DNA of 63,173 nt, the filler included, from Candidatus Woesearchaeota archaeon (GTDB lineage: Archaea; Nanobdellota; Nanobdellia; Pacearchaeales; UBA284): assembly GCA_964354405.1 (NCBI GenBank). It is 27 parts of 27 records of this genome, joined end to end, with 100 filler letters (N's around TTAATTAATTAA, not from the genome) between each part and the next. Parts side by side here need not be neighbours in the genome. Positions count along the whole stretch, not along the records: positions 43,695 to 45,379 come from CAYGZP010000027.1; 26 more parts are not named here. One strand, 5' to 3'. Of this stretch, positions 1 to 63,173 are shown in pieces. Every line of letters begins with the position of its first letter. Positions within the stretch are counted from its first letter, which is position 1. Below the pieces are notes generated by a model that saw only the letters and a program-made list of their open reading frames with translations, made no database searches and was not told where the DNA came from. The translations under genes were made by a program, and so were the position numbers.

Positions 1-31
1 AAAAGTCTTTACAATTGAGATTTTTAGGGAT

Positions 32-403
32 TTGGCAAAGATGGCGCGCAAGAACATTGTGAAATTGATAAGAGCAAACAAAAAATTAAAGTTAAAAGTC
101 AAGGTTATCGGAGGAGATGCGCTTCAAAGGAAAGGAGAGACATGGAAACACAAATATGATAGGATTTATTTTACTGCAAGTGTTGAACAAAGCAAGATTG
201 AGGATGTAAAAAAAATGGCCCGATTTCTTTTGAAAGACAAGGGACTTTTGCTCTATCCCACCCGGGAGGCATGGGATTATGGCGCTTTGGAACTTTGGGA
301 AAAAAATGGCAAGGAATTGAAACTTTTGCTGCGCGAAACTGGCTATGCGTTCGTTCCGCTGCTGCGCAGGCAGGAGTTAGAAGAATTATACAGCAAGGGA
401 TGA
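32..403 (+). CDS. Hypothetical protein, possibly the C-terminal part of a methyltransferase-like fold (may be 5'-truncated)
   Basis: Open frame; GDA...YDRIYFTAS resembles class I SAM-methyltransferase motifs; weak. Confidence 0.35.
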   Translation: MAKMARKNIVKLIRANKKLKLKVKVIGGDALQRKGETWKHKYDRIYFTASVEQSKIEDVKKMARFLLKDKGLLLYPTREAWDYGALELWEKNGKELKLLLRETGYAFVPLLRRQELEELYSKG

Positions 404-592
404 TTTTTTGTGGTTTATCGTCGGAAATATCGCGATTTCTGCAACTTTGTTACTGATTGGTTGAAACTTTTTTAAAACAGCGAAAGGTTTATAAAGAAAA
501 GTATATGCTGTAAAATAACCTTTATAAAACAATAATTAAATTTTAAAAAATTTAATCAAAATTTTATAATAGGGCGGGGTGAGGGGAAATAA

Positions 593-868
593 TTGAAAAT
601 GATTAAGGATGCATTTAACACGTTCTTTAGAAAGAAACCAGCATTGATTCTAATTGCACTGAGAAAAAATACGCGGGCGCGCTATGGAAGCTTGCTTGCT
701 AAAGAGGTTGACTGTACTTACAGTCATGCTGTGAAGATTTTGCAGAGCCTGGAAAAGTTCGGTTTGGTTGCTTTTGAGAAAAAAGGCAGAATAAAGCTTA
801 TCAAATTGACTAACAAAGGCCAGGATGTTGCAGAATCCATACAAAAGATAAAGGATGTATTTAATTAA
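593..868 (+). CDS. Winged helix-turn-helix transcriptional regulator (archaeal type)
   Basis: YGSLLAKEVDCTYSHAVKIL..LEKFGLV..EKKGRIKLIKLTNKG wHTH signature; TATA-like TTTATAAA upstream. Confidence 0.85.
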   Translation: MKMIKDAFNTFFRKKPALILIALRKNTRARYGSLLAKEVDCTYSHAVKILQSLEKFGLVAFEKKGRIKLIKLTNKGQDVAESIQKIKDVFN

Positions 869-1027
869 ATTGTAATATGGATTGATGATAAGAGTTAATC
901 TGATTTAATCGGATTTTGATTCTTGTCAAAAATCACAGAAAACTTTAAAAGCAAGTTCACTTTTAAATTACTATAATAATAGTAAAATAATAGTAAAAAG
1001 ATATTAAAAATAAATAAAAAACAAAAA

Positions 1028-2914
1028 ATGAATAAAAATTTTATTTTTGGCGCGTTATTGGTGTTTATTTTAGCTTTAGTTGTCTTGGGAAGCGCAACTA
1101 TAACAAGTGTAACTCTAAACTCGCCAGCGAACAATGTATGGACTAACAGCATTTCACATGTTTTTAATTTCAGAGCGATTAGCGACTCTGATCCAACTTT
1201 CTCTTGTGATTTAGTTGTTGATGGGACCCCCAGGGCAAATAATCCAACTGTTGCTAATAATACTAATACTGACATAAGCCCGATGATTGGGTTACCCCAG
1301 GGCAAGCATGATTGGAAGATAACTTGCAGGGATTCTTCCGGCGTAGATAAAGACAGCGCTACAAGAACTTTGTATATAGATACAACTGATCCTAATGTTA
1401 CATTGATTGACCCAGAGGATGACTATAACTCAAGCTCAACTTCTGTTGATTTTAAGTTTAAAGTTACAGATAATTTAGACACTTCTCTTGATTGCAAACT
1501 TTATGTTGATGGCGATGAGGAAAAGAGCGGAACTGTCAGCAATGACAGTCAGACTACATGGACTGTGATAGTTTCAAGAGATACTCATAACTGGCAAGTC
1601 AAGTGTGAGGATAATGCGGGCAATGAAGGCTCAAGTGCAACGTGGGGCTTTGAAATCAGAGAGGTTAATTATTGCGAGGAAGGAGAGGTTGGAGACGGGC
1701 TAACTCTTACAGTTGAAGAGCCTGATGAAAATGATGAGTTCAGTGCTGGAGAGAACATCTCTGTTAAAGTAACTGTTGAAAACACTGCTGGCGAGGATTT
1801 AGAGGTTGTGATTAAAGCTGAATTGTATGATGTTCAAGAAGAAGACACTGTCTCGACATCAAGATATGATACTGAAATAGCAGAGGATGATGAGAAAACT
1901 TACACGCTTCAATTGAAGGTTCCAACAACTATTGATCCTGATGATGATTTTGTTGTCAATGTCAAAGTTTACGAGGATGGCAATGAGGACATGGAATGCA
2001 AAGAGGACAGCATCAATGTTGATATCACTCAAGAAAGCCATAAGATTGTCATAAGCTCGTTTTCATTGAATCCAATAACAGTTGAATGCGGCGATGCTTT
2101 CAGCGCAAGCTTAAAGATAGAAAATGTCGGCGAAAACGACGAGAGTGTCAAGATAACTGTCAAGAACAGCGAATTGAAAGTTGATTCTATCAAAACATTG
2201 AACTTGGACTCGGGCGATGATTATTCAGAGACATTGAACTTCAATGTCCCTTCAAATGCTTCTGAAAAAGATTACAGCATTGTCATGACTGTTTATTACG
2301 ATGAGAATGATGATGTTTATGACAAAACAGTGAGCGATACTGCAACATTGACTGTACATGGCGGATGTTCAGCTCCTGAAACAAAAGATGTCTCGATAAG
2401 TCAGCAGCAGATAAGCGAGGCTTTCAACGGCAAAGAGTTCATAATTAAAGTTAATGTTATTAACACAGGAACAGTTGAGACAACTTACACTATCAATGCT
2501 TCTAACTATGAGAGTTGGGCCACTCTTGCGAGAATAGAGCCTTCAACTATAACTCTTAATGGCGGCTCAAGCGGATATGCTTATGTGACTTTAGTTCCAT
2601 TGGCGAATGCTTCTGGCGCAAACACCTTGAAAATTAAAGTTACTTTTGGAACAACAACTAAAGAAGAGATTGTTACTGTAACGGTTAAGCAGCAATCAAC
2701 TGCTGCTTCACTCTTTGAGCAGCTAGGATTTTGGCTTAGGGGAAATTGGAAATGGGCGATTGTTGATATTTTACTTGTCGTGGCTGTTGTTGCATTGTTT
2801 GTAGTTTTCTTGAGACACAGGGCGCGAACAAGAAGGATGTCAGGTCAGGATATTTCTACAATTCGAGTTAGGACAATCAACGAAAAAGATTTTAGAAAAG
2901 CAAAAAAGAAATAA
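1028..2914 (+). CDS. Putative S-layer/surface glycoprotein with Ig-like (CARDB-like) repeats
   Basis: N-terminal signal peptide, acidic beta-rich repeats, many NxS/T sequons, C-terminal TM helix with basic tail. Confidence 0.75.
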   Translation: MNKNFIFGALLVFILALVVLGSATITSVTLNSPANNVWTNSISHVFNFRAISDSDPTFSCDLVVDGTPRANNPTVANNTNTDISPMIGLPQGKHDWKITCRDSSGVDKDSATRTLYIDTTDPNVTLIDPEDDYNSSSTSVDFKFKVTDNLDTSLDCKLYVDGDEEKSGTVSNDSQTTWTVIVSRDTHNWQVKCEDNAGNEGSSATWGFEIREVNYCEEGEVGDGLTLTVEEPDENDEFSAGENISVKVTVENTAGEDLEVVIKAELYDVQEEDTVSTSRYDTEIAEDDEKTYTLQLKVPTTIDPDDDFVVNVKVYEDGNEDMECKEDSINVDITQESHKIVISSFSLNPITVECGDAFSASLKIENVGENDESVKITVKNSELKVDSIKTLNLDSGDDYSETLNFNVPSNASEKDYSIVMTVYYDENDDVYDKTVSDTATLTVHGGCSAPETKDVSISQQQISEAFNGKEFIIKVNVINTGTVETTYTINASNYESWATLARIEPSTITLNGGSSGYAYVTLVPLANASGANTLKIKVTFGTTTKEEIVTVTVKQQSTAASLFEQLGFWLRGNWKWAIVDILLVVAVVALFVVFLRHRARTRRMSGQDISTIRVRTINEKDFRKAKKK

Positions 2915-2974
2915 GAAATAAGCTCATCTAAAACCAATGACAAGGTTTTTAAAATCCTGAACATAATTCTTTAA

Positions 2975-4516
2975 ATGGCACATGAAAACGAGGTTGAAAG
3001 CATTATATTGACTTTGAGTCCTTTAGAAAGACAGGTTCTTCCTCTATTGAAATTGGGTGATGTTGACAAAATCGCGGAAGAGACAAAATTAACTGATACA
3101 GGTGTAAAGCGCGCGATAAAGTTCTTGGAATCAAAAAATCTCGTTAAAGTCAAAGCAGAAAAAAAGAATGTTGTTGATTTGGATGTCAATGGAATTCTCT
3201 ATCTGAAGAAAAACCTTCCTGAGAGAAATCTGCTCAATACATTGATGGAAGCTGGTGAGTCATTGAGCCTGGAAGAAGCCAAGAAGAAGAGCGAGCTGAG
3301 CGATAATGAGTTTATGATTGCTTTGGGGGTTCTGAAAGACAAAGCATTTGTCAATGTCTCTGCAAATAAAATCGAATTAAAAGCCAGCAAAGAAGAAGTC
3401 ACCAAAAAGTTCTTGGAAGAAAAGTTCCTTGAGGCATTGCCTTTGGAAAAGAGCGAGCTGAGCGAGGAGCAAAAATTCTGTTATGACAAACTTAAGGCAA
3501 GAAAGAAAATTATTCAAGCCAGCGAGGAGCAAGAGCTTGAGTTTGAAATCACCGAGCTTGGCTCAAGAGTTCTTGAAGAGATTCCGAAGTTCAAACACGA
3601 CTTGATTGAACAAGTTACTCCGGAAATGCTGTTGAAGGGCTCATGGCAGGGCAAGAGATTCAGGCATTATGATATCCAAAGCAAAGTTCCTGACTTGTAT
3701 GGAGGAAAAAGACATTTTGTCAATCAGGCAATAAGTTATGGAAGAAAAATATGGACTGATATGGGTTTCACAGAGATGCAAGGAACTCTCGCGCAAACTG
3801 CTTTCTGGAATTTCGATGCGCTGTTCACTGCGCAAGATCATCCTGTGCGAGAGATGCAGGACACTTTCTATATTCAAGGCATCTCGGGAAAGCTGCCTGA
3901 GAAAGCTCTTGTTGAGAAAGTCAAGAAGGCTCATGAAAAAGGAGTGGAAGGAAGCAAAGGATGGAATTATAAGTGGAAAGAGGAAGAGGCAAAAAAAGTT
4001 GTCTTGAGGACGCATACAACTTGCCTGTCTGCAGCCACATTATCTAAACTTGCATCGCTGAAGGGAAAGGAAAAGAAAGGAAAATTCTTCGCGATTGGAA
4101 AATGTTTCAGAAATGAGACAGTTGACTGGAGCCACGGCTTTGAGTTTAATCAGACAGAAGGAATTGTGATTGATAAAAACGCGAATTTCAAGCATCTTCT
4201 TGGCTATCTAAAAGAATTTTTTAGAAAAATGGGGCATGAGAAGATTAAATTCCGCCCAAGTTACTTTCCTTACACTGAGCCTTCTCTAGAGATTGATGTT
4301 TTTGTTCCTGAAAAGAACAAATGGATGGAGTTAGGGGGCGCTGGAATCCTGCGCCCAGAAGTTGTTGTTCCTTTACTTGGAGAATGGGTGCCTGTCTTGG
4401 CATGGGGCCCGGGATTCGACAGAATCATCATGGATTATTATGAAATCAAGGACTTGAGAGATATGTATAAAAATGATTTAAATCAGCTGAGAAAAATTAA
4501 GGTTTGGATAAAATGA
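2975..4516 (+). CDS. pheS: Phenylalanine--tRNA ligase alpha subunit (archaeal type, N-terminal wHTH domains)
   Basis: FWNFDALF..QDHPVREMQDTF, LRTHTT, FRNETVDWSH..EFNQ, YFPYTEPS, ELGGAG. Confidence 0.97.
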   Translation: MAHENEVESIILTLSPLERQVLPLLKLGDVDKIAEETKLTDTGVKRAIKFLESKNLVKVKAEKKNVVDLDVNGILYLKKNLPERNLLNTLMEAGESLSLEEAKKKSELSDNEFMIALGVLKDKAFVNVSANKIELKASKEEVTKKFLEEKFLEALPLEKSELSEEQKFCYDKLKARKKIIQASEEQELEFEITELGSRVLEEIPKFKHDLIEQVTPEMLLKGSWQGKRFRHYDIQSKVPDLYGGKRHFVNQAISYGRKIWTDMGFTEMQGTLAQTAFWNFDALFTAQDHPVREMQDTFYIQGISGKLPEKALVEKVKKAHEKGVEGSKGWNYKWKEEEAKKVVLRTHTTCLSAATLSKLASLKGKEKKGKFFAIGKCFRNETVDWSHGFEFNQTEGIVIDKNANFKHLLGYLKEFFRKMGHEKIKFRPSYFPYTEPSLEIDVFVPEKNKWMELGGAGILRPEVVVPLLGEWVPVLAWGPGFDRIIMDYYEIKDLRDMYKNDLNQLRKIKVWIK

Positions 4517-4869
4517 AAGAATCACAAGATAAAGTAAAAAAATTTAATGAAGAAAGAAACTGGGGAAAAGTCTGGGAAATAAAGGACTTATTGTTAAATA
4601 TGAATGAGGAAATTGGAGAATTTTGGCACATAATTAAATGGGTTGATGAAGAAAAGCAAAAAAAATTAATAGAGGAAAATAAAAGTGAGGCAGGGAATTT
4701 TGTAGGCGATATGTCTTATTTATTATTAAAAATAGCTGCAATTTGCGGAGTAAACTCAGAGGAAGAATTAAATAAGGTTTTAGAGGAATATGAAAGAAGA
4801 TTCCCTATAGAAAAAATAAAAAAAGTTAAGCACGCGAATAAACTGGCAGGAGGCGTTGACGATAAATAA
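4513..4869 (+). CDS. MazG-like all-alpha nucleotide pyrophosphohydrolase
   Basis: F.EERNW...KDLLLNMNEEIGE...VGD..Y pattern; ATGA overlap with the pheS stop. Confidence 0.75.
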   Translation: MKESQDKVKKFNEERNWGKVWEIKDLLLNMNEEIGEFWHIIKWVDEEKQKKLIEENKSEAGNFVGDMSYLLLKIAAICGVNSEEELNKVLEEYERRFPIEKIKKVKHANKLAGGVDDK

Positions 4870-4870
4870 A

Positions 4871-5549
4871 ATGGCACTCGTAAAATTTTCAAGGAAAGAA
4901 TTCGAGAAGTTTGTGAAGATTGACAAAAAGATTGAGGAGAAGATAGTGATGTTTGGAACTCCTATTGAATCTTTAGATGATAATGAGATTGCTCTCGAGG
5001 TTTTTCCTAACCGCCCTGAATTGCTCTCTTTGCATGGTTATGCTCGCGCGTTCCTGGCATTCTTGGGCAAGAAAACTGGATTGAAACAATATAAAGTGAA
5101 CAAGCCCGAAGCAAAATATGAAGTCAAGATAGATCATTCTGTGCGAGAGGTTAGGCCTTACACAGCATGTGCAATTGTGAAGAATCTGAAGTTCAATGAT
5201 GAGATTATCAAAGAGGTTATTGATATCCAGGAGAAGATTCATGCGACTCTTGGAAGAAACCGGAAGAAAATTGCCATCGGCATTTATCCTCTTGAAAAAT
5301 TAAAGCTGCCAATCAAGTTTGAGGCAAGAAAACCACAAGACATTAAGTTCATGCCTCTTGAATCCTCGCGTGAGATGACTGGCACACAGATATTGGAACA
5401 GCATCCGATAGGGCGCGAGTACGCTCATTTATTACAAGGGGCAAAAAAATATCCTGTGTTTGTAGATGCTTCAGGAGAGATATTAAGCATGCCTCCGATA
5501 ATCAACTCGCACAAGACAGGAAAAATAACTGACAAGACAAAAGATATTT
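4871..5549 (+). CDS. pheT: Phenylalanine--tRNA ligase beta subunit (3'-truncated)
   Basis: EVFPNRPELLS, VRPY, QEKIHATLGRNRKKIAIG, LSMPPIINS (B3/B4 domain). Confidence 0.95.
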
Positions 5550-5649
5550 NNNNNNNNNNNNNNNNNNNNNNNNNNNNNNNNNNNNNNNNNNNNTTAATTA
5601 ATTAANNNNNNNNNNNNNNNNNNNNNNNNNNNNNNNNNNNNNNNNNNNN
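5550..5649. other. Artificial contig spacer N44-TTAATTAATTAA-N44 (first of 26; last at 61807-61906)
   Basis: Same 100-nt spacer recurs, with stops in all six frames; base composition changes abruptly across each one. Confidence 0.98.
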
Positions 5650-5726
5650 GAAATCTAATCCGTATGCATCTCGAGGATTATCGGCATTTTAATTTTTTTT
5701 AGTTTATAATCTTGATATAAACTAAA

Positions 5727-5954
5727 ATGGCTTTCAGAAGTAAATTTCACATCGGTGCAACAAAAACCGATATTTATAACGCACTGCATCCGGAACAATA
5801 TCTTCGTCTTGATTCTGATATCATCGGTAATAAATGGATAGAAATAAAATCTGATAGTACCATTATACACGATGAATATAATCCAAAAGTATACGTACAG
5901 AATCAACTCCCAGCAGGGGACGCAGCTCTCATCCGGACTGACGACAAACACTAA
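5727..5954 (+). CDS. Hypothetical viral protein
   Basis: ATG after AT-rich promoter-like motif; overlaps the next ORF by 83 nt. Confidence 0.45.
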   Translation: MAFRSKFHIGATKTDIYNALHPEQYLRLDSDIIGNKWIEIKSDSTIIHDEYNPKVYVQNQLPAGDAALIRTDDKH

Positions 5955-6954
5955 CTTCCCGCTTAGCCAAATTGTTAATCTCATCTCCGTTGGCGGGATG
6001 TTCCAGCTACGATGTCACGGAATTACCATCCCATTCAGCTTTTATCAGATGTCCAGCGATATTAACACTCTTACTTGCATTTTTACCGACGCTTTCGGTA
6101 ATACCAAAACTAGCTCTATCACTCTAACTGCCGGAAACTATACTTGCTCCAGTATCCTTACCGAATTGCAAACCCGCCTCGTCGCCGCTGCTGCTATCTC
6201 TAGCGGCTTGTACGTCGGTTTTGTCCTAGGTTGTTCTTTTAGCTACAGTTCCGGAACTGGTAAATCTATTCTCGCAATTACCAATGCCGCTCCCGTTAGT
6301 GTTCAAATTAATTTTGCTAGTAATCTTAACGCTGGATTGTTTTTTGGATTTTCTACTAATCAAGTTATCGCTCTCGCCACTCCTAGAACAAGCACTCAAG
6401 TCGCAGTCGCCAATCCTGTTTCTTATCTATTGCTACGTTGTAGTAATCTGAAACAGTTTAATAACAGAGAATTTATTACATCCCCCGATATCTTTTCCGA
6501 TGTCATTTATAGAATTCCAATCGTCACCAATCAAGGCACATGGATACAGTACCTACTCGCTTCTGAACCTGTTTTTATTGCTAATAATAGCATTACTAAT
6601 TATACATTTTACCTTACGACTAACTTAACTACGTCTCCTATTGATTTACAAGGATTGTTTTACTCTTTCCAGTTTACCGTTGATGAAGTTGCTCATCCGA
6701 AATATGAATCTCTTAATGCTGCTCGTTTTGCCAATCAAACCACTCTCGGCGAAGACAGAGATTTACAAGAGCTTATTCGTCAGCGAGACGCCGAGATTGA
6801 ACGCCTTAAAGTCTACCAGAAAAAACTAATTAAGGATGACGAACCGAAGCGGAAAACATTAGACGAGGCATTAGCTGATATTGAACAAAGCGTAATAGGT
6901 GGTACTCGTGGCGATTTCGCTCAACCCGCTCCAGCCGGTGGTAACGTATTCTAA
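5872..6954 (+). CDS. Putative minor capsid (penton) protein, PLV-type
   Basis: INS..G, IPFSFYQ, ITLTAGNY, GLFFGF, YLLLRCSNL, SDVIYRIPI, IDLQGL.YSF pattern typical of PLV/NCLDV single-jelly-roll pentons. Confidence 0.7.
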   Translation: MNIIQKYTYRINSQQGTQLSSGLTTNTNFPLSQIVNLISVGGMFQLRCHGITIPFSFYQMSSDINTLTCIFTDAFGNTKTSSITLTAGNYTCSSILTELQTRLVAAAAISSGLYVGFVLGCSFSYSSGTGKSILAITNAAPVSVQINFASNLNAGLFFGFSTNQVIALATPRTSTQVAVANPVSYLLLRCSNLKQFNNREFITSPDIFSDVIYRIPIVTNQGTWIQYLLASEPVFIANNSITNYTFYLTTNLTTSPIDLQGLFYSFQFTVDEVAHPKYESLNAARFANQTTLGEDRDLQELIRQRDAEIERLKVYQKKLIKDDEPKRKTLDEALADIEQSVIGGTRGDFAQPAPAGGNVF

Positions 6955-6978
6955 TTTTATTATATTGACTATAGTAAA

Positions 6979-7362
6979 ATGTTCTACCACAACGACAAAG
7001 GTCGCCGAATAAACCTCCTGAACACTCGTCCGCGCAATCTATCCGCGGGTGGTATTATTACCGGTAATCCTCCCGCTAAAGATAAGTACGAAGATACTGT
7101 ATACAGCAAGTTAGAATATGGCTCTCTCGTCGTTCCCGTACCGGTTATGCGGTCCGGTATTATGGATAAGTATAAAGGTCCCATTACCGGTCCAAAACAA
7201 CATGACCCTACAAAACTAGGAGATACGATTGTTATGCCTAAAGAGCTAGTTGTTCATAAAGACCATGCCGATAAAGTAGAGAATTTTCTAAAAAAACACG
7301 GAATTACATTACCATTACCAAAAGATTTTGATGTTAGTAATGTAATAAAAATAAAATCTTGA
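6979..7362 (+). CDS. Hypothetical viral protein with internally duplicated DT(V/I)...(LV)VP/VH motif
   Basis: AGGIITG...DTVYSKLEYGSLVVP and ITGP...DTIVMPKELVVH. Confidence 0.6.
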   Translation: MFYHNDKGRRINLLNTRPRNLSAGGIITGNPPAKDKYEDTVYSKLEYGSLVVPVPVMRSGIMDKYKGPITGPKQHDPTKLGDTIVMPKELVVHKDHADKVENFLKKHGITLPLPKDFDVSNVIKIKS

Positions 7363-7382
7363 CATAGTACAAACAACCGAAA

Positions 7383-7868
7383 ATAGTGCTAGTTCAAGTG
7401 TTAATTAATAATACGTCTAACGGTGGCGTTAATGCTTCTCCTACTGGCTCTTATTACACTATTCCTATCAGCGGTAAATGCTCTGTCCGCGTACTACACG
7501 TTCAATTTCATTCTTCTGTAGCAGCTAGTGTTAATCAAGTACTCCGACTACAATCGGATGCTCTCATTGCTAATTATTCTCCGTTGAAATTTATTACTTT
7601 TATGAATAACGGGCAGTCTAGTACTAACTTTGATTCTAGTTACCGAGAATACCATTTCCAAAACGTCGTTCTAAACGGAAATATTTTTTTCAAGTTAGAA
7701 GTTGTCTCTGGAACTACGTTATATGGAGCTAATAATGATGCTATTGTACCTGCTGCTGGAACGTATAGCTGCCTTCTTACACTTGAGGTAGAATACATCA
7801 ATAAACAGTTTGATTCGGTAAACGAGTCAGCTCAGCCTTCTTCCAAAACTGCCGGTTCGCTATATTAA
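7383..7868 (+). CDS. Beta-rich hypothetical viral structural protein; no ATG at the expected start
   Basis: 160-codon frame fills the gap between neighbouring genes; begins ATA-GTG-CTA. Confidence 0.55.
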   Translation: MVLVQVLINNTSNGGVNASPTGSYYTIPISGKCSVRVLHVQFHSSVAASVNQVLRLQSDALIANYSPLKFITFMNNGQSSTNFDSSYREYHFQNVVLNGNIFFKLEVVSGTTLYGANNDAIVPAAGTYSCLLTLEVEYINKQFDSVNESAQPSSKTAGSLY

Positions 7869-7908
7869 TTCCGGTGTAAATTATTTTTATCTTGTGTACA
7901 CTGTACTC

Positions 7909-8091
7909 ATGATACGTCGTCCACGCGGTCATTTTAGTACCTCCTCATTTATCCTTGATAAAGAACAAGTCCTCATGCCTGAGCCTATCCTTGAAATCGT
8001 CGCTCAACCCCAACATACCGGATTGGAAAAACCAAAACCTATCAATCCGTACGAAGACCGTAAAAAAAAAAGTAAATATCAACGGGGTTGA
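7909..8091 (+). CDS. Small basic hypothetical protein
   Basis: ATG at 7909 preceded by the same TATCTTG..GTAC motif as neighbouring genes. Confidence 0.4.
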   Translation: MIRRPRGHFSTSSFILDKEQVLMPEPILEIVAQPQHTGLEKPKPINPYEDRKKKSKYQRG

Positions 8092-8158
8092 ATTTCTACA
8101 AATTTCTTTTTTTGAAAAAAAAAATTTTTTTCTGTTGGTATTCTAAACAATATAATTC

Positions 8159-9448
8159 ATGAGCTCACACACAGTCGGCTATTCTCAGCAATACGTTCTA
8201 CCCGCTTCTCAGGACGCCGTTCCCGAGGCGTTTCGTTCCAACCGTATGGCAAAGCCGATTAACTGCTCCATGCAGACCGTCAACGTCCCTGCTTTGACCG
8301 GTAATGCGTCCAACTCTGGTACGTCCGTCATTCAGGTTCCGTGCGGCGCTTCCGCTGGTATCATGTGCAACCCTTATATCCGTTTCGCGTTTCAGGCCAC
8401 CGGCCCAACTGGTGTAGCTACTTCCGCGTTCAAGTTCAAGGGTGCGACGAACTCAGGCACGGCTCTCATTAATCGCGTTGCTACCTATGTTAACTCGGTG
8501 CAGGTTGACAATATCCAGAACGCCGACCAGGTGTACGACCAGCTGTTCGCCCACTCTACCTCGTACGATTGGCTCTCTCACGATGCTACCCAATTGATGT
8601 ATTCCGATGCCACGTTCGCTTACGGCGCTGTCACGGCGTCTGGTACGGCTCACATGTGCGTCCCGCTCATTGGTCTCCTTGGTTCTCAACAGGCTATGCC
8701 GTTGTACCTCATTAACGGTCAGCTTCAGGTTCAGATTGACTGGAACTCGGCGGCTCGTGCGCTGTTTGATAACGTCGGTGCCGCTGCCACGAACATCACG
8801 GGCTTCACCATTTCTTCCGTTCAGCTCGTGTACGACCGCGTTCAGCCGGAACAGGCCTTTATTGACCACGTTCGCTCTCAGATGATGAGCGGTCAGAAGT
8901 ACGTGTTCGGCTACACCAACTACCAATGCACGACTCTGGCCTCTGCCGCAAATAGCACGTTTAACTACGGTCTGAACGTGTCATCTCTCCGTGGTGTAAT
9001 CGCTAACCAAGTCGCAACTGCTGATTTGTCGGCTATTACCAGCGAGGGTAAATCCGTTTACAACGGTCTTTCACAGTTCTCGGTTCAGCTTGACGGCCGC
9101 CTGATTTCGTCTCTGACTCTTGATGCTACGACCGCCCCGGCTGTTGCGTTTGCCGAGTTGCAGAAGTCGCAATCCCGTATCTTTGATGCCTCCATCACGG
9201 ATTTGGTTTCTGCTACCGCTGTTGCCGTAAACAACTCAATTACCTCTACCTATTGGACAGAGGCATTTGCAGTGGGTCAAAGTTGCCAACGCGTCAACGA
9301 GGGCTTGGCATTCTCTGGTTCGCCGGTGTCTGTTGTTACGTTGAGTCTGTCATCTGCTAACTCGGCTGCATGCACGTTGTTCGTTGTGTTTATTTCTGAC
9401 ATGCAAGTCCTTATTGATAGCTCTGGAAGTATTGAGATAGTGCGCTGA
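8159..9448 (+). CDS. Major capsid protein, polinton-like virus type (double jelly-roll)
   Basis: 429 aa, Ala/Ser/Thr and beta-rich; ALINRV..YVNSVQVDNIQN, CVPLIGLLG, AMPLYLI.G.LQVQIDW; biased, GC-richer codon usage; near the penton gene. Confidence 0.75.
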   Translation: MSSHTVGYSQQYVLPASQDAVPEAFRSNRMAKPINCSMQTVNVPALTGNASNSGTSVIQVPCGASAGIMCNPYIRFAFQATGPTGVATSAFKFKGATNSGTALINRVATYVNSVQVDNIQNADQVYDQLFAHSTSYDWLSHDATQLMYSDATFAYGAVTASGTAHMCVPLIGLLGSQQAMPLYLINGQLQVQIDWNSAARALFDNVGAAATNITGFTISSVQLVYDRVQPEQAFIDHVRSQMMSGQKYVFGYTNYQCTTLASAANSTFNYGLNVSSLRGVIANQVATADLSAITSEGKSVYNGLSQFSVQLDGRLISSLTLDATTAPAVAFAELQKSQSRIFDASITDLVSATAVAVNNSITSTYWTEAFAVGQSCQRVNEGLAFSGSPVSVVTLSLSSANSAACTLFVVFISDMQVLIDSSGSIEIVR

Positions 9449-9514
9449 TATTGAATAATAATAATTCTATTAAAAAATGAAAATTAAAATTTAAACGTAT
9501 GCTATTCATAAAGA

Positions 9515-10201
9515 ATGTCATACGGATTTGTTTATAAAATTGTATCGGAAAAAGGTAATATGGTATATATTGGTTCTACTTCAGATTTAACTAACCGATG
9601 GAAAAGACACGTTGAACATTATTCATCTGATAAAAGAGGTACAACAGCTGAACTATTATTTGATGAATATGGTATTGATAATTGTTCGCTAGAGGTAATT
9701 GAAATGGTAAAGTATAAAGAAAAGAAAGAATTATACGAACGAGAAGAATATTGGATTAAAAATACTCCAGAAGAAACTCTTATTAAACTTGAAGTTAATA
9801 CTCCGGAAGAAATTCTTATTAAGCCAAAAGTTGTTAATAAAAAAAATCCTACTCCTTTTACCGAAGAACGTGCTAAGGAAAGTAAACGAGCATATTACGA
9901 AAAGAATAAAGATACAGAAGAATATAAGCAACGGACGCATGAGAGTTCGGTTCGCTATATGGAATCGCATCGTGAAGAACAACGTGAAAAAGCACGAAAA
10001 TACGCTGAAGAAAATCCTGAAAAGATAAAGGAAAGCAATAAAATTCAGTATCAAAAAATAAAACAGAACCAAGAACGGTATCAAGCTAGAATGGCACGTA
10101 TACTAGAATGGGTTACATGTGAATGCGGAACGAAAGTTCAACGTGGTAATTTATCTCGCCATAAGAAGTCTAACGTCCATCAAGCTTTTTTACAAAAATA
10201 A
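9515..10201 (+). CDS. GIY-YIG endonuclease with C-terminal zinc finger
   Basis: GFVYKI...VYIGST...RW..H, EREEYWI, CECG...RHKKSNVH. Confidence 0.88.
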   Translation: MSYGFVYKIVSEKGNMVYIGSTSDLTNRWKRHVEHYSSDKRGTTAELLFDEYGIDNCSLEVIEMVKYKEKKELYEREEYWIKNTPEETLIKLEVNTPEEILIKPKVVNKKNPTPFTEERAKESKRAYYEKNKDTEEYKQRTHESSVRYMESHREEQREKARKYAEENPEKIKESNKIQYQKIKQNQERYQARMARILEWVTCECGTKVQRGNLSRHKKSNVHQAFLQK

Positions 10202-10225
10202 GTTATATTTATCTATTCGTAATAG

Positions 10226-10567
10226 ATGAATCGTGAAAAGAAATTAGTCGCCATGCGTCAATGGTATAGCCTCAATCGTGAGAAAATCCTAGAGAAATAT
10301 CACCTCGTTGTGAAATGTGTTACCTGTGTATCATGTCAACGTACTATCAAGGACCGAAATATGCGTTTTCACCTTGAATCAAACTACCATAAGAAACGGA
10401 TTGAGTTCCTAGAAGAACAACGATTAACAGAAAACATTCCAACGTTATCCGAATTTTTTAAATACCGTACTATTAAATGCCATACAAAATTGTACCCGCC
10501 GGAAATAAATGCTTCGTTAAACACGGACGACACGCATTTAGCAAACAACCTATCCCTTGCGACGTAG
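10226..10567 (+). CDS. C2H2-type zinc-finger protein
   Basis: CVSC...HLESNYH. Confidence 0.6.
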   Translation: MNREKKLVAMRQWYSLNREKILEKYHLVVKCVTCVSCQRTIKDRNMRFHLESNYHKKRIEFLEEQRLTENIPTLSEFFKYRTIKCHTKLYPPEINASLNTDDTHLANNLSLAT

Positions 10568-10650
10568 CGAAAAAACAACGGACTGCGTTGATTTTATCTG
10601 GGTTACGCAAGAAGCATAAAATTCCTCCTAGACAGCCTACAGCTTTGTAG
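10477..10650 (+). CDS. Small basic protein MPYKIVPAGNKCFVKHGRHAFSKQPIP...KKQRTALIL (57 aa; absent from the ORF track)
   Basis: Translated by hand; MPY.I...FSK.P....A.KQ..AL pattern recalled from small virophage/PLV proteins. Confidence 0.55.
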   Translation: MPYKIVPAGNKCFVKHGRHAFSKQPIPCDVAKKQRTALILSGLRKKHKIPPRQPTAL

Positions 10651-10868
10651 GTCTTCCACCTCGCTTCAATTTAGATACTTTGCCTCCCTTTGCTTTTTTA
10701 GCAAATAATACTGGTTTCAGCGAAGCGGGAGCATCGCGACTCTGAGGTGGTCCTTTCAATACAGGAAGNNNNNNNNNNNNNNNNNNNNNNNNNNNNNNNN
10801 NNNNNNNNNNNNTTAATTAATTAANNNNNNNNNNNNNNNNNNNNNNNNNNNNNNNNNNNNNNNNNNNN

Positions 10869-13800
10869 AACCAAATGGATCAATATAAAACAATGTTGAT
10901 TAATTCATATGGTATTAAAGAGGAACAGTTTGACCAAACAAGAATGATTCCTATTAAAGTGAAGTATGATGAAGGAAACATGAAACAAAAGATTCTTCCA
11001 AAACTATTAGGAATAGAAATAGGTGCTGTAGATCCCAAAGAGATTACAGATGACTATTTAATTCCTGTTGGTCTTGAGGAAGAGAAAACAAATAATCGTA
11101 AGGTAGATGCTCTATTAAAAAGGCTAAATGCTGATTATAAAAAACTTTCTGAAAAAACTGTTCTTCCTTCAGAGAAGAGAGAAAAGGCTGAACAATTGAA
11201 TGCTTTGTTCACAGCTATTAGGCAGCTTCAAATGAGACAAAATCTTAAGCCTTTATTGGAGCAAGCAAAAGTTTTTAACTCAAGTATTGAGAATTTAATG
11301 GAAAGATTTGAGAAAAATTGGGTAGGAAATGATCCAAAATCTTTTTCTGAAGCTGATGTAAATGCTTTTATAAAAGAAATATTAGACGCTGAAAAAGCTC
11401 TTAATACATACACCACACTTGATATTGATCTTGCAGGTCTTTTTAAGGGAAAAGAAGATGCTGATCTTAAAAAAGATCTTTCTACAACAGTGACTACAGC
11501 AAGATTTTTAAAAAGTGAGTTGAGCACAATAACTACAGAATTTGTTAAAGACTTTATAGGAAAAGCTGAAGATGTGGAAGATGTTACAAAAGAGGAAAAA
11601 ACAATTAGTGGACTGGCTAAATGGTGGAGCGATACAGCAACAATACAGCTTAACTCTGCAAAAATCTTATTTAGAAAAGCTAATAGAGCTCTTACACTTA
11701 CAACATATGACACTATTGACCAAAGTAAGAAGCTTCAAACTCTTAAAGATAAATATAATACATGGGCTAAAGGAAAAGGGTTAACTAATAAAAACTACTT
11801 TAATATTCTTAAAAAGAAAGGAACAAATGAATTAATTGATGAATTTCAATCTGAATTCTATAAAGAATTACAGAAAAGAATAAATAGTAAAGATCCAGAT
11901 CTTTTTAAATGGGTTAAAGAAAATATAAACATTTCTGAATACAATGCTTTCTTAAAAGAAGAGATTGCTAGTGAAAAGACAAGAATCATAGAGAAATATA
12001 AAGATAGAGAACAGTCTGAGGAGAATAATCAAAAGATGGAGAATGAGCTAAATAAAGTGGATAAGTTGTACAACACCTCTACACCAACTGCTGCTGGATG
12101 GTATCAATATGAACTTATTAAAAAGTTTCCTAAAGAGAAATGGCAAACAGCAGAATGGAAAGAATTACATGCTCCACAGAATCAGGCAGCTCTTGATTTT
12201 TATAATTATATTAGAGAAAGAAATGAATATTATCGTTCTATAGGATATTTAGGAAGAGGAGAAGATAGAACATTCCTTCCTTGGGTGAGAAAGAGTCTTG
12301 TTGAAAAGATTGTAATGGGTGGAAAAATCTCTGTAGGAGAACAGTTTTTAAGATCTATATCAATGTCTGAAGGAGATGTTGGATTTGGTAAAATAGATCC
12401 ACATACAGGAAAGCCTATAGACACTATTCCTAAATACTTTATAACAGAATTGCAAGAAGAAGTTAGTGAAGATCTTTTTAAGAACATGGCTTTATATAAT
12501 GAGATGGCTATTAAGTTTAAATATCTATCAGAAATTGAAGATCAAGCTCTTGCACTAATTAATCTAGAAAGGAACAAGAAAACAATAGCTACATCTGTAT
12601 TCTCTAGAACTAAGTATAAAAAAGAAGGTGGGGTAGAGATTTCTCCAGACAATAGTAAAAACACTGAGCTTATAGAAAGCATGGTGAAAGGTATTATATA
12701 TGGACAGAAATATCTTCAGAATGATAATTTTGATCAGGCACTTGCTACATTTGGTAAGCTTGGAGAAAAAGTGAATGCAAAAATAGGATTTAAACTATTT
12801 CCAGAAGGACTAGAAGGAAGAAAAGTTTCTTTGAATAAGTCTATTGATACATTAAATAGAATGTTTCAGACAACTACAATGGGACTAAATCTTACATCAG
12901 CAACATCAAACTTATTTGGTGGTACAGCTCAATCTATAATTAATTCAGGAAAGTATTTCACTCCATCTGATTATTTAGCTACAGAAGCTTGGATAAATAG
13001 TAAAATGTTAGGACTTGGAAATACAGAGTATCAAAAGAAAACAATAGGAGCACTAGAATATTTTCTTCCTTTAACAGAGAATTATAACAGAGAGTTTGCA
13101 AAAAAACTTTCTTTAAATAAACTGAGTCAAGAGAACATTCAAGATGCATTGTTCTGGATGATGAGACAGACTGATAAACACGTTCAAACAGTGAACTTCT
13201 TTTCTTTTCTAAAGAATTCTATTGTGCAAAATGGAGAAGTGGTGAATGTTAGAGAATTCCTTAAAAAGTCTCCTGAGTATGTAAACTTCTACGAAGGAAC
13301 TATGGAACAAAGAAAAGCTAGAGAAGCTAAGTTTGAAGAAGATGTTAAAAGACTTATAGAAGAAAAAGGTGTTCTTAAGGTAGGAGAAATAGTTGATAAT
13401 GAGTTTGTTATACCAGGTGTTGACAGAAGAAGTGAAAGTGTTATTGTTCTTAGAAGAAAGGTACAACAATTAACTAAGGATGCTCTTGGTAATACAACAG
13501 AAGAAAGTAGAAGACTTATAGATATGAACATCTATGGAAATTCATTCATGATGTTTAAACGCTGGATCCCTAGACTTGTAGATGTGAGAGTGGGAGGTCT
13601 TAAATATAATTCTGCATCAGATGCTTATGAGTGGGGTAGAATGAGAACTGCTTATAGTATTATAGCTAAAGATTTGTTAGGGTCTATTGGTAATCTTAGA
13701 AACTCTCTTGTAGGGAATGAGAAAGGTGTTGAATTTATGAGAGAAATGTGGGAAAAGAAGAAAGCAGACTATGAGAGAGAAACAGGAAAAGTTCTTGATA

Positions 13801-14282
13801 TGACTGAGTCTGAGTTTATGGATCTTGTAAGAAGAAATGTTAAAAGTCAAATTCGTGATCTAATGTTCTTCTTAGTAATGATTGGTCTTTTTCTTGCACT
13901 TAAAGCTAATGCTCCTGATGATGATGAAGATCCAGCAGTTAAAAATCAATATAAATTTATGTTGAGAGCTGTTGATAAACTTAAAGATGAGATTGCATAT
14001 TTCTACAACCCTGCAAATCTATTACAACTTGTATCTAGAGGACTATTTCCTTCTGCAGGACTATTAAAAAACTTTGGAAAGGTTGTTGAAAACTTCATGT
14101 TAGAAATATTTGGACTTGTGTTACAGAATGACGAATGGGTGGAAAGTGCAACACCTATAAAGTATTTAATGAAACAGTTCCCTGTATCAAATCAACTTGT
14201 ACAATATTTACCATTGTTTGCTCCAGAATTAGCTAAAGATCTTGGTATTAAAACACAATCTCAATCAGGATTTATTAAATAG
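10869..14282 (+). CDS. Very large phage virion/ejection-type protein (C-terminal part), Bacteroidota/crAss-like phage style
   Basis: Over 1135 aa, helical; C-terminal FMMFKRWIP..Y.WGR motif and hydrophobic segment; AT-rich phage context. Confidence 0.55.
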   Translation, partial: NQMDQYKTMLINSYGIKEEQFDQTRMIPIKVKYDEGNMKQKILPKLLGIEIGAVDPKEITDDYLIPVGLEEEKTNNRKVDALLKRLNADYKKLSEKTVLPSEKREKAEQLNALFTAIRQLQMRQNLKPLLEQAKVFNSSIENLMERFEKNWVGNDPKSFSEADVNAFIKEILDAEKALNTYTTLDIDLAGLFKGKEDADLKKDLSTTVTTARFLKSELSTITTEFVKDFIGKAEDVEDVTKEEKTISGLAKWWSDTATIQLNSAKILFRKANRALTLTTYDTIDQSKKLQTLKDKYNTWAKGKGLTNKNYFNILKKKGTNELIDEFQSEFYKELQKRINSKDPDLFKWVKENINISEYNAFLKEEIASEKTRIIEKYKDREQSEENNQKMENELNKVDKLYNTSTPTAAGWYQYELIKKFPKEKWQTAEWKELHAPQNQAALDFYNYIRERNEYYRSIGYLGRGEDRTFLPWVRKSLVEKIVMGGKISVGEQFLRSISMSEGDVGFGKIDPHTGKPIDTIPKYFITELQEEVSEDLFKNMALYNEMAIKFKYLSEIEDQALALINLERNKKTIATSVFSRTKYKKEGGVEISPDNSKNTELIESMVKGIIYGQKYLQNDNFDQALATFGKLGEKVNAKIGFKLFPEGLEGRKVSLNKSIDTLNRMFQTTTMGLNLTSATSNLFGGTAQSIINSGKYFTPSDYLATEAWINSKMLGLGNTEYQKKTIGALEYFLPLTENYNREFAKKLSLNKLSQENIQDALFWMMRQTDKHVQTVNFFSFLKNSIVQNGEVVNVREFLKKSPEYVNFYEGTMEQRKAREAKFEEDVKRLIEEKGVLKVGEIVDNEFVIPGVDRRSESVIVLRRKVQQLTKDALGNTTEESRRLIDMNIYGNSFMMFKRWIPRLVDVRVGGLKYNSASDAYEWGRMRTAYSIIAKDLLGSIGNLRNSLVGNEKGVEFMREMWEKKKADYERETGKVLDMTESEFMDLVRRNVKSQIRDLMFFLVMIGLFLALKANAPDDDEDPAVKNQYKFMLRAVDKLKDEIAYFYNPANLLQLVSRGLFPSAGLLKNFGKVVENFMLEIFGLVLQNDEWVESATPIKYLMKQFPVSNQLVQYLPLFAPELAKDLGIKTQSQSGFIK

Positions 14283-14356
14283 TATAGCTATATTATAGCT
14301 AAATTTTAATTCACGTCCATTGTCAATACATTTAAATAACTTAATTTTACAATATT

Positions 14357-14644
14357 ATGAGAACTGCTGCAATTTGTCCAACTTGTGCTATATACACTAA
14401 TGCTGTTTGTGTTATATATGATGATATATATTTAACAAATATAGATGTTTCCCCTTTGGAATCATTAGATGTTATATTAGGAAAAATTAATAACAACTTA
14501 GTTCCTAAAACAGGAATACTACCTCCCACTATAAGTGCTGTATACATAGGACAATTATATGTAGATACAGCTGTTCCCACTCTTTATTATGCTAAATCTA
14601 TAGGTTTAGGAGCTGCAGATTGGAAAGCATTAATTAATCTATAA
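14357..14644 (+). CDS. Small Cys-rich phage structural protein
   Basis: CPTC.....CVIY...L..I motif, paralogous to the next ORF. Confidence 0.6.
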   Translation: MRTAAICPTCAIYTNAVCVIYDDIYLTNIDVSPLESLDVILGKINNNLVPKTGILPPTISAVYIGQLYVDTAVPTLYYAKSIGLGAADWKALINL

Positions 14645-14666
14645 CATATTATTTTATTTTATTATT

Positions 14667-14857
14667 ATGAATGTAACTTGTTCAGCAATTCCATGCCCTA
14701 TTTTATTAAATTCTAATTGTGTTTTTTATGAAGCACAAAATTTAATATGTACAAACATTGTTACAAATGACACTGTTCAAACAGCATTACAAAAAATTGA
14801 TCTTGCTATATGTAATATAGTGTTAGGATCACAAGGTCCACAAGGAGTGCAAGGAGT
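14667..14857 (+). CDS. Collagen-repeat tail fibre-like protein (N-terminus)
   Basis: Cys-rich head followed by GSQGPQGVQG Gly-X-Y repeats. Confidence 0.65.
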
Positions 14858-14957
14858 NNNNNNNNNNNNNNNNNNNNNNNNNNNNNNNNNNNNNNNNNNN
14901 NTTAATTAATTAANNNNNNNNNNNNNNNNNNNNNNNNNNNNNNNNNNNNNNNNNNNN

Positions 14958-16703
14958 TTGTTAAAAGTACAAGCTTCACTTGCTTTGGTTGCTGCAGCGC
15001 AAGAATTTGCAAATTTGGTAACTGGACAAGGTGCGTTAAAGTTAGCTTTACAATCTGCAGCAACAGCAGTTTATTCAGCAGCAACAACAGCAGCAACAGC
15101 TACAACAACAGCATTTGGAGTTGCAGTTAACACTACATCAACATCATTTAAAGTTTTACGTGGTGCAATTATAGCAAGTGGAATAGGATTAATTATAGTT
15201 GGTGTTGCACTTGCAATTGAAGCATTTAATAATTTAAATAAGTCAACAGAAGAACAAATTAAGAATCAAAATAGACTTGCAAAGGCTGGTGAAGATGCAC
15301 AAAAACAATTAGGTGATGCAACATTAAAAAGGTTGGTTGCTGAAGGCAAGGTAAGCGAAGATCAAGCAAAACGAATTGAAATAAGAAATGAAGCAACAAA
15401 AAAACAAAATGAAAATAGGCTTGCATTTGCAAAGGAATTAAATAGACTTGAAAAAGAAAGACAAGAAGCAGAAGGAGATTCTGTAAGATTGGTTGGTATA
15501 TTTAGACAAAAGGAACAAGCAGAAAGAAATTATCAAACAGTAAGACTTGCAATTACAAGAGATGCGCAAGCTGAAATTGCAGATTTAAATAAAAAAGATG
15601 TAGTTGATACAGAAAAAAAATCAGATGATAAGGTTAAAATTAAAGAACAAGAAAATATTGATATTTTTAAACTATTACAAGAAGAATTTGCAGCACAATT
15701 AAGAACACGCGCAATAATTGCGGAAACAGCTGTAATAAAAGATAATAGTATAAAGAATCAAACTGATTTAATACTTGCAAACTTAGATATTCAAACAAAC
15801 GCTTTAGAGGAAAATTTTAAAAATGATGAAGAACGCGAAGCAGAAAGAGTAAGGTTAGTAACTGATGCACAGGCCAAAATATCTGCATTGGGTAAGACTG
15901 GAGTTGAAGAAAATAAGGAGAACAATAAAGAAAAGCTTGCAAGTGACGAAGAATATACAACAGCCTCAATTAGTTTAGCAGACAGGGTTGCTTCTACAAA
16001 AAAGAAAAATGAAGAAACAGCATTAGAACTTTCTATACAAGCTACAAACGCAACATTTGACTTATTTAATTCAATTGGTGATGCAAGGATTGCGAAGTTA
16101 GAAGAAAACGCGGCAACAGAAATACAACTTGCAGGTGATGACGCGATAAAGAAAAAGGCAATAGAAAAGAATTTAGCAGACGAAGTTGCAAAGATTAAGC
16201 GCGGTCAAGCCATTGCAGATAAAGCACAAGCATTATTTAATATTGCCATTAGCACAGCACAGAACATTGTTAAAGGACCTTCAGCATTAATACCATTATA
16301 CATTGCATTAGGTGCAATTCAAGCAGCTGCAGTTGCTGCCCGTCCAATTCCTAAGTTTGAAAAGGGTGGATTGGTTAAAGGACCTTTACACACACAAGGC
16401 GGTGTGCTTGCTGAATTGGAAGGTGACGAATATATTACCAATAGAAATGCAACAAGAAAGAATAGGGGATTGTTAGAGGCAATTAACAGCGGAAAGGAAA
16501 AAGAATTTATCTACAAAAAATTTCAAGTACCAATTATTCAAGCTTCACAATCTGCAGCAATAAATCAAAAGTTAAATGCTAAATTGGATTCTGCAAGAAT
16601 GGAAAGGGAATTACAAATGAGTAGAAAGGCCGAATCTAAAAATACTGATAAGATTATTAAAGCAGTTACAAATAACAAGTCACCAAGATATAACTGGAAT
16701 TAA
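14958..16703 (+). CDS. Phage tail tape measure protein (C-terminal part)
   Basis: Ala-rich helical; IIASGIGLIIVGVAL, coiled coil, ARPIPKFEKGGLVKGPLHTQGGV..E.EGDE. Confidence 0.85.
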   Translation: MLKVQASLALVAAAQEFANLVTGQGALKLALQSAATAVYSAATTAATATTTAFGVAVNTTSTSFKVLRGAIIASGIGLIIVGVALAIEAFNNLNKSTEEQIKNQNRLAKAGEDAQKQLGDATLKRLVAEGKVSEDQAKRIEIRNEATKKQNENRLAFAKELNRLEKERQEAEGDSVRLVGIFRQKEQAERNYQTVRLAITRDAQAEIADLNKKDVVDTEKKSDDKVKIKEQENIDIFKLLQEEFAAQLRTRAIIAETAVIKDNSIKNQTDLILANLDIQTNALEENFKNDEEREAERVRLVTDAQAKISALGKTGVEENKENNKEKLASDEEYTTASISLADRVASTKKKNEETALELSIQATNATFDLFNSIGDARIAKLEENAATEIQLAGDDAIKKKAIEKNLADEVAKIKRGQAIADKAQALFNIAISTAQNIVKGPSALIPLYIALGAIQAAAVAARPIPKFEKGGLVKGPLHTQGGVLAELEGDEYITNRNATRKNRGLLEAINSGKEKEFIYKKFQVPIIQASQSAAINQKLNAKLDSARMERELQMSRKAESKNTDKIIKAVTNNKSPRYNWN

Positions 16704-18763
16704 TGCCAATAGAATTTATAATTAACGGAGTACAGTATGAAGACCCTTTAAATTGGGATGACTTTTCAATTAGATTAGCACGTGACCGTTCATTAAATGC
16801 AGTTATTGTAAGTTATGATGTTAGTTTAATTCTTGGTTCAGATGCTTACAAGTATCTGAATGATTTAAGACTTACAAACCAATACTGTGAGCCATTGACT
16901 GTACTGATAAAATATCATTGTGGTAGTGGTGCTTGGTATGATTTGGTAAGAGGTTATATATTTTTAACCGAATGCAGATTTAATCTGACTGAATGTACTG
17001 TTACAACTCGAATATTTGACGAATCATTTAGTAGTTTTATTGGTAATAATCGTTCTGTACCATTTAACACAAGTGCTGACAGGTCAAAAGAACTTGCTCC
17101 AATTCCTTCTGTTGTTCCTTATGGACTTACTACATTTGATCCTAAGACGGGAATATATGATAGGGTTGTAAAAGGTTATAAGCTATTTGATGTATTTGAT
17201 TCTTGTGTTAACTTCATTTCAAACAATAAGGTAAAATTAATTTCTTCATTTTTATCTAATGTTATACCTGGTGATAGTGGTTCCTACAATTTATTTATTA
17301 CTTCTGGTGCTTCATTAAGGTCAACTGTAATAACTCCATTTACAACTACATTTATTCAGTTATATGAAGCTATAAGAAGCAAATATAATCTTGGTATTGG
17401 ATTTCAATTGATTGATGGTGTTCCGCACATATTAATTGAGCGCAATGAATATTTTTTAGAAGAATTTGTTTCAACAACTATTCAAGAGGCTAATGATGTT
17501 ATTGCATATTACGACCAACAGCAATTATTTAACCGTGTTCAGTTTGGAAGTCAAACATATACAGGACAATTTGATAGTATTGTAGATAACAATTATCTTT
17601 CATTTCCTGACATTGCATTTAGAGGTTTTCAAGATGAAACGTTTTATGTAATTGGTGAATGTAACATTGATAATATATTAGATTGTTTTAATGAAACAAC
17701 AATTGTAATTGATAACAATACAATTGAAGATATTATAATTTATAATAACAATTCTTATGATAAAGCACCAGTTTTAATTGAATGTTTTGGTAATGTTTCA
17801 CCATTTGCAGCAAGGCAAACGGATCCATTAAATTTAGGGCAAACGGTTTATAATGGTGACTTAACAAACGATAATACTGCAGCTAACTTTATTGGTGCGG
17901 TTCCTAATAGCATTTATTCAAGTTATTTGGGCTTTGATAGTGCTGACTTACCTATTATAACTGAGATACAAACAGGTCTTGGATTTGCTGATAACTGTCC
18001 AACTTTTTCACCTGCACAAACATTATTATTTGATTTAGATCAAACTTCTGATGCGGTTCCAACTACTGCACCATTTTTATCAGAAAGAGTTGGTAGTTTT
18101 ATACCTTATAACACAATTGTAAGTGACCCTGGTACTAATTTTAATGCAACAACATTTACTTATACTGTTCCTGGACCTGCAAGATTTATTTTTAGAGCAA
18201 GATTAGACTTACAAAAATGCGGAACTGCACCAAGTGGACAAGTTGCAAATGTTAGATTTGCACTTACTATTACAGATTTAGAAGGTAATATTTTACAAAG
18301 AATATTTTCTCCATATCAAAATTATTTTGTAAGATTTATTTCAGGTGCAACTAATTTTCAAATGGATTATACATTTCCAGAAATTGTGTTAAATGCAGGG
18401 TTTAATGTTTCAGTTGATTTGCAAGCTTTCAAAAATATATCAATTAGTGATTGCCCTATATTGATTAATAGAAACATTGGTAGTGGTGGTAGATTTTCTG
18501 ATTTTGTTACAACAGAAGTTGAAGCAATTGAAGGTGGTGAACTAAAAGAGTTTGACCCTAACGATTATAAGAGAAACGCATACACATTTAAACAGCCTAT
18601 TTCTTTCGAGCAAGTAAGATTGCTTATTGAGAATCCATTTAAACAAATTAGATTTACCTATGGTTTTCACCATTTACAAACCAACAAAGGATTTATTGAT
18701 ACCGTTGTTATCAGCGATTTTGATAAATTTGATACTGAATTTACACTCATTAGCAGCACCTAA
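16703..18763 (+). CDS. Phage tail tip/hub-like structural protein
   Basis: Directly follows the tape measure gene (TAATG overlap); beta-rich; EDPLNWDD N-terminal motif. Confidence 0.6.
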   Translation: MPIEFIINGVQYEDPLNWDDFSIRLARDRSLNAVIVSYDVSLILGSDAYKYLNDLRLTNQYCEPLTVLIKYHCGSGAWYDLVRGYIFLTECRFNLTECTVTTRIFDESFSSFIGNNRSVPFNTSADRSKELAPIPSVVPYGLTTFDPKTGIYDRVVKGYKLFDVFDSCVNFISNNKVKLISSFLSNVIPGDSGSYNLFITSGASLRSTVITPFTTTFIQLYEAIRSKYNLGIGFQLIDGVPHILIERNEYFLEEFVSTTIQEANDVIAYYDQQQLFNRVQFGSQTYTGQFDSIVDNNYLSFPDIAFRGFQDETFYVIGECNIDNILDCFNETTIVIDNNTIEDIIIYNNNSYDKAPVLIECFGNVSPFAARQTDPLNLGQTVYNGDLTNDNTAANFIGAVPNSIYSSYLGFDSADLPIITEIQTGLGFADNCPTFSPAQTLLFDLDQTSDAVPTTAPFLSERVGSFIPYNTIVSDPGTNFNATTFTYTVPGPARFIFRARLDLQKCGTAPSGQVANVRFALTITDLEGNILQRIFSPYQNYFVRFISGATNFQMDYTFPEIVLNAGFNVSVDLQAFKNISISDCPILINRNIGSGGRFSDFVTTEVEAIEGGELKEFDPNDYKRNAYTFKQPISFEQVRLLIENPFKQIRFTYGFHHLQTNKGFIDTVVISDFDKFDTEFTLISST

Positions 18764-18767
18764 AATT

Positions 18768-18909
18768 ATGGCATTTACACCAATTGAAAATCAGCCTATA
18801 ATATTTAATCCAGTAATACCTTGTTATGTTGAACAGGATGGATATACTTATTCAATGGACTTAACAGATTCTACACAAATTGCATTTGCTTTAACACCTT
18901 GTGAAGATG
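18768..18909 (+). CDS. Phage structural protein (N-terminus, MAFTPIENQPIIF)
   Basis: Next gene of the tail operon, truncated by contig end. Confidence 0.5.
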
Positions 18910-19009
18910 NNNNNNNNNNNNNNNNNNNNNNNNNNNNNNNNNNNNNNNNNNNNTTAATTAATTAANNNNNNNNNNNNNNNNNNNNNNNNNNNNNNNNNNN
19001 NNNNNNNNN

Positions 19010-19116
19010 GCTTGACTGAGAAAGTCAAGGCTTTCCTGGAGAAGAAGAGAAAAGAAATAAAGCCGAAAGGAGAGAAAAAAGAAGCGGAAAAGGAAATTGG
19101 GGAGGAGAAAGAATAA
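19010..19116 (+). CDS. rrp4: Exosome subunit Rrp4, C-terminal fragment
   Basis: LTEKVKAFLE matches the Rrp4 C-terminal GLT..(I/V)..FL; immediately upstream of rrp41. Confidence 0.6.
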
Positions 19117-19117
19117 A

Positions 19118-19849
19118 ATGACAGAAAAGACGCACAAACGAGGAGACGGAAGAGCTCCTGATGAAACAAGAAAGATTGAAGCTAAGATTGGCGTGATAAA
19201 AAATGCTGACGGCAGCGCGTTTTTCAGCTTTGGCGGAAGCAAAGCTATCGCGGCAGTTTATGGCCCGCGACAGTTACATCCGCAGCATTTGCAGGATCCA
19301 GAGAAATGCTTGTTGAGATGCCACTACGACATGATTTCTTTCAGCGTTACAGAAAGAAAAAGGCCGGGGCCAGCAAGAAGGAGCTCGGAGATATCGTATG
19401 TCACAACAAAAGCCCTTGAGCCTGTTTTGCAGTTAGAAGGATTGCCCAACACTGTGATTGATGTTTATATCATGATAATCCAGGCAGACGCGAGCACAAG
19501 ATGCGCGGGAATTAACGCAGCATCGATGGCTTTGGCTAATGCTGGAATTCCAATGAACGGGTTGGTTTCATCTGTTTCAATAGGAAAGATAGGTGACAAC
19601 ATCGTGGCGGATTTGACAAAAGAAGAAGAGGATTTCACAGTAACTAAAGGAGGAGAGGAAATCAAAGCTGCTACAGACATCCCGATGGCTTTCATGTCCC
19701 GCGGAAACAAGATAAGTTTATTACAACTTGATGGCAAAATCAAGCCAGAAGAATTGAAAGAGGCCATAGCTCTTGGAAAAAAAGTCTGCAAAAAACTCGC
19801 GGAGATACAGACAAAAGCAATTAAAAAAATAGACAAGGAGAAAGATTAA
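19118..19849 (+). CDS. rrp41: Exosome complex exonuclease Rrp41
   Basis: RGDGR..DETR, ADGSA, AAVYGPR, FSVTERKRPG..RRSSEIS, QADASTRCAGINAAS.ALA.AGIPM. Confidence 0.95.
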   Translation: MTEKTHKRGDGRAPDETRKIEAKIGVIKNADGSAFFSFGGSKAIAAVYGPRQLHPQHLQDPEKCLLRCHYDMISFSVTERKRPGPARRSSEISYVTTKALEPVLQLEGLPNTVIDVYIMIIQADASTRCAGINAASMALANAGIPMNGLVSSVSIGKIGDNIVADLTKEEEDFTVTKGGEEIKAATDIPMAFMSRGNKISLLQLDGKIKPEELKEAIALGKKVCKKLAEIQTKAIKKIDKEKD

Positions 19850-19867
19850 GGAGGAAATTAAGAAAAA

Positions 19868-20653
19868 ATGGAAACTTCAAGCTTAACTAAAAAAAGAATA
19901 GAGGAATTATTGCAAGAAGGCAAGAGATTTGACGGAAGAAAACTTTTAGATTACAGAAAGATAGAGATTGAGACAGGAATCTCGAAGAACGCGGAAGGCT
20001 CGGCTCGAGCTAAAATAGGAGACACTGAAGTTATTGTTGGTGTCAAGCTTGATGTGGCTGAGCCATTCACTGATTCTCCTGATAAGGGTGCTTTAATAGT
20101 AACCGCGGAACTCTCACCATTGGCTTCGAGAAAATTCGAGAGCGGGCCACCGCAGATCCAGGCAATTGAACTGGCAAGATTAATAGACAGAGGAATCCGC
20201 GAGAGCGAGTTCATCGAACTAAAGAAAATGGGAATCAAGTCAGGCGAAAAAGTATGGGGAATTTTTATTGATATATATCCTTTGAATTATGATGGAAATT
20301 TGATAGATGCTTCTGCGCTCGCCGCAGTGGCTGCGATAAAATCCGCAGTGTTTCCTGTGGTTAAAGATGATAAAGTGCAGTATGGAGAGTTCACAACAAA
20401 GAAACTTCCTTTGAAAGAACCCCCTATAACAATCACTTGCTATAAAATAGGCAATAGTTTTGTATTGGATCCGAGCACTCAAGAAGAAGAGACTGCAAAA
20501 GTTCGGGTTACTGTAGCAATGACTTTTGATAAAGAGACCCATATTCATGCTTTACAGAAATCTGGCGAAGAAGCATTGAGCGAGGATGAAATCGCCGAGA
20601 TTTTAAAGATTGCCGAGAGCGAAGGCAAAAAACTTTTTAAGAAATTAGATTAA
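19868..20653 (+). CDS. rrp42: Exosome complex component Rrp42
   Basis: GKRFDGR...YR, AEGSA, FESGPP...IELARLIDRGIRES, YDGNLIDA. Confidence 0.95.
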   Translation: METSSLTKKRIEELLQEGKRFDGRKLLDYRKIEIETGISKNAEGSARAKIGDTEVIVGVKLDVAEPFTDSPDKGALIVTAELSPLASRKFESGPPQIQAIELARLIDRGIRESEFIELKKMGIKSGEKVWGIFIDIYPLNYDGNLIDASALAAVAAIKSAVFPVVKDDKVQYGEFTTKKLPLKEPPITITCYKIGNSFVLDPSTQEEETAKVRVTVAMTFDKETHIHALQKSGEEALSEDEIAEILKIAESEGKKLFKKLD

Positions 20654-20722
20654 ATAAATCTTTTAGGAAAACAATCTTTTAAAAAAAGATTGTATCAAAA
20701 GATATAAAGTAAAAGGACAAAA

Positions 20723-21208
20723 ATGGCCAAAGATTTGGATAAATTAGAAGAGCAATATACAAAATACGAAAAGGCAAGAATTCTTGGTGCTCGTGCATTA
20801 CAGATTAGCGCTAACGCGCCCATTCTAATCAAACTTTCTCAAGAAGAACTTCAGAAACTTAACTTTGACCCTATCAAAATCGCCGAGTTGGAATTCGAAG
20901 AAGGAATCTTACCGATAACTGTGAAAAGGCCATTGCCTAAAAAAACAGAGAAGAAACAGGAAGAGTTCAGGGAAATTGTCAAGGAAGAGAAAGAAACAAA
21001 GAAACCATTAGAGAAGATGAAAGTAGTAGGGGAAAAAGTGAAAGTCGAGGGTGCTGAAGAAGCAGAGACAGAAGAAGCGGAAGCAGAAGAAGTTGAAGCT
21101 GTTGAGGAAATCGCGCCTGCAGTAGGATTGACTGTGAGCGATGAAGTTTCAGAAGAAGCTGTCATAGAGGAATTTAGCAAGGAAGAGGCAGAGACTGAAG
21201 CTGAGTAG
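20723..21208 (+). CDS. rpoK: DNA-directed RNA polymerase subunit K (Rpo6) with long acidic C-terminal tail
   Basis: [21 protein letters not shown]...DPIKIA..E...G.LPITV.R. Confidence 0.93.
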
Positions 21209-21315
21209 GGTTGAGTGTTGAGTAGAGTTAAAAAGAGTCAAATTTTGTTCTAAAAAACTTTTTATATAGCGTTTTCTTAAGTTTCTTGTAAAGAGGATAG
21301 CCCATAAAAAGAAAA

Positions 21316-22554
21316 ATGCAATTAAGCAGTATTGTTGCGAGGAAGATTTTCAATTCGAGGAAAGAGGCGACTGTGGAGGTTATCGCTAATGCGGCTGGAA
21401 AACAAGTTGTTGCGAGCGCCCCGAGCGGCGCGAGCAAAGGGAAATATGAAGTGCGCGATGTTTCTGCAAGAGGATTGGATTTTTCTATATCATTCTTGAA
21501 TGTTCTTGGCAGAAAATTAGTCACAGAAAAATTTTCATTTGAGACTTTTGATGATTTGGAGAAAGTAGAAGCGATTGTAAGAAAACAAGACAATACAAAG
21601 AATCTGGAGTTCATCGGAGGCAACGCGCTATATGCTCTTGAAACTGCGATTCTTAAGATGGTTGCATTGAGCCAAGAAAAAGAGATGTGGCAGTTATTGA
21701 TTAAAGATAAGCAGCCATTCATGCCGATGCCTGTTGGAAATGCAATCGGAGGAGGATTCCATGTTAAGCAGCAGAAAAAAACAGACTGGCAGGAATTTCT
21801 TTTCATTCCTCGAGTCACGAACTTTTTCGAGTCAAAATTTATCAATGAAAGCGCTTACAAGGAAGCCAAGAGACTTTTGAGTGAGAAAGATTTGGAATTC
21901 AGTGGAAAAGTCACAGATGAAAATGCCTTTGCCACAACCCTCAACAATGAAACTGCGCTAGCTTTGATTAATGATATAAGAAATGACATCCAGAACAAGA
22001 TGAGCATCGGCTTAGGAATTGGATTGGATGTAGCGGCAACTACATTTTGGACTGGATTGAGATATCGTTATAATAATCTCTCGCCTACAATCAAGCAAAA
22101 AGATTTTTTGCCAGAGGATAACTCAGCTTATATTGTTGAATTGGCTCGCAAATATAATCTAACTTATCTGGAAGATCCAATGCAAGGAGAGGATTTCAAA
22201 GGATTCGCAAATGTATTGCGAAGATTGAATAATGTTTTTGTTGTCGGAGATGATTTGATATGCACTCAGCCCGATAGACTGCAGAAGGCAATTCGCGAGA
22301 AAGCTGTAAACGCGGTTATCATAAAGCCAAATCAGGTTGGCTCGTTGCTTGAGACAAAGAAAACTATAGATATGGCAAAGAAGCATGACATTGTAACTAT
22401 CATCTCGCATCGTTCGGGCGAGACTATGGATAATGCCTTGGCGCATTTTGCTGTTGGGTGGAGAATGCCTTTTATCAAGACTGGAATTTCTGGAGCCGAG
22501 CGTTTAGCGAAATTGAACGAGCTCGCGAGAATTGAAAGACAGATTAAAGAGTAA
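21316..22554 (+). CDS. eno: Enolase
   Basis: IFNSR..TVEV, PSGAS.G, IGGNA, YLEDP, VVGDDL, IIKPNQVG, SHRSGET, ERLAKLNEL.RIE. Confidence 0.93.
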   Translation: MQLSSIVARKIFNSRKEATVEVIANAAGKQVVASAPSGASKGKYEVRDVSARGLDFSISFLNVLGRKLVTEKFSFETFDDLEKVEAIVRKQDNTKNLEFIGGNALYALETAILKMVALSQEKEMWQLLIKDKQPFMPMPVGNAIGGGFHVKQQKKTDWQEFLFIPRVTNFFESKFINESAYKEAKRLLSEKDLEFSGKVTDENAFATTLNNETALALINDIRNDIQNKMSIGLGIGLDVAATTFWTGLRYRYNNLSPTIKQKDFLPEDNSAYIVELARKYNLTYLEDPMQGEDFKGFANVLRRLNNVFVVGDDLICTQPDRLQKAIREKAVNAVIIKPNQVGSLLETKKTIDMAKKHDIVTIISHRSGETMDNALAHFAVGWRMPFIKTGISGAERLAKLNELARIERQIKE

Positions 22555-22578
22555 ATATTGTTAGTATTTTATAGGAAT

Positions 22579-22898
22579 ATGGCGGGAAAAGTCAAGAACA
22601 AACTTTTAGATGAAATGGAGTTAATGATAAAATCAATAAAAATTAACAATCCGGGGATTGAAGAGAGGATTCTGAAAGCGTTTAGAGTTTGTGACAGAAG
22701 ATTTTTTGTCAAGCAGGATGCTTATACTGACGTGCCGCAGCACATCGCTCATGGACAGACAATCTCGCAGCCTTCGACTGTTGCGAAGATGATACGAGTT
22801 CTGAAACTTGAGAAACATTTTGATGTGTTGGAAATCGGCGCGAACACTGGTTATCATGCTTCGCTTGTGGCGTGGCTTATATGGCCTGGAAAAGTCTT
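22579..22898 (+). CDS. pcm: Protein-L-isoaspartate O-methyltransferase (3'-truncated)
   Basis: AY.D.P..I.HGQTISQPSTVA.M, VLEIG..TGYHA. Confidence 0.88.
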
Positions 22899-22998
22899 NN
22901 NNNNNNNNNNNNNNNNNNNNNNNNNNNNNNNNNNNNNNNNNNTTAATTAATTAANNNNNNNNNNNNNNNNNNNNNNNNNNNNNNNNNNNNNNNNNNNN

Positions 22999-23366
22999 AT
23001 TGCATTATCTATGATGATTGCATCCATATGATAAAAAGCAAGAATGCAAAGCTGGTAACACTCTTGGCTACACAGAATCGGCATCGGCACGTAACCAATA
23101 TCTACCTTCTTCAAAAGTGGAATTCAATGCCGACCCTGATTCGTGCGAACTTAGACCTGGTTTCTTTTTTCCGAACGGACAATAAGAAGGAGTTAGCTAC
23201 TTTTTTGGAAGAGCAGAATTCAAATGAAGATACATTAATGAAATTATACGAATACGCTACGAAAGCCCCCTACTCGTTCCTACACATTAATAACTACTAC
23301 CCAACACCAGTATACTATTCAAGATTTACTGAGATAAGGTTTCAACCAAAGGAGTCTTCTTCTTGA
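22999..23366 (+). CDS. A32-like genome packaging ATPase (C-terminal half)
   Basis: Walker B CIIYDD, QNRH, LLQ, IRAN, PYSFLHI motifs of the FtsK/HerA A32 clade. Confidence 0.85.
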
Positions 23367-23772
23367 GCCGATATAAACGTTGATATTCTTTATGCTTCTC
23401 TTTGTTTTTCTTACGATATTCTTTCTTCTTCTCTTTATTTCGCTCATAATATTCTTTATCACGCTCTTTATCACGCTCTTTCTTATCGTCTTCTGATACA
23501 TATGGTCTATTTTTATTGATACAGTTCTCGTCAATATCAATCCAATATAGTTCTCGTTCTCGTAACAAATCAATCTCTACTTCTTCTATTTTCTCAACTA
23601 TACAATTATCTATTCCATACTCTTCAAAAAGGATAGAAGAAGAACAATATCCTCTAGATAATCTGTAATTTGAACGATGACTATTAAACCGTTGTGCTAA
23701 CGTTTGAGTCGTACTTCCGTAATATACCTTCTCTCCTTTTGGACTTGAAATTTTATAGATTATTCCCGACAT
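23326..23772 (-). CDS. GIY-YIG endonuclease
   Basis: GIIYKI....VYYGSTTQTLAQR..H, LFEEYGIDNC, ERELYWI, CINKNRP. Confidence 0.88.
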   Translation of the reverse strand: MSGIIYKISSPKGEKVYYGSTTQTLAQRFNSHRSNYRLSRGYCSSSILFEEYGIDNCIVEKIEEVEIDLLRERELYWIDIDENCINKNRPYVSEDDKKERDKERDKEYYERNKEKKKEYRKKNKEKHKEYQRLYRLKKKTPLVETLSQ

Positions 23773-23836
23773 TGTACTGATTAATAAAAACAGTGCCAAT
23801 TTTTTCATTTTTTTTCTTGCTACATAGTAAAAACAA

Positions 23837-24426
23837 ATGCCAACACGATTAACGGAAGGTAGTACCGTAAATATGTTAAAACGAGGAGGGCAAACGCAAC
23901 GGGTGACTCAATCCATCCGTATTGGAAATGGGTTATGTGACTGTCAGAAGGTATGCAAATGCAAACAGAAAACGAAACGTCGTAAAGCAAAGAAGAACGT
24001 TCCGCAATCTACATTTTTTCCAAACCAACCGGTGCGTCTTATTCCGCCGCAGTTTCAATTGGCTCAAGGCGTAGGCTTACGATATGCCAATCAGCCAGTT
24101 GTGTCTATAGGCGTTGGAAACAATCCTATCCAAAATGGCTCCAATGCGTACACAGCAGGAGCGCCAAACGCCGCTAACCAAGGTCAATACGGCTCATTAC
24201 CAGCTCTCAATCAGTTGGAAGATATGTATAGACAGGGTTACGTATCTCAGAGGCTAATCCCAACGATGGATATGAATGCTCCTCGTAACGCTGCTCTCGT
24301 ATCAGGAAACCTACCACCTGTAAAATCAGACCCAGAGATTGGCGGAACAGGTCCGCGTTCAGAATCGCAAACATCAAAGGCCATCGTCCCGGAATCTAGA
24401 ACAACTCATCTTCATAATGTAGCAGC
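23837..24426 (+). CDS. Hypothetical viral core-like protein (basic N-terminus, Gln/Asn/Pro-rich)
   Basis: LKRGGQTQRVTQSI.I, KRRKAKK; runs into the N gap. Confidence 0.55.
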
Positions 24427-24658
24427 NNNNNNNNNNNNNNNNNNNNNNNNNNNNNNNNNNNNNNNNNNNNNNNNNNNNNNNNNNNNNNNNNNNNNNNNNN
24501 NNNNNNNNNNNNNNNNNNNNNNNNNNTAATTTGACCCATTGTTCAAATTAGGTATAATATGGCAGTAGACCATAGCATAGGGATGTTAAAAGTAACAATT
24601 GCATTTGTAGCAAGATATACTCTCAATGCTTTCCATCCCTGAGCGATAATGTAATTCT

Positions 24659-25135
24659 TTATTTCTGCAAGCATGACAGAGCAAGCCGAAAAACCGCATT
24701 CAGAAAACTGGGTTTTGAAATCTTATCGTGCAATAATTGGCTGTCAAAGTCATCCTTATTAATAGACTTCTTGGGAAACGAGGTGATAACCTTGGCACCC
24801 AGCTGCTCAATAAATGATTCAGCTTTCTGAATCCATGAAACATAGGATACAATCTCAAACGATTTAAGGTCCTGTTTGGCTAACTCAATACGGGCAGCCT
24901 TGTCGCGCACGTCCACAAGCAGGTAATCGCAATCTAGACCACTAAATGGTAGATTGATGAGATGTGAATCCCAGTCTAATACTTTTCCGTATTCTTTGAG
25001 ATGCAGTTTATCGTCACCGGATAGGTCTTTTGCGTAGGCGATGATAACTTTCTTACCATCAAGAGATAGAGCGGGAGGTTCGGAGACGAGCGAGGATAAT
25101 ACCGGTGGGAGTGGTAATTTATCGAGAGAGCTCAT
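24659..25135 (-). CDS. Hypothetical viral protein
   Basis: 158-aa ORF preceded by the shared AAAAATTTAT motif. Confidence 0.6.
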   Translation of the reverse strand: MSSLDKLPLPPVLSSLVSEPPALSLDGKKVIIAYAKDLSGDDKLHLKEYGKVLDWDSHLINLPFSGLDCDYLLVDVRDKAARIELAKQDLKSFEIVSYVSWIQKAESFIEQLGAKVITSFPKKSINKDDFDSQLLHDKISKPSFLNAVFRLALSCLQK

Positions 25136-25172
25136 TTTTGTTTTTGTAGTTACAACAACAAAATAAATTTTT

Positions 25173-25286
25173 TCATACTTTAACGACGGTTTGTACGTGT
25201 ATTCCTCCGTATTGGTCTTTATAGTAAATCAGCTTGACGTATTTCCGCTCAATCGTATAGATACGAGTTAGTATATCTACGGTCAT
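25173..25286 (-). CDS. 37-aa hypothetical protein MTVDILTRIYTIERKYVKLIYYKDQYGGIHVQTVVKV
   Basis: Translated by hand; lies exactly between two copies of the promoter-like motif. Confidence 0.45.
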   Translation of the reverse strand: MTVDILTRIYTIERKYVKLIYYKDQYGGIHVQTVVKV

Positions 25287-25298
25287 TGTACAATAGCA

Positions 25299-25721
25299 TC
25301 ACATTATAAATTTTTTACGTCCGCCTCTTGCTAATCCTAATGGTTGTCCTTTGTTTGAATAGGACTCAAAAATTTGCTCGTCCAGAGAAACACCTCGTCT
25401 CGTAGCTTTATTCGCTAGTCGTAGTTGGTCTTCTGGCAATAGCATTTGATACCAGCTCTCATAAATCGTACCGCCTAACTTTGCCCATCGGGAAGTATCT
25501 CTATCAATATAGGAATAGACCAGTTGCGTATCCAAATCTCGGCTATTATTGTTAGCTACACTTCTTAATCCATCTTGTAATTCAGGAGATAGGATATTGA
25601 ACCACGCCTTTGCTTTCTTTAGTAAACGGCCAAGTTGGGTTTGGACATCGCTATTATTAATTCTAGCTAGTCGTTGAAGACCGCCTTGGATGTCCGGTGA
25701 CATATTTTCGTACAAACCCAT
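25299..25721 (-). CDS. Protein with three tandem Arc/CopG ribbon-helix-helix-like repeats
   Basis: Three repeats of (L/M)xP(E/D)xxxxLxxxAxxxxx(D/S)(V/L)xxQ(L/I). Confidence 0.5.
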   Translation of the reverse strand: MGLYENMSPDIQGGLQRLARINNSDVQTQLGRLLKKAKAWFNILSPELQDGLRSVANNNSRDLDTQLVYSYIDRDTSRWAKLGGTIYESWYQMLLPEDQLRLANKATRRGVSLDEQIFESYSNKGQPLGLARGGRKKFIM

Positions 25722-25734
25722 GTTTATTGTTACA

Positions 25735-26418
25735 TCACATAATAAATTTTTTACGTGCCATTCCACCGTGACCAAAAACCATCCCGCCTCTCTTTTTCGC
25801 TAGTTCTTCGTACGCTCCTTCCCCGTATCCTGCTAGGTCGGTAATCTTGCTACCGATGAATTTAGATAGACTAGGTGTTTCTTCAATTAGCGATTTTATA
25901 TCTTGTTTGAGGAACTTGTCAATTCCTTCCGATAACAGTGTACTAGCACGGAGATGAGCGCGGAGAAAATCTTGACAATTATTGGTAAATCCATCGTAGG
26001 AATAGTACTTGCTCCCCATCTGGTCCATTCCGCGTTGGATAAACTCGGCGATGGTAATGGTTTTGGGACCAACTTTAGGGGAAACGGGAATGACGAGTGA
26101 TTCGGTTTCTTCATTAGTAATCGGTAGGCCAACTTTAAAGTTGGGAATAGCGGTCTTCTCAAGGCTATATTTCTTATTGATGATTAATGCGGTATGGAAG
26201 AGATTGTCAACGTCAGCTTTTTTCTTGATTTCGTTCCAGTTGCCGAGAGTGAGCACTTGCATCAGACCAGTAGCGACGCTGTCAATAGGAGTTCGTGTAA
26301 TCTCGAGGTGAGAAATCTCTTCATCTCCGTGTTCTTTTAGGAACTTACGGAACGATTTCGGGAGCTTGTTGATACCGAGTAAGTATTTGATGAGGTCTGT
26401 GATTTTTTCAAAAACCAT
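25735..26418 (-). CDS. Permuted papain-fold (PPPDE/LRAT-like) cysteine peptidase
   Basis: His before Cys: LFHTALII ... YYSYDGFTNNCQDF. Confidence 0.7.
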   Translation of the reverse strand: MVFEKITDLIKYLLGINKLPKSFRKFLKEHGDEEISHLEITRTPIDSVATGLMQVLTLGNWNEIKKKADVDNLFHTALIINKKYSLEKTAIPNFKVGLPITNEETESLVIPVSPKVGPKTITIAEFIQRGMDQMGSKYYSYDGFTNNCQDFLRAHLRASTLLSEGIDKFLKQDIKSLIEETPSLSKFIGSKITDLAGYGEGAYEELAKKRGGMVFGHGGMARKKFIM

Positions 26419-26442
26419 TTTTAATCTGTACACAATATAATA

Positions 26443-26552
26443 ATGTCACTCGACGGAAATACCTTCTCGTTTATCCCGTACAGTTTGAATGGCATCGGTG
26501 ACGCTGGTCTTGGTACTAGCTACGTTCCGTACACAGGAGCTTTACAGGGAAC
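26443..26552 (+). CDS. Possible fibre/structural protein N-terminus (MSLDG...YVPYTGA)
   Basis: YVPYTGA motif is common in viral fibre proteins; truncated. Confidence 0.4.
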
Positions 26553-27189
26553 NNNNNNNNNNNNNNNNNNNNNNNNNNNNNNNNNNNNNNNNNNNNTTAA
26601 TTAATTAANNNNNNNNNNNNNNNNNNNNNNNNNNNNNNNNNNNNNNNNNNNNAGGGGAAAGAAGACTATTGTAGTCAATGGAACAGAGCCTCAGGATCTC
26701 ACTCCTTTCTTGAAAGTTCATAGGGCTTGGTTTGTAGAGGGCTATCCTAAGGGTAGTCTGCCAAGGCTTGAGGCTGACATCACAGGACTTCTCTATCATC
26801 CAAGCAGCAGTCAGCTTGAGATCAAGTTCACCAATGTCAAGGAAGTAGAGTTCAATGAGTGAGAGGATTAGCGTCAAAAGTCATTATCGCATTGTCACAA
26901 GAGACTCAAAAGGCAGGTTCACAAGCGTCAGGAAATGGCAAGCATCAAAGAAGAAGCTATGCTGTTGTTGTGGACTCTTTCCTGCCTCTGAACCCAATGG
27001 ACTCTGCAGGGATTGTGCAAAGAGCTGTGCAGGTTATCTCTTGGGAAAGAAGCTCTGCATCACGATTGAAAGTCGTGGACATAGAGAGGGCTGAGGGAGC
27101 ATGGGCAAGAAGAGAAAGTCGAAAGCCTATGAGAAGTGGTATGGACAGCCTTACAAGCCCAGAGGAGAAAAACCAAAGGAGACGACAAA

Positions 27190-27414
27190 ATGAAGATAGG
27201 TGATGAAGTTCTGATCAGAGGAAAGATCGTGGATCTGGACAGCAATCTTCAAGGCTCTGCTATCAGAGTGGAAGTTCTTGGTTCCAAGGCTGAAGTTGAA
27301 GTTCTGGGATGGCAAGGCAGTGAACGTAAGAGTATGCTGAGATTTTGGATCCACAGGCTTGATCAGCCCTCTACAGTCATTTTCCAAAAAGGCAAGGAGA
27401 CAACAGAAAAATGA
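27190..27414 (+). CDS. Small hypothetical viral protein (SH3/KOW-like MKIGDEV start)
   Basis: GGAGA ribosome-binding site; ATGA-coupled to the next gene. Confidence 0.5.
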   Translation: MKIGDEVLIRGKIVDLDSNLQGSAIRVEVLGSKAEVEVLGWQGSERKSMLRFWIHRLDQPSTVIFQKGKETTEK

Positions 27415-27893
27415 CAATGAGAGACAAAGGGTTTGAGATCAAGGATGGAACTCCTGCCACTAACAGCCATTGGAAGAATATGACAGGTAAGAAACAGATA
27501 GTCCTTGTGGACTTTGATCACACAATCACTATGCAGTGTTTGGCTTGCCATCCTTACAGCAAGGAATTGGACAGGGAAGTGCAAGAGGGCTGCAAAGAGG
27601 CTCTGACAAAGCTCAGGAAGACCTATCAGATTTGGATCTTCACAGGAAACTATGACTATCTTGACAAGTCCTGCCCTGTCAATAGATCTGTTCCTGCCAT
27701 GAGGAAGTTTCTCAAGAAGCATGGCATTCCTTTTGACAGGATCCTGCAGATCAAGCCACCTGCCTGCTTCATTATAGACGACAGGGCAATCCATCACACT
27801 TCTTGGAGAGAGACATTGGACACGATCACTGTAAGGGAAAGTATGATTGAGGAAGATTATTCAGATGAAGAATTGAGGAATGCAGATGCTTGA
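27411..27893 (+). CDS. HAD-superfamily phosphatase / deoxyribonucleotidase-like protein
   Basis: IVLVDFDHTI (motif I), IWIFTG (II), IKP (III), IIDDRA (IV). Confidence 0.8.
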   Translation: MTMRDKGFEIKDGTPATNSHWKNMTGKKQIVLVDFDHTITMQCLACHPYSKELDREVQEGCKEALTKLRKTYQIWIFTGNYDYLDKSCPVNRSVPAMRKFLKKHGIPFDRILQIKPPACFIIDDRAIHHTSWRETLDTITVRESMIEEDYSDEELRNADA

Positions 27894-28578
27894 AAAGAAG
27901 AGTAAGATGTTTGAGTTTGTGACTGAGACGTGGAATCCTGTGGCTATGAAGTGCAGGCATGGCTGCCTGTATTGTTGGGCTACTGCTCTGAAGGAAGGGA
28001 AGCTCAGGGAGAGTCCAAGATACAGAGACTTGTCTCAGCCTAAACTGATTGAGTATGAGCTGAAGAGACGTTTCAAGAAGGGAGCCTATGTGTTTGTTGA
28101 AGACATGGGAGATCTCTTTGCCTCTGACATTCCTGACGTGTTCATTCAACAAGTGCTGCTGACTATCTGGGAGAGTCCTGAAGCCAAGTTTCTGCTGCTG
28201 ACCAAGAATCCTGTGAGGATGGTGGCTTGGCAGAAACACATTCCTGAGAACTGCTTGTGTGGCTGCACAATAGAGACGACAGGAACAATGAGAGACTTCA
28301 GCAAGGCTCCTGCTCCACAGACAAGATACATGGCTATGAGACAACTTGAGCATCCTCACAAGATGATCTGTATAGAACCTATAGTGGACTTTGAACCTGT
28401 CAAGTTTCTCTGTTGGATTGAAGAGATCAAGCCTGAGCTGATCGTCATTGGCTACAACAATTATCCTAAGACCTGCCAACTGCCTGAGCCAAGCCTTGCC
28501 AAAACCCAGAAGCTCATTGACTCCCTGAGGTATGAACACTTCAATGTTCAGACAAAGACTCTGAGGGAGAAAGCATGA
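27880..28578 (+). CDS. DUF5131 (phage Gp37/Gp68) radical-SAM-like protein
   Basis: TWNPV..CRHGCLYCWA (CxxxCxxC), VFVEDMGDLF, FLLLTKNP, IEPI. Confidence 0.85.
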   Translation: MQMLEKKSKMFEFVTETWNPVAMKCRHGCLYCWATALKEGKLRESPRYRDLSQPKLIEYELKRRFKKGAYVFVEDMGDLFASDIPDVFIQQVLLTIWESPEAKFLLLTKNPVRMVAWQKHIPENCLCGCTIETTGTMRDFSKAPAPQTRYMAMRQLEHPHKMICIEPIVDFEPVKFLCWIEEIKPELIVIGYNNYPKTCQLPEPSLAKTQKLIDSLRYEHFNVQTKTLREKA

Positions 28579-28859
28579 GGAGAAATACCTGTCTGAATTG
28601 TGGACAGGAGATGCCTGAAAAGACTGAAGCTAGGTTTGATAAGTGGCTTGAGAAACTTGAGGGACTGCAAGAAAGTGATGAACCTATATGGACTGTATTT
28701 GAAGGATGGATTGAACTCTTTTTAAAGGACTTTTCTCAAGGGGATGATGAAAGCACATCATTTCCCAATGTAAGATTCATTTATCTATGCCCTAACTGTG
28801 CCAAGAAATTGCTATCTGACTATCAAGAATGGTCTTTGAGGGAGAAGAATGACAACTGA
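28575..28859 (+). CDS. Zinc-ribbon hypothetical protein
   Basis: CLNCG ... LCPNCA; ATGA overlap. Confidence 0.55.
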   Translation: MRRNTCLNCGQEMPEKTEARFDKWLEKLEGLQESDEPIWTVFEGWIELFLKDFSQGDDESTSFPNVRFIYLCPNCAKKLLSDYQEWSLREKNDN

Positions 28860-29022
28860 AGAAAGGAAGCAGCTTGGCAAAGAGCAGAATCCTGAGCTTA
28901 ACCTGAAGTTTGCTCTTGATCANNNNNNNNNNNNNNNNNNNNNNNNNNNNNNNNNNNNNNNNNNNNTTAATTAATTAANNNNNNNNNNNNNNNNNNNNNN
29001 NNNNNNNNNNNNNNNNNNNNNN

Positions 29023-29223
29023 ATACGGCGTCGGCACCCACGTCGGCCCGCCCGTCAGCGTCCCCTGGTTGTTCCCCACGCTGTCCCACGCCTGCAGGCC
29101 CGCGCCGTCGTTGAGCAGCCACGCGCCGACGGGCTGGGGGATGCCAGCCGCATTCGCCGGGTTCCACAATGCGCCAGGCATCGGCTTCTGACCCGGAGGC
29201 AGTTGGAGGGGCCATCCTGGCAT
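29023..29223 (-). CDS. LamG/concanavalin-like phage structural protein (N-terminus)
   Basis: VGAWLLNDGAG..AWDSVGNNQGTLTGGPTW. Confidence 0.7.
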
Positions 29224-29231
29224 GAGGTCCT

Positions 29232-30323
29232 CTACTGATTCAGGTAACTGTCAACCGTGACTGCTGTGATCTCGGCGATGATCGGGCTGCCCGTAGCCGC
29301 CGTGTTGCCGATGATGATGTCATAGGGTATTGACCCATCCAGCATCACGCCGGGGTAGCAGTTCGCCGGATGGATCACGTGCGTCGTGCCGTGGGCATAC
29401 TCCAGGGCGTTCCCCATTGGAACCGCCGTCAGCGTCGCGATGTTCAGGAGCTTGCGCCACTCGGTATCGCCAAAGAGCCGCCCGGTGTACTGCGCGTTCG
29501 TGGTCGGGGGCGTCCCGATGGTGTGGCCCGTTACACACCGACACCTGATCCACATCTGCGAGACCGAGTTGACCGTATCCGCAGCCCAGTCTGAGGGGCT
29601 GCGCCAGCCGGTGTAGATCGTCCCCGTCGCAGCAGGCAGGCACCCAAGATGAAATGTGGGCGTCGCCTTACTGAAGTCCGTCTGGTCGCCTGTCAGGTAG
29701 GAAGTCAGATCTCCCCAGACACCGCTGCCCTTGCTGTACTCCCAGATCATCACGAGGTTCGCGCCCAGGGTAGCCGCCGCTGCATTGACGACGTGCTTGA
29801 TGTGATTCCAGTCCAGCGTCGCATGTCCACCGAAGTACACGCAGTCCCCGGTCACGATGGCGGTTGACTGCCAATATGCGCCGCCCGTGCTGATGTCCGC
29901 ATAGGTGCTCGGCGTCTGGAACCGATAGACCGTCAGGTTCGTGTCCGGCGCCCCGATGCTGTAGTCAGCATAGGCAGCCAGATTCGCCACGCTGCTCAGG
30001 TTGATGAACGTATCGCCAACGATGCCCGCCACGCCCACTGTCGGGCTCGGCTGCGTCCCACTCGGCAGAAACGAGAACGAGTAGCGAGGCGCAGGAGAGT
30101 TGCCCACATTCGACGCGCGCCCGGTCTTGGGGTCGAAGTAGACATTGAGTGCTGCGCCCGGCACGGTGGTCCCCATAAGCGCGATCCGCACCTCCGGGAT
30201 GAAGCCCCAGGGCGCAGGTGAACCGGGCGTCCAACTGTACCTCAACACTCCCGTCAGCGGGATCGTGCAGGGTTTGACGAGGCTGATGTCCTTAGTGGCG
30301 ACCGGATAGCTGTTCGTTGCCAT
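29232..30323 (-). CDS. Hypothetical beta-rich phage structural protein
   Basis: 363 aa, GGAGG ribosome-binding site, co-oriented operon. Confidence 0.6.
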   Translation of the reverse strand: MATNSYPVATKDISLVKPCTIPLTGVLRYSWTPGSPAPWGFIPEVRIALMGTTVPGAALNVYFDPKTGRASNVGNSPAPRYSFSFLPSGTQPSPTVGVAGIVGDTFINLSSVANLAAYADYSIGAPDTNLTVYRFQTPSTYADISTGGAYWQSTAIVTGDCVYFGGHATLDWNHIKHVVNAAAATLGANLVMIWEYSKGSGVWGDLTSYLTGDQTDFSKATPTFHLGCLPAATGTIYTGWRSPSDWAADTVNSVSQMWIRCRCVTGHTIGTPPTTNAQYTGRLFGDTEWRKLLNIATLTAVPMGNALEYAHGTTHVIHPANCYPGVMLDGSIPYDIIIGNTAATGSPIIAEITAVTVDSYLNQ

Positions 30324-30326
30324 GAC

Positions 30327-30914
30327 TTAGCCTCCAAGCGCCTCTGCGACGAATGCTGCAGTCACCGCAGCGGCGGGGTCGAGCCACGCCATGCCGCCCT
30401 CTTCGAGCGGAGCATGGACGATGCAGATCGTCGTCTCCTGCGCGCACAGCGCCTGCAACGTCTCCAGGAATGTCGCAGCCTTCGGCGGCTCGCCCGAAGG
30501 AGGCTTGACCCCGCCACCCACGGTCGCTGAGATACCAGTGTCTGCAACGTCCCAGGCCGCCTTTGACTGCGGCTGCGCCTTCCCCGCCAGCGTCGCCACA
30601 GTCTCACTCATCCGATCCGGGTCCACCGCCACAACGCCACCCACCTGTAGGTTCGCCCACAGCAGACGTGCCCCGGCGTCATCCTGCTTCACGAGTTCCA
30701 GCAGCAGGAGCTTGCTGGCATCGTCCATCGCATTCCAGAACTCCGCAGCCGTCGCGTCCCGATAGCGGGTCTCCACCACCTGCGGGAGGTTGATGTAGTC
30801 CGCCACGCCCGCCGCATCCATCCCCTCACAGTCCGCCGACCTCGCGATGTAGGCAATGCGCTGCAGGTCGGACGCAGCGCCGTCAGTCCACCATTCCGGT
30901 CTCGTCAGGTCCAT
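30327..30914 (-). CDS. Hypothetical phage protein
   Basis: GGAGGTG ribosome-binding site; tiles with neighbours. Confidence 0.55.
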   Translation of the reverse strand: MDLTRPEWWTDGAASDLQRIAYIARSADCEGMDAAGVADYINLPQVVETRYRDATAAEFWNAMDDASKLLLLELVKQDDAGARLLWANLQVGGVVAVDPDRMSETVATLAGKAQPQSKAAWDVADTGISATVGGGVKPPSGEPPKAATFLETLQALCAQETTICIVHAPLEEGGMAWLDPAAAVTAAFVAEALGG

Positions 30915-31007
30915 CCATCAACACCTCCCGAAGTCCCGCCATAGCTCGCAGGGCGACGGCGGATGCCCGGCGCTCGCGGGGAGCGCGCAGGGTGCGGCTA
31001 TCACCCG

Positions 31008-31175
31008 TCACTTCGCAACCACCCAGCAGGAGCAGATGCCGGCAGCCTCCGCAGCCGCCTTCGCCTCGCCCTCTGTCGCCCAGGTCATAGCTTCGTCAGC
31101 ATCCGTAGTCCAGACGTTGCCCCCGCAGGTACCCTTGAGCCACAGGCCGTTCTCAGCGTCGTAGATGACGTACAT
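31008..31175 (-). CDS. 55-aa hypothetical protein MYVIYDAENGLWLKG...WTTDADEAMTWATEGEA
   Basis: Translated by hand; GGAGG upstream. Confidence 0.45.
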   Translation of the reverse strand: MYVIYDAENGLWLKGTCGGNVWTTDADEAMTWATEGEAKAAAEAAGICSCWVVAK

Positions 31176-31386
31176 TGGTCATCCCTCCATGTTATGCGGC
31201 AGTTACCTGGGCGCTGTTAGCAGCACCCAGGGTCAGGCCCACCACTCCGGGCCCCGCTCCTTCTCCAGTTCCTCGATCCACCAGGGNNNNNNNNNNNNNN
31301 NNNNNNNNNNNNNNNNNNNNNNNNNNNNNNTTAATTAATTAANNNNNNNNNNNNNNNNNNNNNNNNNNNNNNNNNNNNNNNNNNNN

Positions 31387-31477
31387 TAACGATTCCTACA
31401 ATGACTCCAGCGACTAGGCCAGTGAAAGCGCATCTCCACTCGTCACTTGTGCTAGGGAATTTGAAAGGCAGGTCCAT
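31387..31477 (-). CDS. Small membrane protein N-terminus (MDLPFKFPSTSDEWRCAFTGLVAGVIVGIV)
   Basis: Strong GGAGGTGA Shine-Dalgarno; hydrophobic helix. Confidence 0.5.
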
Positions 31478-31566
31478 CTGATCACCTCCTCTTTTTTATG
31501 GTCGCTCCATCACGACTAGGTGTTTCTTAACCAAATAGGCTACCCTAAACACCTCAGATATGCCAC

Positions 31567-32100
31567 TCATTTCTTTACCATGCTCCTAGCCATCTTGGAA
31601 ATATCAACTAGGCCAATATAGTAGTTCAGAGCGCTCACGCTTAGTCCAGTCCAGCTATGAATCTGAGGAATCGTGTAGCCATCTAAAAAGAAATTAGTGA
31701 TCCTAGAGAGTCTGAACAAGTGAGGATACTTGTAGGCTCTGTGAACGACAAGGTAGGCAGTGGCAGGACAGAAGGGAAAAACTCTCTCTCCTCTAGGTGT
31801 CTGTTCTATCTGTTGTTTCAGAGAGTCCACATAGGGAGCGGCTAACGGAATCTCTAGCGGAGGAGTCTTAGAGCTGTGCTTCAATCGCTGGCCTACCTCA
31901 AAAACTAGGTTCTCTTTAGTGATCTGGAACTGCTCTCTCCTGGCTCTTTGGCCTTCTGTCTTTCGGACCGCACTATAGTAGAGCAGAACACAGTAGGCTC
32001 TATGGCTAGGTTTCAGAAAGACTCCCTGCTCCATTCCGTCTAGGAAATCTCTGTCACTTAGAGGCGTCAGTATCTTTCCTTCGTTTCTATACCAAGGCAT
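31567..32100 (-). CDS. Minimal tyrosine recombinase/integrase (catalytic domain only)
   Basis: LLYYSAVRKTE (R), RLKH (K), YPHLFRLSRIT (HxxR), WTGL...NYY (Y). Confidence 0.8.
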   Translation of the reverse strand: MPWYRNEGKILTPLSDRDFLDGMEQGVFLKPSHRAYCVLLYYSAVRKTEGQRARREQFQITKENLVFEVGQRLKHSSKTPPLEIPLAAPYVDSLKQQIEQTPRGERVFPFCPATAYLVVHRAYKYPHLFRLSRITNFFLDGYTIPQIHSWTGLSVSALNYYIGLVDISKMARSMVKK

Positions 32101-32131
32101 ACTTACCCTTTAGGTGAAGGTTCTATTTAAC

Positions 32132-32159
32132 ATTAGCTATTATCACCATAATAGCTAAC
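32132..32159. promoter_or_regulatory. dif-like 11-6-11 inverted repeat ATTAGCTATTA-TCACCA-TAATAGCTAAC
   Basis: Arms match at 10 of 11 positions; about 30 nt upstream of the recombinase start. Confidence 0.6.
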
Positions 32160-32260
32160 GGACATGACTCATGGGCTAATCAAGGCTGATCTGAGCTTCT
32201 TTCAACCTACATATATACATAATAGAATAAGCTATATACCTGAAAGCATAGAGAGTATGC

Positions 32261-32653
32261 TTGATGCCTATGTCGAAACCACAACAAGACCAGGGCTTAG
32301 AGAAAGCAGTCACTAAGCAGATCAGCAACTTCCTTTTTGAGAAGCCAGCGAAGGATGAGACTGGAGAGTTCCTAGATATACGGACCGACATCAACACTAA
32401 GGAGATGTACGCTGCTCTCTCATACTATCGGATTCTAGCCGAGCACTTCAAGTGTAACGCTGCCAGAAGCATAGCGAACATTCTGGAGCGTCTGAACATC
32501 AGTAGCAACCGAGAGGGTAGGCGTGAGGGTGTGATCGCTCTGCTCCAGAAATTGCCTAGTCCTAAGTATCTGCCAGGAGGAATGGATGAGCTCATGCAGA
32601 AGTACCAGAGCGGAGAGTTCCTAAGTGGAGAGCCTAACAAATCAGACACGTAG
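32261..32653 (+). CDS. Conserved-looking archaeal virus protein preceding the ATPase
   Basis: L.ISSNREGRREGV motif; overlaps the ATPase start. Confidence 0.55.
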   Translation: MMPMSKPQQDQGLEKAVTKQISNFLFEKPAKDETGEFLDIRTDINTKEMYAALSYYRILAEHFKCNAARSIANILERLNISSNREGRREGVIALLQKLPSPKYLPGGMDELMQKYQSGEFLSGEPNKSDT

Positions 32654-33389
32654 ACAAATACTTGATAGACCTATAGCCAAGATTGCTGCAGACTTGGACC
32701 GCTTCGAGCCTTTGGCTCCAGGAGAGAATCAGCTTACTCCTGTCAAGATGGTTAAGAAAGCCTACAAGGACAATGAGGTAAAGTTCTTTATCGTCTATGG
32801 ACCTCATGGCTACGGAAAGAGCGCATATCTGGCTAAGTGTCTAGCACAGCTTAACGGCACATGGAACCCTGAAGTCCTAAAGAGGTTCATGGTTTGGAAA
32901 CCTACTATGCTGTGCGATGTCATAGAGTATGTGGAGCAGAGAGGCATTGATGAGCTTATGCTAGGATGCGATGATGCTGGTGTCTGGCTGAACGCTCTAA
33001 AATGGAACCATCCTTTACTGTCTGCATTGACAGAGTATTTTGATGTCATAAGGATGCACTTTCACGGCATAATGTTTACAAGTCCTCTGCCTCTACACGT
33101 GATAAAGAGGATTAGAGGGCTACCTCAGTCAATCAACATCAGAATAGACAAGCTAAGTGACGATCTGATTAAGCCTAGAAGGGCCACTGGCTACACTCAA
33201 TATCTTCTGCCAGACCTGAAACGGACTAGGGTAAAGACGGAGTTCATAGATATGTTTTCTGCCATCATGCCTAAAAAGTTCTATGACTGGTACTTTCCAG
33301 CTAGGAAAGGCTACACAAGTGAGGCTTACGCTCACGTTAAAAATGAGCTGCAGAAGTGGAAGAAGCTGGAGCCTCTAGCAGTTGCATAG
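32625..33389 (+). CDS. P-loop ATPase of archaeal virus/plasmid type
   Basis: Walker A GPHGYGKS, Walker B LGCDDAG, MFTSP. Confidence 0.8.
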   Translation: MESLTNQTRRQILDRPIAKIAADLDRFEPLAPGENQLTPVKMVKKAYKDNEVKFFIVYGPHGYGKSAYLAKCLAQLNGTWNPEVLKRFMVWKPTMLCDVIEYVEQRGIDELMLGCDDAGVWLNALKWNHPLLSALTEYFDVIRMHFHGIMFTSPLPLHVIKRIRGLPQSINIRIDKLSDDLIKPRRATGYTQYLLPDLKRTRVKTEFIDMFSAIMPKKFYDWYFPARKGYTSEAYAHVKNELQKWKKLEPLAVA

Positions 33390-33495
33390 AAAAAGCTATA
33401 TGCTCTTGAGCATATACAAGCATACTGATCTTGTGGTGGAGGCTGAATGACCAACCCTGCCAGAGTGGGATATAATCTAGGAGGATAAAAAAACT

Positions 33496-33541
33496 ATGGC
33501 TAAAGCAGATATGGGTGGACTCTTCGTTACTTTCCTTCTGA
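33496..33541 (+). CDS. Hydrophobic protein start (MAKADMGGLFVTFLL), possible spindle-type capsid protein
   Basis: AGGAGG ribosome-binding site; only 15 codons visible. Confidence 0.3.
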
Positions 33542-33890
33542 NNNNNNNNNNNNNNNNNNNNNNNNNNNNNNNNNNNNNNNNNNNNTTAATTAATTAANNN
33601 NNNNNNNNNNNNNNNNNNNNNNNNNNNNNNNNNNNNNNNNNCCATCGCCATCCTCCCCTACACCGGGCATCCGCAGGCCCGCGACCTGATCTTCGCGTCC
33701 GGCGACTCCCGGCCGAACGACGCCATCGCTTCCCGCAGGCGGACGCAGATCGGCTGCACGAGGTGCGGGGCCTCGCGCTTCGCCCGCTGCACGGCCCGGC
33801 AGAGCTTCGCGGCCTCGTGCATCCGGTCGTTGCGCGACGGGCGAAGGATGAAGCCGAGAGAGGTCTTCCGCATGGCCCTCAACTCCACCT

Positions 33891-34556
33891 CTATCGGCAC
33901 ACGCGGGCCGAAGCCTTGAACCGACGCGCGGCGAACCACTTCGCATCGTGGACCACCTTGCGCAGATGCACTTCCTCGCCCATCGCCGCCGGCTCGGCCT
34001 GCCTGTACTCGCCCATCACGCGATCCCGAATAGCGTCGACCTTGTCCTGCGGCGCGATCCCCTGCTTGGCCTTGCCGTAGAGCTTCGCCCTCTTCAGTTC
34101 GGCCTCGAAGCGGTCCGTGAACCGACGGCGCAGCGCCCCGACCGGTCCCCCGTCCTTCAGCGACCGCTCCGCGGCGATTCTCGCCTCGTGCGCCGCCTTC
34201 TGCTCCTCGAAGTACCTGCGGTGCTCGGCGTGGATCGGGTGCATGGTGCGCGCCGTCTCGTACGCCGAGTCGCCGTAGTCCGCCATCGCCTCCGACTCGT
34301 TGCCGCCTTTCCCGTACAGATCCCACTTGCTCCCGTACGGGCCTTCGACCTCGTTCCCCGAAGCATCGAAGTCGGCGCGGCGGGACTCCAACGTCACCTT
34401 CCCGGGGCGGCAGCAGATGCGCCACTCCCGACGGAACGTGCCCGGATCGCCGGAGACGTGCTCGCGCTTCGGCCCGACGGCGATCGTCGTGCAGCCGCCA
34501 TCGCCCATCTGCCCGAGACACCCGAGGTTGGACATGCACGACATCGTCAACTCCAC
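33891..34556 (-). CDS. Hypothetical protein, high-GC phage
   Basis: GC3-biased frame; tiles with neighbours. Confidence 0.5.
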   Translation of the reverse strand: MELTMSCMSNLGCLGQMGDGGCTTIAVGPKREHVSGDPGTFRREWRICCRPGKVTLESRRADFDASGNEVEGPYGSKWDLYGKGGNESEAMADYGDSAYETARTMHPIHAEHRRYFEEQKAAHEARIAAERSLKDGGPVGALRRRFTDRFEAELKRAKLYGKAKQGIAPQDKVDAIRDRVMGEYRQAEPAAMGEEVHLRKVVHDAKWFAARRFKASARVCR

Positions 34557-35212
34557 CTCGCCTCAAGGAACTCGCACACGAACCGCGCGACCTCCGAAGG
34601 CATCGCGCCCTTCCGGATCGAGATCCACGACAGCCGCAGCATCTTCAGGACCATCGCGACGTCCGCGTCGTCGCAGGCATAGGACTGCTTCATGCTCTGC
34701 GCGATGTGCTCCATGTTCGGGGTCTGCTTCCAGAGCCGCCAGCAGGCGGCGATGCCGGCGCGGTAGCAGACCATCTCGAAGTAGGCCCGCTTCGTCGAGT
34801 TGGTGGCATAGCTGAACTCGTACTCCAGATTCGGGTCCGGCCCCGCGAGCAGGTCCTGGACCCGGTGCTCGTTCTCGTGGACCAGGACCTCGACCTGGTC
34901 ACGGAGCGACCAGATCGGCGTCGGGATGCCCGGCGTGAACGGCACGTAGATCCGCGTGCCGATGGTGGTCACGAACCCGGTCATGAACCTGTCGTCGGCC
35001 ACGATGCCCATCGCGTCGAGCAACTTCGCGATCAGCTTCTGGTCCGCGGCGGTCGCCTTGTCGACGACCGTCGTCCCGTATCGGGCGCACGTCACGCGCC
35101 AGGCCTCGCGCACGTCGTCGGGCGACGGCTCGGCTGGCCGCACCTTGCGCAACTGGAACAGCGGGATGCGGTCGAGGATCTTGAGCATACGACCTTCCTT
35201 CATCGGATGCAC
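34547..35212 (-). CDS. Putative zincin-like metallopeptidase
   Basis: FVTTIGTRIYVP ... VLVHENEH (HExxH) ... YFEMVCY (third ligand E). Confidence 0.6.
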   Translation of the reverse strand: MHPMKEGRMLKILDRIPLFQLRKVRPAEPSPDDVREAWRVTCARYGTTVVDKATAADQKLIAKLLDAMGIVADDRFMTGFVTTIGTRIYVPFTPGIPTPIWSLRDQVEVLVHENEHRVQDLLAGPDPNLEYEFSYATNSTKRAYFEMVCYRAGIAACWRLWKQTPNMEHIAQSMKQSYACDDADVAMVLKMLRLSWISIRKGAMPSEVARFVCEFLEARWS

Positions 35213-35595
35213 TCCTCCGGCACGTACCCGGCGACCTCGACGGGCAGGCCCTCGGACTGGACGCGCTCGATCAGTCGATTCGCCTTCCTGACGCCCTTCG
35301 CATCCTGATCTGCCAGCCCCTTGAACCGCTCCACCATCTCCGGCGTGCTCGATCCGTAGATCGTCGGGTGCGACTCGAAGTGCTTCCAGGCCTCCTCGTT
35401 CTTTGCCGCCCGCTCAGCAAGCATGTCACGGAAGCCACGCAGGTTGCCGACGATGATCTCGGATCGCTTGGAGGCGATGGCGGCGCAGATGCGCTCCTTC
35501 GGGTAGTACATCCGTTCCTGGAGCATGAACGTGTCCAGTTGACTCCGCAGCGTTCGGATGTCGATCTTGGTCCACTTGCGGGTCACCGTACGCAC
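35200..35595 (-). CDS. Hypothetical protein
   Basis: GAGGAG ribosome-binding site; GC3-biased frame. Confidence 0.5.
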   Translation of the reverse strand: MRTVTRKWTKIDIRTLRSQLDTFMLQERMYYPKERICAAIASKRSEIIVGNLRGFRDMLAERAAKNEEAWKHFESHPTIYGSSTPEMVERFKGLADQDAKGVRKANRLIERVQSEGLPVEVAGYVPEECIR

Positions 35596-35901
35596 TCCTC
35601 GTCATCCTCCGGGAGACAAGTGCAACCCTCCACAGTCCGGCAGCACTTCCAGCCCTCGACGCCCAGATCGTCGCAGTCGAGCAGTTCGAGCCACTCGCCG
35701 TCCGCGGAGCAGATTTCCGCGACGTTCCGGTCCTGCGGGCAGNNNNNNNNNNNNNNNNNNNNNNNNNNNNNNNNNNNNNNNNNNNNTTAATTAATTAANN
35801 NNNNNNNNNNNNNNNNNNNNNNNNNNNNNNNNNNNNNNNNNNCGGGACCTTGAAATAACTATATAAAAAAGATTTATAAAGTTTCTTAATTTATTGTTGT
35901 T

Positions 35902-36114
35902 ATGGATGCCGCGACTTTAGAACTATTGGTTGTATTGGCCTTGTTGGCTTGGACACTGCCCTGGAAAGGGGTGGCGATGTGGAAAGCCGCGGGCAAGAAA
36001 CATCTTGTATGGTTCATTGTTTTGTTACTCGTGAACACTTTGGCGATTCTCGACATTCTTTATATCTTTTGGTTTTCTAAGATTGGCGAGAAGAAATTAA
36101 GAAAGAGAAAGTAA
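35902..36114 (+). CDS. DUF5652 family small membrane protein
   Basis: WTLPWKG.AMWKAA....VWFIVLLLVNTLAIL.ILY. Confidence 0.85.
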   Translation: MDAATLELLVVLALLAWTLPWKGVAMWKAAGKKHLVWFIVLLLVNTLAILDILYIFWFSKIGEKKLRKRK

Positions 36115-36189
36115 GTTGACAAAAATCACGACAAAATATATAAAGGTTCTGAGAACTTTCTTTAAAATAATTAAAAGATAGAGATTAAA

Positions 36190-36486
36190 ATGGATTCAAT
36201 TAATCCTATGGGGGGTAAGGAAGGAATGCTTACAATCAGGGATGTTGCTCGTGCAATTAATGCATTAGAAGATGTTCAACTTGATGCTTTTAGCAAATCA
36301 CTTGACAAACGAGTGAGAGATATAGTTGGAGAATTGAACACATTTGCGAATGATTTTAAAATGGATTGTGCCAATATGGTAGCGCCATACGTAGACGAGA
36401 TAAAAGACGTTTGGGAAGGCGTGACTGAATGGTATAATGAAAATGGCAAATTGGGTCCTAAACTAAATAAGATATATTGCTCATAA
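36190..36486 (+). CDS. Hypothetical protein
   Basis: 98-aa ORF downstream of a TATA-like box. Confidence 0.5.
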   Translation: MDSINPMGGKEGMLTIRDVARAINALEDVQLDAFSKSLDKRVRDIVGELNTFANDFKMDCANMVAPYVDEIKDVWEGVTEWYNENGKLGPKLNKIYCS

Positions 36487-36507
36487 ATCTAAAAATCAAT
36501 AACAAAA

Positions 36508-37584
36508 ATGAGCGGAATTTATTCTATTGTAACTGGCACAGGGAGTTATATCCCCGAGATAGCTGTTAAGAATGAACATTTTCTTAAAAATGAATTCTAC
36601 GACAAGGATGGAAAAAAACTAGAAAAATCAAATGAAGAAATTATAAAAAAATTTGAGGAAATAACTGGAATTAAAGAGAGAAGATACGTAAAAGACAATC
36701 TTGTTACGTCTGATATTGCTTATTTCGCAGCAAAAGATGCTTTAGAGTCATCAAAAATTGACAAGGAAACTCTTGATTACATAATTGTAGCTCATAATTT
36801 TGGGGATGTCAGAGCAGACAATAGAAGATCGGATTTTGTCCCAACAATTGCTTCTAGAATTAAATATAAATTAAAGGTAGAAAATCCAAAAACCATTGCT
36901 TATGACATTCCTTTCGGCTGTCCGGGATGGCTGCAAGGCGTGATTCAAGCAAATTATTATATTAAATCAGGGGATGCCAAACGAATTATTGTTATAGGGG
37001 CAGAGATTCTCTCTAGAGTTTCAGATATTCATGACAGAGATAGAATGATATATGCTGACGGAGCGGGAGCGACTATATTTGGAGATGTAGAAAGCGAAAT
37101 GCCTGTAGGAATATTATCTCACGCTGCCAGAAGTGATGCAATTGAACATGCCTATTTATTATGGATGGGCAAGTCTTATGGCCCTAATTATGAAGGCAAT
37201 GAATTATTGCTTAAAATGGATGGCCATAAATTGTATGAGTATGCTTTAAAACATGTCCCAGGAGTTATTAATGAGAGTCTTGAAAAAGCAGGCTTGTCTC
37301 TTGATGATATAAAAAAAGTTATCATACACCAAGCAAATGAAAAGATGGATGAAGCCATCTTAAGACGCGTTTATAGCATGCATGGCAAAAAAGTTCCTGA
37401 GGGTGTTATGCCTATGACTATCTCATGGCTTGGAAATAGTTCAGTTGCTACAATTCCGACAATGCTAGATTTAATGTTGAAAGGGAAATTGAATAATCAT
37501 GAGTTGAAGCCAAGAGACATAATTGTTTTTGCTTCGATAGGCGCGGGCATGAATATTAACTCGGTTGTCTACAAATTTCCTTGA
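36508..37584 (+). CDS. fabH: Beta-ketoacyl-ACP synthase III family protein
   Basis: GTGSYIP, ITGIKERRY, FGCPGW (Cys), ADGAGA, HQAN (His), GNSSVATIP (Asn), GAGM. Confidence 0.92.
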   Translation: MSGIYSIVTGTGSYIPEIAVKNEHFLKNEFYDKDGKKLEKSNEEIIKKFEEITGIKERRYVKDNLVTSDIAYFAAKDALESSKIDKETLDYIIVAHNFGDVRADNRRSDFVPTIASRIKYKLKVENPKTIAYDIPFGCPGWLQGVIQANYYIKSGDAKRIIVIGAEILSRVSDIHDRDRMIYADGAGATIFGDVESEMPVGILSHAARSDAIEHAYLLWMGKSYGPNYEGNELLLKMDGHKLYEYALKHVPGVINESLEKAGLSLDDIKKVIIHQANEKMDEAILRRVYSMHGKKVPEGVMPMTISWLGNSSVATIPTMLDLMLKGKLNNHELKPRDIIVFASIGAGMNINSVVYKFP

Positions 37585-37603
37585 GAAAACTTAGTTGTCT
37601 TAA

Positions 37604-37750
37604 TTATAATCTTATCTTAGAATCTTTTATATTGTCTGAGTGCTGGTCCATGCTTCCATCTTCGAGACACTTCCAGCAAGTGTGTACAGAGCCATCAACT
37701 TCTTTAACTACCCCCTCGCCATGACACTTCGGACAATTCTTGTTTGCCAT
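37604..37750 (-). CDS. 48-aa zinc-ribbon protein MANKNCPKCHGEG...HTCWKCL
   Basis: Translated by hand; two CxxC pairs. Confidence 0.6.
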   Translation of the reverse strand: MANKNCPKCHGEGVVKEVDGSVHTCWKCLEDGSMDQHSDNIKDSKIRL

Positions 37751-37885
37751 TTTATCTTTTTTGCTTACCCCTTAGTATAATTTTANNNNNNNNNNNNNNN
37801 NNNNNNNNNNNNNNNNNNNNNNNNNNNNNTTAATTAATTAANNNNNNNNNNNNNNNNNNNNNNNNNNNNNNNNNNNNNNNNNNNN

Positions 37886-39442
37886 CCCTACGGCTACCCA
37901 GGGGCCGCGCCGTTCGGGATGCAGAGGGCCGACGACGACCGGGAGCGGCGTGACCGCGAGGATCGTCGGGACAAGGAGTGGCGTGAGGACCGCGAGAAGG
38001 CCGAGGCGGCGCAGAAGGCGGCCGACGAGCGCCACCGCCAGGACGCCGAGGCCACCCGCAAGGTGCTCGAGGACATGCGGGCCGAGGGCGCGAAGCGCGA
38101 GGCGGAGCACCGTGAGCAGATCGCGAAACTTGAGCGCGACCGGGCCGAGGCCGAGCACCGCGCGCAAATCGGGAGCGTCACCAGCACGCTCGACGCGCTC
38201 AAGGCGCAGATCGCCGACCTCAAGGACGGCGGGGGGCGAAAGGGCGCGGGCGACTGGACAACGCTGGCCCAGACCTTCGCCCCGATGATCACCTCCTACC
38301 TGACGAACCAACAGACGTCGGCAGCCGACGAGCGGCGGTTCCGGCTCGAGGACGCGACCCGCGAACGCGACCGCATGCTGGCGGACTCGGAGCGCATGAA
38401 CCGGCTCTTCTCGTCGCTCGGTGAGTCGCACACGGCGTCGGCGAAGATGGCGGCAGACCTCATCCAGCGGATGCAGGATCCCAGCGCCATCATGAACATG
38501 ACGCGGCTGGTCAGCGAGACGCTCGGCGGCAACATCCAACTCGTCGGACAGCTGGCGCGCAGCGGGCTGATGGGCAACAAGGGCGGGTCGGACATCCCGT
38601 GGGGCGACCTGCTCGGCCGCGGGCTGGAGATCGGCGGCCAACTCGTAGGGAACATGGCAGACCAGAAGGCGAAGCAGATGGAGATGCTGGCCTCGGCGCA
38701 GATGATGCCGCAGCAGCCGGCGTTCGGCGCGGCGCAGCCTCCGCAGCAGTTGCCGCAGGCGCCGCAGCCGCAGATGCTCCCGCCGACGCCGCAGGGACAG
38801 CAGGGACAGCAGGATCCGCAGCGGGCCGCCGTGGCCCGCCGCGCGCCCATCGTCAAGGCGATGGCCGACGAGATCAACCTGGCGATCCGCGCCGAGGCGC
38901 CGCCGGCCGAGGTCGCGGGCCTGATCGACTCGATGGTCTACGCGGTCCGGCAGCTCGGAATCGAGGACCTGGACCCGAACTCCCGCGAGACGGTGCGCCG
39001 GCTGAGGGACGACCCGGAGAAGGAACTGCTCCGGATGTACCCGCGGGCGAACCCGGCGTACATCCACGCGGTGGCCGAGGCGCTGATGGCGAAGTCGCGC
39101 AGGCCTCTGGCTCCGGTGATTCCGATGACGCGGCCAGCGCAGGCACCGCAGCCGCCGCAGGCGCCCGGGCCGCTCGCGCCGCCGATCCAGGTTCCGCAGC
39201 AGGCCGCGCCGCTGGCCACGCCGCCCGCCGCGCAGGCCCCGGCACCGCCTCCGGCTCCTCCGGCTCCGCAGGCCGCGCCGCAGGTTCCGGCGGCGCCCGC
39301 CCAGGGCCCGATGCCGGCGAAGCGCGGCCGCGGCCGGCCGCGGCACGACGCGCAGCCGCCAGCCGCGCCGCCCCCGGCACCGCCAGCGGCTCCGCCGCCC
39401 GTCCATCCGCCAGCCCCGCCGCCGGCCGCGCCGCAGGCCTAG
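37886..39442 (+). CDS. Coiled-coil plus Pro/Ala/Gln-rich hypothetical protein with AT-hook-like KRGRGRPR (5'-truncated)
   Basis: GC3-biased frame; low-complexity tail. Confidence 0.6.
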   Translation, partial: PYGYPGAAPFGMQRADDDRERRDREDRRDKEWREDREKAEAAQKAADERHRQDAEATRKVLEDMRAEGAKREAEHREQIAKLERDRAEAEHRAQIGSVTSTLDALKAQIADLKDGGGRKGAGDWTTLAQTFAPMITSYLTNQQTSAADERRFRLEDATRERDRMLADSERMNRLFSSLGESHTASAKMAADLIQRMQDPSAIMNMTRLVSETLGGNIQLVGQLARSGLMGNKGGSDIPWGDLLGRGLEIGGQLVGNMADQKAKQMEMLASAQMMPQQPAFGAAQPPQQLPQAPQPQMLPPTPQGQQGQQDPQRAAVARRAPIVKAMADEINLAIRAEAPPAEVAGLIDSMVYAVRQLGIEDLDPNSRETVRRLRDDPEKELLRMYPRANPAYIHAVAEALMAKSRRPLAPVIPMTRPAQAPQPPQAPGPLAPPIQVPQQAAPLATPPAAQAPAPPPAPPAPQAAPQVPAAPAQGPMPAKRGRGRPRHDAQPPAAPPPAPPAAPPPVHPPAPPPAAPQA

Positions 39443-39567
39443 CACCCCTCGCCCTGATTACTTGACAGCCGTCGCCGACCGCGCTAGGTTCGGATCTCAG
39501 GCGATGGCCCGGGGCTTCTGGTTCCCCCCACGGAGGCCCCGGGCAGTCGTCCAGTGGAGGGAACAAG

Positions 39568-39752
39568 TTGACCCACGACGAGGCCCGCACGATCCTTGGC
39601 GTGTCCGCGTTCGACCCGCCCGAGGCCGTGGCGTCCGCGTACAAGAGGCAGGTGTTCGACGTCCACCCGGACCGCAACCCGAACGACCGGAGCGCCGGCG
39701 CGAAGGCCGCGAGGCTCACCGAGGCCTACGCCGTCCTCCGCGGCACGCAGCG
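39568..39752 (+). CDS. DnaJ (J-domain) protein N-terminus
   Basis: ARTILGV....AYKR.....HPDRNP...LTEAYAVL. Confidence 0.85.
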
Positions 39753-39852
39753 NNNNNNNNNNNNNNNNNNNNNNNNNNNNNNNNNNNNNNNNNNNNTTAA
39801 TTAATTAANNNNNNNNNNNNNNNNNNNNNNNNNNNNNNNNNNNNNNNNNNNN

Positions 39853-40304
39853 ACTTCCTGCGCGCTCAAGGAATTATACCTCATATTACCGCAGCAATCG
39901 TACATCTGCGACTCCGGCGGCATCTCGGTCCCGATGTAGAAGAATCGGCTGCCCATCCTCGCGCCGCGATAGTACCCCGCCGGCTGGAGCCCGGACAGGT
40001 CCTTCTTCATGACCGGGTTGTTCTCGGCGTAGATGTACGGGTTCGCGCCGAGCGGGCTCGACGGCGCGGGCAGCTTCTCGTAGCCCATCCGGTCGCGCTG
40101 CAGGAAGCGCCCGTACGCGGGCCAGTAGTGCCGCTCGCCGCAAAGGTAGATCGCGTCCGTGCTCGTCACCGACTTCGCGAAGCACTCGACCCTCGCGCCG
40201 CCGTAGCGGACGTTGTTCTCGGTCGGCGGCAGGTTGGCCGTGTCGGTATGCTCCCCCCACGCGTCGTAATTGTAGTGCTCCATATTCCGCTCGTGATCGG
40301 TCAT
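39853..40304 (-). CDS. Orphan Rhs-associated core module with start of an alternative toxin tip
   Basis: YNYDAWGE, RYGG, RHY.PAYGRFLQRD, NPYIYAENNPV..DLSGL. Confidence 0.85.
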
Positions 40305-40332
40305 GATGATACTGCTCCAAACAAGTGCTGCC

Positions 40333-40719
40333 CTAGCCAGAATCGACGCCTCCCGTTCTCTTTCCTAGAGTCCGTTTTGTAATCAACACGAACGCGCATA
40401 ACAATACGATTATCACCCAAGCGACTGGATCTCGGAAAACCACGACAGCTACTACAATCAAATTCGCAGCCCCAACCTTCTGAGCCATCATAGGCAGCAC
40501 TATTGCCATCGCCAACAGGTTGGCTATTAGTCCGTAGTACACCCATCTCTTTCCAGACAGCGCCGCCACAGATAGAATAATACATAGCATACCTGAGGTA
40601 ATTCCGAAATAGTTGATATCATTTCTTAGACCTAGATACCCGTTAGAAATAATCGTTTGAATGCCAAAAACCATGATAACGATTAGTACGATTTTAAGCG
40701 GCAATGGTATCTTGTTCAT
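40333..40719 (-). CDS. Putative immunity protein (multi-TM membrane protein)
   Basis: Low-GC hydrophobic ORF directly downstream of the Rhs tip. Confidence 0.55.
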   Translation of the reverse strand: MNKIPLPLKIVLIVIMVFGIQTIISNGYLGLRNDINYFGITSGMLCIILSVAALSGKRWVYYGLIANLLAMAIVLPMMAQKVGAANLIVVAVVVFRDPVAWVIIVLLCAFVLITKRTLGKRTGGVDSG

Positions 40720-40769
40720 GGCTAACTCAGCGGCTAGTTGCCGCAGCGATAGTAATCAGTAAGGTAGAA

Positions 40770-41697
40770 TCAAGGCACGGAGACGATCTCTATTTTCTGG
40801 CCACTGTTATATACGTCGATTTTCAAGAACCAGTTGGGGTTATTAGGCAAGTACAGGCCGATCCAATTATCGGCATTGGCCGTGAATCCGCTTCTCCATG
40901 GCGGAACCAACCCCCAATATGTATTGCCTAAATGAGCAGTGTGACCGGCGTACCCATACTGCCAATTGGTTTGATTGTGATTATACCAACGATCATGTGA
41001 AAGCTCATCCCATAACATATCTTGAATTTCTGAGCAGGAAACCCAGGGGCGATATTCAAACAAATTGTATGCAATAGCAGGAAGTGATCCCAAGAAACTC
41101 GAGACATCTAGAAACCTTTGGAGGTTTCCGGTCCGATGAGTATCATCGAAATTCTGATACCATCCATGAAACTTGGGCAATATCACGTCAATGAGGAATG
41201 CGGCGTCGTCCGCGGGCAGCCATATTGCGTTCCCGAAGTCATCAGTGAATTTGACTAGAGTGCTGGGAAAGCCTGCGGACCGAGGATCGCCCTCGAACCC
41301 GAGGTCCTTGGACGGCATCCTAATCGGGCAGCTGCCATCCTTCCATGGCGGGCAACTGAGGTGCTCGCATTGCTCCAGATACGTGCACAGCAGGTCAGGG
41401 CTGGCGGCGGTGATCGCCTTGCAGGTCTCGTTCGGCTGACCCTCCCCGGGTTTCGCCTGGCAGAGGTCGCTACCCCAGCCCGCACGCTTCTGCCACCAGC
41501 TGAACCGGGCCGTTCCCCCGAGCTTTTCGTTCCATACCGGACTCATGGCGACTTCCTGCGCGCTCAATGTATTATACCCCTTATCACAGCAATCGTACAT
41601 CTGCGACTCCGGCGGCATCTCGGTCCCGATGTAGAAGGACCCGCTGCCCATCCTCGCGCCGCGATAGTACCCCGCCGGCTGGAGCCCGGACAGGTCC
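40770..41697 (-). CDS. Rhs protein C-terminus / polymorphic toxin tip (5'-truncated)
   Basis: Frame opens at DLSGLQPAGYY, identical to the orphan core end; GC drops across the tip. Confidence 0.75.
41551..41697. repeat. About 150-bp imperfect direct repeat of 39853-40002
   Basis: ACTTCCTGCGCGCTCAA...GCAATCGTACATCTGCGACTCCGGCGGCATCTCGGTCCCGATGTAGAAG...GGAGCCCGGACAGGTCC present in both. Confidence 0.9.
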
Positions 41698-41967
41698 NNN
41701 NNNNNNNNNNNNNNNNNNNNNNNNNNNNNNNNNNNNNNNNNTTAATTAATTAANNNNNNNNNNNNNNNNNNNNNNNNNNNNNNNNNNNNNNNNNNNNTAT
41801 CATTTGACAAATTATCGGCATTATATTTAATTTGCTGCCGTAAATACTGGTCTAAGTCCCAAATAAGTGATTTATACCTATCTGCATTTATTGCAGTTTC
41901 AAATTCTTTTTGGTCATCACGTAAATCAAATTCTAATATTCCTTTCATATAATGTATGATTTATCAT

Positions 41968-42156
41968 TTATTCGTTGGAAAAAGTGTCATTATGCGTGAT
42001 AAGTAACGCATTAATCTTATCTTTTAATTCTTGGTCAATATCATTGTGCAGAATTCCTTTTAAAGCACCAATACATTCACCAAGCTTTGCAGCATTTTCA
42101 ATATTGCGCTTTTCTAATTTCTTTAATCTTGCTTGAAGTTCTTCTAAGGTATCCAT
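41968..42156 (-). CDS. Small coiled-coil hypothetical phage protein
   Basis: TAATG-coupled to the upstream gene. Confidence 0.5.
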   Translation of the reverse strand: MDTLEELQARLKKLEKRNIENAAKLGECIGALKGILHNDIDQELKDKINALLITHNDTFSNE

Positions 42157-43460
42157 TAAAATCCAATTACACTTGCTAATAATCCACCATTAACACTTAC
42201 AGATTGCACACGTGTAGTAGTTTCGCAATCGCATATTCTTGACAATGTTACATTATGTGTTCCATTTGGCAAATTAACCACAGCATTAACGCCAACAGCA
42301 ACACCAAAACTTCCAGACCACCTATATGTGCAAGCTTCAAAACAAGTCCTTGAAATGGCAGTTAAATTTGCAGAACCGCAAGTAGAAGTATAAGTAAATG
42401 GCAGCATTGCGGGACGGGTATAAGGCATTGATATATTTTGCAGTCCAAACATTGAATTACGCGGTAAAGCCACAGCATTAGCCACAAATCCACAGCCTAT
42501 TCCCTGAACTAATGGATTATTAATTCTTGCTAAAAATTGATTGATACCACGTGAAATATAAATTCTCCCATCATTAGCATACCATCCAGTACCCATTGAA
42601 GCAACAACTTCTGGTGTTTGGCCAACAACAACAGAAGCACCTGAACAAACATTCACCTGGTTAACTTGTCCCCCGTTTGAAAATACGTATAACAAGTTTT
42701 CAGCCCATTTTGAATCATAAGCCCCACCAAATAAATAAGTGGCTATAAATTGAACCGATCCTGTAACCTTATTAAATCTATAACTTTCAACCCTTCCATT
42801 TCCATAATAAGTAACACTTAATCTATTCCCATCAGGATGAAAGGCAAGCGTTCCAATTGCATCTGTTGCTGTTGTTCCACCTGCGTAACCTGCAGAAGAA
42901 ATTACTGCAGCACCAACACCACTTGCAGTTAACGGGTAAGAATAAAAGTTTGCAGATTGCCAACGTTTTGTAACTATCCAAACTGTGTCCTCGCTGCATG
43001 TTGTTACAGCTGACAAACATTCACGCATATTAAATGCAGCATTTAACACCACGTTTTTAACTGCAGTTACTCCACCAAGTCCCGCATTCAAATTCATATC
43101 AATTATAGAATAGTACAATGGTCCAAGTCCTGAATTGGTAAGTGTAAAAATATAAAGGATGTTTGGAACGTTTGGTTGCTGCACAATTAATGCAGATTGC
43201 GCTGTTGAATTTGTACCAGTTAGACCTGCACCATTTGACATTACAAGATCATTTCTGTTATAAACGTTTATTCCATCCGAATAAGCGCGTATAAGACCAG
43301 TATTGTCAGATAAACAACTTGTACCTTCATTGTGATTAACGCTACTTAAATTCGAAGTTATAGGAGGTGCAAATTTCATATTTCTTCCAAAAACCCAATT
43401 CTGATTTTGCGAATTGCAAAGGCAAGGAAAAAAAAGTAAGAGTGTGATTAGTTTTTGCAT
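42156..43460 (-). CDS. Secreted beta-propeller protein with C-terminal Ig/PKD-like domain (Bacteroidota type)
   Basis: Signal peptide; NW.FG, EG.....D..G....YSDG..VYN, STAQSALIV, LYYSIIDM.LN.GLGGV. Confidence 0.7.
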   Translation of the reverse strand: MQKLITLLLFFPCLCNSQNQNWVFGRNMKFAPPITSNLSSVNHNEGTSCLSDNTGLIRAYSDGINVYNRNDLVMSNGAGLTGTNSTAQSALIVQQPNVPNILYIFTLTNSGLGPLYYSIIDMNLNAGLGGVTAVKNVVLNAAFNMRECLSAVTTCSEDTVWIVTKRWQSANFYSYPLTASGVGAAVISSAGYAGGTTATDAIGTLAFHPDGNRLSVTYYGNGRVESYRFNKVTGSVQFIATYLFGGAYDSKWAENLLYVFSNGGQVNQVNVCSGASVVVGQTPEVVASMGTGWYANDGRIYISRGINQFLARINNPLVQGIGCGFVANAVALPRNSMFGLQNISMPYTRPAMLPFTYTSTCGSANLTAISRTCFEACTYRWSGSFGVAVGVNAVVNLPNGTHNVTLSRICDCETTTRVQSVSVNGGLLASVIGF

Positions 43461-43728
43461 AGTAAATTTTAATTATATCAATTTGTCAAGTTTATTATTC
43501 AGAAAACTTGACTTCTAAAACCCAAGTATTCCACCATTGGGACTTGGTAAACCAACAACAATATCTGTTACACTTCCCGCGCATCCATTCGCACNNNNNN
43601 NNNNNNNNNNNNNNNNNNNNNNNNNNNNNNNNNNNNNNTTAATTAATTAANNNNNNNNNNNNNNNNNNNNNNNNNNNNNNNNNNNNNNNNNNNNTTTGGT
43701 GGGTCAAAGTCTCAGTTGTGCCCGGTCC

Positions 43729-44808
43729 TTACAGCGGGCGATCTTGCTGCACCAACAGAGAACAGGTTGCGCCCGCAATACCTTGCGTGAGCAGCAGCTT
43801 GATTTTCCGATAGGCTGCCGCATTGAGCCAGGAAGCCGGGTCGTCAGGAACACCGAACCCGAAACCCAAAACACTGTGTGGCAAAGATCCATAGGTAAGG
43901 ATCTCGCAAGGAATGTTAGCGATCAGCACACCAGCATCAGTTGCGCCATGGGGTGCAGCCCAGTTAGAACCGGAGCACCATGCACAGATGAAACGGGTAC
44001 CATCAGCACGCGCCACACTAGCACCCATTGTATTCCCGATACAAACATCTTTTGTCTGCGCGTTGTTGGCGTTGACGTGGACCCGTGTGCGGCAATACCC
44101 AAAAGCCTGTTCGATGTCCTCAATGCAATCCCATCCGGATCGGTCAAAGGCAATAAACTTGCCCTCATCACAGTCCAGACGGTACCAGTTGATGATCGCC
44201 GCCGGTGCGGTCAAAGCCAACCACGGAGCCACATACAACCGCCGGATCACAAGGTCGGTCGGAAGCTCGGTTACGTCGATCCCCGCTGCAACCGTCACGA
44301 AATCACGCACGTCCGTAGTAAACAGACAGGACGACGCGCCAGGTACACCTTCCATGATCTTTGCCCGGATTCCCAAGGTCAGGGACCCGGCAAGGTGCAA
44401 GGGGTCCGCGGCCCATGTCACGCGGATCTGCGGGTTTCGGAGCTTGGTCGGGTCAAAGTTCCGCAAAGGGTCGCCAAGGTATCGACCGAACCGCATGGGG
44501 AAGGTAAAGTTCTGTCCCGCGTTTGCCGCTTCGTCCATCCAGTGCGGAGGATACCGCCCCGTGTTGTAGAAAAAGTCTGCGGCAAGCTGTGGTCCACTCA
44601 GGCTTGAGTACACGGTGCCACCGTCCACCAGCTCGATCCTCTGGACGATCCGAGGAATGAGCTGCCCGTTCAGAGCAGCGCCGCCGTTGGTCAAGGCCAT
44701 CACGACGGAGAGCTCAGTCAGCGGGGAAGTCACATCCAGGTCGATCGTAGCCGTCCCCGTATTGACGACGGCCATAACAGGCTGAACGTTAACATCTCTG
44801 TACTGCAT
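43729..44808 (-). CDS. Double jelly-roll major capsid protein (small prokaryotic DJR virus)
   Basis: 359 aa in two beta-rich halves (TIDLDVTSPLTEL / VTELPTDLVIRRL); RIELVDG...SLSG, FGRYLGD...DP....NPQIRVTW. Confidence 0.7.
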   Translation of the reverse strand: MQYRDVNVQPVMAVVNTGTATIDLDVTSPLTELSVVMALTNGGAALNGQLIPRIVQRIELVDGGTVYSSLSGPQLAADFFYNTGRYPPHWMDEAANAGQNFTFPMRFGRYLGDPLRNFDPTKLRNPQIRVTWAADPLHLAGSLTLGIRAKIMEGVPGASSCLFTTDVRDFVTVAAGIDVTELPTDLVIRRLYVAPWLALTAPAAIINWYRLDCDEGKFIAFDRSGWDCIEDIEQAFGYCRTRVHVNANNAQTKDVCIGNTMGASVARADGTRFICAWCSGSNWAAPHGATDAGVLIANIPCEILTYGSLPHSVLGFGFGVPDDPASWLNAAAYRKIKLLLTQGIAGATCSLLVQQDRPL

Positions 44809-44839
44809 AGCTCTAGTCCTCCAACCCTACGAAGCGGGG

Positions 44840-45271
44840 TTATCGCTTGAACTCGAACTTTGCCATACCCCGAACCCATGTCGTCATCCGGGAAACGGAG
44901 TCCTCGAGAGTCAGATCCGGCAGCTTGGAAACCTCAGCCTGGAGAGTCGCCTCATGCGACAAAAGCTGGGTCGCAAAGGCTTGCACCTTCCCCGCCGAAC
45001 CGTCCACACCCGCAGCGACCCGGTTGAGACCCTTCTCCAGCATAGACTTTTTCCACTCTTCCAGCGTCACCGCGCCGACACGCCGCGCCCAGGTGCCGTC
45101 GTCCAAGCTTCGGACAATCCCGGCGCGCATCTTATCCAGCTTCTTGGCAGCCGCAGCGCCAGGAGCCGAAGTAACACCCTCAACCCCGCGCCGCATATCC
45201 TCCAGCGCGCCCTTCAAGCGCCGACTGTGCTTCTCCACAAACTGCTCAGGGGTGATCGTGATCCTTGCCAT
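44840..45271 (-). CDS. Basic all-helical virion/nucleoprotein candidate
   Basis: 143 aa, Ala/Lys/Arg-rich amphipathic helices; first gene of the operon; AGGAGG ribosome-binding site. Confidence 0.6.
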   Translation of the reverse strand: MARITITPEQFVEKHSRRLKGALEDMRRGVEGVTSAPGAAAAKKLDKMRAGIVRSLDDGTWARRVGAVTLEEWKKSMLEKGLNRVAAGVDGSAGKVQAFATQLLSHEATLQAEVSKLPDLTLEDSVSRMTTWVRGMAKFEFKR

Positions 45272-45325
45272 TTTGTCTTCCTCCTAGAGTACATGAATGA
45301 GATTGAGCCAACACCGACTATCCCC

Positions 45326-45354
45326 ATGGTACACCTTTTCTTACCCGCTGTCAA
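45326..45354 (-). promoter_or_regulatory. sigma70-type promoter TTGACA-N17-TACCAT
   Basis: Perfect -35, 17-nt spacer, 4/6 -10; about 55 nt upstream of the 45271 start. Confidence 0.7.
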
Positions 45355-45479
45355 GTAAGTGAAATCTCTTATACCAAACNNNNNNNNNNNNNNNNNNNNN
45401 NNNNNNNNNNNNNNNNNNNNNNNTTAATTAATTAANNNNNNNNNNNNNNNNNNNNNNNNNNNNNNNNNNNNNNNNNNNN

Positions 45480-47148
45480 GGTTCATCTCTCGAACAAGGT
45501 AATGATTTATTGAGTATGGATACCTTAAACTCAACTCTTTTGGGTATGGGCTTTGGTTTAGCTGGAAAAGTTATTGGTAAACCAATCTTAGACGCTACTG
45601 GAAAAGTTGTTGGTAAAGTAACCCCTCAAATCCTAAAAGATGTTACTTCAAAAGGTCAGGCGGCTGTAGCTGATTTTATGGCGAAGAATAAACTAATAGA
45701 AGGAAGAGCTATCCCTGGAACTAATATGAAAGTCCCCGCTGTTAGTAGTGCAATAACAAAAGGAGCTGAAGCTTTTGATACAGGAATAAATAAAAAAGCT
45801 AGTTCCTTGTGGCAAGGTGCTAAAAACATTAGAGATTCCCAATACCCTAATTTGTCTGATAAAGCTCGGGAACAACATTTTGAACAAATCGAAACTGATA
45901 AACTAATAGCACCAGGTAGAGATAATCATAAATCATTCAAATCATCAACTGACGTTTTAAATGAATCAAAAAGAAGGGGAATAGACCTTGAAAAGAGAGT
46001 AAAAGATACAAAAATTTATGACGATGTAGTTATCGATGACACTGGACATTTTGATACGTTAGATGCTCAAGCCGGTCTTTTGGATGATACTCTAAGTCAT
46101 ACTGACGAAGTACTTATGCCCGCTTTTGAGGCAGTTGAACCTGGTGTTCCTTTGGTTAGAAGTAATGAAGTTCTACAAGCACAATTAAATAGAGCAAATA
46201 GTTCAGATATGCTCCCAGAAGATAAAGCTAATTTTATAAAAAAGCTTTGGCTTAGATATGGACCAGACAGTGCTGAAGCTGCTGCTTATAGACAAGGTTA
46301 CAAGTTGAGTGATTTATACAAATCTAAAACAGCTAGAACTAAAGGTGTTTATAAAAAACCTAAAGCTGGAGGTGAAACTACCATTTCAGATAAGTTAAGC
46401 ATCCAAGAAAAAGAATTGGAGTCAAAGGCTTTTAATGATTTATTGAGACAAAGAACTCCAGAGGGTGTTGGACTAGATGACTACTTTAAAGCCCAAGAAA
46501 GTAACTACCAATTGGTAGAATATCTTAAAACTTTACACACAAAAATGGCTCCTAAAGGTAAGTTCGCTAAAGCGATGGGTATAGCCGGACAAGTTACCGG
46601 TGGATTACTTGGTTTGAAGATGGGCGGTCCATTTGGTATTTTTCCTGGTAGACAGTTCGGAGGTATCTTAGGTAATACTATTATGAATTTACCTAATCCT
46701 CTAAAGGTTGCTGCTCTAAAAAGAATTCCAGTAAAGACTCCCGAGATTTATGCTGCAATTGAGAAGTTTACTAAAGAAATGAAAGAGGCGGCAAGCTCTA
46801 GGTTTCAGATTAGTGCAGGACCATCAGCAGCTGAAAAGATAAAGACGACTGGAGTTAATACTCTTACCCCTAATCCAGAACCTATTCCTTTACAATACCC
46901 ATATCGAGAAACAACTAGCGGTGAGAGAATAGTTAATGACTATACACAGAATTCACGAAGGTTATTTAATACCCCTCAATTACCAGCCGGTAATAACGCC
47001 ATTCGTATGCCAAGTAATGGAACCCCAAATGTTGTTGGTGCTCCCTATGCTCCGGGTGGAAATCAAGGACCTGTTGGCGGTATAAGTCAGAGATTTTCTG
47101 ACGCCTATGACCGCTCTGTTGCAGAATGGAAAGCTAGCGGAACTAAAC
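45480..47148 (+). CDS. Phage internal virion/ejection-type protein (partial at both ends)
   Basis: Long helical ORF with glycine zipper GGLLGLKMGGPFG. Confidence 0.5.
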
Positions 47149-47248
47149 NNNNNNNNNNNNNNNNNNNNNNNNNNNNNNNNNNNNNNNNNNNNTTAATTAA
47201 TTAANNNNNNNNNNNNNNNNNNNNNNNNNNNNNNNNNNNNNNNNNNNN

Positions 47249-47911
47249 GCATATCAAAAGAACGTCGCAGCAGATCGCCGGCTTGAAGAAGCGGCAAGAA
47301 TCCTGCGGCAAGCCGAGGAGATTGCGCAGCAACACGCTGCAGCACCCACGGACACACCGAATACCGGAATCACTCCGGAAGATCTGAAATCCCAAGCCGC
47401 CGACGTACTGAGCAAACTTTACGACGGCGACCAGGATGCAGCAACGGAAGCACTAGCGCAGTTGATCACGAAGGCAAAGGGCGGTGACCAGCCTACCCCG
47501 CAGCCTGCAGTGGCTCAAATTGACGACGAGGCGCTTACCGGAAAAGTCCTGGAGCGCATTGCGCTCAACGATGCCATGAGCAAAGTCAGGACGGACTATC
47601 CCGACATCATCAATGACCCTGATCTTGAGTTGTTGGCGACTATCAAGGTGAACCGCCTTGTTGAGCAGGGTTCGCCCCGCTCGAAGGCCATCCTTGAAGT
47701 TTCCGAAGCAATGTACAAGAGCATGGGCAAGGGACGCCCGCCGACAGATCGTGCAGCAAGCATTCGCCAGGAAAACAAAGCGCGTCTGGATAACATCCCG
47801 ACTGCATCAACTGTTGCCGCCCCGAGCGGATCGCCGCAGGAGAATTCCTCTCCGTCGTCGGTCATCGCCGAGATGGCAAGGAAACGATTGGGCCAATCGC
47901 TGGCCCTCTAG
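47249..47911 (+). CDS. Phage scaffolding protein (C-terminal part)
   Basis: YQKNVAADRRLEEA; Ala/Pro-rich; C-terminal MARKRLGQ; directly upstream of the MCP. Confidence 0.65.
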   Translation, partial: AYQKNVAADRRLEEAARILRQAEEIAQQHAAAPTDTPNTGITPEDLKSQAADVLSKLYDGDQDAATEALAQLITKAKGGDQPTPQPAVAQIDDEALTGKVLERIALNDAMSKVRTDYPDIINDPDLELLATIKVNRLVEQGSPRSKAILEVSEAMYKSMGKGRPPTDRAASIRQENKARLDNIPTASTVAAPSGSPQENSSPSSVIAEMARKRLGQSLAL

Positions 47912-47928
47912 CCAATTAGGAGAAAATC

Positions 47929-48713
47929 ATGGCTGGTCAAATTTGGGTTACTAATTCGCTTGGTGGCTATATGTACTCGGACCAACTGTCCAAGGTGCTG
48001 CGCCACGCTGTTCAACCTCTGTGCAAATTCCGCCAGTTCGCCGACGTGAAAGATGCCGCCGTCCAAGGCAAGGGCAAGGGCGACACCTTCCACTGGAACG
48101 TCTATTCGGACATCGCGTCGCAAGGAACGGTCCTGACGGAAACCTCCGTGATGCCGGAATCGAACTTCACGATCACCCAGGGTACGATGTCGATCACCGA
48201 GTTCGGCAACAGCGTCCCCTACACCGGCAAGCTGGACGACCTGTCCGAGCATCCAGTAAAGGAAGTCATCAACAAAGTCCTGAAGAACGACGCGATGAAG
48301 GCATTCGACATTGCCGCCGCCGCAGAATTCAACAAGACCCCGCTGCGCGTCGTCGCAACCTCGACCCACACCACGTCCGTCGCCCTGACGACCAACGGCA
48401 CGGCTACAGCTACCAACGGTATCGAACTTGGCAAGGATCACGTCAAGGCGATTGTCGACCTGATGAAGGAGCGCAACATTCCTCCGTATCAGATGGACGA
48501 CTACATCTCGGTTGCCCACCCGTCGACGTACCGCAAGCTGAAGAACGACCTTGAATCCGTGAAGCAATACACCACGGAAGGCTTCGGCATGATCCTGAAC
48601 GGCGAAATCGGCAGGTATGAGAATACCCGCTTCGTCGAGCAGAACAACATCGCCAAGGGCACGTTCGCCGGCGGCAAATCCAACTGGGCCTACTTCTTCG
48701 GCGGCGATACCGT
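47929..48713 (+). CDS. HK97-fold major capsid protein (N4-gp56-like), 3'-truncated
   Basis: KFRQFADVKD...GKGDT, ITEFGNSVPYTGKL, VAHP, NGEIGRYEN.RFVE. Confidence 0.85.
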
Positions 48714-48813
48714 NNNNNNNNNNNNNNNNNNNNNNNNNNNNNNNNNNNNNNNNNNNNTTAATTAATTAANNNNNNNNNNNNNNNNNNNNNNNNNNNNNNN
48801 NNNNNNNNNNNNN

Positions 48814-48991
48814 TTACCCGAAGGTTAGAACGGCTATTGTTGTTTGGATTGCCATCTTTGTGATCAACGTGCATTCCGTCACCCTTACTAACCACACCAC
48901 GGTCAGACAACTCGCGCCTTGCAGCATTACGCAGTGCGCGTTCTTGCTTCATCCGCTTACTGCTGTGGTATTTCTCGTAGTCAGAGTTCAT
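48814..48991 (-). CDS. HNH endonuclease-like phage protein
   Basis: RA.RNAARR....G.V.KGDG.HVDHKDGNP.NN..SNLRV. Confidence 0.75.
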
Positions 48992-49869
48992 TACTGAAGA
49001 AGGTTGTACATCACACCAACGCACTTAGCCTTGCCGTTTCCGGTTGTTGCTGTAGTGGGCGCAACATATTTTGTGTTGTCTGGAAGATATCCATACGAAG
49101 CAATTGGAACACACAACAAATATTGGCAACCACCAAGATTGTTAATGTAAATTTCTCCGGCATTATTTGTTTGAGCCGCACCTAATGAGGGTGAATAAGT
49201 TGGGCAAAGCGCAGCGTCGGAGTAAATATCTGCGCCGGGCAATCCGGTTGCAGAAACAATGTTATGCGGCTGCAAACTTGAATACGAACCAAGCACACCA
49301 GCAAATGTATTTCCAATGTATCCATATGCGGGGTTTGAACTTGTTGGGCTAGTTGGAGCAATTTCTCGCAAAGAACCAACAGAACCGTGTCCCTGAACTA
49401 ATCGAACTGCATTTGCTAAACGAACCCACGGTTTTCCATACACATTTACAAAATCTGTATGGGTTGTACTTGATCCCGTTGGAACACTTGAAGTTACTGG
49501 CCACGTTGTCATTAGCGTGCAATAATTTGATGCCATCCACAATGCGCTTGTTTGATCTGGTTCTACATCAGAATCAATTAAGAAAATGTGCCAAGCAACT
49601 GGATACGCTAAATTATTTCCACTTCCGGAAGCAGCAGTTCCGTCTACAGACACCATTGGAAAACGCAAGCGAATTGAGTTATATCCGTGTACGTTAATTG
49701 CATACGTTGCTTGCGGTTCATCAGTAATTTGTCCCTTCCAACTTAAATTCGGTTGGTTAGTAACAATGCCTGATTTGTCATTTGTAAACGTGCCGTCTCC
49801 AAGTGCGGTAGTAGGTGAAGTTCCGGTGTACCACCCATTAAATTTCCACCCAGTGCTATATCCATTCAT
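48991..49869 (-). CDS. Hypothetical phage structural protein (Thr/Ser/Gly-rich)
   Basis: 292-aa ORF, TAATG-coupled to the HNH gene. Confidence 0.55.
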   Translation of the reverse strand: MNGYSTGWKFNGWYTGTSPTTALGDGTFTNDKSGIVTNQPNLSWKGQITDEPQATYAINVHGYNSIRLRFPMVSVDGTAASGSGNNLAYPVAWHIFLIDSDVEPDQTSALWMASNYCTLMTTWPVTSSVPTGSSTTHTDFVNVYGKPWVRLANAVRLVQGHGSVGSLREIAPTSPTSSNPAYGYIGNTFAGVLGSYSSLQPHNIVSATGLPGADIYSDAALCPTYSPSLGAAQTNNAGEIYINNLGGCQYLLCVPIASYGYLPDNTKYVAPTTATTGNGKAKCVGVMYNLLQ

Positions 49870-49901
49870 AGTGTGTCTTTCTTATTAGATGGCAACTTAA
49901 A

Positions 49902-50075
49902 TTATGGGCTTACTCCCCCACCTTTGCCTTTGCCGCCACCACCCGGAATTGTTGCTCCAGTTGCCTTTTTAACAGCAGACCTTGCATTTGTAATTGCCTT
50001 GCGAATTGCATTGCTTGCTGACGATTTTGCTTGCGATGATGCTGCTGAACGCGAGCCAGACATTGAATTTTTCAT
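49902..50075 (-). CDS. 57-aa Ser/Ala/Lys/Gly-rich basic peptide
   Basis: Translated by hand: MKNSMSGSRSAASS...GGGGKGKGGGVSP; AAGGA upstream. Confidence 0.45.
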   Translation of the reverse strand: MKNSMSGSRSAASSQAKSSASNAIRKAITNARSAVKKATGATIPGGGGKGKGGGVSP

Positions 50076-50403
50076 AGTGTTTCCTTGTAGTGTGGTGAAT
50101 GTGTCTTAGATCAGTTTACAAACAAAGCAAATTTAATAGCCTTTTGCCTTGCTGATTTTCTTGCCGGTCTTCTTCGCTTCAGACTGAGCAGCAGCCTTGC
50201 CCTTAGCGGTGTACGGNNNNNNNNNNNNNNNNNNNNNNNNNNNNNNNNNNNNNNNNNNNNTTAATTAATTAANNNNNNNNNNNNNNNNNNNNNNNNNNNN
50301 NNNNNNNNNNNNNNNNTATATGAGTTTTTAAGGTCAAAGTTGATTTGGCTATGGTATTATTTAATTAAAAAGTTAACAAAATAAATATTAAAACCTACAA
50401 ATA

Positions 50404-50787
50404 ATGACTCCTGAAGAAGCTGAAGAAGTACAAAGAGAAATTGCAAGAGTACCACACTATAAAGAACAATTTATGTTTAAGGGTATAGAAATTGGACGTC
50501 CTTTTGATTTACGTATAGCTGTACAACTATTTGGTACAGACGTAATACCTGAATGTCAAGGTATATATCATTTATTCTATAAAGGTAGAATAGTTTATGT
50601 AGGTATGAGTAAGAAATTAAGAGGTAGACTATTATATCACTTAAAAGATGTTAAAAAGGTATTTGACGCTGTATTATGGTATAAGCTTGAAAATTATTCT
50701 ATTGAACAGATATTAAATTATGAAAGGAAGATGATTCAATATTACCTTCCTCCATTAAATACAGAATGTATATCTGGAGGATATTAA
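50404..50787 (+). CDS. GIY-YIG nuclease domain protein
   Basis: GIYHLF...IVYVGMS..LRGRL..H ... YE..MI....P.LN. Confidence 0.8.
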   Translation: MTPEEAEEVQREIARVPHYKEQFMFKGIEIGRPFDLRIAVQLFGTDVIPECQGIYHLFYKGRIVYVGMSKKLRGRLLYHLKDVKKVFDAVLWYKLENYSIEQILNYERKMIQYYLPPLNTECISGGY

Positions 50788-50808
50788 TGTAATTAAAAAA
50801 TTAACAAA

Positions 50809-51632
50809 ATGAAAACAGAATTAGAAAAAGTTGCTGAACAATTTGAATACACTGATGGTATATATGGATTTAAACAAGGTGTTAAATGGCAACAAGAAAG
50901 AATGTTTGAATTAGTTGAAGAGTACAATCAAATGATTATAGACTCTAATGTACACGAAGACCACAAAGAAAAGTCATTTAAAGAATGGTTTGAACAATTT
51001 AAAAAGAAATAGAAATTATGATTATAACAACTAAAAACTTGAAAAATGAACATTAAATTACAGCACCAAAAAATGCAAACCCAAATTGCCTTAAATTATT
51101 TAAGTTTAGTGGAGCTTTGCGAAGAAAACATAAGTAAGGGAATTGATGTAGTTAATTCTGTTGCAAGGAAAAATGAATATGCAGATAAATATGTGGAAAT
51201 GATGTCAAATAATGTTATTGTCTCTTGTAACAGTGAAAGATTAGAAGAATTAACACATATTTTAACATTAAAATTATTAAACTTAAAAACACTTAAATTC
51301 AAAAAAAATAAAAAAAAAGTAGTATGAAAAAGATTTTCTATTATTCTATGCTTGTTACAACAATCATAGGATTTCTTGGATTTATTTATGGAATATTTGG
51401 TAATGGCAGTTCTGATACAGCTAGTACATTAGGGTTGATGTTCATCTCCTTAGCAGCTGGAAGTATGGCTCTTATGACAGAACCAAAGGCTACTGTTAAA
51501 CAGGAAACCTATGGTCTTAGTATGCTTTTACTTATTAGTATAGCAGTCATAGTAATACTGTTTGCATCATCTTGTACAACCACAGGATATGGATGTAAAG
51601 GTAATAGCAAAATTATGACAAGAGTTAGATGA
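50809..51632 (+). CDS. Three small hypothetical phage ORFs (50809-51012, 51046-51327, 51324-51632; the last is a membrane protein with ASSC lipobox-like end)
   Basis: Short co-oriented AT-rich ORFs typical of Bacteroidota phage early regions. Confidence 0.5.
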
Positions 51633-51874
51633 AATTATCAAAACCTTTTAACAAACTAATTATGTGGTGCGAAGCAGAATTAAAATTTAAAAACTATAAA
51701 CCTTTGTTTATAGAANNNNNNNNNNNNNNNNNNNNNNNNNNNNNNNNNNNNNNNNNNNNTTAATTAATTAANNNNNNNNNNNNNNNNNNNNNNNNNNNNN
51801 NNNNNNNNNNNNNNNATGTTGAGGTTGTGCCGGATCGACTCGGGAGGCGGAATACGAACCTGGAGGGTAAGATC

Positions 51875-53213
51875 ATGTTCCGCAAATCTCTTTCGTATTC
51901 GGGGGGGGGAATGCGTTAACCGCGTTCCTCGTCATGTCTCTCACTCTCATTATCGCGGTCGGTTGTAACGGGCAGAGAAGTCCGGTGGATTCGGATGCAA
52001 CGGGCGGATTTGGCAGGTCGGCACAGACTTTCTCCAACGGCACTGAATGGGGCGAAGGTTACAGCATGGATTCGGCGTCGACCATGTGGGCGTATTGCGT
52101 CCCGGAGGGTGGTTATCCGGGCAATCTCGCTGTCTGGGACGAAGGGCTTGAAGTATCCCCGCTGATCACGGCGGTCGTACGTCACGACAACTACGAGGCG
52201 CCGTCATACATTCATCTGTTGATGGTTGATCTCACAGGCGAGCCGGTCCTTGAGGACATGGAGTTCGCCGCGCCGTCCGAGATCACCGGCTACGGTCAAG
52301 CTTTTGCCCGGCACCCTGCGGTGGAAGTGACATACTGGCGTGAGGAGGAAGCGGAGACAGGCTTCCTCGAGGTCCAGATCGTGTGGTCGCAACTGTCGTG
52401 TGTCGACGAAATCGAAGAGTGGGATTTATACTATAAGTACATCTGCTACGACGTCGATGATGGAGGCGTGGACTGGGAAAACCCGTCCGAGTCTGAGATA
52501 ACCAAAATCGAGTCCGCGTCGAGCAGCGAATACGACGAGTTGCAGGTCGATCTCTGCGTTGACGCACCGACGGGCGACCTCTACGCGGTCTATCTGCGCG
52601 AGACGGGCGAGGGAGAGGACGCCATCTACATGGTCAGTCACCCGTATTCGGGATTCTATTATCCCATGTGGCAAGACGAGGATGTGGTGTCGAGCTCGAC
52701 CGACACTCCAAAGCTGGGTCCGAGGGTCGACGCGGGGCTCATCAGTCTCTCGGAGCCGCCGGATCCTCCGATCCCAAGTGTGATGACTGTCTGGAGCGAG
52801 AACGATCCGCAGGACGATTGGCAGATCTTCACGAATCGGTTCGACATCGGTGACTATCCAAACCCCGGAGCGACGCAACAGTTGACTGATCACGGAGAAG
52901 GCTCGGTGAGCTTCCTGCCGCAAATCGACATCACGCCGGAAGCGTCAGGATATCATCAGGCCGTCATGACATGGATGAACTGCGTGGAGGTTCAGGGAGA
53001 ATACGGGTACCCGGAGGTGCGTGTCGGCACGACTCCTTTCAATAACGGGTACTTCCTGCCTATCACGGACGGCGGGTATTGTATCGGCCCGGACGTTGCG
53101 TGCTACCAGGTTGACCTTGGTGCGCAATTGCCGACCGAGTACTGGTTCGGGATCAGTTACTATTGTTCGGAGTCCCCACAGAACCCGTGGGAAATCCACA
53201 CGCGGAGCTACAG
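51875..53213 (+). CDS. Acidic lipoprotein; signal peptide frameshifted at G9 (main frame from 51934)
   Basis: GGAGG plus ATG at 51875; lipobox AVGC; beta-rich repeats. Confidence 0.6.
51901..51909 (+). repeat. G9 homopolymer inside the signal-peptide coding region
   Basis: Read directly from the sequence. Confidence 0.9.
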
Positions 53214-53363
53214 NNNNNNNNNNNNNNNNNNNNNNNNNNNNNNNNNNNNNNNNNNNNTTAATTAATTAANNNNNNNNNNNNNNNNNNNNNNNNNNNNNNN
53301 NNNNNNNNNNNNNAGGAAGCGGCGGTCCACCCCCTCAGATTACCCCCTCAACAGGGGAGTCAA

Positions 53364-53747
53364 TCAATAGGTAATCTCTTCAAAGGACTCGGCAGTCAGA
53401 GAGACCGTAACGAACCCCTTACTAGATCCACGGTCGTCTACTTTTGTCACCACTCCGGAGAAGCTGAGCGAAGCCGCGCCAGCCGGATAGGCCGAGGCGG
53501 TCTTGACCGTGAAAGAAAGAGTGGTGCCGAGAACAGGAATGTTGGTCGCCTTTGCCACGCCCTCGACGGTAATCTCAGAGCGGCGGTCGTCATAGCGAGC
53601 CGTGATGGTGCGGCCAGTCTCGTCGACCACCATGCCGGTGTTGTTGAAGCCAGAGGAGATTGTGTAGGACTGTACGAAAAGCGAGGCCTGCTGGCCCGAG
53701 CCAATTCCATAGAGGCAAACAGTTCCGGTATTTACAGCGGCGCACAT
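53364..53747 (-). CDS. Putative phage tail tube protein
   Basis: Beta-rich 127 aa; follows the terminator-like gene in canonical tail order. Confidence 0.5.
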   Translation of the reverse strand: MCAAVNTGTVCLYGIGSGQQASLFVQSYTISSGFNNTGMVVDETGRTITARYDDRRSEITVEGVAKATNIPVLGTTLSFTVKTASAYPAGAASLSFSGVVTKVDDRGSSKGFVTVSLTAESFEEITY

Positions 53748-53773
53748 CTTAAACCTGCTCTAATTGGCAACCC

Positions 53774-54208
53774 TTACGCGGGAGGCAGAACGGTGAGGAC
53801 GTCATAGGCAAAAGAGGTCGCCCAGGAGCGCTCGTCGATGCCTTCGTCTTCGGACCTAGGGCTGACGTCATAGCAGGTTGCGTCGCCGGTGGCCGCAAAG
53901 GCCGCCTGAATGGAGGCCACGTCGTTCATATTGCCGGACAGGGCAGCGCAACGGGCGCGGTGATCGGCGAGGGTCGTGTCGTCGGCGTTCGAGAACAGGG
54001 TGATGCGGACCGAGCAGCTGAAGTTGCCGAGGCCTTCGGGCAAATCGGCAGGAGGGGAAGCCGAGTCGCAGAGGACCACGGCCTTGGGCAGGGTCTGCGT
54101 CACGTTGCTGTCCCCGGTCAGGAACTGCACGGTGGTCAGCCCGGTCTGCGTTGAAAGGTAAGTCGCAAGAGTAGCCTCGACGACGTGGCGAATAGAACGT
54201 GTGCCCAT
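53774..54208 (-). CDS. Putative tail terminator/completion protein
   Basis: IR..VE..L...L, LP..VV.C, V.ITL pattern; gene position. Confidence 0.5.
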   Translation of the reverse strand: MGTRSIRHVVEATLATYLSTQTGLTTVQFLTGDSNVTQTLPKAVVLCDSASPPADLPEGLGNFSCSVRITLFSNADDTTLADHRARCAALSGNMNDVASIQAAFAATGDATCYDVSPRSEDEGIDERSWATSFAYDVLTVLPPA

Positions 54209-54211
54209 GGG

Positions 54212-54687
54212 TTATTTGTTGTTAAATTTGTTGACCGGCTGGCGCATGCGGTAGCGGACCTGGGCGGGCATCTGCTTGACGCGGTTGCCGTAGACCAGGG
54301 ACAGGACGCCCGCTTCGTCGGAGATGCCGTTAATGTTGCCGATAGGGTTGGTCACGGAGACTTCAGCGATCTTATCGGTGAAGGCGCTCTGATTGTAGCC
54401 GGCTACTCCAGAATGCAAGGTCACCCATGTCGCCTTTCTCAGCTCGGCACCGGGCTCGCCCTGTTGGCCGTTGTTATCCTTTGGCCGCGGGAGACTAGCC
54501 ATTGCCTTGGCCCAGCCCGACTTGACCATGCCGACCATCTTCTGGCGCTTGAGGATGTAGTCGTTCAGCTCGTTCTTATCTTCGACCAGGAGCTTGGCCG
54601 AGACGGCCTTCTGTCCCCGCTTGATGCGACCGCCGAAGCGGGACTTAACCTGGTCGTGAATGGTGCGGAGGTTCGTGACGTACCCCT
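54212..54687 (-). CDS. Putative neck/tail completion (HK97 gp10-like) protein, partial
   Basis: VG.VKSGW motif; basic; gene position. Confidence 0.45.
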
Positions 54688-54787
54688 NNNNNNNNNNNNN
54701 NNNNNNNNNNNNNNNNNNNNNNNNNNNNNNNTTAATTAATTAANNNNNNNNNNNNNNNNNNNNNNNNNNNNNNNNNNNNNNNNNNNN

Positions 54788-56129
54788 GGTACGAACCGGG
54801 CACATCGGTAACAGAATAGACCGGGGACATCGGTAACAGGTAGCATACGGCACGAGCGAAGGAGGTTTTGCTGTGCCGTGGAACGAGACCTGTGCGATGG
54901 ATGAACGAATGAAGTTCATGGGGCTGTACTTGCAGGGCGACTGGAGCATGGCGGAGTTGTGCTGCCAGTTTGGCATCGAGCGGAAGACGGGGTATAAGTG
55001 GGTGCACCGTTATGCCCAGGAAGGGTTTGCGGGGTTAGCGGAACGTTCGCGCGCACCGCGCCATCATCCCAACGCGGTCCGGCCGGAGGTCGAGGCGGCA
55101 CTGGTGGCGTTACGCGGGCGGCGTCCGCGTTGGGGCCCGAAGAAGCTGCGGGTCAAGTTAGAACGTGAGGAACCGACCGTGGCCTGGCCGTCGTGCAGCA
55201 CGATCGGCGAGATCCTCCGGCGGCACGGGTTGGTGGTTCCCCGGCGGCGAAAGCGGCGGACACCACCGTATACCGAACCGTTTGTGACGAGTGTCCAGCC
55301 GAACGATGTTTGGTCTGCGGACTTCAAGGGGTGGTTCCGTACAGGGGATGGGTCGCGCTGCGATCCGTTTACGCTCTCCGACCGCGCCAGTCGTTTTCTG
55401 TTGCGCTGCCAAGCGGTGCTCCACCCGGATGAGGCGAGCGTTAAGCCGGTCTTCGACGCGGCGTTTCGGGAGTTTGGTTTACCCCGAGCGATTCGAACCG
55501 ACAACGGACCGCCGTTTGCCACCACGACCGTCGGCGGTTTATCCCGGCTGGCCATCTGGTGGATCAAACTCGGCATTGTCCCCGAACGGATTGAACCCGC
55601 CAAGCCCGCCCAGAACGGTCGCCATGAACGGTTTCATCGCACGCTGAAAGAGGAAACCGCCTCCCCGCCCGCTCGGACGCTGCGTCTCCAACAACGGGAC
55701 TTCGATCAGTTTCGGGACTACTACAACTCCGAGCGCCCACATGAGGCCCTGGGCCAGCAGACCCCGGCATCGGTCTATTCTCCTTCGGCGCGACCATACC
55801 CTCGACCGCTGCGGGAGATCACCTATCCCGGAGGATATGTGATCCGCCGGGTCCATCCGCAGGGCGACCTGCGCTGGCGAAGCCGTCAGCTCTATCTGAG
55901 CGAAACCCTGGTCGGAGAAGACGTCGGCCTTGACCAAGTCACTGACCGGTTGTGGAACATTTACTGGGGCCCGATGTGGCTGGCCGTCTTCGACGACCAG
56001 ACCGGCCACCTCCACCACCCCAAAAATAAAAAAAAGATAGCTGAGAAGGAAAAAGAAAAAACCGCTACCGACCAAAAAGTGTTACCGATGTGCCCGGTCT
56101 AAAGTGTTACCTATGTACCCGGTCGTACA
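54788..56129 (+). mobile_element. IS481-family insertion sequence, essentially complete
   Basis: Terminal IRs (G)GTACGAACCGGGCACATCGGTAACA / TGTTACCTATGTACCCGGTCGTACA; each end carries two copies of a 19-bp motif. Confidence 0.92.
54873..56102 (+). CDS. IS481-family DDE transposase
   Basis: HTH FGIERKTGYKW; WSADFKG, IRTDNGPPF, QNGRHERFHRTLKEE, YN.ERPHEAL. Confidence 0.95.
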   Translation: MPWNETCAMDERMKFMGLYLQGDWSMAELCCQFGIERKTGYKWVHRYAQEGFAGLAERSRAPRHHPNAVRPEVEAALVALRGRRPRWGPKKLRVKLEREEPTVAWPSCSTIGEILRRHGLVVPRRRKRRTPPYTEPFVTSVQPNDVWSADFKGWFRTGDGSRCDPFTLSDRASRFLLRCQAVLHPDEASVKPVFDAAFREFGLPRAIRTDNGPPFATTTVGGLSRLAIWWIKLGIVPERIEPAKPAQNGRHERFHRTLKEETASPPARTLRLQQRDFDQFRDYYNSERPHEALGQQTPASVYSPSARPYPRPLREITYPGGYVIRRVHPQGDLRWRSRQLYLSETLVGEDVGLDQVTDRLWNIYWGPMWLAVFDDQTGHLHHPKNKKKIAEKEKEKTATDQKVLPMCPV

Positions 56130-56229
56130 NNNNNNNNNNNNNNNNNNNNNNNNNNNNNNNNNNNNNNNNNNNNTTAATTAATTAANNNNNNNNNNNNNNN
56201 NNNNNNNNNNNNNNNNNNNNNNNNNNNNN

Positions 56230-57082
56230 CCTTGGCGCAGGCCATGAATCCGAGATAAGGGCCGCCGTAGGAGAGCGGCATCCCGAAGGACTGGGCTTCG
56301 CCGGTCACGATGTCGGCGCCGAGCTTGCCGGGAGCTTCCAGGATTCCGAGCGAGGCCGCTTCGGCCACGATCGCCACGGACAGGGCCTGTCGGCGGCGGG
56401 CCAGCTCGGAGAGCGCCTTGACGTCCTCGATGACGCCGAAGAAGTTCGGGGTCTGGAAGACGACGGCGGCCGTCGCTCCATCGAGCTTCTTTTCGATGTC
56501 GCCCAGGTCCGCCCGGCCGTCCGGGCCGTAGGCGAACTCGACGGCCTCGACGCCCAGGTTCTGGATATAGGTCCGGATGACGTGCCGGTACTGGGGATGG
56601 ATGGAGCATCCGATCAGGACCTTGGCCTTGGACTTGAGGCGGTGGGCCATCAGGACCGCTTCGGCCGCGGCGGTCGCCCCGTCGTAGAGGGAGGCGTTGG
56701 CGATGTCGAGGCCGGTCAGTTGACAAATGAGAGTCTGGAACTCGAAAACTATCTGAAGCGTCCCCTGGCTGACCTCGGGCTGGTACGGCGTATAGGGCGT
56801 GACGAACTCGCCCCGCGAACTCAGGGAATCCACGACGCTGGGGATGAAGTGATCGTAGGCCCCGGCGCCCAAGAAGGACAGATGGGCGTTATAGGCGTTC
56901 CGGCTCCCCGTCTTCTCGAAGTAAGAAAGGAGCTCGGTCTCGGCCAGGGGGCCGGGGACCGCGAGCGGTTCGCGGAGCCGCATGGGTTCGGGGATGGATT
57001 GAAACAGGCCGTCGAGGTCGGAGACGCCGACCTTCGCCAGCATCTCCTTTTTATCTTTGTCGCTGAGAGCGATGTAGCTCAT
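56230..57082 (-). CDS. gcvPA: Glycine dehydrogenase (decarboxylating) subunit 1, 3'-truncated
   Basis: FLGAGAYDHFIP, YTPYQPEVSQGTLQ, ANASLYDGATA, GGPYLG. Confidence 0.95.
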
Positions 57083-57116
57083 GGCGGATCAGTCCCTCCG
57101 TCGCTGCGGGCCCGGA

Positions 57117-57500
57117 TCAGTGCTCGAGGCCGGCCAAATACTTTTCGTATTCGGCGACGCTCATCAGACCGCCCAGGTCGGACTTGTTGGCCAATTTGAT
57201 ACGAATGATCCAGCCTTTGCCGTGGGGATCCTGGTTGACGAGCTCGGGCGCGGACTCGAGGTCCTTGTTGACGGCGACGACCTCGCCGGCCACCGGGCAG
57301 TAAACGTCGGAGACGGCCTTGACCGATTCGATTGTCCCGATCTTCTGGTGGACGGCCAGCCGCGTCCCGACGGCCGGGAGCTCGATGAAGACGAGGTCGC
57401 CGAGCTGCTTCTGGGCGAAGTCGGTGATGCCGACCAGCCCCTGGTCGCCCTCGACTTTGACCCACTCATGATCTTTCGTATAGTAGTAATCCGGAAACAT
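57117..57500 (-). CDS. gcvH: Glycine cleavage system H protein
   Basis: YTKDHEW, GITDFAQ..LGDLVF, IESVKA (lipoyl Lys), PELVN.DP...GW. Confidence 0.97.
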   Translation of the reverse strand: MFPDYYYTKDHEWVKVEGDQGLVGITDFAQKQLGDLVFIELPAVGTRLAVHQKIGTIESVKAVSDVYCPVAGEVVAVNKDLESAPELVNQDPHGKGWIIRIKLANKSDLGGLMSVAEYEKYLAGLEH

Positions 57501-57721
57501 GCGGTACCTCCCTAGGTCTTTATCTCAATTGCGCGGGATATCCGCTCAATCTTTATCAGGCCTCTTGNNNNNNNNNNNNNNNNNNNNNNNNNNNNNNNNN
57601 NNNNNNNNNNNTTAATTAATTAANNNNNNNNNNNNNNNNNNNNNNNNNNNNNNNNNNNNNNNNNNNNATGCTGCTCAACGCCAGCCTCAGCATCGGGCTA
57701 TCCTTTCATTGATCCATTTTT

Positions 57722-57889
57722 GGGGTCAATTTTTGGGGTCAAACCTACTCGTTATGCAAATCAGCCAGTTCTGAAGACAGAGGCCAAAACCTGAAGAACT
57801 CCGAGCGTTTCAATAAATTTTACGCGATGAGTAGGTTTGACCCCGCTTTATTCTCCAGGGAGAAGTGCGTAAAAAGTAGCTTTGACCCC
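57722..57889. repeat. REP/MITE-like cluster of GGGGTCAAA inverted repeats
   Basis: GGGGTCAAACCTACTC (57735-57750) is the perfect reverse complement of 57829-57844; extra copies at 57722 and 57875-57889. Confidence 0.75.
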
Positions 57890-57913
57890 GTTTTTTTTAC
57901 AACGCCGAGCGGG

Positions 57914-58186
57914 CTATGGCTTTGACAGCCTCGCCTTTCGGAGGCTCTGCTGCTTGCGGATCAGGGCGAATACGGCGATGCAGATCCAGACGGCGTTAAC
58001 GCCTACGGAGGGCAGCGCGCCGAAATAGAAAGAGTTGACGATGAGCAGGGCGCTTCCGCCAAGGTTCAGGGCTTGATAGGGGATGGAATCCCCTTCCAGT
58101 TTTCGCGTGGAAACGAGAAGGTAGGCTGCGAGGAGCGCCACTACGCCCGACCAACCGAAGATGTTGATCAAAATTGTCTTGCTCAT
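57914..58186 (-). CDS. Small membrane protein (CBU_0592-like)
   Basis: GW.G...LL.AY.L, YQALNL.GS, NAVW..IA. Confidence 0.7.
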   Translation of the reverse strand: MSKTILINIFGWSGVVALLAAYLLVSTRKLEGDSIPYQALNLGGSALLIVNSFYFGALPSVGVNAVWICIAVFALIRKQQSLRKARLSKP

Positions 58187-58996
58187 AAGGATTTAATCCT
58201 CAGCTCTTTGAGCCGGCTGTCTTCGACGAGGCCGTCCTTGGTCCACCCTTGATGCTCGTAATAGGCGTCGAGGATGGCTCGATAATATTCGGGATCAACG
58301 GCCTTGCCTTTGTGCGCCCCCTGGGTCAGCGGCGCGGTCAGCTTCGGCGGCACATAAGCATCGTAGACGCGGCTCCGACCCTGAAGATTGTTGACGTGGC
58401 GTTCGAGGTTATAGATTCTCTTGCCGCAGCCTTTCATCGCCTCGGTCGTGTACTCCAATCCCGTCAGGGCGTGATAGAGTGAAAGAAACAAATCCGAGGT
58501 AATGTCTTCCGTGAAGAAATCGCACAAGCCCAAGGAATCAGCGAGCGCTTTTCCTTCTTGCCCCCCGGCGACATAGGCCGCCAGGTTGCCGGCGCCCTGC
58601 AGCCCTCCTTCCTCCGCCTGGATCGTCCAGGCATAGGTATGGTCGCCTCGTCCCCTGTTCGATGTCCCGTAGGCCGTAAACATGCCCGGGAAAACTTTCG
58701 GCTCGATGCCGGCATAGCCCAGCCCGCCAAACGCCGTCGTGACGCAGCGGGCGATTTCGTGAAGGTCGATGGGTGGAAAACCGGCGCCCACCTCGGCGAT
58801 GACCCGGTCCGAATAGTTGCCGAGCAGCTTTCCCAGCGGGTCGGACTGATAGGCAATGGCCTTGAGCGTCCGGATCATATCAGGCGCGCTCCCAAAAGCC
58901 GGCGCGCCCTTGTATTTTTTGAGATATCCTTTGGCGGTGAGCTCCATCGCGCCGGCCATGACGCTGCCCAGGGTCATAGTGTCGATGCCGAGCTCG
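58183..58996 (-). CDS. Aldehyde:ferredoxin oxidoreductase family, C-terminal part
   Basis: ELGIDTMTLG, AYGTSNRG..H, DSLGLCDF, G.RIYNLER..N, YY...GW..DG. Confidence 0.88.
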
Positions 58997-59096
58997 NNNN
59001 NNNNNNNNNNNNNNNNNNNNNNNNNNNNNNNNNNNNNNNNTTAATTAATTAANNNNNNNNNNNNNNNNNNNNNNNNNNNNNNNNNNNNNNNNNNNN

Positions 59097-60079
59097 CTAA
59101 CACTTGCGGTCAAAGCTATTTATTCAACGGCAACCTACTTGAAGGACCATTAGGAGTTGAAGGATGGGATTTGGGCGGCGATGTGTTTCCAGTGCTTACT
59201 CAAGGGAGCGCAGTATTTGATATAAATATTATGGATGGCACTTCAATAATGACATCTAAAGAGCCATCAGTTCAATTATGCGAAGGATTGACATATAACA
59301 TAAGCGTTTTTATTGAAAGCAGGTCTGATGTAATTATCTATGCGGTAATAGGTAGCAATCAAGTTGAGATAAGCGGAACTGGAAGTCAGACTGTTTCTAT
59401 TGTTGCAGGAGACAATAAGTATTTAGAAATAGTGGTTGAGCAAAGCGGTGTAGGATTTGGCTACGCAGAACTAAGGCGAGCGATAAGAGTTAGCATAGCA
59501 GAGGAAGATATTATTTGGAATGCTTACACCGAAGTGCTAAGCATCGGCGATTACAACGACACTTGCAAGTATTACAAGATTGAAGGCTGCAACGCTGAGG
59601 ATCAGTTTAACCTTGCATTCGGCAGCAGTTCATTTCTTCCTGCGATAAGATTAGAAGGGCGCAAGTTCAGAGCGCAATACCAAACAGAGGTAAACAACTT
59701 CCGATTCGCCTCAGGGAATTGGAGCAGCACCTACGTTGACCGAGAGAAGAAGTGGACATTTAACTTCGGCAGATTGCCTGAGTATGTGCTCGACTTCCTT
59801 AGCACTATCTTCTACTACGATAATTGCTACATCAACGGCGATTTATACTATCCAATAGATGGCGAGTTCCCCGATGTTGAGTACAACGATGCGGATGATT
59901 TAGGCGCGATTAACATATCACTTGCGTTGAAAAAATCTAAGGTGCGCAAGATTCTTTGCAGCAATGTAGATGCTAACTGCTTGCCATCGATACTCGATAA
60001 TGATGAGCCGTTTATATTAACGGAAGATTTGCAAAGAATAACAACTGAAAATTCTGTCAACTTGTATTACGAAAATTAA
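59097..60079 (+). CDS. Phage structural protein (C-terminal part)
   Basis: Beta-rich; LPEYVLDFL...YDN.YING; C-terminal ILTED...ITTE motif. Confidence 0.55.
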
Positions 60080-60165
60080 TATCTTTGCAATACCATAGAG
60101 AATAAAGTAGGTGTTATTGCAGCGACCTATTCAACAGCGCAACAATTTTCTAATACTTTAAAAAA

Positions 60166-60409
60166 ATGGGATGCGTCTCTTATTGTGATAGCTCATTGCT
60201 GGAGCACGATTTAGTGCTTTGCAACGAGTACAAACTCGGCGGAGTTTCCGCCATAATAATCGGCTCTTGCGGAACTGAGCTTGCCGACCCTTCCGATGCT
60301 GAGGAAGTGAATACCTACTTAAATTCAGGTTTAGCAAGAATGATAAGCGATATTCGCTTTGCGCTTCCTGCTGGCTCACCTATCACAGTTGATTCACCAA
60401 TCGGCTGCG
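60166..60409 (+). CDS. Putative major tail/tube protein N-terminus
   Basis: Cys-rich start, KLGGVSAII; follows the structural gene. Confidence 0.4.
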
Positions 60410-60509
60410 NNNNNNNNNNNNNNNNNNNNNNNNNNNNNNNNNNNNNNNNNNNNTTAATTAATTAANNNNNNNNNNNNNNNNNNNNNNNNNNNNNNNNNNN
60501 NNNNNNNNN

Positions 60510-60926
60510 TACAAAATCCTTAACAAGAGCAAGTGTTTTAGGAGATGCTGTTGAACTTTCTGTTCCTTCCTTTTGAAAGAACTCACCACGTTGTTCCTCT
60601 GTATATCCACCTCTACGCATTTCTGCAAGTTGTTCCTTAGATAGAGGAAGAGTGATTTGTTTTGGTTCCTCAAGAGCAATCTGATTAAACTTATCAAGAT
60701 ATTTTTGTGCGAGAGCATTAGAAGGATCAATTATAAAAGAACCTTTTTCAGATTCTTTTACAACTATTTCTTTATATTCTTTATTAACAGAATCAATAGC
60801 TTTAGAAGCTTTGTTAGGATTTGTAAAATATCCTACATTATCTTCTATTATAGCACCTTGCTTAGATAACTTTTTAGTTACGTCATCTATTATATCTTTT
60901 TTAATATCTACTAAACATTTTGACAT
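60510..60926 (-). CDS. N-terminus of a large phage protein
   Basis: MSKC start directly after the upstream stop; composition like 10869-14282. Confidence 0.5.
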
Positions 60927-60927
60927 A

Positions 60928-61806
60928 TTATCCGCAGTTGTTTTGGTTAGTGTTATCTATTGATGGCAATCCTTCTGGTGCAATCTTTACAAGAAGAGCA
61001 TCATTAATATCTGTCTTTTTAGAATCAGCTAATACTTTTCTTATATTCTTTTCTTTAAATATTCTTTCCACTTCTTCTTTTATTGCCTTTTGAGTGTCAC
61101 TTATAGTTGATATTGATAATCCTGTAGAAAGTTCAAATACACCATTTGTATCTTGTTCCATCATTAAATTAATATCTTCAAATCCAGGAATAACTATCTT
61201 CTTACCATATCTTTCTGCAAATATATCACCAACTCTTGAACTATAAAATTTAGAAAATCCTTTTTTAATTCTTTCAGGAATAGATCTTTTATCTATAACT
61301 CTTTGTTCACCATTTATTTCAATCACTTCATACTCATTAGTTTCAAGATTAGACTTATAAATAATATCCTGTATATCTTTTTCTATCTTAACTTCAGGAG
61401 AAACTGTTTTAGCAGTAATATTATAATTACTTCTAAGATCTGCTAGAGCAGCTTGGTTGATTCTATCTTCATATTGTCCTGTTGTTTCACCTTCTTGTTT
61501 AAGAATAGTGTCATGTTTTGTTTCATGAATTAATGCAAAGGTAAACCATTCGTCAACACTACCAAATTCATTTTCAGCTAAAGGTGTAGCAAAAGATCCA
61601 TCTAATTGTTTAGCAGGAGTGGTCCAAGCTTTATTATTAAACTTCTGTTCCATTCCTTTTTGATCAATTGTTATAACTCCTGTTTCTCTGTTATTGCTCA
61701 TTGCCACAACAGTTTCTTTCTTTGAATCAATGTTGTCTACAAATTCAATAGGTTTACCTCTAAATGATTTCTGTGCAATTCCTTTTTCTACAGTGAATAG
61801 TTCTTT
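60928..61806 (-). CDS. C-terminus of a large phage protein containing an HExxH motif
   Basis: Frame open to the contig end; FALIHETKH...YEDRINQ.AL. Confidence 0.55.
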   Translation of the reverse strand, partial: KELFTVEKGIAQKSFRGKPIEFVDNIDSKKETVVAMSNNRETGVITIDQKGMEQKFNNKAWTTPAKQLDGSFATPLAENEFGSVDEWFTFALIHETKHDTILKQEGETTGQYEDRINQAALADLRSNYNITAKTVSPEVKIEKDIQDIIYKSNLETNEYEVIEINGEQRVIDKRSIPERIKKGFSKFYSSRVGDIFAERYGKKIVIPGFEDINLMMEQDTNGVFELSTGLSISTISDTQKAIKEEVERIFKEKNIRKVLADSKKTDINDALLVKIAPEGLPSIDNTNQNNCG

Positions 61807-61906
61807 NNNNNNNNNNNNNNNNNNNNNNNNNNNNNNNNNNNNNNNNNNNNTTAATTAATTAANNNNNNNNNNNNNNNNNNNNNNNNNNNNNNNNNNNNNN
61901 NNNNNN

Positions 61907-63157
61907 CCAGTCCCATTCGTACTTCGTGATCGCCCAGCCGTCGGGGTGATACGACCCGTCATCGTAGAAATGGATCGGGACACCGATGTCCGCGCTCAAC
62001 GGATCGGCCGCGGCCTTCGCGATCGGCGGTGGGACATACTCCACGACCTCGACCGTCGACAGAATCCATGCGTCGATCTGACCCATGTTCGGGTCGGAGA
62101 CCTTGTCGATCACGCGCACAAGAATCGGATACTCTCCCAAAGGCGCAGCCTTCTCGTTCTCGATCGCTCCCGCGAAGAGGAAACTGCCGTCCGGATTGCT
62201 TGAGATGAAATCGAGCTGGACCACGCTGCTGAACAATTCCGGCGCCTCGATGTAGACGGCATCGATAGTGTCAAGCCCCTGATGGTCATAGACGCCGACA
62301 CTGATCTCCGCGGGGACGCCGGAGACATCCGATAGCGGCTCGGGCATCTCGACCGTGATCTGACAGGCCTCGATCGAGTTCGCCTCGGGAGGGAAATCCG
62401 TGACGGGGTCGACCACAGGTCCGCCCGGATCGACCCAGCTCACATCGACCGCGTAGCCGAATTGAAAACCTCCGGACGGGATTTTCAGATGCACCGATTT
62501 CGTCTCTTCGGTTCCCGGGAGAAACATTCGTCGCGGATTGTTTTTGCCGTACGCGATGTAGGGATTCAGCGTCGCCGTGAGATTCGACCCGATCGCATAT
62601 TTCCCCTTGTAGTACTTATAAATAGGCGGCACAGGGAGCGACTGCGGATATTCCGTGGGATTGAAGAGCGACGTGTAGCCGTCGAAATTGACGAGCGTCG
62701 GGAATGCGTCGCCGATCGCAGCCTGCCTGCCTGATGCCGGGAACGTGTATTCTCCGCCGGAGATGAAGATGGCGCGGAGGTCGAACGCCGTGAAATTCAG
62801 ACTCGAGGGATTTTCGATCGGGTGTTTGATCGTGAGATCGAGTGATATTTCTCCCGGAGCGGGAGACTGGAGGTTACTGATAACCAGGCAATCGCTGCAA
62901 AGCCCGACTTCGAGCATGCGTGTCACATTCAGATGAAAATCCGCCGCCCTCAAGGGCATGATCTCGACGGACTCATGATCCTCAGAAACGTCGACCGCCC
63001 AAAGTCCGACAAGATGCCGGTTGTTCGCATACGTATCGGATTGGAGCGTGATGTCGGCCGACCCTAAATCTATCGGCGATTGCGCAACACCGCCCCCGCA
63101 GCCTGCCAGGAGCAACAGGCTGACAAGGCTCACAGCTCTGAGTACATTCTTGCACAT
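61907..63157 (-). CDS. Lipoprotein with PKD domain (3'-truncated)
   Basis: Lipobox LLAGC; PPIA.A......V.IHF...GSY.PDG..I.KYEWDW. Confidence 0.75.
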
Positions 63158-63173
63158 CGGCCTACACTCCTGA

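Follow-up and report, generated by a model that had tools for sequence, protein, structure and literature searches.

A basic helical protein encoded ahead of a double jelly-roll capsid gene: a candidate nucleoprotein of a putative Odin-group virus

The 1,685-bp contig CAYGZP010000027.1 most likely carries the left end of a tailless icosahedral virus belonging to the Odin group, as a new member of this already described uncultured group, and the first gene of its structural operon encodes a 143-aa basic protein that, on balance, would probably act as a DNA-coating nucleoprotein around which the double jelly-roll (DJR) shell assembles; we infer its binding to DNA from sequence comparisons. In the proposed mechanism, the host RNA polymerase would transcribe the rightward structural operon from a promoter at the genome end, and the first gene would yield many copies of the basic helical protein. 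This protein would self-associate, probably as dimers, and coat the viral dsDNA regardless of its sequence. DJR trimers and vertex proteins would then assemble around the condensed nucleoprotein, which is the reason why no motor would be needed.

The window, the whole stretch of DNA analysed (63,173 nt), consists of short contigs, unrelated to one another and strung together with N spacers, and the gene pair is confined to one of them. The features of this contig, in positions of the window, are the following.

43695..45379, strand not assigned: whole contig (57% GC), most likely from the left end of a tailless virus with a genome of 9-13 kb
45326..45354, minus strand: sigma70-type promoter TTGACA-17-TACCAT, matching 10/12 consensus positions and conserved in relatives
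45280..45285, minus strand: Shine-Dalgarno (SD) sequence AGGAGG, separated by 8 nt from the start codon (ATG) of the small gene
44840..45271, minus strand: 143-aa basic all-helical protein of Odin cons1 type, candidate genome-coating nucleoprotein (homology, model, synteny)
44822..44842, minus strand: weak hairpin beginning in the small-gene stop codon (-6.9 kcal/mol, z = 0.1 against shuffles)
44818..44822, minus strand: Shine-Dalgarno sequence GGAGG of the capsid gene (sequence inspection)
43729..44808, minus strand: ORF of the 359-aa predicted DJR capsid protein (AlphaFold2 model, fold searches, Odin consensus motifs)

The elements read by the original prediction (promoter, AGGAGG ribosome-binding site, 143-aa basic helical protein, weak hairpin, and 359-aa two-lobed beta protein) are thus all present. 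The genome bin in which the contig was deposited (G000, where it is contig C27) is uninformative regarding the host, and reading the host from it was ruled out, because the contig has 57% GC against 37% in the two main contigs of the bin, and because no further virus piece was found there: the other contigs of the bin gave no match to the related viral genomes except two weak ones of a single ORF. The bins containing relatives were likewise dropped as host clues, since those contigs stand alone. Elsewhere, the window (1-63173) holds mixed short contigs of 28-73% GC added to a small 37%-GC genome, several of which look viral; examples are an ORF resembling a capsid gene (47929-48765) and fragments of RHS type (39801-41700).

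The predicted structure identifies the product of the 359-aa ORF as a DJR capsid protein of viral type, as had been proposed. The AlphaFold2 model, built with 24 homologues, is a two-barrel beta structure (pLDDT 92.9), and a wide VIA search places it at Z 22-23 to three characterised DJR capsid proteins (22.8 for PRD1, 22.5 for STIV, and 22.1 for PM2, with rmsd of 2.6-3.0 A across 246-282 residues) and at 15.9 to that of FLiP, whereas cellular DJR proteins score far below the viral ones, at Z about 12. The top Foldseek ranks are taken by the capsid proteins of PBCV-1, STIV and PRD1, with E about 1e-12 (2e-12 for STIV). Pfam holds no match for either the 359-aa or the 143-aa protein. Compared by motif and by eye with the printed Odin consensus, the 359-aa protein contains the five motifs of the published capsid consensus in order, and both P0025, a distant family member, and the capsid protein of the locus L096 match it closely. 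On these motifs, the virus of the contig is assigned to the Odin group.

The setting of the gene pair is best seen in its relatives, for which we used the best 80 of 518 confirmed metagenome loci plus eight from genome bins. The synteny claimed for the small gene stood up well, with a recognisable capsid-type gene directly after it in 84 of these 88 loci. The next gene, within 251 nt of the small-gene stop, is of the type found in our contig in 77/88, and of a second type, assigned by sequence profile and presumed to have the DJR fold, in 7/88, six of these seven loci having themselves been used to build the profile; the remaining 4/88 carry an unrecognised gene. This second-type gene, with its own downstream small genes, stands behind the same small protein in L024 (843-1922), L058, L085, L086, L087 and L089, and a further capsid type may be present in L040, L050, L061, L077 and L079. 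In all 88 loci, the small gene begins at most 955 nt from the contig end, and the place of our contig is probably near the left end of a linear viral genome.

The genomes of these relatives span 9-13 kb. Among the 25 loci of at least 9 kb, a protein-primed B polymerase (pPolB) with a neighbour of ~150 aa occurs in 22, a protein of 480-920 aa belonging to no annotated family in all 25 (and also in L097), and a ~130-aa beta protein, which may be a candidate vertex protein, in 19. No large protein of this kind was detected in L096 or in the Methanosarcinales viruses vir530 and vir556. Encoded in L003, for example, at 5812-7680, it is helical, has no family or Atlas annotation, and is a candidate for DNA delivery or core organisation. 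The ~150-aa gene, always directly before pPolB (L009:9620-10096, L029:10220-10666), is a candidate terminal protein. Inverted terminal repeats were found in two of the 13 whole contigs examined (113 bp in L024, 46 bp in L040), and an M15 peptidase in two of eight whole contigs; no cell-wall hydrolase was detected in the seven nearest loci, and the majority of the genes match no family. The nearest relatives are L003, with an identical small protein and a capsid protein of 56% identity, and L009 (87% and 49%, respectively), and at the DNA level the contig is 78% identical to L002 and L003 across 1.25 kb. The L009 contig is 12,118 bp long, and its unseen last 1.3 kb should be almost wholly polymerase gene. 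Judging from L003, L009 and the gene content of the relatives, the virus of our contig, whose own DNA is seen for 1.7 kb, most likely has a linear genome of ~12 kb with pPolB and without an ATPase.

The 143-aa protein (~16 kDa) has a net charge of +7 and a pI of 10.0, and its model is all-helical and loosely packed (pLDDT 84, pTM 0.60). We collected 227 homologues at 90% clustering from 328 candidates, and a profile search extends the family to no fewer than 1,396 clusters (50% identity). The net charge is positive in 137 of the 138 family representatives (median +8, pI 9.9), mostly within residues 1-95; lysine or arginine is kept at positions 14, 47, 84, 95 and 128 in 85-100% of the alignment rows; P37, W73, G81 and G88 are nearly invariant; and none of the 138 representatives has a transmembrane stretch. 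The family libraries give one weak PHROG match for the 143-aa protein (E 0.008) and no consistent family over the 138 members, and a sequence search of the PDB returned chance helical matches only. Fold searches with the model gave no clear match (best Z 6.7 with rmsd 10.3 A, and Z 7.2; best Foldseek E 0.66), and no rudivirus or other viral nucleoprotein was among the matches listed, while in a viral structure library the two top rows, with E 0.023 and 0.33, come from an uncultured archaeal virus and measure 139 and 133 aa. In the ESM Atlas, both this protein and the universal large protein fall into unnamed clusters only, no full relative emerged when IMG/VR was scanned with the small protein, and the best value against PM2, STIV and FLiP was E 0.26, with no homologue there. 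Its hhalign probability against the SIRV2 coat is 0.2%, in a test that gives less than 1% even for true DJR homologues. An internal duplication within the protein was unsupported (7%), and a role as terminal protein was ruled out because homologues sit in circular genomes without pPolB. A literature search, from which subscription papers were largely outside scope, found no test of its function.

The best argument for a nucleoprotein, as far as sequence can tell, lies in how the two genes are constrained. In comparison with L002 and L003, the 143 codons of the small gene show 45 and 40 synonymous differences, respectively, and not one that is non-synonymous, whereas in the capsid gene 146 and 158 of the 359 codons differ non-synonymously (41-44%). 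Across 1,711 pairs, the median identity is 56% for the small protein and 23% for the capsid protein; among near-complete genomes the medians are 57% for the small protein, 32% for pPolB and 23% for the capsid protein. The apparent conservation of the small protein is inflated by its use as bait to collect the loci, and in L096 and L097, which were found through the capsid protein, both proteins have diverged to a similar degree. It is still 55% identical between genomes whose capsid genes cannot be aligned by sequence, and it is present both in linear genomes with pPolB and in circular ones without it. A protein bound to the capsid should track the capsid, while no such tracking is required of one that contacts DNA and other copies of itself, and the constraint pattern therefore favours the nucleoprotein. 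In the Altiarchaeum virus Altivir_6, the small protein is represented by two tandem paralogues (hhalign 95% and 98%), a pattern that fits what is expected of a homodimer turned heterodimer. In the Altivir_6_ACLF locus (L102, 264-2054), these paralogues, of 138 and 134 aa, precede a capsid gene of the second type. Against a nucleoprotein counts the charge itself, since +7 over 143 residues is modest for a condensing protein, as does the lack of conserved polar residues reported for the Odin protein cons1 (PMC5894146).

The same pattern bears on the strongest of the other explanations, in which the small protein would be an inner scaffold or cement whose amphipathic helices coat the inner face of the capsid or give form to an internal membrane, the DNA entering by another route, for instance by means of the universal 480-920 aa protein. 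Internal membranes, along with minor proteins that are helical, are features of PRD1, PM2 and STIV, and these precedents among characterised DJR viruses, together with the amphipathic helices, the first place in the structural operon, the large protein in all 25 near-complete genomes, and weak apolipoprotein-like profile matches in five of the 138 members (best E 0.012), would suit such a role. However, a capsid-binding protein should co-vary with its capsid, and here the small protein stays identical next to capsid genes that differ at 41-44% of their codons, and is retained even alongside one that cannot be aligned. It also lacks a membrane anchor, and the large protein that would provide the other route was not detected in L096, vir530 or vir556. 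We consider a scaffold unlikely, although it is the alternative that survives best.

A further explanation concerns the promoter. TTGACA (45354-45349) and TACCAT (45331-45326) lie on the minus strand with a 17-nt spacer and match the consensus at 10 of 12 positions. One promoter-type site on the contig, against 0.5 +/- 0.7 in shuffles, is not significant by itself, and the promoter is convincing because of its conservation across relatives rather than from the score of a single contig. Within 250 nt, 47 of 75 related loci have a sigma70 site scoring 10/12 or better, against 47 of 1,500 control windows from the same loci, a count in which the relatives are not independent, many being near-duplicates, and for which 75 of 90 loci were used, leaving out 15 without upstream DNA or a clear start. 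In the closest relatives, the promoter likewise lies 53-54 nt from the start codon, and an SD-like motif precedes the small gene in 57/75. The hairpin, in turn, was dropped as a regulatory element for want of enrichment: the close clade has short stems of changed sequence at the small-gene stop, and family-wide the mean z is -0.53 at this stop versus -0.51 at the capsid-gene stop (85 and 57 sequences, respectively).

A near-consensus sigma70 promoter suits an early gene, and a role outside the virion would therefore also fit: the small protein might bind DNA in the cell, coating replicating genomes, shielding them from host defence, or controlling transcription, with p6 of phi29 as the comparison. 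That the protein is basic and invariant, and that its gene comes first behind such a promoter at the genome end, speaks for this role. Yet the gene is tied to the capsid gene and not to the replication module, it keeps its position with or without pPolB, and a different gene, that of ~150 aa, adjoins pPolB. An in-cell role is, in our view, improbable, and the virion nucleoprotein is preferred to it.

The promoters also speak to the host. Among relatives with an SD-like motif, 51 of 58 carry TTGAC upstream; TAnnTTTG occurs in 9 of the 13 without such a motif, versus 2 of the 58 with one. TAnnTTTG is a promoter element of Bacteroidota, and its presence suggests Bacteroidota hosts for the SD-less members. 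These A-rich leaders belong to L025, L043, L044, L053, L054, L068, L071, L072 and L073, and in five SD-less loci the element stands 48 nt before the start. The virus of our contig very probably infects a bacterium, judging from its signals of expression, and to this extent the bacterial host first proposed is upheld by the conserved sigma70-type promoter. It does not extend to the whole family, which is not exclusively bacterial: homologous gene pairs also occur in archaeal viruses, namely the Methanosarcinales viruses vir530 and vir556 (E 2e-9 and 3e-10) and Altivir_6 of Altiarchaeum. In vir530 (L090:16725-17900) and vir556 (L091:14530-15727), the capsid gene is split into pieces of 287 aa and about 102 aa, which in the former continue in frame past a TAA and in the latter are out of frame; pyrrolysine read-through in vir530 was ruled out, the stop being TAA.

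The absence of a packaging ATPase comes from relatives (221 ORFs scanned) and not from the 1.7-kb contig. No P-loop family was found in 103 ORFs of at least 120 aa from eight whole contigs, including two with inverted repeats at their ends, nor in 118 such ORFs from seven of the nearest loci, and none of the 19 motif matches in 3071 ORFs is a credible Walker A, the matches lying outside an ATPase context. Both tests caught the positive controls, the ATPases P9 of PM2 and B164 of STIV, and the expectation that complete or near-complete relatives lack such an enzyme is thereby supported. Nothing found here contradicts the reading of the gene pair as ATPase-free packaging, but the arrangement and the idea had already been published for the Odin group (PMC5894146). 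It is very improbable that the element borrows a helper or host motor, or encodes one without a P-loop, with the small protein as adaptor: the many genes without a family match leave room for an unusual motor, but complete genomes have their own capsid, polymerase and sometimes M15 peptidase (2/8 whole contigs), and Altivir_1, which shares five protein clusters with Altivir_6, is described as imaged as a lytic virus (PMC8324899).

Motor-less packaging of dsDNA in DJR viruses is a question standing since 2018, and ATPase-less forms have been argued to be ancestral (PMC8812541). The contig itself is only one more member of a group that, like the general packaging hypothesis, has been published. 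What is new here is the contrast in constraint, the persistence of the small protein with a replaced capsid gene, the tandem pair of Altivir_6, and the promoters pointing to bacterial hosts. This comparative evidence sharpens a testable packaging hypothesis, whose candidate is a single, soluble-looking protein of 16 kDa that can be tested in vitro without virus culture. The small protein is also a better marker of this group than the capsid gene, and the comparison reveals a large bacterial branch with pPolB and ties to the group an imaged clade of Altiarchaeum viruses described as lacking hallmark genes.

With regard to how they would work, the closest systems are SPV1 (Portogloboviridae) and SIRV2 (Rudiviridae), where, as here, a small basic helical protein is proposed to wrap dsDNA. 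SPV1 has a nucleoprotein core inside an icosahedral shell. Its shell is, however, a single jelly-roll, and SIRV2 is a rod, whereas our virus is predicted to be a DJR virus. Adnaviral coats are described as DNA-wrapping dimers, and SPV1 as lacking a packaging ATPase (PMC8812541). Among DJR viruses, FLiP (Finnlakeviridae) is likewise without an ATPase but has ssDNA, whereas PM2 (Corticoviridae), STIV (Turriviridae) and PRD1 (Tectiviridae) share the fold but have a packaging ATPase, as skuldviruses are described to have (bioRxiv 2021.07.29.453957). General background is given in PMC13700489 and PMC12451622.

The group most similar in organisation is the Odin group, described as DJR viruses of 7-11 kb without an ATPase (Yutin et al. 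2018, PMC5894146). Both share the DJR capsid with the same consensus motifs, a small gene directly upstream, the absence of the ATPase, a genome size of roughly 7-13 kb, PolB and M15 peptidase in scattered members, and bacterial as well as archaeal representatives. The small conserved gene before the Odin capsid gene, cons1, was suggested to be essential for packaging (PMC5894146). It is matched to the 143-aa protein by position and size only, and whereas conserved polar residues are reported to be absent from the cons1 alignment (PMC5894146), the 143-aa branch has several conserved basic ones. Judged by eye, the product of the ORF L003:3254-4402 fits the beta-sandwich consensus printed for the Odin group, and its family occurs in 10 of the 25 near-complete loci. 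L096 is a circle with ParB (E 7e-20), an Odin-type capsid gene and a homologue of the small protein (97%); ParB, in contrast to the Odin group, was seen only in this distant locus, and PD-(D/E)XK was recognised in L096 and L097 by eye, with no Pfam match. Huginn virus, reported as a confirmed Odin-group member (PMC9246712), is circular, whereas our branch uniformly bears pPolB and is apparently linear.

Chaacviridae (Coyopavirales; Laso-Perez et al. 2023, PMC9894754) resemble this branch in their linear genomes of 10-11 kb with inverted repeats and pPolB and, by description, in two exchangeable capsid types, a conserved uncharacterised gene before the capsid gene, and an extra small beta-barrel in some capsid types. 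They differ in infecting ANME-1 archaea, whereas a bacterial sigma70 promoter and SD are conserved in this clade. In Altivir_6_ACLF, Altivir_1_MSI, vir530 and vir556, one or more homologues of the small protein immediately precede a gene of capsid type. All of these viruses differ in having archaeal hosts, Altivir_6 further in its two paralogues and its second capsid type, and vir530 and vir556 in their 19-kb circles and the capsid gene in two pieces. Altivir_1 is reported as lytic, with particles of ~50 nm imaged in host cells, and the Altivir_1/6 clade as lacking hallmark genes (PMC8324899); homology of the gene pair ties this clade to the Odin group, a putative link that we did not find in print. 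More tentatively than the role proposed for the protein of our contig, the 143-aa family could be the helical, dimeric, DNA-wrapping nucleocapsid protein, slower to change in evolution than the capsid protein, of a very large uncultured branch of DJR viruses that infect bacteria and archaea, in which the core and not the shell would be the constant part, and Odin and Huginn viruses, Altivir_1/6, vir530/556 and probably chaacviruses would form one co-assembling assemblage.
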